Source: Chlorokybus atmophyticus
Taxonomy: Eukaryota > Plantae > Mesostigma and Chlorokybus algae
Reading direction: 5' to 3'
Assembly: GCA_009103225.1 (NCBI GenBank)
Contig: RHPI01002533.1
Coordinates: 395,911 to 459,910 of the forward strand
DNA length: 64,000 bases
Of the stretch, positions 1 to 64,000 are shown in pieces. The notes under the pieces are model-generated. The model saw only the letters and a list, made by a program, of their open reading frames with translations. It did not search any database and was not told the origin of the DNA. The translations under genes were made by a program, and so were the position numbers. How positions within the stretch are numbered: the stretch's first letter is position 1; every line of letters begins with the position of its first letter.

Positions 1-598
1 TTTTGCTGCGCCTATCTACCAGCACACAGCGCAAATCCGTCATTGAGCCTTAAAGGAAGTGCAATCTCAATATAACAATTCTTATAAAAATCCGCTGTAT
101 ATATCCGCTATAGTGACATATGAACCGAATGCAGCACCATCCTGCAACTATGCGAGACAATTACTGTGTTGCAACCATTATGAACGCAAAACATAGTAGT
201 ACATGTAGGATAGCAATATATATAAATTTATACAAATACATGGCTTCCACTTTGCAAAATAACTGACATGCATGCAATATTCATACCCTATGCATGCAAC
301 TTGCAAGCCAACCACGACATTGCAATAACAACTTGGTTTCCATCATCAGTGATGGACCATCACTGAAGGTCCATCACCTTATACCGATGTTACAGCGGAC
401 ACATATTGCACGCAATTAGCCGAGGCGGCTTCGAACTCGTATAACGCGGGCGCTGCAATGCTCGCCGTCCAGGCGGAGCAAGCAAAGAGGCTCAGGCCTA
501 CTCGCCCTGTCTCCTCCTGCCCCAATGGTGAGGGCGAGACGGGAACCTTGGCGCACGCAGCTGGAGTCCAGCCTGAAGCATGAGAGAACCAGGGATAG

Positions 599-980
599 GC
601 TGGAGGGGGCCTGGTCGGGTCTATCCCGACCAAGTGCCGGCGATGGTGCGGGACGCCGCCGCCGCAGCCTGGCCGAGGACGTAAGCGTAAAGGCAAAGCA
701 GCAGCAGCTGAAGCAGCAGCGAAGCAGGCTGCTGTTGCAGTCAGCTATGGCCTGGACGGTGTGGCCAATGCAGCCAGGTCTGACAGGGTCAGGCCCAAGA
801 CAACCACCGCTGTCCTGCCGGGAGAGCTGATCAGAGCCATTGGGCAGCACCTGCCCTTCGCCGAGGAGCTCCGCCTCATCCAGGCGCTGCCGGCTGACCT
901 CGCCGTTGAGGGCTGGGCAGGCACGCTCGCGCTGAAGTGGGCGGCAGCTGTGCCATCGGCGATTGTGCACCGGGACGCAG
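599..980 (+). CDS. F-box-like exon of a multi-exon gene interrupted by the assembly gap
   Basis: The frame from 599 is open (GRGRKRKGK..., then LPGELIRAIGQHLPFAEELRL at 815, resembling an F-box motif) and ends at a CAG|GTGGG donor at 980/981. A possible first exon runs from ATG ~463 to the GTGAG donor at 528. Confidence 0.4.
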
Positions 981-1373
981 GTGGGTTGGGTGATACTTCT
1001 TGTGTAGAGCGCAATGTGTGCATAAAAGGTCTCTATGCTACTAATGGCATGCACATAGCTCCCAGCATGGCACAGTGGCAACATGCATGTCGCACAAACA
1101 GGCGCAGTCGCAAGCATTCACTCATACACTGACCACCGGGCTTTGCTACTTACATAGCTAGGAATCCTACTAAGCCAACTAGGCCTACGGCCCAATCCAG
1201 TGCACCATGCATGCATGCATCAACATAGTCAATTACTTGCAACAAGTCACGTCGCGTGTGTAGGCATGCATATAGATTGGGTGCATGGGTTAGGCAGTGC
1301 CCAGGCTGTAGTTGTAAGACGATGTTAGTGCTGGCTGAAACGCATATGGATCTATAAAGCAAGCATCCCCCCC

Positions 1374-1473
1374 NNNNNNNNNNNNNNNNNNNNNNNNNNN
1401 NNNNNNNNNNNNNNNNNNNNNNNNNNNNNNNNNNNNNNNNNNNNNNNNNNNNNNNNNNNNNNNNNNNNNNNNN
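1374..1473. other. Assembly gap (100 N) flanked by C-runs
   Basis: 100 N between poly-C tracts. Confidence 0.98.
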
Positions 1474-1759
1474 CCCCCGCGTGCGTGTGACACAGGTGCG
1501 CGCACGCACGTATACAAATGCATGCACATGCATACATACGCGAGGGCACCATGTGGACACCGACATAAGCACGTCCCAACACGCACACTCATAGACAGGC
1601 TCCTGCAGAGTCTAAAGCCATGCACTTGTCACCCTGCTTGCAAGCAGATTGTAACTCACTTGCAAGTGTAAACCTTGTTGTTTATTGTCCTGTTCCCCAA
1701 CTCCACAGGATCAAGCCTTGCGGAGGTCATCTGCCTTAGCTGGGAGTTTGAGGGTGACA

Positions 1760-2823
1760 TGCATGACGTCATTGAGGATGTTCTGAGCGCGTTTCTCAGC
1801 GGGAGAGAACCTGGCGACGCAAGCCCGGACAATGCCCAATGGGTTGTTACTGAACCCAAGCGTGAACCATGGATGGACAGTTATGGTTATGAGAACGGCT
1901 ATCTCTTCTACGATGGTCACAACTATTGGTGGCAGACAGCGACAGTGAGAACGAGTACATGTCTGAGGACGAGTACTGGTGTCGTAAGGAGGACCACCCT
2001 TATGGAAGTCGAGAATGAGGATGAGGAGGCGAGGTGTGTGGCACACTGCATGTTGCTGCGTGTGCATGCTTCTTTGCTTGAAGCTTGCAACAATACCCAA
2101 CAGCGTTTGTTTGTACTGCAGCACCAGTGCGAGCGCGTTGACATGGCCGTCACATCGCCTGCCATCGGTGTGGCGACGCTGTCTTATGGATGCGTGCATA
2201 GAACTGAAGTTGAGCCTGGCCTCGGTGAAGACCAATGAAGCAATAGTAACGCGAGCGGAACAACTGTTCCAAGGCAGGCTGTTGAAAGTACTTCCGGACA
2301 AGCACATGACCTTCTGCCTCACATGCGAGGAGGTGAGTGTGATAAGACAAGTTGTGGTTGATTGTGTACTTGCTTTCATGCTTGCGAGTTGCAGTATATA
2401 GTATAGTGTGGACAGAAGCCATAACCTTGACTCCACCTGCGCCCTGGCTAGTCACACTGCTGAGTCTGAGGCATGCGTGTTCTACACGCCATGGCGTGCG
2501 AGGCAGCGGCGTGAGCTGCGTGAGGCGCTGGCATGTGCGAAGCAGGAGGCGTTGGCGGAGCAGCAAAGGCGCTAGAGAGAGAGATGATGGCGGAGCTGCA
2601 AAGGCGCGACAGAGAGACAATGGGGATAAGCCGCGATGACAGGTTTGCCATGCGGAACCAGTGCGTGTGCGGCAACACGGCATCCGTTCAGTGCGTCATG
2701 CAACTATGCGGGCTGTGCTGCAAAGCCCGCCCTATAGAAGATCGCACGAGCTGTTGCCGTCACGGCACTGGGACATGTGCTTCTATAGTGTGTCTGCAGA
2801 TGCCAGTGCAACCGTCGGTGCAG
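1760..2823 (+). pseudogene. Frameshifted gene segment: acidic region, helical exon, coiled coil and SRS/DUS1L-type Cys-rich zinc finger
   Basis: Phase-compatible exons (EVENEDEEA|STSASALTWP...LTCEE|YSVDR...EQQRR*) are followed, after a 1-nt shift at ~2572, by LEREMMAELQ...CVCGNTASVQCVMQLCGLCCKARPIEDRTSCCRH (2662-2763) and a donor at 2824. The shift could be a sequencing error rather than pseudogenisation. Confidence 0.4.
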
Positions 2824-3455
2824 GTAACAGTTTAACATAGTGCACATAGGTGGTGACATGTTGTGTTCCCCCACGCACTTGGCGACTGTTGGTGTGAGGA
2901 GTGAACAGCCAGTACAAACACTGTCCACACTGTTGTGGACAGTATTGGTTGCAGGCAGGCGTTGACAGCGATGAGGCGCAGGTGGGTAACTTGCTGAGGT
3001 AAGGTTTGAGGTAGTACATTACACTAGTTGCGGCGCTAGTGGTGCCCAACAACTTACATGCCTAGGGGCATATATAGTCCTGCAACTTGTTGCGATGGTA
3101 GACTGTATAGTTGTGCTGGGATGTTATAAAGACGCCATTGTAACTTGAAGGTGTGACGCAGTCCATGTGCTCAATCAGCAACACTCGCTGCCGCAATGCT
3201 GTGCGATGCGACGACCGGTGGTCAGGTGCACGGCACGCGTCATTTGCACGAAGCTCCACTGACTAGGTTGTTGTTGCGGCTCTGCGATTTTGTATCAGTG
3301 CGGCAAGCTGACTGTATGCGACTTCCTACGCCTTCAACTTCAGTGCCATGTTTGTTGAGAAATTATGCCAAACCTGGACATGATCACTGTGTACTTTTGC
3401 GCGCGTTTGTCGTGAGCTGCACGCGCATGCCCTGCAACTGTTCCCGCCTGCGCAA

Positions 3456-3479
3456 GGGGGGGGGGGGGGGGGGGGGGGN
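3456..3479 (+). repeat. Poly-G run with an N
   Basis: Homopolymer G ending in N; low-quality assembly spot. Confidence 0.9.
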
Positions 3480-3808
3480 AAGCCAGCACCAGTTGGCCTC
3501 ACAGCACTCCAGGGTAGTGCGTAGTTGACAAACGCTGTATAGCGGGCAAGGGGAAGAGGCCCACCTGCGCTGCAGCGCTGGGCCCCTTCTCTTTGCCTGC
3601 TGCAACCCCTGCCTGCCGTTTCAGCCACCTACACCAATGAAGCCAAGTCGAAATGGTGGTGAAGCAATAATTGCATTAGCAACAGCCCATTATCCCTTAG
3701 CGCCATGGCTTATTTCGACTGGAATCGCTATGCCCACAATTGCTCAAAATCGTTGATGACACATCATGAGACAGCATGACCACTGTGCAGTGCAGCATAA
3801 CTGATAGC

Positions 3809-6800
3809 TCAAGTACATATAGGAGGCACCATGGATTTCCATCTGCTGCTAGAGTGCCTAGGATGGCCCGGCGGGAACTGCGTGGTCACCTTCCTGCCGC
3901 GCTCACCCGCATTCTCTAGGGTCTTCTCAAACCCGAGACTGAGCATCTCGTACGCGTGCTTCTTTAGCAGCGCTGCGTGAGCTGGCTGCAGCAGCCCGTA
4001 CTCCTTTTGCAGCTCCGCAGCAGAACTGTTGACAAACTTGCGCATGCAACGCACGACGTCCTCGGGATAATCCCTACCCATGACGCCGCCCTTGACGTGG
4101 CATCGGTAGTCCAGTACGCGCGTGGCGTCCCACTTGTATATAGTGCCGTGCTTGATCGTGGACGGCAGGAAGACGGAGTCCACCTCACCGTCAGTGGTGC
4201 CGAAGGCCTGGTCATTGTCAATCAGGCGCATATTGCTTCGCGTGTCGATGAAGACATTGCCCGGATGGCGATCATACTGCGAGAAGAGCAGGTCGTAGAT
4301 CGCGGCTCGCTTGAGCGAGTCGTGCGCGATGGCGTGAACGACCTTTTTCAGCTGCGCAGATGGCAAGAAGTCGAACATCAACGCGTCGAGGGGCGACCCG
4401 GGTGCCACCTCCAGGAACAAACCCTCTTGGTTGATGGGGAAGCCTGTGACGGGCATGGCTGCGTAGATGTGCTCCCTCCAGACCTTCACCGTGAGATCTG
4501 CAAAGCCGCACTCCTCGGCAAGACGCTGCATCGCAAGAGTGTAGTTCCAAGCGGTTGCTATCTGCCGGCTCCGCTCGCACTCTTCAACCTGAGTGACGAA
4601 AGTGAGTACCTGTCAGTGGCGTTACCTACAACACTGGCATGGATTCTTGTGCAGATTGGCTAGGTTGTGTTGGTTGCTGCAAAGCCACCAACACCAACCA
4701 AACCGACAAGCACATATGACTTGCAGCGAGACCATGCTACAATTTGGCATGCACACAACAATCTAGGAGAATGCAAAGTGGAGGTGTGGACTGTCACCTT
4801 CATGTAGTCAATATACTTTGCGGCGTAACTGAAGACGCCAGGGATGCAAACAAACTTGACAAAAGCGCGTGTTCCGGGCCTAAACTTGCTCTCCGCCTGT
4901 AGAATGACAGACCCTGACGTCCCTGTCTGCTGCGCGAAGTAGTAACCATCAAACTCTGTCTGCGTGGGTGGAGTCGTCACGAGCGTGTCGCACCCAAGGC
5001 AGCAGCTGGTCCACACAGGCTGACTCGGCTCATCCCACCTGTTTAGTTGACAGCATGTTACAACCGCGAGTGCAAAGTTGACCTTGTGGGACAATGCTGG
5101 CACAGAAGCAAGTAACCATGCACACGATGTATGCTGGGTGATCAGTCTCACCTGACAATTGAACCGTCATCTGTCACATTGTGAAGTGGCCACTCTGCGC
5201 ACATGGGCCGCAACGTGTATGGGCCCTTAAAGCGCTGCAGCACCTTGGGCGGCGCGGACTCAATGAGATTGTTGACCAGCACGCGCAAGGGCGGTACGGG
5301 CGGCTGCTCGAGCTCGCTCGACGCCAGCCGCAAGTTGCTCGTCCTGTACAAGTTCTCGCATGAAGCAGGCTTTGGAGGCTGCCACCGCACGAGCGCGCGC
5401 AAACCCACGCTGGCCGATGAGCCAACTCCACTCGGCAACCCAACGTGAAGCCTTCGGCTCGTTGCGCCGGCTCGCTCCAAAGCCTGCTCAAAGCCCAACT
5501 CAAGCATGTCGCGTGCGCGACGCTGAAGAATGACCGCTTGGACGCGTGCGTACAGCCCGTACGCGGACTTGAGTTCTTCCGGGCTGAGTGCGATGAACTT
5601 TGCCATGCATGCGTGTACTTGAGGTGGGTAGTTAGTGTCAATGGCGCCGCCTCGGGCATGACACCTGTAGTCGAGCGTGCGCGCGGCGATGTTGCCCTGC
5701 AGCTCCGCGTGGCTGAGGGTGGAGGGGAGGAACACAGAGTTGATCGGACGGAAGGCGTCGTCGTTGTCTATCAATGTCATCACGCCGGACTCCGTGAAGT
5801 ACACGTCACCGGCGTGTCTGTTTGCCATGGAGAACAACAGGTCGAATGTTGCCGCTTTGAGCACCTGCATGTCTCAGACTCAGATGCAGCTCTTATCAAC
5901 GCAGCCTACACAATAGAGCCAGCATTCTACTGTGGGCCTGCCAATTGCCAACTTCAACACACAGACAAGGCTACCAGACGAAAATTTGGATGTGTTGGGT
6001 TTGTAGCTCTACTCTACATACGGTGCGAGAACACATGTCACAGTGGACTTTGCGAGTTGGGACATCCAATGTGGCTACCACAGCATCAACCGAGTGAGCT
6101 GATGATTAAAGAGAGTTTTACCTGCTTTGAGGGCACTCTGGCCAGGAGCCTCTGCAAGGATGCAACAGGGTAGTGTTCGTTTGCGAGCGCGTGCAGCGGG
6201 GCGCCGGGCGCGGTCTGCATCCACAGTGCTTCTTGTCGTATGCGTGCCCCAGTCATCGGCATGGCCGCGTCGATGTCTTCGACCCGCGCTTTAATGATGA
6301 TGTCCAACAACCCGCACTCTTCTGCAAGGCGCTGCACGGCGAGGACGGTGACAAGCGTGCGGTTGCGCGCAATGTCCTTCCTGCACGTGGCCGCCTGCTC
6401 CTTGTCCTGGTAGTTAACGAACTTCATGCTGCCACGCTGCTTCACGTGCGGCACGCACATCAACTTCACATACGCCTCGTCGCCGTCGGGCTTTATGGCA
6501 TACTGGACAACAGATTTGACCTGGACAAAACACAGGTGTGGCTATGCTAAACAAAGAACAACAGTCAGCACATCTCAACATCAACCTACTTGAGTGGTGC
6601 GCTGCCGGAAAGTGTAGCCGTCGAGCTGAGTCTGGGGTGGGGGAGTGGTTAAGACCATGTTGCAGCCTATGCAACAGCTGGTCCATGCCGGCCGCTGCAG
6701 CTGCGTCCATGCAGCGTACTGGCCTGGTGGCCCACCTGCCGGACTGTCCACAGCCTGAAGCGGCTGCTCGGCACATAGCGGCTGAGCACCTGAAATGACA

Positions 6801-7163
6801 GTATGTCAATTGTATATGTGAACATACACAAATCACACAGCTTGAGTGCCATGCCTTGCATGTTAAATGAGCCAAGAGTCAAGAAATTGTGGAACCTGAT
6901 GATGGCAGCAAGAGCTTCACGTTGCCGCTGGGCTGCCAACCCTTTTGCTGATTGCTATAGAATTGACCAGCGGACCAATCGGAAGTGTCTGTGAAGCGAT
7001 GGAAGACGGCAGCGCGCTCAATGGTCAGCACAGCGATGCCGGCGGCCAGCAGCAGCGCGGCAATAGCTCGCACAGAAGGTCGCAGCCGGCGAGCGCGCAC
7101 GGAAACGGATGAGTGGCTTGACTTGCCCGCAGACTTGCGCCTCCCGCCAACATCTGTGGTCAT
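3809..7163 (-). CDS. Type II membrane protein with two tandem FAM20/PI4K-like atypical kinase domains (pseudokinase-like + kinase)
   Basis: ATG 7163 and signal anchor (AIAALLLAAGIAVLTI). Domain 1: AYVKLMCVP...QRLAEECG...NRHAGDVYF...LIDND...SVFLPST...LDYRCH. Domain 2: AFVKFVCIP...QRLAEECG...DRHPGNVFI...LIDND...SVFLPST...LDYRCH. The apparent stop at 5148 lies inside a CAG|GTGAG donor, so both domains are in one gene. Stop at 3809. Confidence 0.8.
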
Positions 7164-8083
7164 CTGCGTTCATCTGCCCAACAACACAAATTGCACAGTA
7201 CTTCTCAGTAGACTGCGACCACCAGCTCAAGTGCAAATATCGCACATCTCAGCAGCACGCAGTTTAGTCAAGTCAACTATGCCAACTGTTCTAGACCACA
7301 GCACAACGCATGTGTATAGGCTCAACACTTACAGCGCTGACTGCACTACACTACAAGCACCTTTGTGGTGCATGCAACTGCCAGGGCCGAGTATTGCATA
7401 AGCTAAGCACAGCAGCAGCATCAGGGATAGCCATGAACGTGCGACTATGCCAGCATTCTCATTCCGTGTGTATACATGGTGAGCAAGACATCATTGCTAT
7501 GTGTGTCAACACTTGTCTTCATGAGGCGCATGGCTTTCTCGGCTTACCGTTGTCGCAAAACACGGACACAAGTGACATGCTCTTTGAAAGGTAGTCGAGC
7601 AGTGTCCTTACAACAGCACTACAGTTTGCGTTGTGCATTGCAGCCAAACATGCAGAGCTCCAAGCCAGATGCGCCAAGTCAAGGTGTACTCGCCCAGTGC
7701 ATGTGACACGCAATCAAACACACAGCAGCACACGTCCTGTGTTTGAGTTTAACCAGCAGTCGCATTTTTCTTTGTGGACTGACTCGCACTACCATACAGC
7801 TGCACACATGCACTGACCCGTGTGCAGGAAGAAGAGCAAGCTGTGCACCGCTTTTCCAAGAAGAAAGCACGATCATGCCGACAAGGACGCATTCACTGTT
7901 GCGGTTGGCGTATGCCATGCGAACGCCCAGTGCAAGACCCTCATGGGCAGTCTCCTCCAAGTCCTACTTGCCATACCCCTGTCCCTCCAGCTCCTCCACC
8001 GCCGCCTCGGCCTGGTCCGCCTCGCCGCTGCCTGAGCACTTTCCCAGAGCCGATTGCTGACTGGGTGTTAGTCCGCCAAGGAC

Positions 8084-9165
8084 ATGGCGAACGACGCGAC
8101 GACGAGCGTCGCCGCCGTGCCGCAGCTGGACATCCGGACCACCGCGGCCCACAAGGTGACGGCGCACGCTTTGCGATTGTTGCCGGGGCAGGACCTGCTG
8201 CAGGAGCTGCTCGACTTCGCCCAGAAGAAGCAGGTGCTGGCTTGCTTTACCTGTGGTTTAGCTTGTGTTCACCCTGATGGAAGCTGTCGTCAATGGCGCA
8301 TGCTCCTTGCACCATCCTTCACCACCTGCGTTGTGTTTGACAACATTGTGCTAATTAAGCTTCCCACATGCATGCAAGACACGTGGGTTGTGGTTGACGT
8401 AGCGTAAGCTCGCAGTCAGATTTCCGCGAGGCTTTTGCACTAGTCCAGTCAATTACATTTGCACGCACTCGGAGTGACGGACAGCTGTGTGCGAGTAAAA
8501 GCTGCATATGGCAAGCCATTGCTCAAGCTTGCTTGACTTATACTACCGTCCATGCTGCCGTGCCATGCATACCTCTACATTACAGCAATTCATCTACGCA
8601 CTCTACCATGCAACAAGCAATGTCATTTCTTCCTTTCAGCTACGCGCAGCGTTCATTTACACATGCGTGGGAAGTCTCTCGCTCGCGAGGCTGCGGCCTG
8701 CGGGGAGGAATGAGGCAAAGCACTTTGATGCTGCATACGAGATTGTCTCTCTGACCGGGACGCTGTCCAAAACAGGTGACTCTGGTTGCATGGCATTGAA
8801 CATTGTCATCATGCACTGTCAATGCTGTTGAAGGTGGAGCATTGCGGCTCTGCAGGTGAGCATCACATGCACATGTCGATCAGCGATGAAGATTGCCAGA
8901 CATACGGCGGGCATGTCTTGAAAGGATGCATCGTGAGGTGAGAGAGTGTTATGTTGTCTTGCAAGTCTGCGTCTCGTGCTGTGAAGGGCAGTACTTGCTG
9001 GCTGGGAACTGTGGTTGGTAATGCACGTTGCCTTATTTACTGTGCGTTGCTTGTTTCAGGACCACGGCTGAAGTTGTGTTAGGCGAGCTTGAAGGGTTGA
9101 ATTTCAAGCGACTCACAGACCCTCGCAGCGGCTATGATGAGTTATTCATGCAACCTCAAAGCTAG
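8084..9165 (+). CDS. PPC-domain (DUF296) protein without AT-hook
   Basis: 4 exons: HALRLLPGQDLLQEL / AAFIYTCVGSL...YEIVSLTGTL / HMHMSISD...GGHV / TTAEVVLGEL...DPRSGYDEL; typical PPC motifs. Confidence 0.9.
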
Positions 9166-10225
9166 ACACATCCACGCCCACGCATCACAGGGGTGCGTGT
9201 TATGTTGTTGGTAAGCTTCTGTGAGGGGATTGTGTCACTGGTGTGTTAATATATGCTTGGTGTGTGCGCAGGTCAACACTTGCTCAAGCTGTTATTCGAG
9301 GCATGCCTGTTGCCCTACATCTACAACAACCACATATGCACGCTCTACCAGGGATACAAGACAACACCAACATGAACCCGGCAGCTGCTCAGCATTGTGC
9401 AAGTGAGCGCTATGCGGCAGGTAGCAGCTAGGGCAAGGAGGCAGGAGGAGGGCGTCCAACCAAGCAGTCAACAGGCAGGAAAAGCGTGCACTACACCAGC
9501 ACACTATGCAGTTCTACACTAGACCCTCATGCGCCCCTAGTTTACACAGGGCTGGCATGTGGCTCAGTCCACAATGCGAACCCTATCCCGACAGCATGCA
9601 GGTGATTGTGTGACAATATTCAACGCAGCAGGTGGTTGTCAAAACCAATTGCGGTTACTGTCCAACTGGCCACAACCTCGCATAGCAGCTTTCGGCACAG
9701 CACAGAATCGCCAAAGCCCTGTCCTGGCTGTTGTGCTTCTAAGCACAAAAAGGGGATCCGCTATTCACCAGCAGCTAGGACTGCATATTGCAGGTGACGA
9801 TAGACCACTCATAGGGAGCTGAGCCACTCCACACTGAAGCCTACAGCCAAACTCAGGTGTCCACCCAACTGCACAAATCACTCCAGTGCCTCGAGCAATG
9901 AATAAATGCCTGTTGAACCAGCACCACATGGCTTGGGTGCAAATCGTGTAACTTCAATGCACAGGAATCCAACTGCTGTACTGTTGTTCCCTGCGACTAG
10001 ATATCGCAAGCAACAGTACACTACCAGTTTGAGAGTCCCAATACCATCTGCTGACAGTGCTGATACAAAGTTGCACGCCGCATTATGTGTACACTTGCAC
10101 CTCGACCACCTGCATCTGTCTGTGTTCTTTCACCGCGCACTTGTGTTCACGAGCAGCCTTGCGACCATAGATGATTGGATGCGCCAAGAGCACACGCGCC
10201 CTGTCATACATGCACCCTGGTTTCT

Positions 10226-11496
10226 CTAGACAACTGACTGATCGTCCAGGCCGTTGTCCACCTGCACACAGGGATCGCGAGTACGGTGGAATTCCAGTTA
10301 ACCATGTTGGCTGTTTATTCAGAGATGCACATGTCCTGATTTGGGTAACTTTTCTGTGCGCTACACATTACGGTGAACAGCACTCTGTAACATACCAAGA
10401 ATTGGTGTATCCTCTGCAAAATTGGTGCGAAGGCTGTTGTGAAAGCGCCCATCTCTTCCATGGTGCCCTTCTGCGGTCCCAGTTTTGCCAGGAAGGACTC
10501 GCGTGACGGACATACCTTCATGGCCAGCTGTGCAAGATATAAATGCGCTCAGAATACCTGCCTGGCTTGTGCATCAGATTGCGAGCGGTGCAGTAGCCCA
10601 AAACCCAGCCATGCGTATGCGAACACAGCAACAGGGTGCAAGCCAGGAGGCATGCAATTACTACTCACGGAGAAAACGTTGCGTGTGATCCAGCCATGGT
10701 ACTTGGACAACGTCCTCTCATAGGATGTAGTTGCTGCTTGACTCAAGGTCAAGCGGGAATCACTCTGTAGAAGGTCCAAAAGCGCAACAATGAACTCTAA
10801 AGCTCTGTGCAGGCATATTCACAAGTGGCGTCAACAAAAGCACCCGGCTCGCACCTCTGGGCAGCACTCATTGCCACCCAACTGCAAAACAACTCAAGCA
10901 TACAATTTAAGCACACGCACCGTTTCAGCCACAGAAGGCCTTTTGCACAGGAAGAGTTATCCTTCTGCACTTGTTCTTTCATGTCTGCTCTCGGTATAGC
11001 GAATAAATACTTGAACTCCATAGGGTTCTGGTCATATCGCTTTTGTAGCCTCTGCAGCCCAGCAATTGTTTTAGCGCAATGCAGGTGGCAGGCGTGTTGC
11101 TGTGAATTGAGTTGCAACCTGTCAACACTACCTCAATGTTCCCAGTGATGTCCGACTTGACTGGTAGCAGAGCAGCCCCTAACGACTCTGCACACACCAC
11201 CATTGAGATATTCGGAACGTACGTACAAACCTGACATGCCAATCCTAGCCAGCAGGACTATTCGACTAGAATGACAAAACAGCAATCAGCATTGCTGTAT
11301 GCACTGCGCTGTTCACATCACGATAATGCATATTTCATAGTTGCTACATGTGGGTAGCAATGTGAGACCAACCAATCACAGGAATGACGCGGCGGCACTG
11401 AGCGAGGAATGGCTGTGTGGCAATGTCTTGTCCATCGGGGCAGATGGAGGGCAGGTTGGCAAGCAATGGCGCGAATACGCTCTCCTCTCGCGCCAT
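10226..11496 (-). CDS. GLTP: Glycolipid transfer protein
   Basis: Exons: MAREESVF...PFLAQCRRVIPVI / LLPVKSDITGNIE / SSCAKGLLWLKR / SYERTLSKYHGWI / ESFLAKLG...RIHQFL / VDNGLDDQSVV*; KSDIxGN and LWLKR are GLTP signatures. Confidence 0.92.
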
Positions 11497-12513
11497 TGCT
11501 GAAGTCGCACTAACGATCAGCCATTGAGACTGCTGAAGAGCCTCTCACAACGCATGTGTTGCATAACTAGGACAACATCACCCTTTACTGCGTTGATTGG
11601 CTTGTAAATCTCAGAGCACTTTGAAAAAAAAACCCCCTTCGCAAACAACCTCTCCTTGTATAATGTCCATCAAGATAGGGCAGCTGCTCACAGATCAACT
11701 AATTGACTAACCAACTGTTTTCCACAAAACACCTTGCTACCTTATTAGATACACAGTCTAACCAGCGAACTGTCTGTTCAAGTAGCAATTGGCTGGCTAC
11801 ATATTGCACTATAACGCAATGCAGACTGCTGTAAAGCGTAAGCACGCTTAGCTGTGTAACCTCTGCAAGGCCTACGGTATGAATTGCACAAGTCGGCGAG
11901 AGTGTGTGAACTGCGCTACCGCCATACGGTTGTAAATACCCCCAGCTCATTCATCAAGGGTATTTCGAGTTGCAAGGATCCATACCTGAATGCGCGAGCG
12001 GCCCACCTACGGGGGTTGGGCTGAGCAACCCAGCACTCAACCAACCAGATCCAGCGCGTTGCCTGCCCTGACGATACGCTTGAAACGTCAATCAGTCCCG
12101 TCAACCAGCCTCCTTCTACTACTGAGTGCTTACGTTTCTCCCTGCCCTCAATGAGCCACCGGTTACCACCGCCGCCGCCGCCGCCTGCACCGCCAGCCCC
12201 CTACAACCGCTTCTGCCACTTGCCTTTCCGGCACGCCCTGTGTCACATGCTGATCAACTGGATGCCCTCCTGCGCCATTCTGCGCGGCAGCGCAGTGCGT
12301 GCTCGCACTGAGCGACAGGTGAGCTGCCCGCTGTGTGAGCATTGCCGTGGGGAGGTGGACGACGGCGGCGTTTGACGGCTTGGTTGAGTGTGGTGCACTG
12401 GTGGTGGATGCACGGATTGGGTCTGGGAGCGTGTGCTGAGAGGTTGTGGCGGAGGCTTATGTAACATTTGCTTGGTTGTAGTGCGCTGTCCATGTCACAC
12501 TGGTAGTGGCAGC

Positions 12514-14831
12514 ATGGCTTGGGACGCTGACGCCCGGCTGACGGCGTTGGAAACCCTCGCCGCCCGCTTTGCTGCGGCCGACGAGGCGTGCCTGGCGCCC
12601 CTTGAAGCTGCCCTTCGAGAGACTGTGGACGCTAGCAGGTTGATTGCTTGTAGTGTCCTGCATTGCACTACCTGCGAGTTGCTCTTTTGAACTTGAGCTC
12701 GCCAAGTAGTAGGAGCTTGTGTAGAATTATTGCTAGTTGAAGATACGTCATGCACAGCGCAATACCATTGCTTGACTATTTGCACCCATGCACCTGCTGC
12801 CTTACGACATATATTCATTTCAAAAACATGATATGCTGTATGCGGCCACCAGCAGGCCGTCGCCTTGGTTTTTGGCTCCCTTGTCTCTGCATGCATGCTG
12901 CATCCAGTTAGATGATAGATTACTTGACGTACAGGCAGCCAGATGTGCGCACCGCACTTGCTGTAGCATCTGCACCAGCGCGCATCACGGAGCTGTTTGA
13001 GCCGCTTGCACGGCACAGCAGGTTGATGCAACTGCCAGTACAAGATCAGTCATCAAGTGGTTATGATCCACAAGCGCCTGGATACCCTTCCAATGAGGAT
13101 GACGACGATGGCTTGGCGCAATTCGTTGATAATAGAAGGTGAAGAGCGCAACATTGTATATGAACTGCAACCTTAGGCTGTATTGAAGATATTTCCTGAG
13201 TGAGAGGTACTTGCGGGTTCTGAGTTTACGTTTTTGTTGCTTGGGTATCCCAATGACAGGAAGGTTTGCGTTGCTCTCCTTTCAGTCGCAGGCTGGCTGC
13301 TGGCAAAGCCCCCATAACCTTGCGCGAGTCTGCCTTGAGACCGTTGGTCTTGCTTCTACGCCTCCTTCGCAATACGTGTGCGGGTGTTGAAGTAGCCACT
13401 GAGAAGGTTTATGCAGAACTCTCTGCGCTGGTTGAGCAGCTTGCAGTTGCGTACCGAACCGGCCACAAGGGTACTGATGTTGTCAATGCACTTCGGGCTG
13501 CAACTCAAGCAATCAGCAACCTTGCCGCAAGTTCTACGGTCAATGCGGTACGACCACTTTGCAATCCAAAACCCATACTTGTGGACACCAGCATAATGAG
13601 CGTCCACACAGGTGCTGTTATGGGTGGAGGCCAGCACATCCGCCCTTACGTCTCTGGCAGCGCTGCCGATCAGTCTGGGTCTGCATGACCCCCTTTTCAC
13701 TGCCCTGTGGAACTGCTGCCGAGATGATCCAACCAGACGACTGCAACTAGGCAGGTACCTCTTGTTGATACTGCCATGTCCCTCTTGGTTATTACAACAG
13801 GAGCATACCAATGTGTCAGTGTCAAGCAAGTGTGCACAGCAAGTTTGCAACTTGTGCCTGAACCGCGTGCCTGGTGCAGGAATGCAGAGCTAGCGCAGGC
13901 ATTGTGGAGCATCCCGTCCAATGCTTTGACAGACGGCAATGAAAATAGTGATCAGGAGGGAGTGTCAGCGGCATTGGCAGTCGTGCGGGACTGGCTGGCC
14001 GCATTGGCAAAGCTTCTGTGCGTGTCCGATTGTCTATTGCCAACGTTGTGGGTCACCCTTGGTCAGTCGCAGTCCGGCTTTTCCTCTCAACAAACCTTGC
14101 TGCTAGAGGTCAGCTCATGTTGCTAACAGTGATGGACCTGTTCTGATATCGCAGGAACTTGATTTCACCTCTTTTGCATGCAGGAGCTGGCGACTGTTGT
14201 GCAAGCTCTACAAGACGATGCTGAGTCTCTTACACCCGAGACGAAAGCATTCCTTCTGGCAGTCACAGAAGCGGCCGCTGCAGCGGTTGCAAAGCAGGAG
14301 CAGAATGCGCTGGCAGTCCTTCAAGCCAGTTTGCAGCTGCTGAGAACAGTCAGCATGACGCGTGACGATCCTGGCTGCCGGATTGCAGTGGTTCTGCTGT
14401 TGCTGCAGTTGTTGCGGTCTCTTCCTCCACCAGCGCGCGCCCAACCTGCTGATGCGCCACCGTCAACATCACTGCCCACCAAGTACCCCACATCCAACTT
14501 GTACCCGGGTTACAGACGTGACATTGTGGCTGTGCTGGGTAATGCGTGCTTCGGTCAACCTGCGGCGCAGCAGGCCGTGCGTGATGCGGATGGGCTGATG
14601 CTTATCCTGCAGCATTGCGTCGTTGACGATGAGAATCCGTATCTCAGAGAGTGGGGTCTGTGGGCGGTTCGGAACCTCTGCGAGGATCCGGAGAACCGCC
14701 GGCAGATAGCTGAATTGGAGGTGCAGGGTCCTGTCCAGAGCAGCGAGTTGCAGAAAGCTCAATTGGAGATCGTGATTGACGAGGTAACCAAAAGACCACG
14801 TCTTAAGAACACATCAACAGCTCCAGATTGA
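12514..14831 (+). CDS. ATXN10: Ataxin-10 homolog (ARM-like)
   Basis: Last exon YPGYRRDIVAVLGNAC...QHCVVDDENPYLREWGLWAVRNLCE is the ataxin-10 C-terminal domain; upstream helical exons from ATG 12514. Confidence 0.88.
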
Positions 14832-15185
14832 GCTGTTGTTGCATGGCGTTGGTTTAGTCATGTGCAGTGTCATCAAAGGCGATTGTTTTTGCTGTCTGTT
14901 TCGTTGTGCGCGCATGTTATGACTGTCCAAGTTGCTGCCACTAACGTGATGCGGAACTTCAGTTAACTTGCTCATCTATGGTATTGCTTATCTGTAGTAT
15001 GTCAGCATTGACTTAAAAGTCCGTACTCAGTTGACATGTGAAGGGCATATGACAAGGTTAACAGCTCTAATCTACACAAGGTTACCGCGAAATATGAACC
15101 AAGCTTTACACGCGTGATTGGGCTATGAGTTGGGCGATGTCGCGTAGGTCATTTGCATTTGTTACTTTGTAATAGCATGTTTGTG

Positions 15186-15209
15186 GGGGGTGGGGTGGGG
15201 GCGGGGAGT
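15186..15209 (+). other. Potential G-quadruplex
   Basis: GGGGGG T GGGG T GGGGG C GGGG: four G-tracts with 1-nt loops. Confidence 0.5.
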
Positions 15210-15832
15210 ACAACAAACATGTGAGAGTGCTGTTTTTATGTACTCAATCAAGCCTTAGGTGTTATGTTATATGTTCATTTCTTTTTTCAATATACATAAA
15301 TTTGGTTGGACTCTTGTTCTTACGGCCACCATGTTGGTGCATGCACATGAGCCATGCTCATTACCAAAACTGAGGCCCCCGGTGTTTTACAAGCACCCAA
15401 TGGGCCGTCCCACCATTGCTTGTTTAAAATGTAAAACTTGGGATGAAGCATCCTCACAAGCCAAAAAAAAATATCATCACTATAAAAAACACCGGATTGC
15501 GCGACATGACGCCACGACGGACCGTCGTCGAGTGGTCCCTCCGTCCAATCTCGCGCGAGCAAAGGATCCGCGGTCGCCCGCAGCCACAAACAACCAGCGG
15601 AAGGCGGCGGCATCAGGACGAGACTGGGCCTACCACTGTAACACCAGGCCGGACCACGGCGCGGTCGGACCAGGCCAAACTAAGGTCTCCGTATCGGCAT
15701 GCTGAAGGATCAACGCGGCGGCGGTGTGCCTATCTTGCCATCCTTGGTGGTGTCGCTGCCAGCAGGCATTTCGCTGAGCTGAGCTGAGCTGAATTGCTGA
15801 GGGGCAGGCGAGCTGCAGGAGGCATTGGCAGT

Positions 15833-17521
15833 ATGGTGGCGGCGGCGGCGGCGGCAGTGGTGGCTCATGCATGCACAGCGTGCAGCAGCGCGCGCTCGCC
15901 TCTGCACGCCGGCCGCAGCAGAGCCTCGCCAGCAAGCAGGCAGCAGACTAGGAGACGACCGCAGGTCAGGAAGCTGACATGCATTGCTCGCCGCCCAGCT
16001 TGCAATGCCGTACTGCCAGCTGGTCTTGCGGCTTGAGCTGATCATATGGGAGATGTAGACATACGTGCATGCGAAGCTTAACACATACACATACGCAGTT
16101 TAAGCCGCGAACATTTCTTTGGGGCAGGCTGTGCGCAGAGAAAGGGTGGTCGTGAGGTGCAGCGCGGACGGGGGGGAGGAGGCCCCGGTGAAGAAGACGG
16201 GTGCGCAGCTGCGTGAGGAGTACTTCCTGGCTGCGGGGACCGGCGGCGAGCGAGGGTAAGTGACACACGCACGTGTACACTCACAAACCCACGCGTGCAT
16301 GCACCCTGCATGTGTGCCTCGCAGTGCCATACGAGGAGTGCATGCCCGCTGCTGCGTGTGGTTTGCGCATGTGTTTGTGGTTTTCTCCTGCATGTTTGTA
16401 ACCGAGGTGTTACTATATGGTGTTAGCACCGCTTTACAATAGTCTTCGTTCACATCAATGTTCGTTGCAGCGAGCAGTCATGCCTTTCAGCAAGCTGATT
16501 GCAAACAGCAGGGCCTGCAGGGATTTCTGCACCAGCGCTGACGGCACATTTCATCACTTGATTGTGCACTGAGTGAGCAACTGCTTGATGTACATTATTA
16601 AGGCGGCGCAGCAGTGTTGGCGTTGTCATCAACGTGACACAGACAAAGTCGTACGCAGGTTGCCAAAGGGTGCGTTTCTCAATGATGACGTCGAAGATGG
16701 GGAGATGGTTGAGATTGAGTGGCTGCCATACGGTGAAGTTGTGCATGCACCGGTATGTGAGCTGCATCTTGGGACACCATGGGAATTGTACAAAGCTCAT
16801 CGACTTGCTTTTGTGTCACACCATATCTGTAATGTCAAGTCAGTAGCACCTGAATGTCAATCAGCTTGGCTTGCACATGGCTGCATGCGTGCCTTTGGAA
16901 CACAAGAACCCAACATGTCGTGATATTCTCGACAACTAATGATCAGTTGCTCACCATTAAGTTGCTCAACACACACATGCAGGTGGGTTCAAACTTGCTG
17001 CGCGCGGGCGTAAACGCGGATGCCTTCCGCATCGACAACCGATTCTGCTTGACAGGGCAGTGCGACGTGTGCTGTGTCGAGATAGACGGCGCCGCGGCCG
17101 TCAGATCGTGCATGCTGCCGGTGCCAGCGTGAGTGTGTAACAGAGTGTGTGCGCGGGTGTGGTGTGCGAGCAAGTGTGAGCGTCCATGTGTGCGTATGCG
17201 CGTGTGTATATCTGTGCACGCATGCATGCACGTGTTAATGAGTGTAAAGCTACACACGAGGGGCCTAACAGGATCCGAGATGTTACTTACTCATGTGTGG
17301 TGTGGTCGACAGGGGCAAGAAAACCATTGAGTGCATGGTTATCGACAGTGACGAGGCCTGGTAAGCTTGTTCTGCAATAAGTGTACCGTTGTGAGTGCGA
17401 TCATGTCATGCATAGTGCCAGTGTCACAGCAGGCCTTGCCATAGTTTTAGCAGGCTGGGCATATATCCCATGCATGTTACACATCAGCAATGTTGGCTTC
17501 AGGGAGCAAATGATGGTGTAA
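15833..17521 (+). CDS. Plastid-targeted 2Fe-2S ferredoxin-like protein
   Basis: Ala/Ser/Arg-rich transit-like exon from ATG 15833; VEIEWLPYGEVVHAP|VGSNLLRAG...CLTGQCDVCCVEIDGAAAVRSC (C-x4-C-x2-C-x12-C); last exons GKKTIECMVIDSDEAW|EQMMV*. One internal junction (16258-16650) is not resolved. Confidence 0.75.
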
Positions 17522-18149
17522 GGCGTCAACCGAAAACCTGGGGCAACAGCCCTTGTCTCTCATCAACCTCGCACAAAGACTGGAAGGTCGATCACTTGGT
17601 GTCAACCTGCGCACATATGCCACGAGAAAGCGACATAAGCGAGCGCCACGTATGACATTCACTCCCGTTGCTGTTCAACATAACATGTAGTATGTCCACG
17701 CTTGTGCGCTCAGATGGTTTGATACTGCAATTATTACAGCAACTAACATTCTTTGCTGATAGCTGCGATTGTGGATTGCTGCTATTTATACTGCATCTAG
17801 GTAGAGAGCTTTGCTGTTGCCCCAATTGGCTGGTGCAAGTTACGGTTTCGAGTGCATGTGTGTATGCCGTCCCCACCCATGCATAGGGTATAAGCATACC
17901 CTGCGTAGTATGGTATAGATGCGCGTTTTTTGCACTGGCAACGGTTGCCAGTTGTTGAATTGCACTCCACAACTACCTACGTATGCGGCGGCATCACATC
18001 ACACATAAGCACATAAGCACAAGCATATGATGCCATTTGTGATGCCGTTCATGTATTCACACGTGTACAACAAATAAAAAGAATGAAGTGCAATATATCG
18101 CAAATGATGCACAGTTATTAATACTCATCATTATGACTTTGGTGTCCGT

Positions 18150-18440
18150 CAACGCTCGCCTGCATATATGTATGGTAGCATAAAGGAAGGGGCCAAAGCA
18201 AGGACACGCACACTTGCATTAACCATAGCCACAATCAACAAGTATAACCAGCACATGCAACCAACACTAAGCTACGGGGGCTGGGGCCTACATGCAAAAT
18301 GCAGCAGGCAGGTTGCAACAGGTGGTGAGCAAGGGCATGGGCTGGTCGCACTACCTGCAAAGGGAGATGGAGAGGGAGACGCAGAGGGAGAGGTTACATA
18401 TACGCCAGTATCGCAAGACCCACGACCATGATGACTTGCA
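18150..18440 (-). repeat. Dispersed repeat copy A (homologous to 57975-58320)
   Basis: gcactacctgcaaagg..ggagagggagacgcagagggagaggtta (18348-18397) matches 58201-58255; gctacgggggctgg matches gctaagggggctgg at similar spacing. Confidence 0.7.
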
Positions 18441-19296
18441 CAACATGTACCATGTGAGTTATGAATGCTGCATAAGAGTGCAAGCACCAAGGCTGCAGTC
18501 AGGCACTTCAGCAAGAGTGCAAGCACGCCGTGCAATACTCGAGCTTGTTTAATTTTACACAAAAGCTGGGTATTTGATTCAGACAGTCTGTGCCTCCTGC
18601 GTGCATATCGAGGCCCATCACAAGTTCCATTAATACTATAGGAAGTCGGTGAATTGGATGTGATAATGCCGAGCGGCATGAATCACCACGTAACATCAAC
18701 TTCGTTAAAAAAGTGTAATTTGGGTGCGTAACAATTTAGCTATTACATCAATGGTGATTCTTATAGGTGCTCTTGATGCGTTCAATGGGTTGACATGCAT
18801 TGCAAACAATTTAATCCTCATTCACATAGAAAGGCGACGTTGACAGATTAATATTGACATTCTCACATTGACAAGTGCGATGCACAAGTTGGTCATGCCG
18901 TTGGTGATTGCTGCTTCTTGTTTCACGACACTTGCATAGCACAGACACGTGGTGTGCTGTATATGAGGTGAAGGCCTCGAGAGTGATAATTGTTTTTGCT
19001 TATGCTTGCTTATTCTTGTATGCTATGTGTTTGCACACTGAGCATGTGTGTATGACTTGGAATGAGTATGATGTATATACCCTGTGCAGTCAGTAATTAG
19101 CTACCAAGTTGGTAACTCGATTGGAAATTGGTGTGCCAATTCAATGGCCTGTGCCAGACTCCTGCGGATTGACCGTCGACTGTCGACCAGCGGACGCCTG
19201 TTCAGCAACGACCGCGGTCTTGTCGACGTGGCGCCCGTCTATCGCCCTTCGCCCACAGCACGCATGCGACAGTGCACACAGTGTGCATGTGGGTGA

Positions 19297-22147
19297 ATGC
19301 CAGCTGGGGCGGTCATGGGTGTCGGCGGCGTGGTGGCGGTGCTAGGGTCCACCTTGCCGCTCACCCGCCCACATACATCTTCCGCTTCTCCCGCCTCATC
19401 AATACGCTCAGACCATTCTGAGGATGGAATCATCATCAGCAGCAGCAGGCGGCGCTTGCTCAGGCACAGCAGACGCCGGCCTGCAGTGGTGTCTGCTGCT
19501 CAGAACTCGGGTGAGACCGCAGACGCAGGCGCCAAGAAGAAGGTGCTTATCCTGGGAGGCAGCGGCAGGGTTGGCCGCTCCACTGTGAAGGCCCTGTTGG
19601 ACGCGCCTGGCATTGCCGTCGCCATTGGCGGCAGAAGCAGGTATGCAGGCTCCTGTACTTCTCGCAGTCTCTCTTTCAATCACATCACATGGTTGTCTTC
19701 ACATAAGTATTCGTTGAGTGTTGAGTGTTGAGTATTGCGAGGCATACACAGCATGCAGGGCAACAGTACGCATGTACAGTGTTAGTGTTACTGTTGCGGT
19801 GCATGGTTTCCGGGAGGAGCATGCAACAGTATTGACTTACGCTGTGTGCGTAGAGAGCGTGCCAATACGGCGCTGGCGGGCATCCTGGAGCACCCGGAGT
19901 TCAGGCAGTGCGACATCAATGACGTTGAGTCAGTTGTGGAAGCTCTGAAAGGTACGCATTGCTATCACTGCTTGAGTGGGTGAGAAAGGTTAGCGAACTT
20001 GCCGTACAGTGATCCCTGATGCTGGATCAATTGGACATTGACACTGGTCATATATTCTGAGTATTATACTTCATGTTGTAGTTGGTGGGTATAACAGTCA
20101 GGATTTACATGCGGTTCGCCATGTGCTGTAGTCCGAGTTTAGTATCTCGAGCACACACTGCACACACCACCTACTGGGGTGTAACTGGCCGAAGTGCTCG
20201 AGACTAGTTCTATCGCCAATGTTCAGTATGCGTTGGAGACTCCAACTTGGAGTGCTACCAAACACTGCTTGTTCTCTATTAGCCTGCAATCACATCGTCA
20301 TGTTCACAATATTGGGCTGAGCTGGGTCCCTGCGCACCACATTATGCTGTTGCCACGCAATATGCGTTGTACGTATCCATTGCAGGCGTGGATTGCGTTG
20401 TACACACTGCTGGACCTTTTCAAAGGAGAGACCAATGCACGGTGCTTGAAGCCGCTATTGCTTCTAAGGTGACCTCAAGTCAGTTCTTGTATCGAGCAAA
20501 CGTCAGCCATTAACAGTCATCAATACTTGCAATCCTTGCTCCGACAACAAGTCATGCAACACGTTGTTTCAGACTCCATATGTGGACGTGTGTGACGACA
20601 CCAAGTACTCGCAACGAGCAAAGGGTTATCACGAGCAGGCAAAGGCTGCAGGCGTTCCCGCCATCACAACAGGCGGGATATACCCCGGCACAAGCAATGG
20701 TATGTCACTCGCAGTGTTCTAAAAACTTTTAGGCAACAAGGATGAGCTGATAAGCATTGCACGCCCCCGCAGTCATGGCGGCGGAGATGGTGGACATTGG
20801 CAGGCGGTCGGGGGCGGAACCGGTGTCGCTCAAGTACAGCTATTACACCGCGGGGTCGGGTGGGGCGGGACCGACGCTGCTGGCAACAACTTTCTTGCTG
20901 TGCGGAGAACAGGTCATCACCTATGAGAATGGTTAGTGTCTGTGCTGTGCTGTGCTGTGCAGTCTGTCCACGTCCGGCACGGTGTCAGGGTCAATGCACA
21001 AGGAGGATGTTTGACATGACACACGGTCTTTGCTCCATGTGGTAGTTTTTCAAGCATTGTGTCGCCTACTTTGAATTTTCAGCAGATGTGGATGAGGGCG
21101 GCACACAACCTTGCTATTGCTTTTCTGTTCTCCAGCTACAACACACATGTTCTAGTAGTTAGTGGTGTAAGTTCCTCCCACGTACACACCTGTGGTTGCG
21201 TGCTTAGGCTGCATATTAAACTTTGGCAGTTGCCTACAAGATTGAAGTGACCGATCATGCATGCATTCATGGGTTGCGACCCGTTCACGAGTTGGACGGC
21301 CCAGGGAATTGTGAGTGCACTGATTCAGCTTCACGTGGAGTGTGTGTGCGCTGATACATGTACGTATATGTGTCCCGCAGGTGAGGTAGTCTGGAGGAAG
21401 CCCACAAGCGACGAGCGCATTGTGGACTTTGGCGCGGGCTTGGGAATGAAGTCCGTGTACCTGTACAACCTGCCCGAGGTGCAGTCTTCGTTCCAGTCGC
21501 TGAATGTCCCCACCGTGAGCGCCCGGTTCGGCACCGACCCGCCCTTCTGGAACTGGGTCATGAGCGGCCTCGCCACCTTCGCACCGAAAGACTTCCTGGA
21601 GGACAGAGCGCGTATTGAGGCATTTGCCAAGTTCTCAGACCCAATGTGAGTGTCTTTATGCAGGTGTGCTAGTTAACGTGCTGACAGTGCAGTGTCTGAT
21701 CCTGTCGTGTGTGTGTAAATGCAATAGGGTTCGGCTTGTCGACAAAGTCGCCGGCGAGAAGGTTGGCATGCGTGTGGATCTCGAGTTTGACAACAAGAGC
21801 ATAGCGTGCGCGGTGTTCGTGCATGAGCGGCTGTCAGAGTGAGTGAAGTTTGGAACATGGCCGCTTGTGTTCGAGGATTGGACGGTCTGGTTGCTCAGCT
21901 GGTTTGATAGTCATGTGGTGACGTGTTGTGCAGGTGTGTTGGAACATCCATTGCTGCGTTTGCGAGGACTGTTGTGTCCGGGGCAACGCAACCTGGTGTG
22001 TGGTTTCCGGAAGAGTCGGGCGGTGTTCCTGATCGTCGTGCGATGCTGGAGATGGCAGTGCAGGGTTGCAAACGTTTTGTACTGAATAAAGCACCTTGGC
22101 AGATTGAAAGCACTGCTAGTCAAATAGGTTTGGGTCTATATTGGTAA
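19297..22147 (+). CDS. Plastid saccharopine dehydrogenase-like NAD(P)-binding oxidoreductase
   Basis: Transit-like N-terminus; Rossmann motif VLILGGSGRVG; VVHTAGPFQ; YVDVCDD; GGIYPGTSN; YYTAGSGGAGPTLL; SARFGTDP; GVWFPEE; ends GLGLYW*. Confidence 0.9.
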
Positions 22148-22934
22148 CCAGCACTTTGAGATATGCTGCGTACATTCAGTGCAGCAGAAAATCCGCACAG
22201 CCTGTCTATAACTGCTGGCTCACTACGCAGACATTCTCTAAGCACTATGCACTGCCAAAGTGTAACGGCTGAAGCGTGTAGGGGTCCCAATTCTCTCAAA
22301 CTCTCAATTCTTGCATGTGCACTGCTTCACGCTTCTCACTCGTTATGCACAAACGCCTCCATACCATGGGAACCAGACAGTGACAGCCTCACCGCACATG
22401 GCATTGAAAAGCAACAGCACTTGCGCAGCATACAGCCAAGTGGTAGAAAAAGCAGATCTGTAATGTGACCACCACAAGGTGCACTCAATCAGCGAGTTGT
22501 TTCCGGCATTGAACATGGGGAGTGTGAAGTGCCCCTTCATAACGGCCCTGAACAAGCCCACACAACTGTATGACTTTCAAGTTGAGCATACTGGCACCAC
22601 AACAAACCCGCACCTGAACCAGGTGCCAACCACACAAAGCCTTGCAAAAAAGTACTGTAGATTAACAATGTAGCGCACAACGTCCATGCGCACATGGTAC
22701 CCAAGAATCAGCTATCTTCCGCAATCGCAGCAACTGACGCACCATGGGCCAGTGGCTGCCATGCAGTGTGGTGTGTCTGCCCCTTTGGCACACGACTGTT
22801 ATATCTGGCAAAAACCTGGCTGCTGCTTGCAACGCGCACGCCTCTCAACTTGATTCGCTGTGTAGTGCTGGTGCAGTGAGTGTCGCATAGTCTGCACACA
22901 GGCGACTTGCGCGGCCTTTTGGTGCACAACGGCA

Positions 22935-24006
22935 TCAACATATCACACATCTGCATCCTCCGGACACTTCTTCCGCGGATTCCTCTTCCATGGGGTCCCT
23001 GCAGAGATACATGTTGTGAGACATCGACTCCCACAATTCTGACATCCCCACACACAATATGGCGATACTCTGCTCAACATTATGGTTTCTCCTGGCCCTG
23101 CATTCCCCATTGCAGGGCAAGATTGGGTTGCAACAACAAGCAAATGCAAAACAAAGCATGTTTTATGAGTTGCACACAGAAGCTTTGAAGCATGCTCTAT
23201 GTACAAACGGCCCTTAAATTCCTACCCAGACGCTAATCAGAGCATGAAGACACACGCAGCCCATGCGCATCTGCTACTGCACACAACAGTGGTCAACTCA
23301 AGGCGTATCGCACGCAGCGAGCTTGCTAAATTGCTAGCAAGCTCGCGAGAGTTTTACCCATTGTCGACAGCAATGTACCCTGTCCTGCTGCTGCAAAAGA
23401 TGGAAACATTGCAGGCTGATGCGACCGCAGAACCACGCAGTGCCATCAGCCTACTGATGAACTTAACATCCGCATGCAACTACTTCCGTTACCATTTATG
23501 GACCCTCTGCTCACGACTTGCAGTTTCCCGAAGCTCAAGATCAAAATCAAGGCCAAGACATGCTCGACTTGTTTAATGACACAAGCAGATTGCTTATGTC
23601 CACCATGGCTGGCCTAGGGGCAGCGACACACTTGATTCTGCAGAGACGGACGGATTGCAAGAGTCGACACTGCAGCAACAGCAGTCAAAGAGGACCATTC
23701 CAACATCACCACTTACGGTGGTTCAAACTCCCGCACTTGCGCGAGGTCCTTTCCGTGCATGTCCTGCCAGGACACGCTGCGTCGGTTGGGACTCTTGGGG
23801 CTGGCGGGTGCAACGCGGCCGTTAGGCTCTTCTCCATCCTCTGCTGCTGCTACAGCTTGATCCGCGTCCTTGCGCGGCGTACCAGGCTGCCTCTTCTTCT
23901 GGTCCCAGGTCGCGATGGACCTTGGCGATGACGGCTTCTCGCCAATAACTGACACTAACTTGCTGAGATCATGGTTGTGGGTATTGTTGGCCGTCTCCTC
24001 GGCCAT
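22935..24006 (-). CDS. Small (~117 aa) protein with an RVxW-type motif and a C-terminal CaaX-like box
   Basis: Exon 1 24006-23717 (…RRSVSWQDMHGKDLAQVREFEP), GTAAGT donor; phase-2 acceptor at 22998 gives PDPMEEESAEEVSGGCRCVIC*. It resembles a plant family with V.W.D..GK.LA.VREFEP (recalled, not searched). Confidence 0.7.
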
Positions 24007-24333
24007 CTAGGCCCATTTACCTGCGGAGGCGCCCCCAGTGCTCCCCGCCCCCAGTGCGAGAAAAGATCAGACCCCCCACATCAAGCAAGGGTGGACCAAG
24101 AGCACTATACTCGACCTATCTGTCCCCTCCTTCAACCCTTACACCGTCCTTGAACCGCCCAGACCGGTCCACCTCCGCCGCCGCCCTCCCGGCGGCATGT
24201 CTCCAGCAACCCAACCCAGAATCCGTGAACACAGTGATCTTACGTGTAGATCTTCGGTCACTACATGGCCCTCCTCCAGCACGGCCGCCGCCGCCGCCGC
24301 CGCCCACCCGGTCTAAAAGCAGATGCGCTAGGG

Positions 24334-24341
24334 TAGGGTTT
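24334..24341 (+). promoter_or_regulatory. Telo-box-like motif
   Basis: TAGGGTTT just upstream of the 5' end of the minus-strand small gene. Confidence 0.35.
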
Positions 24342-24449
24342 GCCGGACTACAAACGGGATAGTCAAATGGTAACACCGTCGCCGTCATTGGAATTATAAC
24401 ATCAGGCTGACCTCTGAATTCTTGCTGTCCACAACCTCGAACTGACCTC

Positions 24450-24485
24450 AAACGGCTGTTTAACACGGCTGTTAAACAGCCGTTT
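24450..24485. repeat. Perfect 15-bp inverted repeat in a divergent promoter
   Basis: AAACGGCTGTTTAAC-acggct-GTTAAACAGCCGTTT. Confidence 0.9.
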
Positions 24486-24982
24486 GCGGCGAAGGCTCCG
24501 AGAGAACGATTTGCTCCTTTTCACTCCACCAAACCGATATCCTGCTGTGTGAGCTGATTGCAATGGTGAGTTAAGGATATCTGCGTGATGGCATAGGAAG
24601 CCAGCAGCAGCAGTGGTAGTTGGTGGTGGAGACAGCGTGGCGGAGCACCAGCACGAGGAGGAGGAGGTGGAGGTGGCTGGACTGGGCTGGAGGTTTTCAT
24701 GCCATTATGATGTGATGGGCGTCTTGTCGAAGCTTCAAGTTTGAAAGCATCAACGTTGTCTGGGTTCAACGGCACGGCTGCAGCGCTGCCTGTCACTTGA
24801 GCTTTTGTGGCATGCTGGCCGCTTCAGTTTGAGCGGCGTTACGGCATGGAGGCCAGCTGGGTGTCCAGCGACAGTTGTGCATGAACCATTGACTCGGTGT
24901 GAAATGTGGTTCGGCTGCACGTAAGCTTGAACTGTTATTAGCTTACTGCTGCTCCCCGCAGCTGGGGAGCGGTCGTTGAGGC

Positions 24983-26940
24983 ATGGCCGGCAGCGGCGGC
25001 GGTCGGCTCCGTGCTGCTGTCAGCTGGCTGCTGGTTTCTCTGCTTGTTGCGTTGCCAGCTGTAGCTCGAGCGCGCGTCACTCACAGTCGCATTCGCCGGG
25101 ATGACAGGGCGATCATCCTGTTCGACAGGTGCGTTCAATGTGTGTGTCCTTGCGCAACATTCATGCTTGATGTTGCTTATTTGCCAACCCACTCAGTCAA
25201 CGTCTCTGGGAGATGTTAGTCGTTCTTCGTCAGGCTATAGCGCATGCATGCTAGCATGCTTTACCAACCAGCAGGCATGCATTGGCTGCTGTTGTTGTTG
25301 TGCTGCATTGCTTCTTCTCAGTTTATCATTGGAAATGCATGCTGTATCGCTTGCCGTTGACAGCTCCTTGTCTTTGTTTCCTTGCCAGTTTTTGTTTCTT
25401 GCCTTCGGGAGGTGTCATCGACATTTCCATACCGTATCACGAGCTGCTCTTGCCTACACCGCAACCGGCGGTGATCGACAAGAGCCGGCTGGGGTTTTTC
25501 CTGGCAGATCCAGAGGAAGAAGCGCAGCTGGACCTGGCGTTGCACAATCATGTTTGCGTTCTCAAAGACCGCCATGTGCACCTGCTCTTCACATGGGAAG
25601 ATGTGAGTGATACTCGCGATTTTGCATAACTGCTCCACGTGCTAGTTTTGTGCTAGTGGCAATGTCATTATTGTGTTCAACACGCAAAGTTGCGTGCTTT
25701 TGCAACAACTCATGTTGATCTGGTGGTTGTGTAGATTGATGCGGTACAAAGGAATGAAACGTTTCGGTTCTACAAGCAATTGACAACTGGTGGCGATCTG
25801 CGGTTGTTTTGGGCTAACTGCCAAGGCAACTACTACGCCAGCTTTGATGTCATAACACGATTGTACAACACAAACAGCCAGGAAGTGAAGGATTTCCTGC
25901 CTGCTGGCGAGAGCGTGTTGCCTCTGCTTTACTTCCTTTGCTTTGGCACATACGTGTTGCTGGCGTTCATTTGGATACGGTTTCTAGTCGTCAAGCGAAG
26001 CGATGGCACTCACAAGATACACGTGCTCATGGCGGTGTTGGTTGTGCTCCGAGCGTTGACCGCTGTATCCCAGGTGAGCAGCGATGCTGCATGCGTGCAA
26101 GTGTTGTTGCAGTTTTGGTTGGGTTTGGCAGTAGCATTAATGATTGATGCCTTATGTTCGTTGTTGCTCATAACTGTCTGTGGTGTGCAGGCTGGCATGT
26201 ATCAATGGGTTAAAACAACAGGCAATGCATCCGGTTGGAACATTGCATTCTACATATTCTCTTTCTTCCGTGGTGTCATGCTGTTTGTTGTCATTGTGCT
26301 CGTGGGCACTGGATGGTCCTTCTTAAAGCCCTATCTCCAAAGCAGAGAGAAGCGAGTGCTAGTGTTTGTCATCCCCCTGCAGGTATGACATTCAGTTGGC
26401 ATGCAGTGTATGCATGTTGCTCATGCATGTGTCTCACTGTACCCAGATGCATTACTGTCAATATTACTTGCAGTGTTGATGTTTGGTCTTCATGGTCTGC
26501 AGGTGTTTGCCAATGTTGCAGTGGTAGTTCTAGACGAGACCAACATGAGCTCCAAGGCATGGTTTACGTGGCGAGACCTGTTTCACTTAGTCGACATCAT
26601 CTGCTGCTGCGCGATCCTCTTCCCCATAGTCTGGTCAATCAAGCATCTGCGAGAAGCGGCCGAGGCCGACGGCAAGGCGGCCACAAACCTGCAGAAGCTA
26701 GTGCTGTTTAGGCAGTTTTACGTGGTGGCCGTGGGCTACATCTACTCCACGAGGATAGTGGTGTACCTGCTGGAGAGTACCACCCCTTGCGAGCTCGCAT
26801 GGTTCAGCATGTTTGCCTCGGAGGCCGTCACCATGGCGTTCTATCTTTTTGTGGGTTTCAAGTTCAGGCCCGCCAGCGACAATCCTTACTTTCACGCGGA
26901 AGAAGAGCACCAACCGTTGGTTCATGCAGAGGAGCTCTGA
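24983..26940 (+). CDS. GPR107/GPR108-like (lung seven-TM / GOST family) protein
   Basis: Signal peptide, lumenal domain (IILFDR, LFWANC), LPAGESVLP, seven hydrophobic helices, GTGWSFLKPYL, CCCAILFPIVWSIKHLREA, FRQFY, FRPASDNPYF. Confidence 0.93.
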
Positions 26941-27641
26941 TTGATGAAGTAGCAACACAATCTCGGCTCAGAGCATACTGTTTCGACGGCTGCAGCTGCC
27001 TGCAAGACAGCTTGTCCCGTCATGCCTCGTAGGATCTGGCCAGGTTATTGGTATTGATAACCGGGTGCATGGCTTACGCTCGGGCTGGAGCAGGCGTAAC
27101 ACCGTATTTTGGCGCATCAATGGGCATCAGTGCCGGAGGATCGGCCACTTGAAAGTCCATCATGCTCTGTGTCCCAGGTAATACTGGTGATGTAGCGCGC
27201 AGCCACCAGTTGAGTCAATCTGACTCGTGAGTGCTAGTTGGCAATCAAGGCACACCAGCTTGGACACCCCTCCAGAAGTGGGCCACATGCGCAGCGCTCC
27301 CTTGCACTAGATGTTTTGTTTAGCATTTGGCTATTTGTTCTGCGCTTGAATTGGTTGTTTCAGTGTAAACAATTGTCAGCTATGTTTTTCTGTGCACATG
27401 CGTTGGTGTTGTCTGTATGACTTCTGCTGTACAACCTGAATGCGATCATACTGATCTTGCCATGGCTGCATTTGCCACCTGCATCCGCTTTTCCTGACTG
27501 CCACAGACACGCAAGCTCCGGTACTGGCATTGTTACGAGTAGAGCATTATGAATTGACATTGTGATACTACTCATTGTTGACTTGGATGTTTAATTGCAT
27601 CATGCGACAAAGTAGCACAGCCTGCAAGCTGCATTTATCTA

Positions 27642-28523
27642 ATGGGCTGTGCCATGCATGGTCCATTGCTTGTTTCCAACTCGACTGCAACACTTGAACG
27701 GGTTGATCTCGCTGTCACAGGCAACCTATGCCTACCCACGTCTCCAGTCGGCATCGGGTTGGGAGCAGGTGCGTGGCTGCTGGCGCTGCCGTTGTATCCT
27801 GCGTTGCGCTTGTCCAGCCCTGTCTTTTGTACGGCGGTGCGCTTGTTGCTGGGCCTACCTCACCCTATGCTAGCTCATGTACGGCACTGCGCCTGTGGTA
27901 CGGCCTTGTCGGATGGACGAGGCATACACCTGTTGCGTTGCTCTGCTGATCCTCAACGCCTTGTCACGCACGACAACGCCCTGCGTGATGAGGTGTATCA
28001 TGTTTTACGGGAGGCGGGGTACTCGGTCAGCAGGGAGCGCTCCAATTTCATGCCGATCCAGCCCTGAGAGGTGCAGGGACGCCAATTGGACCTGGTGGCA
28101 TCGGAGCCAGGACCATGACCGTCACCTACTGAACACCATTGTGACCACAATCAGCGCTCAGCCGGGAGGAGGAGCGCGCAGCGGAGTTGGCGAAGTGTTG
28201 GAAGTACGGCGAGCACGCGGAGACAAATTCATTCAGACAAGTTTATTCCTTTGGCAGCGGAGACGTTCGGCGCCTTGGGAGCTTCTTTCCACGAGCTGAT
28301 TACTGATTGTGCGCGCCGTGTAGTCCAGCATTGGGGGTTGCATACGACACGTATGTCCGCGTTCGTGTCCATGTACCGGCAGCGGATTGCTTGTGCACTA
28401 CAGCGAGCTCAGGGCGTGGCTTTGTTGGAAAGAGCGACGACGGCCGTGTGTGCAGCTCCGGGTTGGCCGCCACCGCAACCTGCTCCTATGACAACCCTGT
28501 CCGTGGCAGTGCTCTTGGCGTGA
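27642..28523 (+). mobile_element. Degenerate 3' fragment of an RLE-type (CRE/NeSL/R2-like) non-LTR retrotransposon
   Basis: GAWLLALP..LRLSSPVFCTAVRLLLGLP, zinc knuckle CACG...HLLRC, THDNALRD, ETFGALG, RQRIACALQRAQ; frames broken. Confidence 0.75.
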
Positions 28524-28984
28524 GGCCTACGCAGGTGATACACGCTAGCTCTCATGGTTGTCATGTCTCTTCGAGTTGTGGTTGTTTTGGATTTGCGTTG
28601 TTGTGTTAGCATTATGGCTTTGACGCTGGGACCTTGTGACCGTTTGACATAATAGAGCGCGCGCGAGAGAGAGAGAGACCTACCAAGGCAAGATACATCA
28701 CCGGACACCGCACCTCACACCTCATCACATTTCACAAAGGAACGGTCACAACCTCAATGCACAACTGACTGTTTGATATGATGCGAGAGAGAAAGACAGA
28801 GAGAATGCACAACTGAAAGTGCTTGAGCTGAAACCCATCACTGTACAACCAGGTGTGGGACTTTTAGTTCCATGCCTTAATATATGTACATGCACTTGTG
28901 AAGTGGCTTGTATCTGCACGATTGCTGGCACAGGGATATTTCGGGTATGTACACTTAGCCTACAATACATGTGGGATTAATGGC

Positions 28985-31655
28985 TCACTGGTGTTCTACT
29001 TGCAACGCCATGTACCTACCTGACAAGTTACTCCTCATAGCAGCGGGCACCTCACCGCTAAATCTGGAAACCTGCCGTGGGCTAGATGCAACATGTTCTT
29101 CTGCTGCCAGCCGAGCAGGAGCTGCAGTTGTTCCACCACTTGGCCAGATTCTTGACATGGGCAGCGGGGTGAGTGGCACTTCTTCATCCGTGATTACCCT
29201 GCCGCTATTGGTGCGACTATGGCAAGCACGCAATGCAGTGGCCGCGTCCGCACTCTGTGCGGGACTCGCAACAACACGTCGCGGGCTGAAGGGCATTTCT
29301 TCATCCGGTATCACCCTGTCGCTGTTGGTGCGATTGTGGCGCACGAGCGGGGCTGTTGCTGCGTCCATAGTTTGCGCGGGACTCGCACTCGCTCCGGCGC
29401 GCGACACTGTCGCACCAGCGAGCTCACCAGGATTGCTGCCTTCATCGCTGTCCAGGTTGGCCCACAGGCAGCAGATGGAGGCTTGGATGTACAGCACGAG
29501 AATGTACCAAAAGGCTGCTGTGACCCAATCACGCTGCCACTGGTCGCCGTAGAAGTCGAGCACGTGGTAGTACATCGAGTACGCTGACCAGACAAGGGAC
29601 GCAAAGAAGGCGGATACCAACACGACGGAAAAGTGCTCGTAGCGCGCCAGCTCTCCAAACTTGCGCTCCTGTTGAGATACAATTAGCTATCCACAAGCAG
29701 CGGCTGACAATGGTTGGGACACGTACGCAATAACAGGCGCTCACCATGCGCAGGCGAAGAAGTGTTCTCCGCAGAGCAGATGCTGTCAACGAGAGGAAAA
29801 TCACGTCCAACAACACCACGGGGAACACCCAATAGACGCCTAGCAGAGACAGGCTGTCATCGAGCGCCACCAAGTCCGACATGAAGGCCTCAGCCAAGAA
29901 GTAAATGGTCGCCAGTGTGGCGATCTGTGCAGGTAATTTGTCAATGCAACTGCTGACACGCGGCGCAGCCAGAATAATTCTTCTGCAAGGCCATGCGTAC
30001 ACGTACCGGTCCAGGTAGGTTTTCCGGAACTGGGGCGATGCATGTGGGCCAGCCCAATGCCAATGCAACCAGCAGGACGTGCTGCAGGGCCTTGCGAGCA
30101 GACGAGATAATCTCTGCAGTAAGTGCGACAATGGAAGGCAAGTCGCCCTTCTTGTTGTAGACGGTGTATGTGCAACACCACAGCGTTATCTGCGCATCAA
30201 CGACTTGAGACCTTCATCACTGCAAGCAGGGGACACACTCGCACACCCACAAACACATCCTAATCAACTGATCTGCACCTCAACCAGCGTGAGCAGCAGT
30301 ATAGCTCCGACGCAGCTGCGCAACATCCGCCCCTGACGCCATCTTACAATGCTCGTCACAAACCATGCTATGCAGAGGGCACCATACCTGCAGCCACCAA
30401 GCATTCTTAGGTGAGTAAACTTCCGTGTCATCCTGCAATTCAATGCATTTGCTCACGATACAACCAGCAGCCTTGTTTCAAACTTACAGTGCAGCCATTA
30501 TTTTGAAAAATGGTAATATGGGTATCAGCATGCCGGGCAGAAAGCCTGAAGGGTTCTTCCAAACAGTAGAGCCCTCGAGCCTGACATCACCAGAGCAAGA
30601 AACAAACCACAAGTAGTACATGCCCGTCTCCGTAATAAACACCGATTGCTCATTATTGACATCTGCGCCGTCTGCGCAGGTGCGTGAAGTCAACGACAGG
30701 CTGGGCACGCGACTGCCTCACCCAAGTCCATAACTTCACACGAGCTTACCGCTGGCTGTCACTTGGAACTCCAGCACTCTTGGCCAATCAGCATGACTAG
30801 AACCGTTGCGCGGCTTCCAGATGAGCGACCCAGGAGTGCAACCCAACACCTGTCAACATAAATGCAAGTTTGCAGCCTGTCAAAACAGTATCCTATGCAC
30901 AATTCACGGACTGTTCAGTACCTGGCTGAGCCCCCAGTTGCAGCATACACTTCGCATTGACATAAACCCCTTTTCGTTCTCATCTTGGTAACCGATCAAG
31001 TCGTAGTCTTTTGCCTCAAACAAAACAGCTTGCACTGTGGATCCAACAGAGGCAGCTATGTCCTCGGACAGCCCAGGTTCAAACTGTATGTCCTTGAATC
31101 TAATATTGACAACAACATTTAATGAGCATGATGGACAGCATGCGCAGCCAGATATCGCTGCCACTACCTTCACCTTATATATGATCTGCCGTTGTTCACT
31201 GCAGCATATGTCCACCACTGCCAACCCGGACCAGGTTCATCGACTCGTGACGCAAACACTCCTTCCCGCCCACCCATAAACATCCACGCATCCACAACCT
31301 GGACACCCGAGCACAGCGTGTGAAAGCTGCAACAAGCAGCAAGCCAATCCGCGTGCGGCAACTACAGCCGTCTGCTCTGTGATGACGGCCACTCACTGCT
31401 AACAAGCACTGTGACCAGGCTCAAAGCTACTGTTGGTAATGCGCAACGTGTGTTGACAAACAATGCACTATAAAAAGTGAGAATTACGCATGGCTGCTCC
31501 AGTTGCCCCTGGGAGAAGTTACTCACATGATCGAACGTTCCGCTGTACGAGTGCACCGCAGCCGCCGCAAGGCCCAGCCCCGACAGGAGAATCAAACCGC
31601 AGAGAACAAGCGGCAATGCGAGACTGGCTGGCCACACCATGTCCACCCCGCCCAT
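28985..31655 (-). CDS. TMEM87-like (lung seven-TM / GOST family) protein
   Basis: Signal peptide (MVWPASLALPLVLCGL), lumenal domain (GREG, VCC...GC, TGMYYLWFVSC, GSTVWKNPSGFLPG), TM exons, WQRDW; long C-tail; stop at 28985. Confidence 0.87.
29165..29398 (-). repeat. Two ~117-nt (39-aa) tandem repeats in the TMEM87-like C-tail
   Basis: ASPAQTMDAATAPLVRHNRTNSDRVIPDEEMPFSP / ASPAQSADAATALRACHSRTNSGRVITDEEVPLTP; cttcatccg recurs at 29182 and 29299. Confidence 0.9.
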
Positions 31656-32012
31656 GGCAGAGCATACACAACGCCTTCAACCCACCCGCAGACCACCACC
31701 AGCCGGCTGCTAGCACGTCACGTAATCACCACGGACTGCATGACTAAGCCCGTGAAGGGCGGCCCCACTGACGGCGGAGCGGCACAGAAGAAAGCATGCA
31801 AGCTAGGTCACACCACTCGGTCTAAGCCAGCATATTGTAATTGCTATCGCTCCCCTCGTGCTTCTCCTCCTTCTCCTCCTCCTCGTCCTCGTCCTCCTCC
31901 GCCGCGGCTGAGAGAATACTGGAATCGTCAAAGCGGAACAGAAATTTTACCCTGGCAGATGTTTCTTGTGCGTAGCGCACAAGGATTGCTCGTTTCTTGT
32001 GCGGTGGGCGAG

Positions 32013-32100
32013 TTAGGGTTTACTGCCCGCTAGTGCGCTGTTCAATGACGCGCAGCGCGAACGGATAGGGAACGCCGCACCCGGGCAGACATTAGGGTTT
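32013..32100 (+). promoter_or_regulatory. Two telo-boxes in the RPS6 promoter/leader
   Basis: TTAGGGTTT at 32013-32021 and 32092-32100, upstream of the RPS6 ATG; telo-boxes are a known feature of plant ribosomal protein genes. Confidence 0.65.
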
Positions 32101-32214
32101 GGAGTCAGGAGACCGCCGCCACCACCCAGTGAGCCCTCTTTCAAAGCCGCGCGGGCTCCTGCCGCCGACGCCGCCGCCGCAGCGTCGCCGGCGACAGCCT
32201 GGTGGCAGGCAGCA

Positions 32215-33972
32215 ATGAAGGTGGGTGGGTGATGGTGCTGCGAGATTGTGATTTGCGGGTTGTTGGTTGTGGTATGCGGCTGTAATAGTCGAGGTTGCTG
32301 GGTCGCTGTCGGTTTGGGCCGGCGTTGTGCAAATGCTGCTTGTCGTCGTTGTCGTCGGCGTTCTCTTGAGGCGGCGTTGTGTTGGTGTTGTTCGGATCTC
32401 ATGGTATCTTTGCTTCACAGCTCAACATCGCCAACCCCACGACGGGGTGCCAGAAGAAGGTGGAGATTGACGATGATCAGAAGCTGTAAGTTGCTTTGTG
32501 TTGATTTCGCTTGTGCAACGCATGCTGCGGCATCTGCAGCAGTGTCCATCGTTATCGGCAGCAGCGCTTGCAAACCTTTGTGCAGTAGCATCAGGGCACT
32601 TGAATATTTGTTTGGTGGACCTTGCATGTGCATTTTGAGCATATTAGCTCGTCCGGGAGGTTTACAGTCGCTACCCATCGTTGTTGAGCAGCGGGATGCG
32701 CGCTACTCTATATACGCACTGTTTTACGGACGATTATATTGTTATATTGTTCGTGAAGCGTTTGGTAAATATGATTAGGCTTTTTTTCAGATAGGGTGCG
32801 CTTGCGCAGTGGTAGCTCAGCAGTAGTTGCGGCGACCGGTGCACCATCCCCTCTGCGCACGCCATCCGCATGCATTGTTGTTGAGGTGTTCGCCAGTGTG
32901 TTCTACAGTTACACTGAGGCTATTGTTATTGCAGGCGCGCTTTCTTCGACAAGCGTCTGGCGCAGGAGGTGCCCGGTGACACCCTCGGAGATGTAAGTAT
33001 ATAGGGCACATGCCGGGTGGTTCTTGGATTTTCAAGCTTTACTGATGGTGCTCTGTGCAATGGATTTTGGCAGGAGTTCAAGGGTTATGTCTTCAAGATC
33101 ATGGGTGGTCAGGACAAGCAGGGTTTCCCCATGAAGCAGGGTGTCCTGGTGCCAGGTCGCGTGCGGCTTCTCATGCATCGCGGTAGGTCTAAGCGAAGTT
33201 TGTATGAAAAAGTTTCCACGAACTCGCTTCTATGCGGAGCTCACAGTTGGTTGTGTTGGTGGTTGTAATCGACGGACGTCTGCTGCAGGTGTTCCTTGCT
33301 TCCGTGGTTACGGTCGCCGCGATGGTGAAAGGAGGAGAAAGTCGGTTCGCGGTTGCATTGTTAGCCCAGACTTGGCTGTTCTTAACCTGGTCATTGTGAA
33401 GGAGGGTGAGTTGCGCAACTCCATTGGCGATGCAACTTTCTTTATACATCGAGAGAATTCGTATGCTTATGTTTCCCCACATCGTCGCAGGTGAGAACCC
33501 CCTTCCTGGCCTGACTGATCGCGAGGTTCCGCGCATGCGTGGCCCGAAGAGGGCCAGCAAGATCCGTAAGCTGTTCAACCTGAGCAAGGAGGACAATGTG
33601 TGCAAGTATGTCAACACATACAGGCGCACCTTTGAGTCAAAAGCGGGTAAGCTGAGTGTTTGCTCTCCGCTTGGGCTTGTGTCCCTGGTCGAGCTGCATC
33701 ATGACAACTCAGTTGCTCAGCATCGAGTGTGCAATGCAGGCAAGAAGCACAGCAAGGCCCCCAAGGTGCAGAGGCTGGTGACGCCGCTGACCCTGCAGCG
33801 CAAGCGCAGACGCATTGCTCTCAAGAAGCACCGTGTGGTGAAGTCCAAGGCGGCGGCGGCCGATTATGCCAAGCTGCTGCAGCAGCGGTTGAAGGAGGCG
33901 TCCGAGCGCCGCTCTGAGTCTCTGGCCAAGAGGCGCCGGCTCTCTCAGGCAGGCTCGGCCAAGTCACAGTGA
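32215..33972 (+). CDS. RPS6: 40S ribosomal protein S6 (eS6)
   Basis: MK|[22 protein letters not shown]|[12 protein letters not shown]|[24 protein letters not shown]|...[11 protein letters not shown]...[18 protein letters not shown]...[11 protein letters not shown]...RRRLS. Confidence 0.98.
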
Positions 33973-34350
33973 TTTCTCATTGATTTGTAGCCATCGCATA
34001 CATGCTGTGACAATCATTAACGACGCAATGTTGATGAACACTGCCATGTGTGGTAGCAGTATTCATTGTGACCTGGATGTTATCAGCATTGTGCTTATTT
34101 TTCGTTGCAGTCATGGCACTTGTCAGCAATCATTCAAGGAGAAAGACTCTTGCGCATACTCACAACAACAAAGGTGGTCTGCACCCAGGAATGGTTGAAT
34201 GGAATTGCATTCTGTTCCATCTGATTGTTGGACATGATGTGCATGTGTGCGGGGTGGTCCATCACGCAATGTGTACGCGGTGCTGCGCCATAACTTGTGA
34301 CGCAAGGCATGATGTGTGCGTGTACCATGTTCTTTGTTTTCCGTGCTGTT

Positions 34351-34625
34351 GGATGGGCTGTGCGAATCACAACACAACACAGCCAAACGCTGCTAGCTGT
34401 AATGTGGTTCTTCTGTGTGAGCCGGTTGCTGGGTTTGTGCTTGAGCTGCAAAGTTGCACCTCTCTCGTTTGGTGGATATGGAAAGCTTGATGGATGGGCT
34501 GTATTAACAGTTACACTACCATACAGCCAAGCGCTGCAAGTTTTATTTCCGTCTGTGTGAGCTGGTTGCTAGGTTTGTGCTTGAGCTGCAAAATTGCACC
34601 TCGTTTGGTGTTTATGGTAAAGCAT
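34351..34625 (+). repeat. Two diverged ~141-bp direct repeats
   Basis: ggatgggctgt...acagccaa.cgctgc...ctgtgtgagc.ggttgct.ggtttgtgcttgagctgcaaa.ttgcacctc starts at 34351 and 34492. Confidence 0.85.
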
Positions 34626-34969
34626 TGGTCATTTTTCTGGTACGCAAGCCATGGTTTGTCAACTCGGGCATGGAGAAAGCAGCGTCGCAGTGCTACAGAA
34701 TGTCACGCTATGTTATATTGTACATAGGGAATAGCATTGAATGGCCATGTATCACAGCACAAAACAGAGCACAACAAGCAGCAGGTAGCACATGCCACAA
34801 GGCACTCTTACAATAGCTGCTGCCTCACAATTGTGGGTTTATTACCACAGTAACTATGGGGCTGGTTGACTATGTGCGAATGCAATTGGACTTAGTCAAC
34901 AGCAAGCAGGAGAGATGGGGCTAGCAGCGCCTTGCAGCTACCGGAGCAGCGCATGCACAGATTAATATT

Positions 34970-35560
34970 TGGTTACAAGGTCACGGGTAGGTCGTGGTGG
35001 TGGCCAACCAGGAGCTGCACACACGGCCGTGGTCCCTCTGCAAGAGAGCTACGCCCTGAGCCCCCTGCAGTGCACAATCAACTCATTGCTTGTTCATGGA
35101 CACGACAACGTTTTAGTACTGCCATACGGTTCGTATGCAATCCCCTGTGATAGACCATAGCGCGCGCGCAATCGGTGAGGAGCTCGTGGAAGGTGGTCCC
35201 CCGGAGATCAAACGTCTTTAAAGTCACAGTGGCGAGCTTGTCTCCTAGCGCGTGGTCACCATAACTTCCAACACTTGTCCGCCTCTGCTGCACATGCTCT
35301 TCGATGCTGAGCAAAGTAGCTGCATGTGGTGACGGTAGTGTTCAGCAGGCATCGGTCATGTTTTGGCTCCGCCACTAGATCAAACCTACGTCTCAGCAAC
35401 TCGCCGTGCAGAATCGGCATGAGATTAAAGCACTTTCGGCTGATCAAGTACCCCGCCTCTCGCAGGACGTAATAACCCTTGTCACGCAGCGCCGCGTGTA
35501 GCGTGGCGCTGAGGACCAGATGAACACCGCGACAGTTGTGTGCCCCGTCCATCCGGCAAG
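34970..35560 (-). mobile_element. Second, more decayed RLE non-LTR retroelement fragment (same family as 27642-28523, opposite strand)
   Basis: LHAALRDKGYYVLREAGY vs HDNALRDEVYHVLREAGY; FHELLTDCAR vs FHELITDCAR; near-identical DNA GCTCAGGGCGT..ACGGCCGTGTGTGCAGCTCC.GGTTGGCC. Confidence 0.8.
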
Positions 35561-35844
35561 TTGATGGGTATTACGACATGCCACCATGGCACTGCATTGC
35601 ACTTCTTGGTAATATTATGTACTGCTTAGGACTCATTGCACGCCGTCCGAGGTGGCTTTGAACTACGAAATGACCGCATGTACTTATAGCAAAACTTTTA
35701 CATGGACACCGTTGATACAAGCGTACAACACTGATGTCCGTACTCACAATCAGTGTGAACAAGCCGGTGCCGAAATCACAAGGTAGCGATCGCACTGTAT
35801 CATCACAGCAACAGCGCATCCACATTAACAGCAAGCATGGACAC

Positions 35845-37425
35845 TCACGCCAAACCCGTTCCGATCAAGGCTTCATCTACGGCCGGCGGAAACACCTCCA
35901 TAACGTCCCCTTCCAGCCTCAGTGCCACCTCCGGGAACCCATCATGTTCCGTCTGCCCCTTGTTCACAATGATGTATTCTGCGCCCGCCTCCGCACCCTC
36001 CAGCGCCAGACTGGCAGCCGGCTCCACCGACAGCGTCGTCCCGAGCGCGATGATCAGATCCGCCGTCACGCAGGCCTCCTGCAGGGAGCAAAGCATGACG
36101 AGTCAATCTCATCATGTGTATACAACATGGAAAGATTACATTGCATGGTTGCCTCCACTTACGCGTGTGCGTAATAGGTTGATGTCTCGCAGCGGCTGGC
36201 CAAAGCTGATGCTGGCGAGCTTTAGCGGGCCCTCGCATGATGTGCATGTTGGCGGCGTGGGGTTCTGCGCATGAACAAGCTCAACTTCGATATGGTGTTG
36301 AAGTTGAAGCCGACAAGGAACAACACCCAAGTTGAGGCATACACAGCCAGCAGAGAACCTGGCGGAACCGCTGGAACAATGGAGCTGACAGGCCCCCTAG
36401 ACCGCATCGCTGCCAGAACACAATCACAACAAGTAGAGGTGGTTGTCATAGAGGACTGGTTTGATAACATTATGGCGACAAAGCAGCAATCAAAAGCCTT
36501 GAGAGCGCACAGTCCACGCATGCACAACTGTGCCGAGAGTGGGATGCGGCGACAAGATGACCTGCCCAACAAACGACAACATGCGCGGTCACACCTGGCA
36601 CTCGACTCGCCGCCCCGTGCCGTGAAGCTCAGCTAACCGCGTGGTGTCCACCGCGGCGTGGAGCCCGTCCACGTTCTGCGTGGCGCACAGGTGCAGCTTC
36701 CCCGCAAGCTCCAGCTTCCGCACAGCCTGCAGAGTACCAACACCCAACATAAACGAGCATTGCCCCCTCACTCTCCTCTGATGATGAAAGCACAGTCCGT
36801 TTCGTGCTTACGTGGTGGACAGCGTTGGGCTGCGCACTCCGGCCGAATGCGAACCAGTCTTCCGTCTTTTGCTGCCAGTATCGCCGCTTCGCATCCTCGC
36901 TGGACATGAACTCGTTGTACCAAACTGGTTGCCTCGTCTCCCACACACCCTGTGGACCCCTGCAGGATACACACATACAGCTCCACTATACGCGCTGGTT
37001 GCAATCACATCATGCTGAGGAACTTAACCAGCTGCACGCACCCACGTTTGCATGCATACGTACGGGAGCATGCACGTGAGCAATCATGGACACAGACACC
37101 TGCGCACACACGCACACAGACGCTCGCACATACTTGACCCTGCACACTCGCATGTGCATGCACTCAAAGGCGCACCCGCACACGCAGACGGCCACGCGCA
37201 AGCGTGTGTGGGTGTTCGTGCATGTGCAAGCGTGGGTGGGTGTGGGTGCGACCACGCCCCCACCCCCACCCACCTGTAGTCCGGGATGCCGCTTGCTGTG
37301 GACACTCCCGCCCCCGTGAACACGACGATCCTTTTTGCGCGCGACAGTCGCGGCGCAAGCTGATCCACCAGCTCCTTCGCACCGACGACCGCGGCCCTCT
37401 CTACTGCGGCCGCCGCGGCCGCCAT
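35845..37425 (-). CDS. Sir2-family NAD-dependent deacylase, bacterial/class U-like
   Basis: VVFTGAGVSTASGIPDYR|GPQGVW; TQNVDGLH; ELHG; CTSC; ISFGQ; GTTLSVEPAA; IVNKGQT. Confidence 0.92.
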
Positions 37426-38935
37426 CGCTGATAGAGCGGGCCAAGGCAGGGAGTGGTGTGATGTGCAAAGGTTGAGGTAGAGTGGCTGGTTCCTGCAGTG
37501 GTCCGCAATCTGCATGACGGTCAAGGTGAGTGCAAACGGTAAGTGCAGTAATCAGGCATCATGAAGTCATGGCACTGCTGCAATGTTGCGGTGGTAAAAT
37601 GTTGCAAGGGCTGTGCAGATGCTCGTGTGCCGCCCGCCTTGGTTTCAATGGATAGTGATTGCGTGTGATCAACAGGAAGCCTTCCATGCAAAGCTTGGCT
37701 GCAATGCTTGGCGCTATATGCAGCATTGTAAGCGGAAGCGCACCAGATAACAAACAATGTGTCGCAATGACACTACGCAGATGATGGATGTGAGACAAGC
37801 AAGAGTAATGTGGTAATCGCATGCATGCCGACCGCGCCACCATTGCGGGGGGGTGTGTTGTTCCTTCATTGTTTCAAGCATGTGGTAAGCAAGCCTGCTG
37901 CTCAGACTAAGCCTGTGCCGCATGCCGCACCCTGAACCAATACTGACATACCCTCACCAAGCACAGTCGCAACTCGGCAGGGGAGAAGGGAAGGTAAATA
38001 ACGCTGCACCTATTGCTTACCTTCCGCACTGTGCGTGCTAACCCCGCCGCCGCCGCCGCCTGCTGCTGCCACCTTGACGACCACTGTAGCTTCCGGAAAG
38101 TAGACACCAAGCTTCCGGCAGAACTATCAGAAAAACTCCGTGGCTAAATGATGGGAAGTTGTTGCATCCTGCGGAAGGGAAAAAATGGCCTTCAGCCTGC
38201 TGCAGGTTGGCCTGGTGTGGAGGTTGACAAGCGGCGGGCGGCGACGGGCGGCGGTCCCGAGGGGGACTCCGCCGCTGCGGGCGGCAGCGCAGACGAGAGG
38301 GGTTGGCTCAGGAGCGTCTGGAGCGGCTTTGGTGTCCTGTGGGTTGTGCAGAGAGGGCTGGAGAAACGGCTGCCAGCGGGAGCCGGTGAGCAAAGCAGTT
38401 GTCTGATTTTGCTCAGACACAACCTAAGCAGTTGAGGTGCTTGTGCTAATCATAGCAATACGCTTTGTTGGGCTTCGTGGTTGCTCAAGGTCACACGGCT
38501 GCATTCTTTATGCGGACATGACTGTTAGCGTAGTTGTGGACACTTCTGGCTGCCAACGGACACATTATGCAGTTGCGTAGGCAGTGCGGTAGTAGCTTGT
38601 GGGCATATCAAAAGCCTAGTGCACGTCCTGCTATTTCACACTGACACAAGTCTGCACACCTTACTTGTTGAAACGCTGCTGGTGCAATTCTCTGGCGGGG
38701 CTGCCGCTTGTGCAAGTGTGCAAGCCGCAGCAGCACGTTGTGTGACTCTACAGCCGTACGTGACCGTAATTCGGGATACCATGCTCACCTTACAGTTGGT
38801 AGACTGCTCGTGCTGGTGGCTAGTATTTTGCCAGCACCAATTCGCAGCACACCTGCGCAAGACAGTCGAAGTCGTCAAGGGAAAGGCGGCTGATGCTTAA
38901 TCTCTGCCGTATTCTGCGAAGCCGGGACACGCAAA

Positions 38936-39019
38936 TCACAACACAACAACAGCTTAACACGACAGCCATTGCCAGCTGGCAATGGCTGTCGTGCAAGTAA
39001 AGCTGTTGTTGTGTTGTGA
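38936..39019. repeat. Long hairpin (36-bp perfect palindrome core plus 20-bp outer arms); partial second copy at 39058-39087
   Basis: TCACAACACAACAACAGCTT..CACGACAGCCATTGCCAG|CTGGCAATGGCTGTCGTG..AAGCTGTTGTTGTGTTGTGA. Confidence 0.92.
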
Positions 39020-39171
39020 CTGCTTGCTTGTTGGCACAACAGCTGCTTCACCTGCAAGACAGCCCTTGCCAGCTGGCAATGGCTTTCTTGCTGGTTCTCA
39101 GTAAAGCTGCAGGCGTTGTCGGCATGTTGTGTGCTTAACAATATACTGTCCCAACTGAATGCAGGAGAGGG

Positions 39172-42100
39172 ATGAATGCTGCCAGCGCAGGCTTTATGAG
39201 TAGCTTGTCGAACGCTCGCCACAGCAGCGGCGCGTCCTCTTTGCATGATACAACGCCCACGCAAACACACAAGCACGTGGAAGATCTGGTAGAACCAGAG
39301 GAAGAGCAGGAGCAGCTGGAGGAAGCGGAAGAGGAGAAGGAGGAGGAGGAAGAAGAGCAACTGCCCGTCAGGCGATCCTCCAGATCTACTGGCGCGACTC
39401 CTAGTGGTACTCCAGCGAAGGGGGATCACAGCTCCCCCGCGGTTGCTTCCAGCAAGCGGACGCCAAGATCAAGGTTTCGCCAGTTCTGGCATGCAGCTGA
39501 AGACTTTCCAAAGGATGTTGGGCAAGCACTCTCCGCAGGGTTGGACCATGCTAGGTAATCAGTCAGGATGTTGCTACGGCGTCATACACCTTGCTCAATC
39601 TAATAGTCACTTGGGGCAGCATTTTAAGCCTCATTTCATCATAACGGCTCATCAGCTGAAGCTGTCAACAGGTTGCATCCGAAGTTTCTACACACCAACG
39701 CGACAAGGTATTGCTATGTCACTTACTTAGCTTTATACCCAACTGCACAGTGTGTAGGTATACCATCTGATGTCGAGCTGACTGCTTCCTTGCAGCCATA
39801 AGTGGGCGCTTGGAGCGTTTGCAGAATTGCTGGACAATGCCATTGACGAAGGTCTTATGCTGCGTCATCATGCCACCATGTTAACTCTCATGCTGACAGC
39901 ATTGACCTGTGCAGTTCCTCGTGGCGCAACATATGTGAGTGTGGATGTTCAAAAGCAACCGGGCAACTCACGCCAGATGCTGGTGTTTGAGGATGATGGT
40001 TTCGGCATGACCCCAGAGAGCCTCCGAAGCTGTATGAGTTTTGGGTATGCACCTCCACTTTCCTGCGCACACTGGCCTGTGTACATTTCACATCAGTCTG
40101 TCACATCTATTGCATATGACACTGGTTGTTGCTGTTCCTGCACTCTCCTATGTTATCTTTCATTGCAGTTAATCGCCCATTGACGCCGTTGCGCTCAGGT
40201 ATTCGAAGAAGCTTCAGGGCAAGTTCATTGGCCAGTACGGCAACGGCTTCAAGACTGGCACTATCCGGCTTGGTGCAGACGCATTGGTTTTTACGCGATG
40301 TGAAAGCGATGGTCAAGTAACGGAGAGCTGTGGGCTTCTGTCGTACACGTTTCTGCGAGAAACAGGACAAGATGATGTAGTACGTGTTTAGCACAGCAAA
40401 GTTCCCCCCCTAGCCATACGCTACTTGACCATGAGCTTACAGTTGACTGATGTGCTTAGGTGGTTCCGATAGTTGATTGGGTGGGTGAGGGTGTGACCAA
40501 CGACTTGCAGCCAATGTTACGCGGTGGTCATCGCACAGAGTGGGATGACAAGTTGGAGACTATCATGCAATGGTCCCCATTCAAAGAGCAGGCTGCATTC
40601 TTTGCACAAGTACAGTGTTGAGCGCTTTATGCTTGACTCTGTTTGTGGCCATGAACGACTGTTTCTTGGTGTCTTTGTTGAGGTCAGTACATGGTATCGT
40701 GCTGAGTTGTGCTTAGTTGCAGTTTGAGCGCATACGTGAGGTTGGACATGGCACCACGATCCTAGTGTACAATCTGTGGGAGACAGAAGAGGGCGACCTT
40801 GAGCTGGACCTCACCACAGATGTAAAGGTAAGGGAGAGCCAATTGCAGTAGCGTGATGACAAGGACTGTGGCACACCTGTCGTGCAAGTTTCTGGTGCTA
40901 TGCTGCTTACATGGTTGCACGGGAGTGAATTTGGATGTTCGTACAGGACATTCGCAGCAGGGTTGCAAAGGCAGAGGTGACTGAGCAGAAACAAGGCAAC
41001 TCCAGAGTCCTGCAGGACGACCCCTATGATCGTTGGAAGTTTTCGCTCAAAGTATGTCGGGCTCTTGCCAGCATGGTGTCACAGAGAAACCATGGTTGTG
41101 TGGTCGGGAGTTGTGTTGTAATTGTCAGCGTCACAGGCGTATGCTGGTATACTGTATCTCAGAAGGCCGAATAACTTCAAGATCTATCTACGAGGACATG
41201 AGGTTCCGCATACGCCCATCCAGGAGCAGATCAAGTGCGTATTCTAAATATAAGTAAAAACACTCACCAAATGCCGTTGATGTTTTGGTGTTCTGCAGGC
41301 ACATTGGCGTGGCCAAGTATAGCCCTCGTGGGCACGCGCAGGATGGCCACCCCGTGAGTGCTTGTGTCTGCATTTGTTGCAGAGTGAGTCGCAACTGGCT
41401 TGCTGGCTTCAATGTGATGTTGTTTTGCAGTGTCCACCTGTTGAGATAAACATTGGGTTTTCGCCATACGCGCCTAAGACGTCCGTGATGGGCTTTTGCG
41501 TGTACAACAAGAATCGCCTAATTAAGGTGCGTGCTAGTTGACGCCGCAGGCTGTATTTTCCAAGAGTTACTGCATGTGAGTCATTTGCACATCCATTGAT
41601 GTGTTGCATCTGTGTACAGCCATTCTGGAAGGTTTACTCATCTGCGAGCTCTACTGGCCGAGGCGTTGTAGGTACTCATTTGCATGCCCTTGTGCGCTTG
41701 TGCGCATGAACACCGTGGGGATGTTCACCGACTCTTCTACTGTGAAAACAGGCATTCTTGAAGCCAACTTTATTGAGCCCGCTCATGATAAACAAGACTT
41801 CGAGAAGTCATATACGCTCTCTAGGTTGGAAGTCCGTCTCAAAAAGCTTGTGACTGACTACTGGTAAAACTGCAGTCTGTAGCTGTTCCTAGTGCTGGCG
41901 GTCATGTCCCATGCGCACAATATGCAATGCCTCACAACACCCTCGTGCAGGAGAGAGAATGCTGGCAAGGTCGGTTACTGGTCTGCAAACGTTGCAGGGT
42001 ACCATGCAGAGATGAGCAAACGGAAAAAAGCTGCCAAGGTCAAGGCGGAGGAGTCAGGTAGCCAAGCACTTGTTGGAGACAGAAGCAGTGCAAAGTGCAC

Positions 42101-43112
42101 CAGTGCGGTTGTCTTGCGCGTGCTGTAGTGGTCCTGTAGTTGGGCTGCGCGTTTTGCCAGCTGTAATTCAATCCACATCGTTGCAGATGACGTTGTGGAT
42201 GAAGCTGTTGATGACGAGGATGAAGCACCACCGCGCAAGGTGAAAGTAGAAGGCCGGGATGCAGCCAACAAGCGTGCAAGACCCGCCAAGCGACGCTCGC
42301 AAGCTTCAGATGTTGTCACTGACAGCGATGATGGTGAAGAATGCGAGGACGAAGGCGAGGTTGAAGTCAAGCGGTCGCCAGTGGCGTTACAGCAACAGTA
42401 CGCATCACCCGCACTGGAGTGAGCCGTTGGTCTGCTGCTTTGCTTCTGCTGACTCTTGCCACATTATGTGTGGCAGGTATTCACAGCTCAGCAAGGAGAA
42501 GTCCAGCCTACAAACTAGAGTAGAAGAATTGGAAAAGCAGGTCAGCAGTCATGGCTACGTCGCCAATTGCGTTGTACAGTGGCATTCCAGCTGTTGCATG
42601 CCTGCGTCATGGCTCGCCAAGGGTGACCAACGTACAACGAGTCACACTAAACCTGCTTTCACTGACATGGCATGGCTGTGTGGCAGGTTGCTCGGTTACA
42701 ACAGGAGCGCAAAGCTGCACTGCAGACCGCAAGCCAGTTTCAGCGTGCCTGCGAAGAAGCTCAGCTTGCCCATAAGGTACAGTGTGTGCTTTGTGGTGAC
42801 ATCTGCCTGAGCACAGTTGGCTTAGCTGCATATATAAAGCTCAGGTACTTCCACTGATTCCCTTATAGGATTACAGCTGGTGTTGCTAATTTGGTGTTGA
42901 TGTGCTTGTGCGTACCGCAGCAAGTAGATGCCAAGCTGAGGAGGCTGTCGACAACTACATCAATGCTACAAACTGAGTTGGAGAGCGCTCAAAAGGCGAG
43001 CACGAACAACGAGGAGACTTCAAGGCTCAGCACAGAAAATGAAGAGCTTAAGCTGCAGCTTGAAGCTTTCAAAAAGAAGCAAGCCGACTTGATGTCCATG
43101 CTGGTCGGATGA
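39172..43112 (+). CDS. MORC: Plant-type MORC GHKL ATPase with C-terminal coiled coil
   Basis: FRQFWHA...LDHAR|LHPKFLHTNAT|SHKWALGAFAELLDNAIDE; EDDGFGM; GQYGNGFKTGTIRLGADALVF; GLLSYTFL; GFCVYNKNRLIK; GILEANFIEPAHDKQDFEK; coiled coil ending MLVG*. An upstream exon (38148/38185-38384) may extend the gene. Confidence 0.93.
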
Positions 43113-43682
43113 AGCCCTCAGCGTCCATCCTGTGCCTAAAGATAACCACAATAAAATGCACTATAAATACTATCTTCCTGCGCCCCACTCCTCGGCCCTA
43201 GCCAGGTCGGGGCGGGTATAGTACCCGTTATTGTATATTGTGCCAGTTCCACTTGGCTCAGGAGTGCTGATGCATGAGGCTGAGCCACAGCAGGGTATGC
43301 TTGAGTGTACTGCGTCGCTTTTGCAACAGCTTCTAACAGGCTTGATGCATTCAGCCTGCTCATGACACTGTCAGCATGTTGAAGGCCAGTACAGTGAGCG
43401 CAAGCACATGCCACAATCTCTGCATCCTATATAATGTACATGTCATTTCCATGTGAACACAGTCAAGATGGGTGAACATGCGCACAGAATAGCTTGGCAG
43501 TACTCATAGTTTGTCCGTGCATGAAGCCCAAAGACACATAAACCATGTGATGGCATCCGCTAGTGACTCAGCACTGTGCCTTAGCACAACCTTGTGGGCA
43601 GATGGCCAGCTTGCGGTGCCAAGCAGGCCAAGACTGCCCACAAGCTGTAAACACACAGCAGCTCATCACACAACCCCACCAC

Positions 43683-46076
<2,394 letters not shown>

Positions 46077-46698
46077 CACCGCGGCGTCGCCGCCGCTGTG
46101 GGGGTGGCCTGAACGAGTTGCATGCAACTTGCTATCGTGTGTGACGCCTCTGTTTTGGGGGTTTGGGGATGATGGGTGATGATAACTTCTGTACAACACA
46201 CAGGAAAGGCCACGATGAAGCGACAAGGCTGTCAGTTTGTGCAAGGGCACAGTGCGCTGCAACGCGCATGAGGTGTATGAGTGCATCCAACAGGGCTACA
46301 CTACTGACACTCTGAAATGCATGTAGATGTGATTCTTACATGCATGCAAGGTAGGGTTATCACTGCAAGAGACCACATGCAATGTTCAACACTGCAACAC
46401 GGAAGTAGCACTTGCAATAGGTTTGCAGTGTGCGCAAGTGAGCCAACACTCCACATGACATCGTGTGGATCCTTGCCTTGACAACAGACGACACTAAGAA
46501 GCATTGCTCAGTTGCTGATATGCATGTCCCAACAAGCAACAGCAACAACAGAGCGCCATCTTCCTTGCAAGCTCTCCTCCGTCTCCTTGTTGAGCCTTTC
46601 TTATGTCCTTGATTCGCACAATCATTCCACTCGCTTGCTGACCCCAATAGAAGTCCCACCCCACCCCACCCACCCTAACCCTGTATGTACAAATTCAC

Positions 46699-49635
46699 TC
46701 ACTCGCTCTCCGTGAAGTCCACTTCACACTTGCCACTATGCCACTTCACTTCCACCCACGAGGGTTCCCACAACCCCCTCCACTTGGCACTCATCACAGG
46801 CAGCCTGCATTTCCCCCCCCACTCCGCCCTCGCCACACGCTCAAGCACATCATCAACCTCACCACCATCCCCGCCATCATCCCCATCCCCATCACTGTAG
46901 CTGTTCAACATCGCGATCGCGGCGGCCCGGCTGGCGTCCGCCTCGCTACCGCGCGAGGGGTAGAGGCGGATGAGGTTGGCGTAGCGAGAGAGGATGACGG
47001 CCGCCACGGCGTTGCGGGTTTTGGGAGGAGAGGAGGTGTGGAGGTGAGATGGCGTTGGGTCGATGCCGAGAAGGGACATGCTGGACCTGAGCGTTGGGAT
47101 GGGATAGGAGTTTAGTCGTGCAGAGCTTGTGCGATTTGGGAAGTGTTGAGTAACAAAGTCACAATGTGCGCATGTGCGCATGTGCATTGCTCGTTTGACC
47201 ATTAGTATATAAGCTGCAAACCTACCAATGCAGTCCCAGTGATCGCGCGCGCACACATGTGCCGCCCACATGCGCACGTGCAGACACACGCACCAGCACG
47301 CACATGGGCCATACAAGCACACGCACACGTGCTTTTACCCCCCCACCCCCCCACCCCACCCCCACCCCACCCACACTCGCACCCACACCAACAACAGAAG
47401 GCATACAGCCTGCGTACCGATACAGTCCTTCTGCCAGCATTAGCGCCGGCCTTCGCGCATAATCATCCGCAATGCAGGCCAGCACGAGCCCCACGCGCGG
47501 GTGCTTGTCGCCTCCGATTGCCTCTGCTGCACTCAACCCCTCTACGCACACACACACCAACTGGTCACACTCCCACCCAACACAAACACACGACTCAAAA
47601 GCCCAACACCCACCTTGCAGCTGCTCTTCCGCCTTGTCGTGCATGCCTCGATGCGTGTACAGCTGCCCGAGGCCGACTTTGGCATCCACCGCGAGTTCTT
47701 CATTGGACAAACCGGGAGCGAGTAAGGATACATCAACTTCCTGTTCATCCTCTTTATAGCCATGAGTTGAGGCGTACTGGTACACCTGGCTGTACAGATT
47801 CTTCACCAGCGCGGGATTGACACCGTTCTCGTGGTGCTTCATTGCGATCACATGGTGCTTTTGTGCTACACAGACAGGCCGGCATGCATTGCGTGAGTGT
47901 GCTTGTCAGGAGGGAGCATTGAGGGTATGTGTTACACATCCACATACCATGCGAGCCAATACGATGGCTTGTGCTGTTTGGAGATTCACGATGCAAGCAT
48001 ACAGCATAGGGAAGACACTGGCGATGTTGGCTGATAGACACCTTCCAAACACTTGTGCACAAGCAACTGCACTTTTGCAAGTACACATCAGTGACAACAT
48101 GAACCCACCGAGCTGTGATGTGTACTCGCTGATGTCCTGGAGCTTGTACGGTGTCCCGTCAGGTACAAGGTGGACGAGGGTTTTCCCGCTCACATGCTGC
48201 AAGGCCTGCTCACAAGTTCAGCAATCAGCTGGACTGCAGTTTCAGGCGCATGGATGTATCAACGCACCTTGCCGCCTAATCTGCTGGCAAGCACAGCGCT
48301 GGACTCTCTTGCAAAATCTGCACAGAAACAGACAAAGGTTGATTAGTAAGTTGGCGCGCGCGCACACACACAAAACAAACAGAAGAATTTACTGATAGAT
48401 ATTGTAAGAAGTTGTATGCAAGTGATTCAAGCCAAAGCGTACCCGAGAAGGGAGAGGGGCAGTCCCGGATGTCTTGTAGTATTGCCATCGCCGCGTCATG
48501 CTTGCCCCTGTTCAACCAGACCTGAAAGACCTGAAGCGCAAGCATACCACAACTTGCAGCTGCATCCACCAAGCACATCATCATGCACGCTTGGAACCAC
48601 CATACCACCACACCATCAACTTCACCACCACACAACCACAAAGCACGCAACCAAGCAGTACTGAATCTCTCATGCAGACGGCTGAAAGTGCACACTTCTC
48701 ACTCAGCAATGCGCTTGTTGTTGATGATAACCATCTCATGTTGGCATACCACTCTGCGTAGAGCGAAGCAGTGGCCAGCTGCGCCCGCACCAATGCGGGC
48801 TCGCAGGCGTCGTCCTCCACGAGAGCGCGCAGGCGCTGGAGGCCGTGGTCGAGGGCGGCCGCGGCGGCGGGTTCGGCAGCGGGACCTGTTGTTTCAAGTT
48901 GGTTGGTGGGTCAAGTACGGTGTGGGTGGAGAGCAGCTCAAGGACACACTTGGGTCAACATCCGCGGCTGTTGACCGACTTGTGCATTGTGGATGGTCAC
49001 ATGAAGGGCATGAAGCTCTCGCTGAAAGTGCGTGCAGTCCACAAGAGCTTGTGGACTGCAATGTCGACATCCTTTGTAAATGAAGTCAAGCTTTTCTGTT
49101 GTTTGGACGTTTCTCCTGAGACGTTGAACTGTGACATGCATGCACGCAAAGCAATGGTACGAAAACTTGACTGACCACAAGCCTTGCGGAGGGGGTGAGA
49201 GTTGCAAAAGGGAGCACACTACCCCAAAGACCAGGACCAGGACCAGGACCAGGACCAGTGCACTTGTTGGCTCTCAACTACAATAGAGTTAATAGAGTTA
49301 ATTCCTGCAAGGCCAGATCGCATGCAAGACATGATAACAAAGCTTGACGCAAAAACAGTCATGCACGCAACACCTAAAGCAGCTCACACGTGTGTTGAAC
49401 CTCAATTATCACACGCACAACACACTTGCTGCACACCTTGCTTGATGGCCTCCCGGGCAAATCTCACCAGCTGCCTAGACAGCTGCTCCCCCAAGGCCGC
49501 CCCTCCTCCTCCTCCTGCTGCCCCGCCGCCGGCGCCAGTCGCGGTGAAACGCACACGTGCAGCCTGGACGCCGGCCTGGACAGCGTGCATGCGGGCCTTG
49601 GCGGCCGCCCTCGCTACCGCCGCCGCCGCCGCCAT
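46699..49635 (-). CDS. TPR-like protein, probably organelle-targeted
   Basis: Presequence-like MAAAAAVARAAAKARMHAVQ...ARVRFTAT; helical exons; kinesin-light-chain-like TPR segment AEAIGGDKHPRVGLVLACIADDY...AEGLYR. Confidence 0.7.
49229..49258 (+). repeat. (GACCAG)5 hexamer repeat in an intron
   Basis: Direct reading. Confidence 0.9.
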
Positions 49636-50301
49636 GGCACTAGTCACCCAGCCATGCACGCTCGGATGCGGGGTGTTTGCATCATCGCTGGCAGCGTGTT
49701 GTTGCCTACTTTTTTTGATGTTTCTATGGTTTGTTGCTGTTACCAAGAAACGTTTCTGTCTTTTCTTTCCTTGCCTTTCTCTCCGGTGTACTAGTTGGAT
49801 GAAGTGCTCAAGCGCAAGCTGGTGGCCCTGGCGATGCATGATGACGAGGTTGGTCTTCCCGCAGGCTGCGACACGCAGCTCACACTCATGCAAGCTTGCG
49901 TTTCCTTGGCAATGGTAACTTCAGCAGCGGTTTCTCACCAGCACCGCAAGATATGCTACAATGTACACTTTCCGTTTCGCATTGTATGTACATGGTCGCA
50001 TTGTGGTGGAACCAAGCTGCCCACAGCACACACTCTGCCTGCCCGAAGTTGGGGACAGAGCATTGCGATCACACAACAGGCCAAATTGAACAGGTACACA
50101 ACGACACAGTCTACACACATCTGCCACGTGTAACGCAGGGAGAAAAGAAACGTGTGCATAAGCTTCAGATGTACTGTGTGTACATATTAGTCTAGTCTTG
50201 TCTTTGTGCTGTTGGGAGTAATTATAAACGGATGTACATACACAAGGTCTAGTGTACTGTAGGGACATTTGATACAAGTGATATGTGTACAAGGTTTGCA
50301 A

Positions 50302-53300
50302 TCACGTCGCAACAACCGGGCTGCGCCAGCCATGATGCATATAAAACAGCTGCATGGACCTCACGATACGCGCGAAGTGATAGAACAGTTTGGACTTCTC
50401 TCCGCCGGCGATGCCCGCCTGGCCGTGACGGTTGGCCCCGGTGATGTCGCTGCAGGGGGACCCGCCGATGACGAGGTCGAAAGGCCCGTAACGCCTTAGC
50501 ACCTGCGCCACGCCGTCGTCGGTGCCCAACTTCCCCGTGATGTCGCCGTGTGGCACGAACTTGTGTTCCATGCCTTGCTGCCTGCGTGAGCATTGTGTGT
50601 GTGCATGCTCGCACATGCTCTTGGGTGTGTGCGTGTGCGCACGCGAGTGTGCCTGCGCGCATGTGTGTGCACGTGTGCGTACATGCACATGTGTAGAGAT
50701 ACACTTTGCCAGGTGTAACATAACACCACACTTTACAGTGCCTTACTTGAACCACTTTGAAACAACCTTCTGCAGATCATGGTCTTTTTCAGACGTGTGG
50801 TATGTCTTGATCTTCACCTGCACAAGAGGCAGCACGGTTCCAAGTCAATGTGCATGCGCGTTCGCCACAATCTCGAGGCTACCTACACACTGCATTCACT
50901 AACCCGCCGCCAATACATACAACATCCCACCTTAAGCTCGTGAAGGATGATGGCTGCAGCACCGATACCGTCAAACAAAGACAAGACGCTGACACCGTCC
51001 TTGAGATCAGTGGAAGAGTGGCACTTGCGTGCGAAGGGCGTGAGCAACCTAACGAAGGTTGGCACCTGAACAAGCAGCACGAGTCATTAAGCACACTCTA
51101 ATAGCTGACAAACAGGGACAGTAGTAATAGTGACAATCAGCACATGTTCCAGCTTACGCAAAAGGTTGCTCCAATTGCTTGGGTACGCCGCTTGTGTTGA
51201 AACAACGGCACGGTGTAGTGCTTGGGCAGGCCCATGATTTCCTCCACCTCAGGTAGATGCAGCGATCTGTTCGTTTATCGCACTTAAATCAATCAGTAAA
51301 TGTCATTGAGTGTCATGTGTGGCATTCTGCGCACTGTGACAGTTGGGCAGAACGCGCTGACGAGGACATGAAGCCACGATAGCAGAAGCAGCACCTGAGC
51401 GTCTGCTTGTGGTAGCACTCATCCCAGATCAGATTCTTCTCCTTAAGCGCTTTTTTTTGTTTGTCATCCAGACAGCAGCCGGGTGTCTGCAGCGCATGGG
51501 TCATTGCCTTTGCCACTGAAGGGGACTGGCACACAAGCAAATATGTTCAGCACACATGTTCAGCATGCATGAACACGCACGACGGCTATGCTGCGTTCAA
51601 GACAACGTTGACATCATTACCCCAATGTCGCTTGTAATACAATTGAACTTGCGCCTCCTGTCCCACGGCTCCCAGTTGCGACGGAGATAAGGGAACATAT
51701 CAAAGATGGTAAAATCTTCCCCACCTGTGTGACCTTCTAAGCAATATGCGCATGCAATGCTGCAAGCTTGTGCACTTAAGTGTTGGCTTTTTCTGCATGT
51801 ATTGTGTGCGTGCATGCGTGCTCTGTAGAACAACAAATGTTGTACAGCAGGGCTTACTTGGGTCCCTGCATGGTGGGCGACCCTTCCTCGGAACATCAGA
51901 TATGATGATGCGTGGCCGCCTGCAGACCGCATCGTGCATGGATTCGACCTTTTCGCACCATATTCCCGAGGCCATCTGCAGATGCAGCCTGAATTCCCTC
52001 CTCGCATCTCGGATGTGCTGTTGGTTGTTGCCGAGTACGTTCTCAAAGAGCTGCAAGCAAGCAAGTATTGTATGAATGCAAATCTGGTTTGTGATGCATG
52101 TCAAAGCATGCACACGGACACAAGGACATGGTCTTGGAACATGCAAAGGAGGCACACATCCACATTGTGGAAGGATGAGACGAACCATGTAGAATGGCAA
52201 GGGGGGAAGGTCGCTCGGCGATTCCCATGATACTGGTTCTACCCAATCTGCCTGCACGACGCGATGTGTGCGTCCGCGCGCGTGTGTGTGTATATGTGTG
52301 TGTGTGTGTGTTGTCTTGCGAGTTTCATACGTGCTTGTGTGACATTGCCTAGCAGTTCTCACCTCTACGCGCTTGCGTGTGCGGGCTTGCGTTAACCCGG
52401 CGGCAGCCGTACGCCGAGTGATTCTGCCCCCGATGCCGCGATGAAGCTTGCGAGTAGGTTGGAGACAGCAGTCATCAACATCTTGCACGCCTGTCTCTTG
52501 CCAACGTCAATAGCCAGCAAACAAATTCACATGCTCGCATGCCAACCTACAACTACACGCACGCTGCTTGCTCGCACAACCGCTTACCACTTTCATTCTC
52601 AGACTCATCTCCAATGTGGTTTGATTGCTCGTGTTGCCTCGATGCTTCAACCTCATTCTGCCTGAGGCAAGCCGGCACGTGTTCAACCAGTGCGGCAAGC
52701 GTCATCTCTTCACCGCAATAAGGACAACAACTCTTCTCTGCCTCAATGCCTTCTTGCTCAGGTTCATCTGTCCGAACCCCGCATGCAGTTAGCGCACAGT
52801 CAGGTCTTCATGCATATGTCTTCATGTGCATGAAGACATACCTTCATCGCTTGTGACAGCCGACTCGACGTCCTCAGCCTCCTCTTGCAGCTTGGCCGCA
52901 GTCTCGTTGGTGTTCCAGCATGCTGGTGCATGGTCGATGAGGTCCAGCAATGGCAACTCAACACCGCAGAACCTGCAACGCTCCCTTTCTGTCGCCTCAA
53001 CGCCCAGTTCCGGCGCAGGGGGTCGACAAACTTCAGGTTTGGGGCGAACCATTGTCAAATCGACAGGTTGCTGTTGAGCTGGCACATGCATTGAGTACTT
53101 GAAAGACCAGCAAATGTAACAACGCTTGCACGCACACGCACAAAGTAGCTACCTGTTTCTTCCTTCTCCTCCTCCTGTTGCTGCTGCTGCTGCTGTGTTG
53201 CACTGGTTTCATTCACCTGGAAGCATGCTGGTGCGTGGTCCACCAGCTCCAACACTGCCATCTCGCTCCCACAGAAGGGGCATTGCTCAGACTCCAAGCA

Positions 53301-53599
53301 GGCCTCTGAACTACCTTACGGGTGCACAACATGTGCTCTGAACATCTGCAAGAGCTCACACCTAGCAGTACAAGCAAGGGTACTAGCTTACCTTGCTCAT
53401 GTGTGCTAGTGAGCTCAGCCTGCTTGGATGTTCCAGCCTTGGTTGGTGCTGCTGGAAGTTGCGGTCGTGAGGTGGACGCCATGCACGACTGCTCTTCGGC
53501 TTGCTGCGCTGGTATGCATGGCGTGTTGTGGTCTCTCCTTTGAGCGAATGAAGGACGAAAGGCTTCGGAGCCGCCCGCTGTAGCCTTGCCGTTGCTCAT
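50302..53599 (-). CDS. DRM: DRM-type (circularly permuted) C5 cytosine methyltransferase with three N-terminal UBZ4-type zinc fingers
   Basis: Motif order VI (PLPFYM|LFENV) - VIII (RRPR) - NWEPWDRRRKFNCI - KNLIWD - IX/X (LPEVEEIMGLPKHYT...QAIGATF) - I (VSVLSLFDGIG) - IV (FDLVIGGSPC) - V (LFY). The start is the first in-frame ATG at 53599; upstream exons to ~54306 are unresolved. Confidence 0.9.
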
Positions 53600-55121
53600 A
53601 GCGAGGGCAGCGAAGTTTCTTGCCTTGCGGCAAGCAGGAGCCTGTGGCAAGTTGCAAGCAGCGAGGTGGTAAGCTTTTGAGGTTGCGCTTGCATTTGATG
53701 CAAGTCTAGTCTAGCGCAAACTAGACATGTACAGGCATTGCTTGTGCAAGGCTAAGCAAGTGCCATTATGCTTAGACAACCCGCTTGTTGCCGAGTTAAA
53801 GCATGACACAGCACAACTATTAGGCCATGCACACGACTAGCTAGTCATGCACCGTGTGCATGCATGGTCTTAGGTATTTATTGTGCGCATTCAACGCAAC
53901 ACACGCTTTACATCATGCACCTTGTGGGAATCCCAAAGGTACCATAACCCTTTGTCACAAGAGATCTACAAGGAGGTCTCTTCACAAGTGGCTATAGTTT
54001 AGTGTTGAGAATCCCACGTTGTTAAAGACGTTTCTTGTGAAGAAAGAAGGTAAAACAAAAAGTCGTTTGTGAGAGAGGGCTTGCCAATGTGAGACTCTCA
54101 CCTGGTTGCCGAGTGCTGGGCGCTGTGCCACTGCCTGAGCTCAGCTCAACACACTTCCTAATGCTCTGCTTTGGCCTATGCCTCCAGAGATGGAGCTGGC
54201 CTCGATCCAAGCTGCAAGAAGCGAGAAAACAACCTTCGCCTGTCTTGAAGACCTCAATCCCAGCTTGAGCCATGCCGGCAGCCATAACAGTCTGTCCCGT
54301 CACCATGCTTGCGCCGCCGCCCTTCCACCTTGACAGCTTGATATGCTACACTGACAACAACTGACAGTGCAATGCATGCTACTTGAAAATGCGGATGTAA
54401 TCCTGCCGTTGTCAGCGGCGGCGGTGGCGGCGACGGCAGTGTGGTGCTTTAACTGCTTGAAGCTTGTCAAGGTCAAAGACAGCGTTCAGCAAGGAGGCGT
54501 ACTTGCCTCATTGCTGAATTCCAGTTTTAGGCGCTACAGAGCATGCACACTAGGCTAGCAGCTTGCTTCTTGTTAGTATGGTAGCCATATTCGGCTTGAG
54601 ACGATCGTGGTGGTCCAGCTGTTCGTAAGCATGCATTCTATACTGGAGCAGCTCTGTTCAAGCTCATCAGGCTTGGCCCAGCTACAAGACTGAAATGCAG
54701 GTGAGCATGTTTCTGTGAAGTGGTTGATGACACAATGGCAACTTTGGAGTCAACCAACACAGCGGTACACTCTGTGGTAGAAAGGTTTCTTGACAAGCCA
54801 AAGTGACAAGCAATAGGTTGCATGCTTATAGCTTGGGCGCTGTGTTGCAGCGGACTTCCCTTTCCGTCGTTTCTGCAGATCAAGCGGCTGGCAGGGCGGC
54901 TGAGCTGCTATCAGGCATGGCATTGGCTTCCCTTGGTCCACACGGACGGTGAGTGACGCGTGAGAATGTGTGCGCATACATGCAGGCACGAGTCTTCTCG
55001 TTAGGCATGTGAGTTTAGTTGTAGCTACTAAGCAGCGACTGACCCATATGGAAGCTCTGTCTGTGCCAGCGCATGGCATGCACGCTATGCTCAACTGGTT
55101 ACAGCGTGTGCGAATTGCTTC

Positions 55122-57660
55122 ATGGCTTCGTGGTAGTACTTTTTGCGTGCATGCGTCGCTGCACTTAGTAATCGTAGATGACAGCGTCGGTTGCTGCAAG
55201 CAAAGTGCTTTTGCATAGTTAGGCTGCACCTCTGAAGGTAACCGTCGACACACTCATCGACTGCTCTCAACTCAACCATTGCTCTGTCACTGCAGGCATC
55301 ACATTTTACAGACAAAGGAGCGCGCAGGCTCCGCGGTTGTCAGCAGCATCAGCGGAAGAGTGTTCATAGGTGCAAACATAACAGGCCGTGATTCTCTCCA
55401 AGCGATTGGTACTTTCAGTCTACTATATACACACGTCTTTTTGCTCCAGCAGTTGCACGATTGGACAATGCTGTGGCGCGCTTCCTGGTCGACAACACTG
55501 TACTAGCACAGCATGGTACTTACGGAGATGGGGGCCTGCTTGCCCTTGCGTTGGCATCACAGTGAGTAAGCAAACAGTCTTTGCATGCGGCCATGCACTA
55601 TCCTCTGCTCCATTTTGTGGCTGCATTGACTTTGTATACATGCAGGCTCGTCAACGCGGCGCTGCAGCAATGCGCAACACCAGCGCTGAGGCTCGTGTTT
55701 GTTGAAGGGGTCACATCAGCACTGCACTGGTAAGTTAGATGCAGTTCATGTCCAACGCACAGCTACATGCTGGCTGTGCAAGCATTGTACAATCAAGCGA
55801 CAGCTGTCAGGTGCATGGAGGTATTACATGGCAAGGTGGTCATTGAGTGCAGCTGTGCGCTAGATAAACGTAGTGCTTCCAGCCAAGCTTGCAACTGTGG
55901 TTCTGCGCAAGGGAACACCGCGTCACCTCCACCAGCTGTTCGGTTGAGACTACAGTGGAGCGATCTTCCGTGCATCTTGGCATTGGTTCGCGGTGTGGTG
56001 GCAGCAAAACAAGTAAGTCCTACTTAGCTCCCATCCAGGGTATCGCGATAAACCACTTGATGGTACGCTCAAGTACTTGAACAGGTGTGTGGGCTGACAT
56101 CTTTGGAGGTGGACAAGCTGTGCATCATGCTCGTAAGGGCTTTTATTGCGTCTGTTCCTGATAAACATGATGGCAACCATCTCGCTGATGGCCCGTGTGT
56201 TCGCATTCAAGAGGTGCTGGGCCAACAACCAACTCGCTCGCAACTTGTGGTTGGTGTCGTGCTCGATACGCCTCTTTCACACGAAGGTGTTTATGCATGC
56301 AGTGTGGCAAGCGCACAGTACCCAACAGCCCACTTGTGATCATATCCAGTTACTGACATTGCTGCTGACGCATGGGATTTTTACTAACAGTAGTGCCCTT
56401 TGCAGTCATGGCGTCCGTACCCACCACCAGTGGGTTGAACATAGCAGTGTTCAATGTTGCCTTGGATGTCCAGCACCCAGAGCAGGCCTCACATGCAAGT
56501 GATGGATCTGGCGTCATCCCTGAGGGCATCATCGTGGACTTCAGCAATGAGGCTGAGAGGTTCAGCTTCATAAAGGCACAGATGGTAAAATTGAAGCAAT
56601 TGGCTGCGGCATTGAAAGCGCTCGATGTGCATGTCGTTGCAAGCCAGAAAGTCATTCATCCCGCATTGCAGGTGAGCACTTGCAGCACTTTTGTATGCCA
56701 AAATACACACGCAAAGCTTTGGGCTTGTTGACGGGAATCGTATACATCCTCTTACAGGCCCACTTCCTGTTACTTGGCATACTGCCACTCGAGAGACTGT
56801 CTGCTCGCCATATCCTCCCTGTGGCGCGTTGCACGGGAGCACAGGTAATCAGCAACCTCTCGCCTGATGCCGATCTAAGCGTGTCACTGGGTCGTGTAGG
56901 TGGCATCCGCGTTGAGGAAATCGGTCACAAGAGGTGAGTCGCGTTGCTCTGTGCACAACACTGCAACCAAGGTGTGTTACTGACTCGTGTGAAATGCAGG
57001 TACCTGCTTCTGACCACTTGTGACGGCCATGCAGCGGCTGCTCCCGTCTCCACTCTGTTGCTTTGTGCAAGGAATGACATTGCCATGCAAGAAACAATGG
57101 CCGTCTGCGAGTCAGCTCTCAAAGTTCTGCATCTTGCAGTTGAATCGCCTTGGGCTGTAGAAGGTGGCGGGTAAGCAGCACACAAACACATCCACTGTCA
57201 AGCATAGATACTTGAATGGTGGCAACACACACAACATTCATCCGGCAAAGAAGCCAACTTGGTATGTTGGCTACGTGCCAACACAATCCGTTCAACCCGT
57301 GTGGGTTGCAGGTGCACAGAGGCTTTGCTGGCCAAACACATAAAAAGCAAGCATGCTGAGACGGCATCTGCCCAATGCTACAGCGAGTGGCCCACACGAC
57401 ATAGGCATGCCTTGCGTACCGGGATGAAGGCTGTTGCCACTGCTTTGGAGAGTATATCTCAAGCCATCCAGGGTCGTCGCGCACAGCAAGAGTGGGAGCA
57501 TAGTGACGCGCAGCAAGGCGATGGGGATGAACAGGGCAAGACAGCTTTGGACAGGCCGGCAGTTATTGACTTGGTAGCAGTGAAGTCCTCCGCATTGCAG
57601 ACGGCAGTAGAAGCTGCAGCGCTCGTTCTACAAACGGATGACATGATCCGTGTCACTTAG
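55122..57660 (+). CDS. MKKS: MKKS/BBS6-like group II chaperonin-related protein
   Basis: Colinear with MKKS: YGDGGLL; ACNCG...LPCILALVRGVV; CGLTSLEVDKLCIMLVRAFIASVP; VVASQKVIHPALQ; LLLCARND...CESALKVL...PWAVEGGG|CTE; VIDLVAVKSSALQTAVEAA. Start codon tentative. Confidence 0.85.
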
Positions 57661-57974
57661 ACTGCTGCTGCTGGCTGGTGGAGATGTCGCATCTCGTTCA
57701 GGCAAGTGTTGTTCCTTTGAGTAACCAGTAGTTGGTTGTATGGGCATGACAAGTGGCAGATCACCCGCATATTGCATGTGTGCTATGCGACGAGCTACGC
57801 ATGTACAGAATCTGCGTTGCAGCAGCAAGCTTGACATTGGTTATTGAAAGGGCCAAGAATGCACGTGCAGCTTAGGTCAAGGCGCCACTACGCGTTGATA
57901 CAAACAATGAGTATTGTGATGTGTCAACGTGTAAAAGATGCTCATCGCACATTTATGGAAAGAAGGCTCACTTC

Positions 57975-58320
57975 GGGGAGACCGAGCGACAATTGCTCAA
58001 GGTGCAGTCTCTCCCGGCAGATGTATAAGGTATAAGAGAGGGCCCCCCCAGTAGAAGCACACAAGCAAGCGCACAGTCAAGCACACATCATCACGCACAA
58101 GTCACAGTGCCTAGTACAAACCCTAGTGCTAAGGGGGCTGGCTAGCCAAGTGCACGCCAACCAACCAAGGACGATGCTGACAGTAGGCGCAGTAGCAGCA
58201 GCAATACCTGCAAAGGCGGAGGAAGAAGGAGAGGGAGAGGGGGAGGGAGAGGTTAGGGCCTGACGCAGGCTGACCAGAACACGACCACACGATCAGCCCC
58301 TCGCCGCCAGTGGCTTGCTG
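57975..58320 (-). repeat. Dispersed repeat copy B (shares its right part with 18150-18440 and its left core with 59010-59105)
   Basis: Alignments given under copies A and C. Confidence 0.7.
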
Positions 58321-59007
58321 TTGCGATATAGTCCTGTAACAACAACACTACTATCATTTATCAGTGCACGAGGCAATGTGTGTCCTGCACGCTAACAACA
58401 ACCATAACTATCACACACCAACCCCACCACGCAACCCCAACCGGCACCTAACCAGCCCAGCACCCGAACCGAACACAGCACAACCTGTGCGGAGGGCACT
58501 GGACCAGGCACTGCTGACGTCGGCAGTGCAACGCAACTACGACACAACCCAGCAAACCCTGCTGCGTCGCTAGCAGAGGGCGAGGAAGGAGGCGGAGCCA
58601 GGGAGAGAGGGAGGGGGAGTCCTGGTCGCCAATTTGCATGCTGTCTGCGTGACTGAAAGCGCCAACAACTAACCAACACCCATGTGGGCAGGTGATTACC
58701 AACTGCATATTGACTGCTGCATGTCTAACGGGGTAGAGGCAGTAGATTAGCGTGCTAGTAGTAGCCCGGTGGTCAACTAATTGACATTTGTACGACACCT
58801 TGCATGTATTGCTGCGTGCTGACTGGACTACACGTTGTGCATGCGCATGCATGTCCTGCATTTGATGTACACATACACAACTACCTGTAACTCACAACTC
58901 ACAATGGCTGTAGGCCATATCACAACATAGCCGTTAGGCATACACATGTGTCTCACACAGCACTTCACATACCCTATACACATGCAAACAGGGCATGAGT
59001 CACGCAA

Positions 59008-59103
59008 TGTATACCTTACAGTGTTTGAGCGCATGCCCAAACACTACGGTATACATCTGATCGGGAGAGACTGCACCTTGTTAAGCAATTGTTGGTCGGT
59101 CTC
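59008..59103 (+). repeat. Repeat copy C: structured core, inverted relative to copy B
   Basis: TATACATCTGatcGGGAGAGACTGCACCTTGttaAGCAATTGTtggTCGGTCTC matches the reverse complement of 57978-58030; preceded by hairpin GTATACC-ttac-AGTGTTTG...CAAACACT-ac-GGTATAC. Confidence 0.8.
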
Positions 59104-59514
59104 GTTTGTCTCAGCCATCGTCCCTGAATACGCTGCGAGCGTGCGCTTTGACTGTATGAAGGTTGTTTTGCAATACCATATGATGTGCGTCTTCTCAATC
59201 TGAGTTATGAATGTGCCTCAAAATTGACCGACCCATCGCGTTGCAGAAAATAATGCCACAATGATGTCAATGTCACTGGGTTTCACCTTTTCTTGACATC
59301 TATGTCACGATTGTTCATATCGGTGGCACACAACAAAATGACTTATGTTGTGCATTTTCCCCTTGGGAGCGTGTAACACTGGTCTGAATGATGACCGGGG
59401 TATAGCATGCTGCGCACATTGTCTGCCACATTGGTTGTATATAGGTTTATAGATGTCAACAAGCACACAACAGCAGATGTAATTATTAGCATTCTATTGA
59501 CACAACGCTTACTC

Positions 59515-62407
59515 CTACACGTGCAATGTGAGCCTGTTGAGAGCTGCCAGCTCGTGGAAGATGGCAGCCTCCTCAATCAATGGGTGGAATTGATACACGT
59601 CGTGCTGCGTCACCTGCAATTGCGTGGTGAGTCCATGCAATGTCGTACTGAGGACACTGCGGCTGGCATACCTTTGTTGGCAGGGTGTTGTAGTAGTGGA
59701 ACTGCGTGGCGTTGTGGCTGCACCGCACAAGCAATAGGTCAGTGACGTCAACAACAAAGTGGCAAAGATTTGCACAATACAATTTACTATGGAAAGCGGG
59801 AAGTCCATGCATGCATACTAACGCACGCACGCATGCACTTTTTGTTGGGGTTGCCTCTGCTAGCCTGCTTCTTGCACACTATGCTTGCACTGCATGATTT
59901 GTAAATAACATGTACCCTATGCACACTGTGTAAGGCGAAAGCAACAGTACTGTTCCATGCAGGCGCTCACCTGAAACCATAGAGATGGACATCAGTGCAC
60001 ATGCGCAGCGCAAGCACCACGCCCGCCATGCCAGTGCTGGGCTTAAGACCCCGCTGATTCACCCACTCCCTGCCCGAAAAACATGTAAGTTGTCAACCAA
60101 ATAGTGAACATTCAGTCATTGATGCCTGTTGCAAGTTGAGTACGGCGCTCACCACACGTAGCACCACCACTCGGGGTTGAAGACGTACTGCGTGCGCGTG
60201 AGATAACGCCGCCGGTGCGCCACATACTGCACACACGGACGAGAAATGTATACACCAGGGATGGATGTGCTCGTCACCTTCAGCTTGTTCATGAGCCACT
60301 CACCTTCCTGACGTCCTTCTCATTGCGTGCAGTGAACAGCAAGATCTTGTCCTGAACAGCAAGAGCATACAAATGTGCTGGATACATTGTCCCATCAGCA
60401 TTCCACCACAACATTGCCCCACAGGCAGGACGCGAATGTAGATAATTATCAAGTCATTCACACACCTTGCTGGTCTCTCTGTACCCGAGGTGGTCCACAT
60501 TCTGTATACGGATTGTAGTCTTTGTGCCAACGCGAGACTCGTAACTGCCACACAACCACAGTTCACAACAACTCAATGCACCTGTTGTCAACTAGTAATG
60601 GTCGGACACTTGCTGAGAAATTAAACAGTTGAATTGTCTTAGCCCCACTCACCCTTTAGTAGGTGCGGCATTGAAGCGAATCACCGTGTCACATGCATCA
60701 ATGTCTACACCGTGCTCAGCTTGTAACAGCGCCCCACTGTTCCCCTGCAGGTGACACTGTCAGCAACCTTATACACATTCGCTGTGTGTGCGTGAGTACT
60801 TGTTGACGATGCTTACCACAACGGCGCAGGTGCCGAAGTTTTTGGCGGAAGAGGCGGATACGGGCCCGATCTCGTCTGTCTTGGGGATGACCTCCAGCAG
60901 CTTGGGTTCCACTGCCAGGAGCTGTGTGCATGTGAAAATGACTGTGATTGAGAATGGGCTCGTGCTTCTGTATGCCTATGCAAAGGTGTTTGTGTGTTTG
61001 TGCAAACTTGCATGTCACCTGGTCGTAGTCTCGGAAGTCCATGATGAGATGGCCGCCACATGATATGCTGCCACGCCTGCAGAAGGTAGGTGTGGTTTAG
61101 CGCAGGAAACGTCTTGCGCTCATGCTTCATGCTTCATATAGGTGGTGTGGTGTGCTGACATGTACTGTCAGTACATACATTTCAAACAGCAGGTGGTTGA
61201 GTATGACGTCAAGCGGTCGCTCCAACAACTCCTGCATCTGCGCATTGACAGCAACATGTGGATGAGGGTATTTGTGCCAGACGTGCATGCAATGTACGCC
61301 CACCAGCACACACACGCGCACACCTTCTCATTGAGACCTCGACCAGAACTGTCTTGCTTGTGCTGTTGCTGCTGTTGTTGCTGCTGTTGCTGTTGTGTGT
61401 GTTCTTTTGGCAGCTTCTCCTCAACAACACCCCCGCTGGCCTTTGAAGAACTACTCTCATCCGCAACCACACCTTTGCTGCGACTCTTCATCCCATGTGT
61501 GCCACCCTCAGCACTCTTCACACTGTCCTTTTGTCCACTCTGTGCTTTCACTGTGCTTTCCCATGCCAACCCTCCATCCACGTGCTCGACGTTTTCAACC
61601 TGACCGTCACGTGGCTTGCCAACCGATCCAAAGCGGACCAGAGTGGGTTTGGGCAGGATAGGCAACCCAACACTGCTACCAACAAGACCATCACTTCTCG
61701 TCGTGTTGTAACCTTCCACATCCACTGCAACACTTGATGCAGCACTGTCGTCTTCGGGAGTCAAAGTTGGATCATTTATCCTCAGTGCATTGAGTCTTAT
61801 CAGCTGTGGCTTGGGCAGAATGTATCCCAACTGCGTGTGCGTTGTTGTCGGGTTTTGCTGCTGGCGTTTTTTGTTCATGCTTATAGCGTCTGAGAGAGTG
61901 CGCCTGCGTGAGAGGTAACCCCGCAGGCTCTCGCGCACTATACTGTCGTAGTCCCTCCCTGCCAAACACACACTATCGAGTCGTGCATGAGGACCGCATT
62001 TGTGGTAACCATCACGGTTGCTGCAGCGAGCATGTAGAGAAAGAATGCAACATATCTTGCAACATGACATGACACATGGATTTGCGTGAGGGAAGGTCAC
62101 ACGACGAGTCGCTCAGCAGTGATCAGAGTGAGGTGAAGTACCAAGGCATGGGCTGACACTAAGCTGCGAGAGCGGAAAACTTTATTTTGAGAATATGTTG
62201 ACTTCCAGAGAACAGCACATATCAGGTATACCATGTGACAAGCCATCACATCCTACCACCGAATGTCTCCGTGGTGTGGAGCTCCCCCGCCATGGCCACC
62301 AGCAGCATTCCGAAGAGGCAGAGAGTGCCCGCGGCGGCAGCCCACACCAGCGCTCCTCTGACTCCTCCTTCTCTCACCCCATGCCGTGAACCCCTGGCCG
62401 CCCTCAT
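59515..62407 (-). CDS. GT29 sialyltransferase-like type II Golgi protein with a long polyQ-containing stem
   Basis: Signal anchor (ALVWAAAAGTLCLFGMLLVAMA); L motif CAVV|GNSGALL..HG..IDAHDTVIRFNAAPTKG|YESRVGTKT; S motif PSTGMAGVVLALRMCTDVHLYGF; motif III HYY; VS motif HPLIEE. Confidence 0.93.
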
Positions 62408-64000
62408 CGCCGCCCGCCGCCAGGCCAGGCCAGGCCAAGGCCAACCGACGGCTGCAAGGTGCAGTCTGTGCTAGGAAATGAAAAAAAATATAGGAGTTTG
62501 TTCAGTTAACTGTTAACCGCTTAGGCGCTCCTTCTAACTAAGTATCCGGTTAAGTGAAACTTCATAGCAAACCGCTGATTGAGTTACTGCCTCATCACGT
62601 GACACTGTCATGGTGATATATGGTGATAGTGGAGGCTGCTCTGCTGTGGCCCATGGCATGCAGAACCATGTGCGATAATCCATTCCGAAACACCAAAGCT
62701 CTATTCGCGTTTATCATCAGTGATGTCCTATTGGTAAATCAATGCTGACATAGCTCACGATCTACAAGTCTGATGTTGGGTGCACTGCTCAAAGCTACAG
62801 ACATTTATTCAAGGTAATGCATTTCATGATTCATGTTGCTCACATGGTGCACAAACAAATGCGATTTACATCACAGATACAACAATTTTCGATGTTCAAT
62901 ACATTTAATCTGCCAAATGTTATTCATGGTTTTGCATGAGGCATGCTGCACGGATAGTTTTCGCATGAATTTTCACCTCATCGTGATGTAATGCATTACA
63001 TAAAATGCCTATTTTAAATCTTATTGATTACTATCTGTAGTATTTGAACAGCAGCACGAAGAACATATCCATGGCAATGCGATGACGGAAGCACACGTGA
63101 CATTTTTGCTTCCGGCGCATTTTAAGGTTCGGGTGTCAAATCAGTAAGTTACACATTCGACAATTGATGATTAAAGCACCATGCAAAAGCGAGGAGAGGC
63201 GGCAAAGAAGTAGCGGTGTTCGACGGTTTTGCGCTGCTGCAGGGGTTACATCACGCACGCTTCAATGATACCCCTACCACTCTCCTCGTTGGTGAGGAGC
63301 AAGCAGGATTTTGGCTTACGACATGAGTTGAAGCACTTTGGTGACCATTTGGCACATCTGAGAGAAAAGTTACTCAATTTGAATGACGAGCCTACAACCT
63401 CGCCTACCATCCGGTTTGCCAATTAAGATGTCTACATACTTGAAACCGTGCATGTAGCATGTGCTTCGTAGTGTGACACTATCAAGCTCAATATGCTTAG
63501 CACATAGTGTTTCGCTGAACACCTAGGTAGGTAGAACGGTCTGAACGATTATGTGTGCACCGCTTTCAAGCGCAATGCATAAATTGGCAAGTTGCTTATG
63601 CTTGTGTGTTGGTTTGCAAGTTACATAGACATAGATTCATGCGGATATTCTTTGTTGCAGTACCATCATATAGAGCATCACGGATGCAATGAAGTACATT
63701 AAGAGACGCCGTGCATGAAGCACTTGAGATTTCTATGCATGGACATAAGCTGCAATGGAAACAACTTTCAAGTCATGTGACGGTGTCCATATTGTGCTAT
63801 AGACATGTGTGTTGACATGATTTTTTTGTTGTGTAAGATATATGCAACGTTTGCTGTGATGTGTGTGCTTGTGGTACTAGGAGTGGAAAATTGAGATCAA
63901 TAGTTCCATTAAACGCGGATATTGTACATGCATGTTCTGTAAGTATTGTGATTCAACACGTGTGCGCCTGTGCGTGTGATGGTGGTGGTGGGTGGAGGGG

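What the first reader, a model, noticed from the sequence alone, without database searches (positions are those of the whole stretch)
50302..53599. DRM-type de novo DNA methyltransferase with three UBZ4 zinc fingers instead of UBA domains
Seen: the catalytic motifs are in the permuted DRM order (VI-X before I-V) with intact ENV, RxR, FxGxG and GGSPC. Upstream are three repeats with exact C-x2-C-x11-H-x3-C spacing: CPFCGSEMAVLELVDHAPAC (53282-53223), CRFCGVELPLLDLIDHAPAC (52977-52918) and CPYCGEEMTLAALVEHVPAC (52726-52667). Established: that spacing is the Rad18/WRNIP1-type UBZ4 ubiquitin-binding finger, and land-plant DRM2 carries N-terminal UBA domains needed for function. Inference: an algal DRM uses an unrelated ubiquitin-binding module in the same position, i.e. 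convergent ubiquitin-guided targeting of de novo methylation. I do not recall this architecture being described, but could not search.
Basis: partly seen in the sequence, partly recalled or inferred. Interest (0 to 1): 0.85.

Follow-up and report, generated by a model that had tools for sequence, protein, structure and literature searches.

The report
Early algal DRM methyltransferase with zinc fingers
This is an intact 13-exon gene for an early-branching algal relative of the plant de novo DNA methyltransferase DRM2 that carries three RAD18-like zinc fingers where land plants have UBA domains; it shows that DRM is older than some recent surveys state and hints that ubiquitin reading is its ancient targeting principle.

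Summary
On the minus strand, 53599-50302 holds a clean 13-exon, 671-aa gene with GT..AG at every junction. Its catalytic motifs are in DRM order (VI-X before I-V) and all key residues are intact. Three C-x2-C-x11-H-x3-C fingers lie exactly where reported (3 seen, 0.03 expected by chance).

The de-permuted catalytic domain sits inside the DRM clade. It pairs with a Chlorokybus atmophyticus protein of the same architecture (four fingers), and the pair is sister to all other DRMs. Klebsormidium and one metagenome alga have one such finger ahead of DRM, in the metagenome case within a single uninterrupted ORF. Klebsormidium adds a UIM-like motif. Land plants have UBA.

The UBZ4 label is only partly supported. 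Spacing, predicted fold and the top structural neighbours (RAD18 and WRNIP1 UBZ) agree. No curated UBZ profile matches, and the helix Asp that binds ubiquitin in RAD18/WRNIP1 is absent from all ten fingers. Weak hits also point to TRAFD1/XAF1-type fingers, which have the same spacing.

The finger is more likely the ancestral DRM N-terminal module, later replaced by UBA, than a convergent gain. Ubiquitin binding is plausible (about 50%) but untested. I rate it a new variant of a known kind, not described in the literature I could search.

The parts
50302..53599 (-). Whole coding region: 13 exons, 671 aa, introns of 74-165 nt. Exons: 53599-53392, 53314-53153, 53078-52842, 52767-52588, 52490-52363, 52251-52186, 52050-51858, 51736-51621, 51525-51395, 51266-51158, 51065-50931, 50817-50747, 50581-50302.
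   Evidence: Hand-built splice model with GT..AG at every junction and consistent phase. Collinear with Chlorokybus P0001 from the N-terminal motif to the C-terminus.
53392..53599 (-). Exon 1: start codon and a low-complexity N-terminus with a short motif (FRPSFAQRR, 53560-53534) shared with Chlorokybus (LPAFARR).
   Evidence: No Pfam domain.
53153..53314 (-). Exon 2 (phase 1-1): finger 1, CCHC at 53282-53223, followed by a Q/E-rich linker.
   Evidence: 72% nucleotide identity to the finger part of exon 3 (D2).
52842..53078 (-). Exon 3 (phase 1-1): finger 2, CCHC at 52977-52918, with an acidic linker.
   Evidence: (XAF1_C, E=0.012, sub-threshold).
52588..52767 (-). Exon 4 (phase 1-1): finger 3, CCHC at 52726-52667, with an acidic linker.
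   Evidence: zf-Di19, E=1.7e-4, sub-threshold. AF2 model pLDDT 89.7 with a beta-beta-alpha fold. Foldseek top hits are the RAD18 and WRNIP1 UBZ domains.
52363..52490 (-). Exon 5: basic linker (RKLHRG...RTRKR, 52452-52369), a possible nuclear localisation signal. This is the least certain exon because it has only weak homology support.
   Evidence: The NLS reading is inference.
51858..52251 (-). Exons 6-7: the conserved strand before motif VI plus ENV (52197-52036, spanning the intron) and motif VIII RxR (51924-51904).
   Evidence: The PF(F/Y)xxFENV block runs across the exon 6/7 junction and matches all DRMs, which supports that junction.
51158..51736 (-). Exons 8-10: the target-recognition region, motif IX region (WEPWDRRRKFNC, 51674-51639) and the start of motif X. 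In-frame alternative acceptors exist at 51724 (exon 8) and 51516 (exon 9).
50931..51065 (-). Exon 11: the end of motif X (VPTFVRLL, DNMT3-like) joined directly to motif I (LSLFDGIGAAAI, 50984-50949). This is the permutation junction.
50302..50817 (-). Exons 12-13: motif II (50802-50782), motif III (50553-50539), motif IV with the catalytic Cys (VIGGSPCSD, 50472-50446), motif V, and the stop codon.
   Evidence: Pfam DNA_methylase (E=6e-4) on the exon alone. DRM2 7l4h at E=4.5e-11 and NtDRM 4onj at E=1.1e-10, both at their C-termini.

Best explanation
The locus encodes an active, early-branching member of the DRM family. DRM enzymes are cytosine-5 DNA methyltransferases whose DNMT3-derived catalytic domain is circularly permuted. 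Shown here: one 13-exon gene; permuted motif order; all catalytic and SAM-binding residues intact; placement with Chlorokybus as sister to all other DRMs. The N-terminus is an array of three small zinc-binding beta-beta-alpha CCHC fingers. Each finger is on its own phase-1 exon, so the array grew by exon duplication, and the fingers are separated by acidic linkers. Inferred: this array is the chromatin-targeting module of the enzyme. It would do the job that UBA domains do in land-plant DRM2, most likely by binding ubiquitin or a ubiquitylated chromatin protein in multivalent fashion, so that the C-terminal domain methylates nearby DNA. A basic linker (a possible NLS) joins the two halves. The literature reports no Pol V subunit NRPE1 in Chlorokybus/Mesostigma-grade algae, so the enzyme would work without canonical Pol V-based RdDM. 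I put the architecture and DRM membership at about 0.9, the UBZ4-like fold at about 0.7 and ubiquitin as the ligand at about 0.5. The overall confidence refers to the full mechanism.
For: Gene model: GT..AG at every junction and consistent phase. Apart from one inside finger 3 (Met224), the first Met upstream of motif VI is Met327, which falls inside the conserved PFYM-LFENV block. An independent MTase gene therefore has no plausible start. The same finger-plus-DRM layout occurs in Chlorokybus P0001, in Klebsormidium P0239 and P0241, and in a single uninterrupted 520-aa ORF on metagenome contig L001. DRM membership: the last exon hits the C-terminus of DRM2 and NtDRM structures. P0001's MTase half covers 91-96% of land-plant DRM2 collinearly (E about 1e-54), against about 35% for DNMT3. 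In the tree the DRM clade has support 100/98 and window+Chlorokybus 100/98. Catalytic residues align. Fingers: 3 observed against 0.03 expected. AF2 pLDDT is 89.7 with a beta-beta-alpha fold. Foldseek ranks 1-3 and 5 are RAD18 and WRNIP1 UBZ, two of them solved with ubiquitin bound, at TM 0.67-0.71 and rmsd 0.8-2.0 A. RAD18 and WRNIP1 UBZ are also the best full-finger PDB profile hits. The second knuckle residue is always F, Y or V, like WRNIP1 Val22, which contacts ubiquitin Ile44 (PMC4370504). Comparative pattern: orthologues carry a finger array, a finger plus a UIM-consensus motif or UBA. DRM2 needs its UBA domains (PMC2965745).
Against: No curated UBZ profile matches any algal finger, and every Pfam finger hit is below threshold. 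The helix Asp used by RAD18 and WRNIP1 to bind ubiquitin (His+2) is absent from all ten fingers; it is Pro in all three window fingers. Foldseek and HMM E-values are not significant for so small a domain, and AF2 may simply reproduce the nearest fold it was trained on. Weak hits of equal or better strength point to TRAFD1/XAF1 TRAF-type fingers with the same spacing. The Klebsormidium UIM hits are sub-threshold (E about 0.1-0.16). The ligand of the DRM2 UBA domains is itself unknown. There is no transcript evidence for the window gene, and exon 5 lacks homology support.
Confidence: 0.5

Rival explanations
1. The architecture is as described, but the fingers do not read ubiquitin. They are TRAF/TRAFD1/XAF1-like protein-protein interaction fingers, or nucleosome- or nucleic-acid-binding fingers (Sgf73-like or C2H2-like). 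They would tether the enzyme to a partner protein, histone surface, DNA or RNA.
For: Window finger 1 best matches both CCHC fingers of FLN29/TRAFD1 over their full length (2d9k, E=0.025). Pfam XAF1_C hits finger 2 (E=0.012). A TRAFD1/XAF1-like insect protein, P0119, was the only non-self hit to the Chlorokybus N-terminus among 5.8 billion proteins (E=9e-4). The P0127 finger resembles classical DNA-binding C2H2 fingers. Sgf73 and U11-48K fingers are among the Foldseek hits. The canonical ubiquitin-binding Asp is absent, and no UBZ Pfam model matches.
Against: RAD18 and WRNIP1 UBZ rank above all of these structurally, and 2d9k is not in the top 50. Orthologues place recognised ubiquitin-binding modules (a UIM-like motif, UBA) at the same N-terminal position. 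All the competing hits are also below threshold.
Confidence: 0.35
2. Gene-model artefact: the finger exons (1-4) belong to a separate upstream gene and the methyltransferase is its own gene.
For: No RNA evidence was available. Exon 5, which links the two halves, has little homology support.
Against: The same fusion is annotated in Chlorokybus and Klebsormidium and exists as one uninterrupted ORF in L001. Phases are consistent and every junction is canonical. There is no usable in-frame start for a stand-alone MTase. The last Chlorokybus finger shares the HAPAC ending with the window fingers, and the extreme N-terminal motif is conserved.
Confidence: 0.05
3. The gene is a catalytically dead regulatory paralogue (DRM3-like) or a decaying pseudogene.
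For: The window protein has the longest terminal branch among the finger-DRMs in the tree (1.13 changes per site). Motif X reads GATFC instead of GNSFQ.
Against: The reading frame is open across 13 exons. The motif IV Pro-Cys, motif VI ENV, motif VIII RxR, motif I FxGxG, the motif II Glu and the motif III Asp are all intact. DRM3 is defined by mutated catalytic motifs (PMC2965745). The motif X variant is shared with Chlorokybus and resembles DNMT3.
Confidence: 0.05

Closest known systems
Land-plant DRM2 (DOMAINS REARRANGED METHYLTRANSFERASE 2; structures 7l4h, 4onj)
   Same: Circularly permuted DNMT3-type catalytic domain (VI-X then I-V) at the C-terminus, intact catalytic residues, a non-catalytic N-terminal targeting region, and the same clade in the tree.
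   Different: The N-terminus has three CCHC zinc fingers and no UBA. The region after motif X (VPTFVRLL) resembles DNMT3 rather than land-plant VDTVAYHL. It is the earliest-branching lineage, from an alga of a grade reported to lack Pol V.
Chlorokybus atmophyticus protein Chlat1 Chrsp1S03088 (P0001)
   Same: Nearest relative: 43% identity over the catalytic domain. It has an N-terminal array of CCHC fingers with acidic linkers, a shared extreme N-terminal motif, and a last finger ending in HAPAC.
   Different: It has four fingers rather than three. Three of them are of a PCEFC...HQxxC subtype, so the arrays expanded independently. No name or function is attached to it in the source.
Klebsormidium nitens KFL_001420175 (P0239) and metagenome P0127
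   Same: A permuted DRM domain preceded by an N-terminal CCHC finger.
   Different: They have a single finger with a 12- or 13-residue spacer. Klebsormidium adds a UIM-consensus motif. They branch after the window/Chlorokybus pair.
RAD18 / WRNIP1 UBZ4 ubiquitin-binding zinc finger (2mre, 5vf0, 3vht)
   Same: CCHC ligands with C-x2-C-x11-H-x3-C spacing, a beta-beta-alpha fold, a hydrophobic second knuckle residue, and the best structural and full-finger profile matches.
   Different: No Pfam UBZ match. The ubiquitin-contacting Asp at His+2 is replaced (Pro in the window fingers). The context is a DNA methyltransferase, not a DNA-damage-tolerance protein. Ubiquitin binding is untested.
TRAFD1 (FLN29) / XAF1 TRAF-type zinc fingers (2d9k; Pfam PF21366, PF18608)
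   Same: Identical CCHC spacing, tandem arrays, and weak but repeated sequence hits.
   Different: All hits are below curated thresholds, these fingers are not among the top structural neighbours, and the protein context is unrelated.
Animal and plant DNMT3
   Same: Homologous catalytic domain and a de novo-type enzyme. The motif X region resembles DNMT3.
   Different: DNMT3 has canonical motif order, a separate clade (100/99), and PWWP/ADD or DUF3444 companion domains.

Membership tests
DRM (domains rearranged methyltransferase) | Catalytic motifs VI-X precede I-V in one polypeptide | tested here: met
   ENV at aa 330-332, RxR at 371-374, motif X at 505-518, then FDGIG at 541-545 and GGSPC at 618-622. 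The blast halves are in permuted order, as in 46 relatives.
DRM (domains rearranged methyltransferase) | Groups with DRMs, apart from DNMT3, in a phylogeny of the de-permuted domain | tested here: met
   DRM clade 100/98 including the window protein; DNMT3 clade 100/99; rooted on bacterial-type C5 MTases. The relative P0001 is collinear with DRM2 over 91-96%.
DRM (domains rearranged methyltransferase) | Intact catalytic residues (as in DRM2, unlike DRM3) | tested here: met
   Motif IV Pro-Cys, ENV, RxR, FxGxG, motif II Glu and motif III Asp all align.
DRM (domains rearranged methyltransferase) | N-terminal UBA domains | tested here: not met
   No UBA hit on any exon, even at E up to 10. Land-plant relatives do hit UBA. 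UBA is typical of land-plant DRMs but is not the feature that names the family.
DRM (domains rearranged methyltransferase) | De novo, siRNA/Pol V-guided CHH methylation | not testable with these tools
   This needs biochemistry and genetics. The literature reports no NRPE1 in Chlorokybus or Mesostigma (10.1101/2024.01.20.576478).
UBZ4 (RAD18/WRNIP1-type ubiquitin-binding zinc finger) | CCHC zinc ligands with C-x2-C-x(about 11)-H-x3-C spacing | tested here: met
   Three exact matches in the window. Relatives have spacers of 11, 12 or 13. The spacing is shared with TRAF-type fingers, so it is not exclusive to UBZ4.
UBZ4 (RAD18/WRNIP1-type ubiquitin-binding zinc finger) | Beta-beta-alpha fold that superposes on solved UBZ4 domains | tested here: inconclusive
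   AF2 pLDDT 89.7. The top Foldseek hits are RAD18 and WRNIP1 UBZ (TM 0.67-0.71, probability 0.96-0.98), but the E-values are 0.3-0.6. The fold is generic and the model is a prediction.
UBZ4 (RAD18/WRNIP1-type ubiquitin-binding zinc finger) | Match to a curated family profile (Pfam zf_UBZ and relatives) | tested here: not met
   No UBZ family was listed for any window or algal finger. zf_UBZ did score on the control insect protein P0119.
UBZ4 (RAD18/WRNIP1-type ubiquitin-binding zinc finger) | Ubiquitin-contacting residues: a hydrophobic knuckle residue and the helix Asp (WRNIP1 Val22, Asp37) | tested here: not met
   The knuckle residue is F, Y or V in 10 of 10 fingers (met). His+2 is P,P,P,R,S,R,P,K,T,S and never Asp (not met) (residues from PMC4370504).
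UBZ4 (RAD18/WRNIP1-type ubiquitin-binding zinc finger) | Binds ubiquitin | not testable with these tools
   This needs pull-down, ITC or NMR.
TRAF-type / TRAFD1-XAF1 zinc finger | Match to curated profiles (PF21366, PF18608, PF02176) | tested here: inconclusive
   XAF1_C at E=0.012, below its cut-off. FLN29 2d9k at E=0.025. P0119 at E=9e-4 to the Chlorokybus fingers. None reaches a curated threshold.
Di19 / RNF125-type zinc finger (PF05605) | Full two-finger domain above Pfam's gathering score | tested here: not met
   18-22 bits against a cut-off of 27.5, and only profile positions 4-22 of 54 are matched.
Canonical DNMT3 | Motifs I-X in canonical order, with PWWP/ADD or DUF3444 companions | tested here: not met
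   The order is permuted, the protein lies outside the DNMT3 clade, and no such domains were found.

The most novel reading that the evidence does not exclude
Reading ubiquitin is the ancestral and conserved targeting principle of the whole DRM family and predates Pol IV/V-based RdDM. It would have been implemented in turn by UBZ-like finger arrays (Chlorokybus-grade algae and this window), by a finger plus a UIM (Klebsormidium), and by UBA domains (land plants). If so, the unknown ligand of the DRM2 UBA domains is a ubiquitylated chromatin mark that has been conserved since the earliest streptophytes.
Probability: 0.35. Interest if true: 0.8.

Novelty: new variant of a known kind. Interest (0 to 1): 0.65.

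Why it matters
Three points follow.

1. A bona fide permuted DRM exists in the deepest streptophyte lineage (this window and Chlorokybus). That contradicts a recent statement that Chlorokybus and Mesostigma lack DRM and that DRM arose together with Pol V in Klebsormidiophyceae and Charophyceae. The domain rearrangement therefore predates the RdDM polymerases.

2. The N-terminal module of DRM has been swapped during evolution. The modules found at that position are all ubiquitin-binding or look it (UBZ-like finger, UIM-like motif, UBA). This gives a concrete, testable hypothesis for a question open since 2010, namely what the essential UBA domains of DRM2 recognise.

3. The small, repeated, exon-encoded fingers are easy to express, mutate and swap into DRM2 for complementation tests.

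Tried and rejected
- The full spliced protein has no reference and could not be sent to the shared tools, so exons were searched separately. Exons of 36-64 aa gave no Pfam hits on their own.
- A profile of the three window fingers against the PDB gave nothing significant.
- The whole-protein word search with P0001 was swamped by acidic low-complexity words. It was repeated on the MTase region.
- No contig is on record for P0001, so Chlorokybus intron positions could not be compared.
- A metagenome scan with the C-terminal catalytic segment returned 80 loci. All 29 permuted loci were land-plant or bryophyte-type with no genuine upstream finger, apart from L001, which was already known. One locus, L041, is labelled as a human-gut metagenome contig and was left out of the local screen.
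- The clusters of P0002 and P0003, the next-best hits to the last exon, are ordinary land-plant-type DRMs.
- A retrotransposon-borne DNMT, as described for a Klebsormidium DNMT3, was rejected. The gene has 12 introns, no flanking long repeats within 20 kb, and ordinary neighbouring genes.
- The window's organism could not be named. Its own protein is absent from the searched collections. Introns of 74-165 nt do not fit the 1.1-kb mean reported for Mesostigma viride. I call it only a streptophyte alga of the Chlorokybus/Mesostigma grade.
- The window is not human.
Full report
**Observation.**

The minus strand between 53599 and 50302 shows open frames alternating in a way that fits a multi-exon eukaryotic gene. 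I required GT..AG boundaries and consistent phase. That gave a 13-exon, 2016-nt coding sequence for 671 aa, with introns of 74-165 nt.

The three 20-residue fingers lie exactly at 53282-53223, 52977-52918 and 52726-52667. They are the only C-x2-C-x11-H-x3-C matches in all six frames of the window, against 0.03 expected from shuffles. They share further invariant residues around the zinc ligands. Each finger has its own exon (exons 2, 3 and 4), and all three exons are phase 1-1. Exons 2 and 3 keep 72% nucleotide identity over 67 nt. The array therefore grew by tandem exon duplication.

**The catalytic half.**

Motif order is VI (ENV), VIII (RxR), IX, X, then I (FDGIG), II, III, IV (GGSPC), V. 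The last exon alone matches the C-terminal end of the solved DRM2 (7l4h, E=4.5e-11) and tobacco DRM (4onj) catalytic domains. It matches DNMT3A and DNMT3B more weakly, and near the N-terminus of their domains. That difference is what a permuted enzyme should give.

A scan of 1.84 billion representative proteins with this exon found one close relative, P0001 (694 aa, 48% identity over the whole exon, located at its own C-terminus). P0001 is Chlorokybus atmophyticus Chlat1 Chrsp1S03088. Its MTase half covers 91-96% of land-plant DRM2 collinearly (E about 1e-54), against about 35% of animal DNMT3.

Among the fetched relatives in which both halves were detectable, 46 are permuted and 2 are canonical.

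I de-permuted the domain and aligned 43 sequences. The maximum-likelihood tree was rooted on three bacterial-type C5 methyltransferases. It gives a DNMT3 clade (100/99) and a DRM clade (100/98). Inside the DRM clade, window+Chlorokybus (100/98) is sister to everything else (99/94). Next come metagenome P0127 and Klebsormidium P0239, and then Klebsormidium P0242 with the land-plant DRMs (99/97). The unnamed deep land-plant rows proved to be Ceratodon, Marchantia MpDRMb, Psilotum and Adiantum. The gene tree therefore follows the streptophyte species tree.

All residues needed for catalysis and SAM binding align, so this is not a DRM3-like dead paralogue. After motif X, the window and Chlorokybus proteins read VPTF/LVRLLxP. 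That resembles DNMT3 (VPVIRHLxxPL) more than land-plant DRM (VDTVAYHLSVL) and fits an early-branching form.

**Is it one gene?**

No transcript data were available, so this rests on four lines of evidence.
- Chlorokybus has the same layout (four fingers). Its extreme N-terminal motif is conserved with the window protein, and its last finger ends in HAPAC as the window fingers do.
- Klebsormidium nitens KFL_001420175 and a Logan-assembly relative begin with one such finger.
- P0127 is a single uninterrupted 520-aa ORF on a 50.7-kb metagenome contig. Its finger is at residue 9 and the permuted domain follows. This shows the fusion without any splicing inference.
- In the window, the only Met between finger 3 and motif VI falls inside the conserved PFYM-LFENV block, so a stand-alone MTase gene has no plausible start.

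Exon 5, a basic linker, is the least certain exon. Two in-frame alternative acceptors exist, at 51724 and 51516.

The gene has 12 introns, no flanking long repeats and ordinary neighbours (an ataxin-10 homologue and GOST-type 7TM fragments). It is therefore not a transposon-borne methyltransferase.

**What are the fingers?**

Pfam assigns no algal finger to any family at threshold. The hits are zf-Di19 (E=1.7e-4 to 3e-3, only the first 19 profile positions), RNF220, XAF1_C and zf-C2HC_2. The zf_UBZ model never appears, although it does score on a control insect protein.

A profile of all ten algal fingers against PDB sequences first returns proteins that match only the CxxCG knuckle. The best matches that span the whole finger are RAD18 UBZ (2mre and 5vf0, E about 0.09) and WRNIP1 UBZ (3vhs, E=0.17).

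Window finger 1 alone best matches both fingers of FLN29/TRAFD1 (2d9k, E=0.025), which have the identical spacing. A TRAFD1/XAF1-like insect protein was the only non-self hit to the Chlorokybus N-terminus. The spacing is therefore not exclusive to UBZ4.

An AF2 model of window finger 3 is confident (pLDDT 89.7) and shows two short strands and a 20-residue helix. Among about 350,000 PDB chains, its nearest neighbours are RAD18 UBZ bound to ubiquitin (5vf0: TM 0.71, rmsd 0.9 A), RAD18 UBZ (2mrf), WRNIP1 UBZ bound to ubiquitin (3vht: TM 0.71, rmsd 0.8 A) and WRNIP1 UBZ (3vhs). These rank ahead of the U11-48K, Sgf73, classical C2H2, TAX1BP1, TRAF6 and NEMO fingers. No E-value is significant for so small a domain.

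In RAD18/WRNIP1-type UBZ, ubiquitin is contacted by the Pro-Val of the knuckle and by a helix Asp (WRNIP1 Asp37) (PMC4370504). From my own knowledge of the WRNIP1 sequence, that Asp lies two residues after the zinc-binding His. In all ten algal fingers the second knuckle residue is hydrophobic (F, Y or V). The His+2 position is never Asp; it is Pro in all three window fingers.

My verdict is that the fingers are UBZ4-like in ligand spacing and predicted fold, but they are not demonstrable members of the family.

**Ubiquitin link from comparison.**

Land-plant DRMs carry UBA domains. These are essential for DRM2 function, and their ligand is unknown (PMC2965745).

In Klebsormidium the finger is followed by EDDQLxLAIAHSLQxEF, which fits the UIM consensus. 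It is conserved between two diverged sequences. It gives weak Pfam UIM and UIM_2 hits (E=0.1-0.16). A consensus regex found only one other match among 312 fetched proteins.

So three different module types occupy the same N-terminal position in orthologues, and each is either ubiquitin-binding or looks it. This pattern is the main reason I rate ubiquitin binding by the fingers at about one half, despite the missing Asp.

The finger is on both deepest branches. It is therefore more parsimoniously the ancestral DRM N-terminal module, later replaced by UBA, than a convergent gain.

**Literature.**

Yaari et al. 2019 separate DRM from DNMT3 and include charophytes. Sarre et al. 2025 state that DRM is restricted to streptophytes, including many unicellular charophytes.

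A 2024 study on SPT6L states that Chlorokybus and Mesostigma contain no DRM orthologue and that DRM first appears in Klebsormidiophyceae and Charophyceae. A 2022 preprint lists a Mesostigma DRM2 orthologue in passing. The window gene and P0001 show that a permuted DRM exists at that grade.

None of the papers I could search describes zinc fingers or a UIM on algal DRMs. Figures and supplements were not examined.

**Organism and limits.**

The window's own protein is not in the searched collections. Its nearest relative is Chlorokybus, at 43% identity over the catalytic domain. The short introns do not fit the mean reported for Mesostigma viride. I describe the source only as a streptophyte alga near the base of the lineage. 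The window is not human.

A metagenome scan found no further finger-DRM lineage. One locus labelled as a human-gut metagenome contig was left out of the local screen.

Sampling of Chara, Coleochaete and Zygnematophyceae is missing, so the point at which UBA replaced the finger is not fixed.

**Verdict.**

The feature is real, and the gene model and DRM assignment are sound. The UBZ4 label is a reasonable structural analogy but not a shown membership. Ubiquitin-guided targeting is a plausible, testable inference. This is a new variant of a known kind, with moderate to high interest.

Noticed in passing
P0239 aa 80-97 and P0241 aa 105-122 (Klebsormidium nitens DRM-like proteins): A UIM-consensus motif (EDDQLxLAIAHSLQxEF) sits about 60 residues after the single N-terminal CCHC finger. 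Pfam UIM and UIM_2 hits are weak (E=0.1-0.16). It is a third kind of putative ubiquitin-binding element on a DRM N-terminus.
   Followed up: partly
Literature versus P0001 and window 50302-53599: A 2024 paper (10.1101/2024.01.20.576478, also PMC10991848) states that Chlorokybus and Mesostigma have no DRM orthologue. Chlorokybus Chrsp1S03088 and the window gene are clearly permuted DRMs that branch at the base of the family.
   Followed up: yes
window 53560-53534 (aa 14-22) and P0001 aa 17-24: A short motif at the extreme N-terminus (FRPSFAQRR versus LPAFARR) is conserved between the window protein and Chlorokybus, within otherwise unalignable low-complexity sequence. Its function is unknown.
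   Followed up: no
window 51175-51042 (motif X and the permutation junction): The segment after motif X (VPTFVRLLTPF) resembles the C-terminal helix of DNMT3 (VPVIRHLFAPL) more than land-plant DRM (VDTVAYHLSVL). It looks like a relic of the ancestral DNMT3 C-terminus now joined to motif I.
   Followed up: partly
window 44146-44990: A GA/TC dinucleotide microsatellite of about 850 bp, containing at least one N. It creates spurious long ORFs on the minus strand.
   Followed up: no
window 52340-52270 and 50720-50600 (introns 5 and 12 of the gene): CA/TG-rich low-complexity tracts lie inside introns. TRF reports a 20-nt period array at 50627-50679.
   Followed up: no
window 14178-14828 (+): An exon-sized ORF with a strong ataxin-10 homology domain (PF09759, E=1e-28). 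It is an ordinary eukaryotic neighbour gene.
   Followed up: no
window 25780-26385 (+) and 28988-29623 (-): Two ORFs on opposite strands each match part of the GOST seven-transmembrane domain (PF06814). They may be two genes, or an inverted duplicate.
   Followed up: no
P0119 (Hyposmocoma kahamanoa TRAFD1/XAF1-like protein), aa about 545-620: Two C-terminal fingers (PCEFCG...L..HQ..C) are strikingly like the Chlorokybus DRM fingers. This hints that the algal fingers and the C-terminal TRAFD1/XAF1 fingers may be distant kin.
   Followed up: partly
P0022 (Brassica campestris UniRef M4CJK4, 814 aa): A DRM with UBA domains is fused to a C-terminal class I SAM methyltransferase domain (Methyltransf_11). 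This is probably a gene-model fusion in the source annotation.
   Followed up: no
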